This document shows positions 1 through 64,000 of a stretch of 64,000 nucleotides of DNA, piece by piece; position 1 is the stretch's first letter; every line of letters starts with the position of its first letter. A model generated the notes under the pieces. The model was not told where the DNA came from and ran no database searches. It saw only the letters and a list, made by a program, of their open reading frames with translations. The translations under genes and the position numbers were made by a program. The stretch spans positions 3,162,001-3,226,000 of the forward strand of contig CM035359.1 of assembly GCA_020137815.1 (NCBI GenBank), given 5' to 3'. This stretch comes from Hormiphora californensis (taxonomy: Eukaryota; Animalia; Ctenophora).

Positions 1-869
1 AACTGTTTTATCGAAAGCTGGAGTATTTATATATGTAGCATTAGCAGTGTTTTGAATACAGCTTATAATATTCTAATCTTGTGCATACTCCTTAGCTAAT
101 ACATAAGTGATGTGATTCGAACCCCGATACTTTCAATGAAAATGATAAAATGATATTTTATCATTTTCATTATCAAAACCTCAATGTTTATAAAACTAGT
201 TCTAAAATCCTCCATGAACTTGGAGATACGATGGTGCCCTCATATCATTAACTTTAAAAAAGAAAGAGACTGAGAGCCATGGGCGTGACCAGTGACCACT
301 GGCCAAGATAAGCTTTCGAACGATTATGCCGAAGTCATATCACCGCTTTATCGTGAAATTTGAATAAGAAAAAGATTATAGTGCCTTGTACGTGAGTGCC
401 ACTCACCAAGATAATAGCCATGTCTACATGAGACCCGTACAGTAACATTTCAGACAGCATTTTAATGGTAGCTAATAGACATGATATTATAGAGTGCGAT
501 AGTGAGTTATAGATCAGTGAGTGAAATCATACCATACAAATTTATCTGGCAATGCTTTTCCTGGATAGTCCGAAAGTAAATAAAGTTTAGTATTATATTA
601 TAGTACCATAATTATAGTAGTGCGTATTACGAACACGTGATGATCATGACATCTCCAAAAGCATTTTCAGTAATGCATAAATCCAAATAGTAACACACCT
701 ATCAAACCAAGCCCAGCAAAAAAGCCGAGCCAGCAAAAAGCCTCTCTAAATATTATCTCTATCTCTCCGCTGAGCCAGCAAAAAGCCTCTCTTAACATTA
801 TCTCTATCTCTCTCTCTCCGCTGTTAAAGCATCACTTTACTAACGACTCCCCAGCTCTTGACTTTCCAG

Positions 870-47443
<46,574 letters not shown>

Positions 47444-48701
47444 AGCAGAGGAATTTCACCTTGATTATATGCTGATAGATTCTTAAGAAGAAGAATTAAA
47501 TAAAATTCCAGCTGTATGTGATGCTATTATGTGATCCTTCAGAGAATTCAGAAGAACTGCTAACTAAAATATCCTGCTTACTATAACGTCGTATCCCACG
47601 CGGTGCCTCGCCCTATGGCATATTGGTATCGAAGATACCTCACACTCTGTTTAGCGTTAGGGCGAGGCTGATAATTGGTTCTTGAGAACGAGTTAAGTTG
47701 ATCTTTTCTTTTTTTCTGAAATTCTGAATGAGATAATTTATGAAGATCATGAGCAAGAATTTAATAGGGAAGAAAATCGAAAAGTGCCGGGTTTGACTGG
47801 TAGTTAAACCTTGAGAGAGTCATGCTACGCTGTTGGCAAGCGGGCCCACTTTTTCTAGAAAAGTTTCGGGGGAGGGGATGGTGCCACATTTGCGCTTGCC
47901 AGCGTAAAAAAGGTTTTAAGTGGGCATCCCATATATGTAATATTTATGAACTTTCAGACAGAAATATAAAATAAAACAACCAATAAACTGAAAACTACCT
48001 CCCCGTCTCGAAATAAAAGGCTATTGCTTAACTTTAATAAAAATAATGTTGTTGCATTTGGTTAAAATTTGAGAAAATGAAATTGACATGAAAATCCTTT
48101 TTATAAACCACTCTTTGACGTAAATACACGTCAACGGGTGGTTTAAAAAAGTGTCCCTGCCTGGGTGAGGAAATTGCGATCTACAAAAAGTCACTCTTTC
48201 CTAAAAATTATCAGATTGTCAACTGACAATACGTTGAAATTTTGATCCGTCCAATAGAGAGAGGATTGTATTTTTTTACAATAGAGACTGTATCAGTGCC
48301 ATACCCCATTTGATTCTCAGTGCGCTCAGCTGGGTCGCGGCGCCAGACAGAATAGAGACGAGGATTGTATTTTTCCAATTCTTATCTCCAAGTAGCTCCA
48401 TGTTTCTCAACCACCCTGTATATGTTTCCATAAACTGTTGCAAGAATTATGTAAGCCTACCCACTGATACGTGATACAGAAGTCAAAGTTTGAGAAATAA
48501 TAAATATGTTTTGGGAAGTAAAACACAGTTTTTTTTGTAATTGTAGAAAGTTTATTTAGTTTATCAGTTACTAAGCCCAGCCCAATATGTTATTACGATG
48601 CTAAATACACACAATTTTCTCAACTTCACAAGTGTATTGTTCTTTACGGTATCATTCATACTATCTTTGCAAGGTCTCTCTCTCTATCTCCCTCTCTCTC
48701 C

Positions 48702-48762
<61 letters not shown>

Positions 48763-49078
48763 CGACAACTTCAATGAGCTCTTCTTTACAAATTCAAAAC
48801 TCTTACAAAACAATGTTGAATCAAAGTTCCACTCTCACCAATACCTCCAAACCCTCCTATATAGCGTCATGGTATTACGATCACATATAATATTGGAGGA
48901 GTATTGTAATGGCCGGTCTAATCAAGCTGTATGGTGGAGATTTCTTTGACAAAGGTAGGTATTTAACAAATATATATTACAAGATGATCAAGGTGTTCGA
49001 TATTATTATGCGTGCATGAAATACACAAACAGGGCCCCTATTTGCTCAATTGCAATATGCGATCAGTAGACGGGATAG

Positions 49079-49222
49079 CCATGACAACACCAAATTGTTA
49101 ATTTATCTCATCCCCATGACAACACCAAGCTGTTAATTTATCTCATCCCCATGACAACACCAAGTTGTTAATTTATCTCATCCCCATGACAACACCAAGT
49201 TGTTAATTTATCTCATCCCCAT
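49079..49222 (-). repeat. 35-bp tandem repeat (4 copies) spanning the K2P stop codon
   Basis: ccatgacaacaccaagttgttaatttatctcatcc x4; the copy at ~49186-49222 contains ...GDEIN*. Confidence 0.9.
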
Positions 49223-52200
49223 TCGTCAGGGCGGGTGCTCCCAAAGTTTTCATTTTGTGTGACTTCGCCAGTTCCAAGGTTTTGCTGACAACGTTTTGGG
49301 AGATCTGAAGGGAGTAGTCAAATGTTATAAGCTGGGCCATTCAAAAAGGACGTCATGATTTTTAGTCCTTTTTCACCCCTCCCTCCCCATCGGTCCGAGC
49401 CTGTCCGAATTTCCCAGACCCCCTCCCCCGTCCGAGTACATTAAGTTATAAATATTACGTACCAGTAGAAGTCTCCGTTGGTAGGCAGCAGCCAGTTCCC
49501 TGATGGCATTGAACACTAGAGACACCATGACTAGACCAATGCAAAAGACAAATAGAACTCGGATGAGCGCCAACACGGTGTGATCAATTAGCGTGATGTC
49601 TCCGAACCCTGCAGATATGGAATATTATTATACACTGTAAAGTGTAAAGTGTACAACTAGGAACCAGCGATACTTGATATATTTTTTTCTCGATTCGATC
49701 TCGATTCGATCTTTAGATGACCAAAAATATATCGATTCGAATCGATGTTTGGGCCATCAAAAAAATGTCGATTCGATCTTTGGGCCTTCAAAAAAATATC
49801 AATTCTATTCGATATTTAGCTTTGGGTCATCAAAAATACGTTCGATTCGATTTGATCTTTGGGCTATCGAAAAAATTCGATTCGATCTTTTATCTATCGA
49901 CTATTAGACATAATAGTACATTCCCTGATTTAGTTTACAATTGATACACCAGAATATCTAGCTGGCACCTACCTACGGTTGTCATGGATATAACATAAAA
50001 ATAGAGGGATTGAACAAAGGAATCATTCTCCGGGTTGTTCAGGTGCATCAGAGTCGCCATAATGAGGAGATAAGCAAAGAGGAAGAGTAAGGATATGCCC
50101 AAAACTATGCCCTGCTCCACGATATCTGGCATCTTCTTCTGCCCCGATAGTCTTCTTATCAGTTTAATAATCTGAGGGGAGAGAGGAAGTTTAGAATACA
50201 TTGGATTCAAACATAGTGTTCGTATATCTGCTAATATTATACATAATATTATATTTATTAGTAGTAGCTGCTCCCGCTAAATCGTTGTAGAGATCTTATG
50301 CAATAATGCAATGGACCTCGCATCTGCAGACTGCATTATTGGTAATACATGCGGATTATAAAGAACTTAAAAAAGGCTAAATTTTGAAGGTTATACAATT
50401 TATAATATACAGTTAACAGTTTAATGTTCTCTCGCCGTCACGTGATAATTACAATTTCTAATCCAGTCTCATGAGACTCATATATGCATTAGACTCTTTA
50501 AAATGGTTGGCATGTGTCTTTGGCTTTCTCTTGATAAAAGAAAGCCTAGCCACAGACATGCCAAGAATTTATTCTAAAATAATTTTATTCTAGAATAATT
50601 TATTCTAGAAGAAATTGATTCCTACAAGATTTTATTCTACACTATAAAACCTACAATGAAACATGATCGTGCCACTGTTTGGCAGGTGTCGAAAGGTCAG
50701 ACTTTTAGCACCCCCCCGACCCCTCTTTATAGCTATCATAATTTATCTCCAAATAAAAACAAGTGGTTTTAGAATAAGTTTTCTCTCGGCTGTCAGGCTG
50801 GCAGGTTCTCGAGGGGCCGAGCTTGCAGTATCAATAGATGCTATTATATTATTATTATTATATTTATACCCTATGTCCAATAGTTGAACTATTGGACAGG
50901 GGGTATAAATATAATATAAACTTGGCAGTGAACTATTAGTTCGAACTACAGTCGGACCCCGATTTAGGGGCCCCCGATTTAGTGGCACCCCGATTTAGGG
51001 ACAGGATTATTTTCCCCCGATATACGAAAATTAACATAATTTGAACCCGATTTAGTGGACACCCCGATTTAGTGGACAAGAGCCTTTCCCCCGAGGGTGT
51101 CCCTAAATCGGGGTCCGACTGTAATAGTTCACTGTCAAATATAGTCCATTACATTTGTAAACTGTTCAATGTTGCTAAGTTGAAATTTTTGAATACTTAA
51201 TTTTAAAGTCTTGCACATGTATTGGGATGTTCTATGAACTAATTTCCGTGTTTTGAAATTTTAAAATTTTAAAATTTTTTTTCGATTTTTTCCCGATTTT
51301 TCACCAAAATCAAGGGTCACAAAAGTGGCTTGCGATCCCAAACGGCTCAACCGTTTGGGCTGAAACTCCGGATATCTGTAGATAATTACCCAATAAATAA
51401 CAGGAAATATGATTCATATCGATATTTGACTATAAAGACCCAATTTTATACTATACAACCGTATGTGCACGAAAACAACCCATGCGCACTGCAATAAACA
51501 GCAAAAACAAGGGTCACAAAAGTGGCTTGCGATCCCAAACGGCTCAACCGTTTGGGCTGAAACTCCGGATATCAGTAGAGAATTACCTAATGAATAACAG
51601 GAAATATGATTCATAGCGATTCATTCCAACTTAGCAACCCCTACTGTTCATTGAACAGTTTACAAATAATGGACTATATTTTTAGTTGCCACCCGTTAAT
51701 TAATAACCGTAATTACATATAATTACCTTTCTGAGAATTAATGAGGATACAGGTAGAAAATATGTTAAGGTAGCTCATCATTATGAGCATCCCCGGTATC
51801 GTATAGACCAGGACAAACAACTTGCCCGTCTCCGTCCTCGGTGCCATGCCCCCATAACCTGAAGTAGTGAACAGCTTTCAAATCACATTCTTTTACAAAA
51901 AAAACAAGGGGGAACAGGCATATATTCTTTTGCAAAAAAACAAGACAGGATAAAATTTCTCTTTTTCCGAGAATGGGCAATGTTTTGCCAAAAGTGGAAA
52001 ACCAGTCAAATCGTTTTTTGGAGACTGGCTCAATGTACTGAAGAGGATGACATTTAACTAAAATTCGTTGCTGCATCTTTTACCAATAGTCGAGACGATA
52101 GTTGACGAAAAATCAAATGATGTCCAGAAGTTCCACATCCTCGCATCAGTCTCGTTGTTGTCTGATTTGAAGCACCTCGTCTTGTAGAGCTCTAACATCC

Positions 52201-53599
52201 GTGAGATGTCATCCTCGGTTAGACGATCGTAGGTCTGATTATCAGGCCGAACCGTACCGACACTCACTGAGTGCAGATAATATATTAATTAATTAATTAA
52301 TCGATTGATAAGTTTAATAATTAATTAATTGATTAATATTGGGTTACATGCTGCTTTGTGGGTACATACATGTTGTTTTTTAGTTTTTGGGTTACAAAGT
52401 ATTCAGTCAATTTCTAAACTCACTTAAAAAGTATCGCAAGAAATTCCGTTGGTCTATCTTTTCCCATGTTAAGTTACGACCCCTCTCGCCTGAAAAAATA
52501 TTAAAAATTAATTTAATAATTTAAATTCAATTGACGAGTTGTTGAGTTGTCTGAGGTTTGCAATAGTACGTCAATGCCTAACCAATGGTTAGTAATCATT
52601 GAGGAAAGAACATAAAATGTTTTATGCTTATAAAATTAAATATTATTCTTGATCAAGTATAATATTCAATTCTTTCAGTTCAGACATTTTAGCAGAGGAA
52701 GTATTTTGTCGGTCGCCTGTCATGTCACTAAGTTATAAACATATGCTGAATGATCTCTACAGCATGTCAAACAACATCCATCTAGGGTTAAAAATACATC
52801 TTGTAGCCTTAAAATCATATACGTTGAATAATATGCATCAAATACCTGTTTCTAGCCAGTTGAACATGGCAGCGCCCACAGAGATATGCGTTATCATAAG
52901 CACCAGTAAGATTAGCGAGTACCAGACTTTCGTGTCGACTTTTCCGAAAAACCCAAAAATCGGAGCCATCACCACGACCTGAAAGGGGAAAGGAAGGGTA
53001 ATAAAATCAATAGAAGTACCTTAAAGAAAATAATAAAAAGAAGAATCTCGGTACTGTAATACTGCATCATGGAGTATTCGATTCAGAGACTCTTTTTAAA
53101 CCCTAATTGATCGATGAGACTTTCATCACTTTTTTGAAACTTCAAACTTTTTGTAATCATTTTTGTGCATGACGTGGCCTTTCAATGGATACCAATGGAT
53201 ACACTAACAGTAAAAATGAGTCAAGGCAAAAAACAGTGGTTCCTCGACCTAGACTAGACTAGAAAAACAATTAGACATGGTCAGTATTTTAGTTTTACAA
53301 TAACTCTTATGACGGATCAATTTGATGTTAGAAATATTAGAGTTAGAAATATTAGAATTATATAATATTAAAACCTTGTCCGCGGGTAAAACACCGCACA
53401 AAATCCCCAGCTCCATATCAAAAGAACCCTCCTCATCATCACAATCCTCCTCTAGCCTCTCAAAATGGCCCGCAGTCCCGCCTGCCCTATGCTCTGACCA
53501 AACTGTCGATGAACGGTAACTGTGGACGGAAGAGGAACCCCTTCTGATTGCCTCAATGTCACTTTTATCAATAACGGAGAGCCGAGCAAAGGTGTTCAT
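49203..53599 (-). CDS. Two-pore-domain potassium channel (K2P/KCNK family), isoform using first exon A
   Basis: Exons (minus strand): 53599-53375, 52978-52846 (M1 ...ISVGAAMFNWLE), 52489-52424, 52266-52084 (WNFWTSFDFSSTIVSTIG), 51858-51727 (GYGGMAPRTETGKLFVLVYTIPG, M2), 50171-49973 (M3, SLYFYVISMTTVG), 49608-49463 (GFGDI, M4), 49304-49203 (TAA). 4TM/2P topology with TIGYG and TVGFG filters. One phase mismatch at the 51727/50171 junction. Confidence 0.9.
50949..51121. mobile_element. MITE family 2 variant
   Basis: ta|cagtcggaccccgatttaggg...ccctaaatcggggtccgactg|ta. Confidence 0.85.
51138..51682. mobile_element. TIR element with internal ~105-bp direct repeat
   Basis: aatatagtccatt..tttgtaaactgttcaatg / cattgaacagtttacaaa..aatggactatatt; caagggtcacaaaagtggc... 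at 51311 and 51508. Confidence 0.7.
53375..53599 (-). CDS. K2P candidate alternative first exon A
   Basis: ATG...75 codons MNTFARLSVIDKSDIEAIRRG...LPADK|gtttta, phase 0, matching the constant-exon acceptor at 52979. Confidence 0.75.
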
Positions 53600-56009
53600 T
53601 ATATTATAGCTTGCAGTGGAGCTAGTTAAAACAATAAAGTAGGAAACTGGTTAAATGTTATGCCAACTGGTTAAATGCTTTGCGAATACTGTGCAGTATA
53701 TTCAAGATCAGCCATTAATTTTACAGATTGCCATTTCTCCTATTGTGCCGAGCAATTATTGACGCTGATCAATCGGTGGAAGTATTTTACACTGTACTTT
53801 AAGTATGTACATTGTACATGCTGCTTTCGACGATCAAATGTAAACGTACAAATTAAGTACAAATTATATTTAGTCAATGCTTACAATATCGACACATGTG
53901 TATTATTGAAGAACAATAGTTTCATAGAGCCACCTTGCTATCATGGTTACATAGGGCGTTTATTGTTTAATTAATATCCGACCTTATGCACCATAAAATT
54001 AACAAAAATGAGGGTCCAGAACCCGAATTCTCGATAATTTTTATTTTCATAGGAAAATAGCCGTGACCTGAACTTGAGGTTCAGGCATGATTGTTTTCCC
54101 CCTTATGCAGTCAAATCGCATCAGTGATCATAAGCCTACTAGTCAAATTCAAATGCACAAGATTACCATACCCTTCTCAATTACAGTGGTCAATAAAATA
54201 CAATTACTTCTAGTTTGATGGGATTTGGGTGTGTCTAGTTTACAGTCTAGAATATTCTGTCTAGACTAGACTTGACATTTTCTGTAGAAAACAAGAAAGA
54301 GCTGTAAGCACATGTAGTGAACAGTTTGAGTGAAGTGAGTTCAGTATAATCATCTAATGACCTATAGTGAGCACAAGCCTTTGAAAACACGTGTACACGC
54401 CCATTGCAGATTTCGTGGCAATTTCCAAAATCGAAAGTCGAAATTTAAACTCGTATAAATGATCAAAAGATCACCGTCGATACAAAATTACTACACTGCG
54501 AAACTCCGGGCAAAAATTAGAAGTGGCGGTAGAATATATTATACAATTATTATAGTATAGTTGTCCATATTTCATATGTTGTTTATAATAGAGTATTATA
54601 CACCACATAATACTTGCAATTATGAGAATAATCGGTTTCAGATGTGTGAATGAAATGACTTTCATAAGAACTATATCTATCAATAAGCATAGGGTGTACA
54701 ATAAATGTCCTCCTCTATGCTATGTATCATCTGAAGGAATTATAGACAGCCATCAGACATGTGTGTGTGCAGATAAGTCATACATGGTGCTAACGAAATT
54801 GCATTCACAAATCATCAGATGATCTGTGACTCATGCGTATGCGAATATATCAGGGTGCGAGACTTTGTGCCAAATATATATCATCACCACCCAGATGTGC
54901 AGATGAACAATACCGATCGATCGAATTAATGTGTGGTAATGTAACCAATTAAAATTTATAGAAATAGTGACATCAAATATTTTAGCGTGAAGAGATGCGG
55001 TACAATTACAATTTTCCTCTTAGTAACCATGTATACGTGATTGGGTCTAATAAGATTAGCCATGTAATATACCGATTATTAATGCATTTGGTGATACAAC
55101 ATATCATATTATATGATAGTAATTTTTCCAGGATTGGATTTAATTTAGGGCCGGTATATATCCACATATAGATCTATTATACAAAGGCTTGTCCGGGCGA
55201 AATCAACTGATACAGGCGAATTCAACTGATACAGAAAATTTACAAGGACTTGATTCAAAATTGGAGCTGTAGTACTATATACGCTGTAGTATTATATACG
55301 CTACGGAAATGCAATCTACAAGATATTGAACCCCTATGAAGTAGGAAACAATAAAGCTCATTGCCCTACTGCTGCACAGTTGTGCACGGCACCGAAGTGA
55401 GATTATTACTTTAAGTAAAGAGAGCAAGAGTGTGACTTTTACGAAAAGGAGCAAGAGTAAATTATTGATCAGCCTACCAAACCTGTGGTTTCATGGATTT
55501 TACAAATAGCGATACAATGCAATACAATACACATTTGATTATTTGAAATAATTCATGGTGAAACTAGGAGTGTCTAAACAAATTTACATATAATATCCAA
55601 TTCATTAGTCTCCGTACTGATGGATTGTATCTCAAATTAATCTCATATATACCTTTGAATTGTCGATGGTTCACTCACAGCTCTCTATCTATTGTCGCAA
55701 TATCAACAGCCACGTACAACTATAACAATTAAATTCACACAGAAACTGCACTGACAATGCTAATGAATGCTTGTAACTGGAAGTTGGTAATCATGACCAT
55801 GGTAACAAGGCCATGGCCGCATATCTATAGCTATAGATCTGTTATTATAGTCAAAAGATCATTACGTACAATTGGATCATAATTTTGGTATAATTAGTTA
55901 GGCCAATATTTAGGTATTATAAACATCAGCCTATAGACCTACATAGGCCCACTCATGATATAATTTAAGGTTAATACATCTATTGATCTACTGTGTGTAT
56001 TATATTCAC

Positions 56010-56240
56010 CTGTTCGCCTCGGCCATTAGTACTCCAAGGAAAGCACCCAGTTGGTTTGGCACTGTGTTCCGGGCTCCGATCATCCCCAGAGCCCCTTGGT
56101 CTCCACAATTGGCTGAACCAGGTTCCTCCTCGAGCTACTGAAGTCCCATCACCATCATCACCCTCATTAATGGCTGCTGCCCCTCTAACTGCCCTGATGT
56201 CACCGGTGCTGACCGTACTTAGTCGAGAGTAGGTGTTCAT
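56010..56240 (-). CDS. K2P candidate alternative first exon B (paralogous to A)
   Basis: 77 codons MNTYSRLSTVSTGDIRAVRG...GRGEQ|gtgaat, phase 0; N-terminus aligns with exon A. Confidence 0.7.
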
Positions 56241-58284
56241 GCCCCGGCCCCTTAGATAATTATAAGGTAAAACGAGAGTAGGTGTTCATGCCCCGGCCCC
56301 TTAGATGCAATTTAGGTAAAACGATCGAATTTACTTATAATAAACGAGAAATATTTGTTATTGCTGCATTCCTGGATTACAAGTCAGAGCTTTCGCAAAA
56401 TCGGAGTGGAGGATAACCCGATGGCTGTAAAGGCTAGGATTGACTCCCTTTGTTATATGCAATGCAGGCTGCAAAGGTTTTTTTTGGGTCACTTAGCCAC
56501 ATGCTGAGCAAACCTCATACCGCCCGGGTATGGGTGACTATGGCGCTAAGCTCCCCCTTTCTCAACTTTGGTGAAATGGGGGAACCTATAGCATCAGTCA
56601 TAAAGACTGCATAAAGACTGCAAAGGTACTATAGCAAGCGATTCTAGAACCATGAGTAACATACGTGGTCATCGCGAGAAATGCTTGGAAATGTTATATA
56701 GTCTGCACGTATGGATAAGTAGAAGTGAACAATGAGTTGGGAAGTGAGAAAGAACCAATTTTCGACCCCCAGAATAACCATTTCACTCTCCCTGTCTCCC
56801 TGTCAGGTGTCGTCTATAGGTAAATGTGTCTCTCGCTGGTCATATGTATCGCTCTTCCACTCTCTCTGTTCTCTCTACTACTCTTCTCCTCCTCTCTCTA
56901 CTCCTCTCTCTCTACTCTCTCGTGATCTCTCTCTCTCTATCTTCATCTCTTCTCTCTCTCTCTCTCTCGCTCCCTCTCTCTCTCTCTCCATCTCCTCTCT
57001 CTCACTCTCTCTTCTCTCCTCTCTTTCTCTCTCTCTTTCTCTCTCTGTCCAATTTGCACCGCACCGGGAACCAATGTGTGAGCAGGCCTTCTTACGTTCC
57101 TGCGCTTTCGCACCACTACACCACTATGTACTAGCTCTTTATTAGGAGTTGCTACCTAGATTCAGCAGGGAAGGTGAGAAGTGGCATGAATTAATTCTGA
57201 AACTGGAAGAAGAAGAAGTAATATATATCCTGTGTATGGCGGCGCCATCTCCAATTTGATTTTCAGATGGGGTCGTCGGTACCAGAAGTACTATGTATCA
57301 GCTAGTTGCGAGACCAAGGCTTTGTGTTTATAAGTTACTATTCAAAGGACTAATCCATAGGAATAAGAGCAATAGACAAATCTGGTACAAATAGCGGCAA
57401 CTGATATCCGCCATAAACTTCTTCTTCTTGCACGAACTTGTCACAACAAACTAAATTCATGTTCCATGGAAGTTTACAAGAGTGCCATTAGTTGGCGGAT
57501 CTCTGTGAGATCTGGCGTAGAGAGAAGGGGACTGGACTGAAACAGCAACAAGCTAAGATATAACAAATTCCTTCAGCTTCGTAACTAGAAACTGTATTAA
57601 CAAACAGAGAGATATAAATGGAAACCGCCCGCCACACTCCGGCTCCTTTGGCAATTAACAGCTTCAGAGGTATATAGTACGTGTATGTGTGCCACCAAAC
57701 CGCACAGAGCACCAATATGGGGTAATATATTCAGAAATAGTATTGGGAATATATGGCGAATTAATTTGTAGTAATTAAAGTGGTAGGGTCATTGTGCTGT
57801 ATAAAACTGTTCATGCGTAATTGTCAAAAGTGGCAGATAGCAAATTGTCTTCTAAAACAGTACCCATGGTTGTGAGTTGGGTCTAGCCTAGTATATTCCG
57901 TCTAGTAGACAGAAAATACAAGAATTATACTCGAATGTGCCCAAATTACGGGTCGTCTCTTCTAGGCTCAATTGTGTAACACAATTTTGCATGAATAATT
58001 TCATGTCCACATGAGACTGAGGCGGAGACAGCTCTTTGATCTAGACAATTCACTCCTAATTTGTAAGTTGGCCCATATGATTTACGAATACGTAAATACG
58101 ATATACGTATTTACGTATCTTCTTCCTTCTAATAATCCTTTGGATTTGTTTTGGATACTGGGCAAACAAGGCAACTTAACTGTTTTCAGGCTACAACCAA
58201 ACACCAAAAATTATGAACAGCTGGCTTTCCTAAAGCACCTTCACGATCCATTATATATACAAGTCCAGCTATAACTGCACTTAC

Positions 58285-58533
58285 CATGTAAGTCCAGCTA
58301 GACTCGAGCATGATCAACATCAACATTTTATCATCCCGAGGAATTACACTCATCTCATGGCTGTTCATCCCCGCACCTGACAGGGGAAGCAGCATCTCAG
58401 CAGCCCCAGCCGCAGTCTCACTCAACATGGTAGTAGAAGCATCGTATTCCTCGGATTTTATCTCTTCAGATGAGAGAAATCCCTCGTCATCAGCGTCTTT
58501 TAGTAGGCAACCAACTCTTGAGGAGTGATCCAT
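58285..58533 (-). CDS. K2P candidate alternative first exon C
   Basis: In-frame TAA two codons before the ATG; 83 codons MDHSSRVGCLLKD...SSWTYM|gtaagt, phase 0 with a consensus donor. Confidence 0.55.
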
Positions 58534-59025
58534 GTTTTAAGCGGATCACCAGTCACTTGGGGAGTGATCCTAATTGTTGAAGAGCTCGCTGTGGCTTCAA
58601 GAGCTTCTCGGCAAAGACTAGAGATGGCAGTTTATGAAATCAAATCGCAACTGCAAACTATAAGAACTGGAATCTTGGTATGCTAAAACCGCTTCATGGA
58701 GAGGGTGGGTTGGATTTAGCTCCTTAATTAGGACCCCCGTTTTAATAACTGCAATGCGGGAGTTAATTTTAGCTAATTCTTCCTCAACAAGATATGTCTG
58801 ATGTGACACACAAGTTTGCGTTGCCCTCTGGAGCCTGGGAATTATTATACCACTCTGGGATTTTTAGCGAACCATGCAATGTACAGCTGTGCATTTGTAG
58901 TTTAGGAATATGTACTTAATTTAGACTGGAATATTTATTAGACATATTTTATAGAGGGTCGAATAAGTGGCATACTTTAACATATGACAACTTTTCAATG
59001 CAATGACAAGGCACCATTCTCCTAC

Positions 59026-59130
59026 CTTAACAAATGACAAGGCACCATGATTCTCCGTCCTTCGAAGGCTATCATCATCACCATCTTCCCCAGTCTCATG
59101 TAGTTCATAGAATCCATCTTTTTTCCCCAT
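59026..59130 (-). CDS. K2P candidate alternative first exon D
   Basis: 35 codons MGKKDGFYELHETGEDGDDDSLRRTENHGALSFVK|gtagga, phase 0; acceptor-like tattacag ~60 nt upstream. Confidence 0.55.
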
Positions 59131-59923
59131 GATGCAGATATTTACCGATAACAATCCTATTTTCCTTCAGGAACCAGCGATGATAACTAGAGCTGTAATA
59201 TACAAGTCACCAAATAATGTAAGTAAAATCACATCAACATCAAACTATACACATGCTAGTGAATCAAACCTCCATTTACTGTAATCGAGATTTGACCTTC
59301 AAACCTTCCGATAACTATAAAATATATCTGAATGCTTTATCCATACAACACGCATGTTATCATGATACGGAATAGAGTGCTTCCTATATCTTAAATCCAT
59401 TATCGCGAGCTTTAAAACCTCAACATGTGAATAAGTTGCAGTATTGTGGTTAATAAGATACTTGTGTATGCATGAATCGTGTGTATACTGTATGTGTGGG
59501 AAAAAGTGTATGTGTAATATAAGTTTTCATTGTGTCGCCTGACACGGTAATGGTGCAAAGAATGCAATTCAAGGTTTTCAGCGATTGTTTATTGACCAAT
59601 CATGGTTTTTGAAATGCTGGATTCTGATTGGCTCGTATACATGTGGTGATTATACAAAAAGTACATGTATGCAAAACAATTATGCAGTAGTATATAAAAT
59701 AGTCCACCCTAAGCCAAAAAATTGATGAGAACAAGAGCGCCTAAAAGTTTACTAAAACATTAAAATTCGTTTTTTTTTAAATTTTTGAAGTTGTCTACTC
59801 AACAAGAACAGATCTACATATCTACAAACATGATAACAAGGACGTCTACAAATCTGATCTAGAAAGTAGAAGTCTCTACCAGTCTAAGTCTACAGATCTA
59901 GATGAACTTTCTGGTCTACTTAC

Positions 59924-60172
59924 TGGAGAGTTAAAAAAAGAATCAGGCCAGCGGATTCTCCTAGAAACCTTGGGATCTGGCGGTGGTGGCAGCTCATCCT
60001 TCTTCCACCTCCCACTTTTGAGGGCGGGTTTTCTCCGTTTTCTGGTTTCCTCCTCCTTCATCTCCTGGAGAAGTTGGTAGCCCTTCCTCGGTCGGGGAGG
60101 TGGCAGCTGGTCTGGGGTTAAGATATGTTTCCGGGATAGGATCATTGTGAAGAGGAGCTGTTGGGGATCCAT
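59924..60172 (-). CDS. K2P candidate alternative first exon E (or independent short ORF 59876-60172)
   Basis: In-frame stop 5 codons before the ATG; 83 codons MDPQQLLFTM...DSFFNSP|gtaagt, phase 0; Pro/Lys/Arg-rich. Confidence 0.4.
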
Positions 60173-61903
60173 ATGATAGTGAGGTTAGTTAATAAATAAA
60201 TATCACTCTAGGTTGTAAGATAAGGAGACATATTTGTGTACGGGAGGCAGATAAAGTACTCTGAGCCTCTCTACAAGCTAACTACTATCTACTACTAATA
60301 TATCACACGAACAAATTGGCATCTCAATCTAAACAGATGGTCCGACCATGGAACTAGCCAAGAGGCAGCAATATATATGCAAAACGGGCATCATGTTTAG
60401 TAAAATGTAGTTCAAAAATGTGTTTACACGGCCGGACTCCGATATGTATTTATAAGCTTTTCATTTATTGTTGTATATTTAGACAAGCCGGGCTGCACGT
60501 ACTGCATGGTGCGAGTGTACAACTATAGAACGAAAGAGACACACCTTTGCCAATTTACAAAGGTTTTAGACAAAGCCAGGGCATTTCTCTCCCTGACCGC
60601 TGCTCTAATCACCGATATGTGTTATTTGTCAGGTATTATGTAATTACACTAAACGGATAGGGAATAATGCCACCTTGTTGTTTGTACAAATACACATGCT
60701 TTCAGGAGTTCTCGATCTGGTCACGCTGGTTTTAGAGATCATATATGGCCAAAGGAAATGAAAATTGCAAACCCTTACTACTGCAAGTGCATGTCCTTGC
60801 CAATGGCTGCAGACCCTTACTAATTATTCAGTGAGAGTGATTAGAAAGTCCAGGGGGTATAGCAGATCATTCTAAAGGCCGGCGACTGGCTACAAAAAAC
60901 CCCTGATTATTCTCTACTGCAAGATTCAGCAGGGTCGGATCTCTAACAATTTGACGGTTGAGCACGAGATCAGTTAGTTAGTAAGTGGATTCTTACGATC
61001 TGTCTGCCACTACCTTCCAAATGCCCCTGTATAGACTGCAGCTCAGGTTAACTAAAAAAGGGGCCCCGGTAAAACAGCTGACATACATAAATCAATATGT
61101 ATACATGATAGCTTGGTGTTGCCCCTAATAGCCCATGGGCTTCTGCAGAAGCATAATGCGACAATGCGATGACGAAGGAGTTGGGATGCTCTGACGCGAT
61201 GATCTGGTAAGACTGCACGTGCTAAGACTATGAGAGGATCAGGAGTCGCCCCTGACACAGTACTGTGTCCGCAATGAATATGAACAATTCAAAGTAGGAA
61301 AGGAGTTGAGTCGCCCCTGACACTGTGTCCGTGCTATATGAACAATTCAAAGGAGGAGCCATGATGTGGTTTTGTTTGCGTGCTCGACCCTGTTTGATCA
61401 AAACAAGGTTTTGTAGAAGTTTCACTGGCTACGAATTACGATCCCCAAGTTAATACGAGTCAATTCTTATGCACCAATGTTTCTCCTTATCGATCTCATC
61501 GGTCAAGACCAAGGCACATCTAGAGTTTTTGTTAAAATCCCAGGCTGTCACGTTGTAATATGTCACAAAATTAATAAGAAGGTATGCACATAAAATGTGT
61601 GACAGCACATAAAATGTGTGACACACAAGTTAAAACGTCTCTGTGGGAGCTTGTTAAAACTCCCAATTATATCTGGAGGGGCATGCCAGCCACCCGCATT
61701 ACTCATAGTTGCTGATGGGGCACTAAGTTTGGGCAGGTGAGAAGACGCCCGACCGGTCAAGGGACCCATGTAAGGGGTATGCGCTAAAAGAACTCCCGTG
61801 CAAAAGCAAATGTTGATGATAGTCCTTTCTATGGCGGAAGAGAGAGAAAGGGAGAGGAAAAAGAGAGAGAGAGAGAAAAAGAGAGAGAGAGAAAGAGAGA
61901 GAA

Positions 61904-61943
<40 letters not shown>

Positions 61944-63053
61944 TGCAGGCGTGTATCTGTCTATATAGAATTGAATACCATCAAGGCTAGAACTATACTA
62001 CATGCACAAGGATAAACGAGCGTTTCTGCGGACTTTTTACCACCCGCACGTACAGCCCCTGCTTTTTGAGGGTCGAGCTAGGCAAGCCCATGTATGGTCG
62101 AATCACAAAAGTAAAAGCGAGATAGATAGGAATTGATATACTAATTGCCGCTATACAAAGCTGCGATGCAGATTCTATAAGGACATGGTACAGTATCAAA
62201 CCATCAACATCATCTCCATACATCACCGACAGATCAGAAGTCCCACTGAATATATTAATATGATTATATCAGGTTCGGAGACAGAGAAGAAGGTTCGGCG
62301 ACACATGGAAATATCGCTCTCTGAGATACTATACTCCCACAGAGGGATATATATACTGGGATCGGATCAGCTGATGGATAATAGAGATAATTACCCACTA
62401 AACACGTATCATTTGGATTTTGGATAATTACGGTGCGGGTATATTATATTGTGTTGGTAAGAGCTACTATATACTCCTCCCCATGAGGATCATACTGATC
62501 AACCTACTACGACAAGTAACTGCTCCGTATATAATTGTAATTACTGGTCAGGGCAATCACAGCTCAGCAGCTTCTCCTTCTACTCAGGAGGGTGGAAGGA
62601 ATCCCTGCAATTGAGAGACCTCTCTTTCGCTTTCCTGTAAGCTGTATGCTACGTCAGCGGGACATGTGACAATCAGGTGGATGTGTAATGAGCTGCAATA
62701 GAGCCGGTAATTGTAAAGAAATTCACATAAATTAGTTTCATGGTATCAAAATGACAACATGAGACCCAGAGATCTCATGGTTACAATTGCTGGAGCTGTC
62801 ATCTTGCAACCGCAAAGCCGCAAAGGGATGATTATAATATGAAGTTTAACTTCCAGTTCACATGCAGATTTCTGAATTCGAAAGAATTGTCGCCCATCAT
62901 GTGTACACAGTGTGCCATGATGATTGGATAGAGTTAAGATTATACATGAAGATAATAGAAATTGATAACTGGCTATCTCTACATAACAGCCATGGGATCT
63001 CACCGAGAAACGATGTATGCGGTTTGGTAAATTAATCTTTAGCTCTTTTTATT

Positions 63054-63177
<124 letters not shown>

Positions 63178-64000
63178 TCGCTCTCCCCCTCACTTTATCC
63201 CTCTCTCTCTCCCCATCCCAAACCGCGGCTCGTTTTGTAGTACGCAACTAATTATCTGGTGAAAGATGAAAGTAAGTAACACCCTTAATGCCAAAAGCAT
63301 CAAATGCACGTTTAGTAAAGCAAGGTGGAGCGGTACCAAAGGTATTATAATTCTGTCTTGTTTTTGTGGTCTGGAGCCAATTGGAAATCTCATTACTCAA
63401 AGCCATGTATAATATAGTTATTCAGTCAAGAGCTGAGTGGGTACCTATATCTGGATGCAAAAGAGGTTTATATATCCGATGATCGATTCATTTCATTTTC
63501 TGACGGTCACCAAGCATGACCTCTAAAGCATTCCACAATTTATACGATTAAACTTTTGAAGCCAGCGCATACATATTGTCAGACATAATAAAATCCAAGC
63601 GTTTCAATACATGATAGTTGCTACATATGCTGCAAAAATAACCCCAAGAAAGACACAAGCATTGTGCCATCTGAAGCGTGTACAACAGATGGCCCTATTA
63701 TAAGTTTTACAGTCAGTGAAAAGTGTTGAACACACTATGTGTCGCTCAATCTGATTGCAGGTGTGAAATTGCAGCTCGTGCGATAGAACACGGTACGTGG
63801 TTTATTTAAAAACATGAACCTTCATGTTTCCGTTTAGCTGTATAATAGTGAATAGGCTAATATCTAGTGAAGTAATGAATCTGAACAAATTCAAATCAAA
63901 CCAAAGGGCAATATCAAGAGTGGCAAATTATATACCCAGCGCATGACGAGACATGAGTTCCTCCAGAACAATTGAGACTCAACATAGCATCTTCAGTGAT

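Follow-up and report, generated by a model that had tools for sequence, protein, structure and literature searches.

The window analysed here is a 64,000-nucleotide stretch of the ctenophore Hormiphora californensis (contig CM035359.1). It was found to contain a two-pore potassium channel gene on the minus strand, the body of which consisted of seven exons, preceded upstream by five open segments named A to E (Table 1). Downstream, the only coherent signal was a plus-strand Ig-domain gene (148 of the 217 ORFs of the window were scanned).

Table 1. Putative variable first exons and constant exons of the channel gene, in window positions (a slash marks the splice site)
Feature	Position	Strand	Description
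Variable first exon A	53599-53375	-	75 aa; GC 0.51; donor AAG/GTTTTA; acceptor 22 nt before ATG (53621)
Variable first exon B	56240-56010	-	77 aa; GC 0.55; donor CAG/GTGAAT
Variable first exon C	58533-58285	-	83 aa; GC 0.48; donor ATG/GTAAGT; candidate acceptor 84 nt before ATG (58617)
Candidate variable first exon D	59130-59026	-	35 aa; GC 0.43; donor AAG/GTAGGA; candidate acceptors 62 and 56 nt before ATG
Variable first exon E	60172-59924	-	83 aa from first ATG, 74 aa from second; GC 0.53; donor CCA/GTAAGT; candidate acceptor 35 nt before ATG (60207)
Constant exon 1	52978-52846	-	VVVMAPIFGFFGK; linker and M1 helix; Met at codon 4
Constant exon 2	52424..52489	-	cap region
Constant exon 3	52084..52266	-	cap, pore helix 1
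Constant exon 4	51727..51858	-	filter 1, M2
Constant exon 5	49973..50171	-	M3, pore helix 2
Constant exon 6	49463..49608	-	filter 2, M4
Constant exon 7	49203..49304	-	short C-terminal tail to stop

The first constant exon began in phase 0 at 52978, as the initial annotation had described, and lay behind a pyrimidine-rich CAG acceptor. Constant exons 1 to 3 were identical to the protein P0001 across 124 residues. The filter motifs TxGYG and TxGFG were both present across the exon junctions of the window, and the domain PF07885 was found twice in each of P0004, P0005 and P0006. The best PDB sequence matches of the orthologue P0005 were all K2P channels, headed by TREK-1 (E 1.5e-19); the similarity to the solved structures was low, and TASK and TRAAK scored just behind TREK-1. 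The predicted model of P0005 had a mean pLDDT of 74 and a mostly confident core, with helices at residues 103-130, 132-182 (the cap), 224-267, 274-303 and 336-398. By sequence and model the gene encodes a K2P (KCNK) channel with two pore domains, four membrane helices and a cap after M1. Exon 4, as assembled, contained an extra base relative to the transcript of the orthologue, near position 51745; the frame was shifted and the assembled core stopped after 173 codons, whereas the cores of the relatives were intact. The extra base, the homology between A and B and the weak donor of A had all been missed in the initial annotation.

The five segments were all open at the positions first proposed, each starting with ATG and followed by a GT in phase 0. 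They had been called GC-richer, which was true of A, B, C and E and only marginally so of D; the GC content of neighbouring 500-nt windows was mostly 0.33-0.43. In-frame stops were found shortly before the ATG of C (2 codons) and of E (5 codons), as first noted, and also before those of D, B and A (13, 16 and 18 codons, respectively). A 49-nt tandem copy of the start of B was located upstream of B, at 56273-56321. The initial annotation had allowed that C to E might be multicopy repeats; within the 64-kb window each of the five segments was single-copy. In composition, C contained an acidic cluster and a hydrophobic end, D was acidic, and E, which contained the stretch RKRRK, was basic and proline-rich. 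An extra membrane helix in C was considered and rejected, as its best 19-residue hydropathy (1.67) was not above that of A (1.78) or D (1.81). No Pfam family was found in A to E and the Atlas gave no usable match for C; most of residues 1-102 of P0005 were at pLDDT below 50 in the predicted model.

Donors were scored with a generic matrix of approximate weights, not trained on ctenophores. By this matrix B, C, D and E were the top four of the 11 phase-0 ATG-ORF/donor candidates between 64000 and 52979. The donor of A was atypical and weak; it scored -4.6, whereas all six core donors scored higher (-0.7 to 4.8). Four ORFs of at least 35 aa ending at donors scoring at least 3 were found in 7.3 kb, and more than two such ORFs occurred in none of 500 block-wise dinucleotide shuffles; three of the four were at least 70 aa long, a number that exceeded one in no shuffle. 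These figures are not clean p-values, because the stretch and the thresholds were picked post hoc. Over the same 7.3 kb the plus strand contained no such ORF, and positions 1-48.9 kb contained three on the minus strand and two on the plus strand.

Matching segments in related comb jellies were found for A, B, C and E, that is, for four of the five. A aligned nearly end to end with the N-terminus of P0005 (0 of 5000 shuffles as good), and P0019, from a further source, contained an A-type exon and continued past a phase-0 donor of the same type; A is likely to be the orthologue of the first exon in these two proteins. B was homologous to A over about the first 20 residues (0 of 5000 shuffles against A and 0 of 5000 against the P0005 N-terminus). 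Among the tblastn matches listed in the window for P0005 residues 1-19, the ATGs of B and A were the two best outside the core. A-B was the only homologous pair among the ten possible pairs of segments, the next best being B-D (73 of 5000 shuffles). Homologues of C were found in P0154 (69/83 identical), P0158 (61/83), P0155 (73/83) and P0156 (71/83), and E was matched by P0157, with 61/74 identical residues from Met10, ending in FFNSP/V. The homologues of C and E aligned from the ATG to the donor, the frame being kept through indels. In P0154 and P0158, the more distant homologues of C, the identity ended at the donor (0/7 and 0/8 residues after the donor Val), and in P0155 and P0156 it was 2/3 each. 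The latter two, C-like gene models that differ from each other and contain acidic insertions, come from the same source as P0001, the core identical to that of the window, so C may be allelic or multicopy. D is the weakest member of the set and is retained as a candidate exon only.

In our study, different N-termini were found on one core in the relatives. P0004 and P0005, both of one relative, had 321 of 322 core residues in common and diverged exactly before VVVMAP. The N-terminus of P0004 ended in K, while genomic read-throughs of the acceptor (P0002 and P0003) ended in FQ; P0004 is therefore probably spliced and not an intron read-through. The transcript L001 encoded P0005 without introns and had its junction, CAG/GTT, at 505. 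A contig of run X1, which is 80-90% alike, spanned position 52978 and had a 5' end of a third type, and the junction point at 52978 was common to P0004, P0005/L001 and this contig. Run X1 consisted of contigs only, presumed to be RNA, had almost no sequence words in common with the window, and left A to E uncovered, so that it is uninformative on their use. The core junctions observed came from relatives only, with N-termini of the A/B, P0004 and X1 types, and none of them linked B, C, D or E to the core. The N-terminus of P0004 and the X1 end gave no convincing match at the 673 phase-0 GT/GC sites between 53 and 64 kb; these two junctions hence support the principle, and not C, D or E. The N-terminus of the paralogue P0008 had no match among A to E (385-1947 of 2000 shuffles as good), and a search for a related locus with P0005 gave 594 pattern matches, none of which was confirmed. 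The initial proposal of one K2P gene with several N-termini joined at 52978 was borne out in the relative by P0004, P0005 and L001, the sequences of which indicate at least two N-terminal exons spliced to one constant exon. In H. californensis itself, we infer a junction to the core for each of B, C, D and E. The initial annotation had also proposed a short isoform from the Met of the constant exon. P0001, P0006 and P0038 do start at this Met; they were discounted as evidence, since ORF callers do so with any truncated sequence.

A spliced leader had been guessed at as well, and the guess held for the A/B-type transcript of the relative, the only type covered. The first 29 nt of L001 matched the published Hormiphora leader at 24 of 29 positions when compared by eye, including the end AATTTGAG. 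The leader was followed by a UTR without a long upstream ORF, then by the A-type exon and the core. It stood 217 nt upstream of the ATG; the leader may therefore be accepted at a site other than the AG adjacent to the ATG. A pyrimidine-rich AG, with no ATG in between, was found before every ATG of A to E; such AGs are common.

Our preferred explanation, which we consider probable, is that A to E are mutually exclusive first coding exons of a ctenophore K2P gene, capped by the leader and probably under separate promoters. Each variable exon would be joined alone to 52978, giving one pore with up to five cytoplasmic N-termini, and each would probably have its own promoter. The leader would be trans-spliced onto an AG 10-85 nt before each ATG. 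The donor would then skip the downstream variable exons, and products including them would stop early and presumably be degraded. The N-termini are predicted to be disordered regulatory tails (a conserved MNTxxRLS in A and B, the acidic cluster in C, basic and proline-rich motifs in E). Their effect would be on phosphorylation, conductance, trafficking or the binding of partners, and not on the pore. As K2P channels assemble as dimers, isoforms expressed together could form mixed channels.

The same isoforms might instead arise from one upstream promoter or a common non-coding first exon, the N-terminus being set by the acceptor that receives the leader. We regard this as unlikely, though worth keeping in view. 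It fits the leader-like 5' end on the A/B-type transcript of the relative, the acceptor-like AG before each ATG with no ATG between, the leader on at least 56% of Hormiphora reads (PMC8527503) and the alternative trans-splicing reported for C. elegans sma-9 (PMC2904332). However, an acceptor before each ATG is expected equally under separate promoters, and the leader of L001 lies 217 nt from the ATG. Docking/selector pairing of the Dscam type was not found between the intron adjacent to the constant exon and the 500 nt after four donors; the best mean duplex, of -20.6 kcal/mol, was equalled or beaten by 18 of 40 controls. No common family was present among the 25 pairs of inverted repeats listed. 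It is considerably less probable that the channel uses the A/B type alone, with C, D and E being the first exons of a different gene that spans the channel, or small genes that stand alone or are multicopy. None of the core junctions observed starts from C, D or E, ctenophores commonly have nested genes (PMC8527503), and P0155 and P0156 are two divergent C-like stand-alone models. Yet the donor phase of C, D and E is in each case the one that the constant exon requires, and more than one type of N-terminus was found on the same core in relatives. The read-through tails are unconserved in the more distant homologues, which argues against single-exon genes. No host gene was recognised on the minus strand in the 148 of 217 window ORFs scanned, a scan that short exons would escape.

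The segments could also be serial exons of one long N-terminus, a reading that is disfavoured and that we hold to be very improbable. All segments are in phase 0, and several internal AGs are open and in frame, four in A and C (53491, 58461, 58416 and 58302) and five in E, so that frame alone leaves partial serial joining possible. Against this, L001 passes directly from a leader-like end and UTR through an A-type exon into the core, and A/B and C are conserved from the ATG onwards, a point that lies before the internal AGs. Splicing of B to the AG 22 nt before A gave a stop after 5 codons, as first reported, and phase-0 joining to the acceptor-like AGs upstream of the five ATGs led to stops in 31 of 31 cases. 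An equally slight chance is given to a decaying gene copy with the segments as its relics. The extra base in exon 4 and the weak donor of A would suit it, but the remaining exons and splice sites are intact, the five segments are open, and the near-identical exon-4 proteins P0014, P0032 and P0082 are in frame, reading ILIILRK/V; an assembly error of one base, or a rare allele, would be the simpler account.

If one ctenophore K2P gene makes at least five N-termini, gene counts understate channel diversity in the lineage that bears most closely on how neurons arose. Surveys of ion-channel repertoires count genes, and in one of them 'isoform' and 'splic' occur 0 times in the main text (10.1101/2025.02.15.638427); in the literature searched, chiefly open-access main texts, no report of ctenophore K2P isoforms was found. 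C-like segments and the core are listed as separate stand-alone proteins in one public protein set (P0155, P0156 and P0001); a clone made from models of this kind would lack the putative regulatory tails. The locus is a compact test of first-exon choice in a trans-splicing animal, each exon having a candidate acceptor, and its five putative N-termini for a single pore are material for electrophysiology. A bolder extension, to which we give little credence, is a ctenophore-wide diversification of K+ channels by arrays of unrelated N-terminal exons, with alternative leader trans-splicing on one pre-mRNA as an operon-like intragenic switch and this K2P gene as an example. If true, an independently evolved nervous system would have far more channel types than a count of its genes shows.

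Alternative first exons have already been described for bilaterian K2P genes, and C. elegans twk-40 is the closest known case (PMC9049526). It has isoform-specific upstream exons (b and c) and a common core, isoform a being the core alone and short, and different upstream regions drive largely different neurons (PMC9049526). Its two upstream exons add 22 and 43 aa (PMC9049526), whereas five candidates of 35-83 aa were found here. Nematodes, like ctenophores, use spliced leaders. The two loci are likened by layout. Since paralogy among the segments is confined to A and B, twk-40 is a closer case than the protocadherins.

Among mammalian channels, KCNK10 has three alternative first exons. In TREK-1 and TREK-2 (KCNK2 and KCNK10) the N-terminus is varied by alternative splicing and by alternative translation initiation; it is the choice of initiation site that sets single-channel conductance (PMC8396510, PMC8616229). 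Mammalian TREK is not known to use a spliced leader, and the ctenophore channel was matched to it by sequence. The ctenophore leader has been described as one leader ending in AATTTGAG, as on the 5' end of L001, and added to different genes (PMC8527503); here it would serve alternative N-termini of one gene. Clustered protocadherins, UGT1 and chelicerate sDscam likewise have tandem variable 5' exons with common constant exons, and the same need to skip downstream variable exons (PMC4835542, PMC1885805, PMC3325998). Their variable exons are large paralogues encoding a recognition or substrate domain (same sources), whereas A to E are short and probably disordered, with one homologous pair in ten. 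The initial comparison with protocadherins and UGT1 therefore holds for the layout, and not for paralogy or for a folded domain.

The search with the constant exon, which is the first of the seven core exons and contains a linker starting VVVMAP followed by M1, returned all of its candidates (6/6). Two proteins of a relative, P0004 and P0005, were found to differ at one of 322 core residues, whereas their N-termini (22 aa in P0004, 86 aa in P0005) are unrelated and both stop exactly before VVVMAP. Both proteins contained the complete core without intron read-through, whereas the genomic fragments P0038 and P0080, with the same residues, continued past the exon ends of the window into intron sequence, which suggests that P0004 and P0005 are probably spliced products. 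The P0004 N-terminus ended in K, whereas the genomic acceptor read-throughs P0002 and P0003 ended in FQ; a final K fits splicing from a donor AAG/GT better than intron retention. A contig of the sequencing run X1 spanned the 52978 junction with a third type of 5' end. The P0004 N-terminus and the X1 end matched none of the window segments, so that more first exons may exist past 64000 or may be lineage-specific.

Candidate first coding exons and K2P core in the window
Feature	Position	Strand	Basis
Segment A	53599-53375	-	ATG to phase-0 GT
Segment B	56240-56010	-	ATG to phase-0 GT
Segment C	58533-58285	-	ATG to phase-0 GT
Segment D	59130-59026	-	ATG to phase-0 GT
Segment E	60172-59924	-	ATG to phase-0 GT
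Constant exon	52978-52846	-	phase-0 start after pyrimidine-rich CAG acceptor
Seven constant exons	52978 to about 49203	-	match to orthologues

The P0005 N-terminus aligned with segment A over nearly its full length and with B over 19 residues, and A aligned with B; the A-B, P0005-A and P0005-B scores were each reached by 0/5000 shuffles. P0019, from a different source, read through a phase-0 donor at the A-type position. The sole match of a DNA pattern scan was L001, the nucleotide record encoding P0005, and its first 29 nt matched the trans-spliced ctenophore leader at 24/29 positions by eye, with the end AATTTGAG. The spliced-leader guess of the initial annotation thus gained support for the A/B type in the relative: since L001 encodes P0005 and has a leader-like start, the A/B type is, on the sequence of this record, a first coding exon of a leader-capped transcript there. 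B appears to have arisen by duplication of A, and its donor is the stronger of the two. A short upstream ATG was present in L001 directly before the start. The start of exon B was also found as a 49-nt tandem duplicate (56224-56321), giving a second acceptor-ATG unit of nine codons followed by a stop. A 37-nt leader copy at 11941-11905 (-) matched the published Hormiphora leader at 36/37 positions by eye, a match from which a ctenophore origin of the window was deduced; it is followed by CC, not GT, and is therefore no obvious leader-RNA gene, possibly a leader retro-inserted into an intron of the Ig gene described below.

The initial observation is real: the five segments and the constant exon had been placed correctly (table). 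Each segment occurred once within the window. Under a generic donor matrix with approximate weights, 11 candidates were scored in the region preceding the core; the donors of B, C, D and E took the top four places, and that of A scored below all core donors. Four ORFs of at least 35 aa ending at such donors were found in 7.3 kb, against at most two in any of 500 shuffles and none on the opposite strand; this excess is supporting but not decisive, because region and thresholds were fixed after the finding. A two-sequence profile search for C and E homologues returned 5 of 18 candidates. C was identical to P0154 at 69/83 and to P0158 at 61/83 residues with in-frame indels, and past the donor valine 0/7 and 0/8 residues were shared, respectively. 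P0157 was identical to E at 61/74 residues from E's second Met, and its tail after the donor had only four residues. C and E show the pattern expected of coding exons delimited by ATG and donor. The C-like models P0155 and P0156, with acidic repeat insertions of 16 and 28 residues, came from the source of P0001, which was identical to the window core over 124 residues; they may represent alleles, variation in length, or additional exon C copies. D is a candidate variable exon by frame, donor and acceptor. Its final part occurs again right after its donor (59055-59000, -, by eye).

The match of the core exons to orthologues was 33-36% for exons 2 and 7 and 64-85% for the other five. The orthologues contained two Ion_trans_2 domains, their best solved-structure matches were K2P channels, and their predicted fold has a four-helix core and a cap, with residues 1-102 mostly of low confidence. 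Exon 4 (~51745, -) carried a single extra base relative to L001, its orthologous transcript, and the frame as assembled ends at a stop after 173 codons; as three near-identical exon-4 proteins keep the frame intact, an assembly error or a rare allele is likely. Although of low confidence in the model, the PIFGFFGKV linker before M1 (52978-52930) was near-invariant in orthologues and recognisable in the distant paralogues P0008, P0009 and P0012, and it possibly represents a conserved regulatory element.

Serial joining of the segments was opposed by the 31 AGs that resemble acceptors and precede the five ATGs: every one gives a stop if joined in phase 0. Inside the segments, nine AGs (A, one; C, three; E, five) are open in frame, but their use would lose the conserved starts. 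That some of the segments belong to a distant host gene is a possible but unlikely alternative, and nested genes are described as common in ctenophores (PMC8527503); Pfam found no credible minus-strand gene among 148 of the 217 window ORFs. On the plus strand, a multi-exon gene with several weak Ig-domain Pfam matches (~4400-42700) lies tail to tail with the K2P gene. The 17500-20000 block is GC-rich (0.52-0.56) and repetitive, with overlapping ORFs in many frames, and the Pfam matches in it are apparently artefacts of the repeats.

Several N-termini on one K2P core, as initially proposed, are present in relatives (P0004, P0005), together with a leader-like 5' end; for the window, we infer that each variable exon is used alone. 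Separate promoters, followed by leader addition to each transcript, are the favoured reading; the analogy is twk-40, in which distinct upstream regions are active in different neurons (PMC9049526). One long pre-mRNA, with the N-terminus set by the choice of leader acceptor, is a possible but less likely alternative. No support for a docking/selector switch was found between the intron adjoining the constant exon and the 500 nt after four donors. The tails of A to E differ in conserved motifs and in net charge (-7, 0, -11, -4 and +9, respectively). Acidic clusters, RxR and proline-rich motifs have roles in sorting and binding. TREK N-termini set conductance (PMC8396510, PMC8616229).

The initial comparison with protocadherins and UGT1 (PMC4835542) held for the layout and for nothing beyond it. 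Alternative N-terminal exons have been described for K2P genes of nematodes (PMC9049526) and mammals (PMC8396510, PMC8616229), and no ctenophore case was found in the literature accessible to search.
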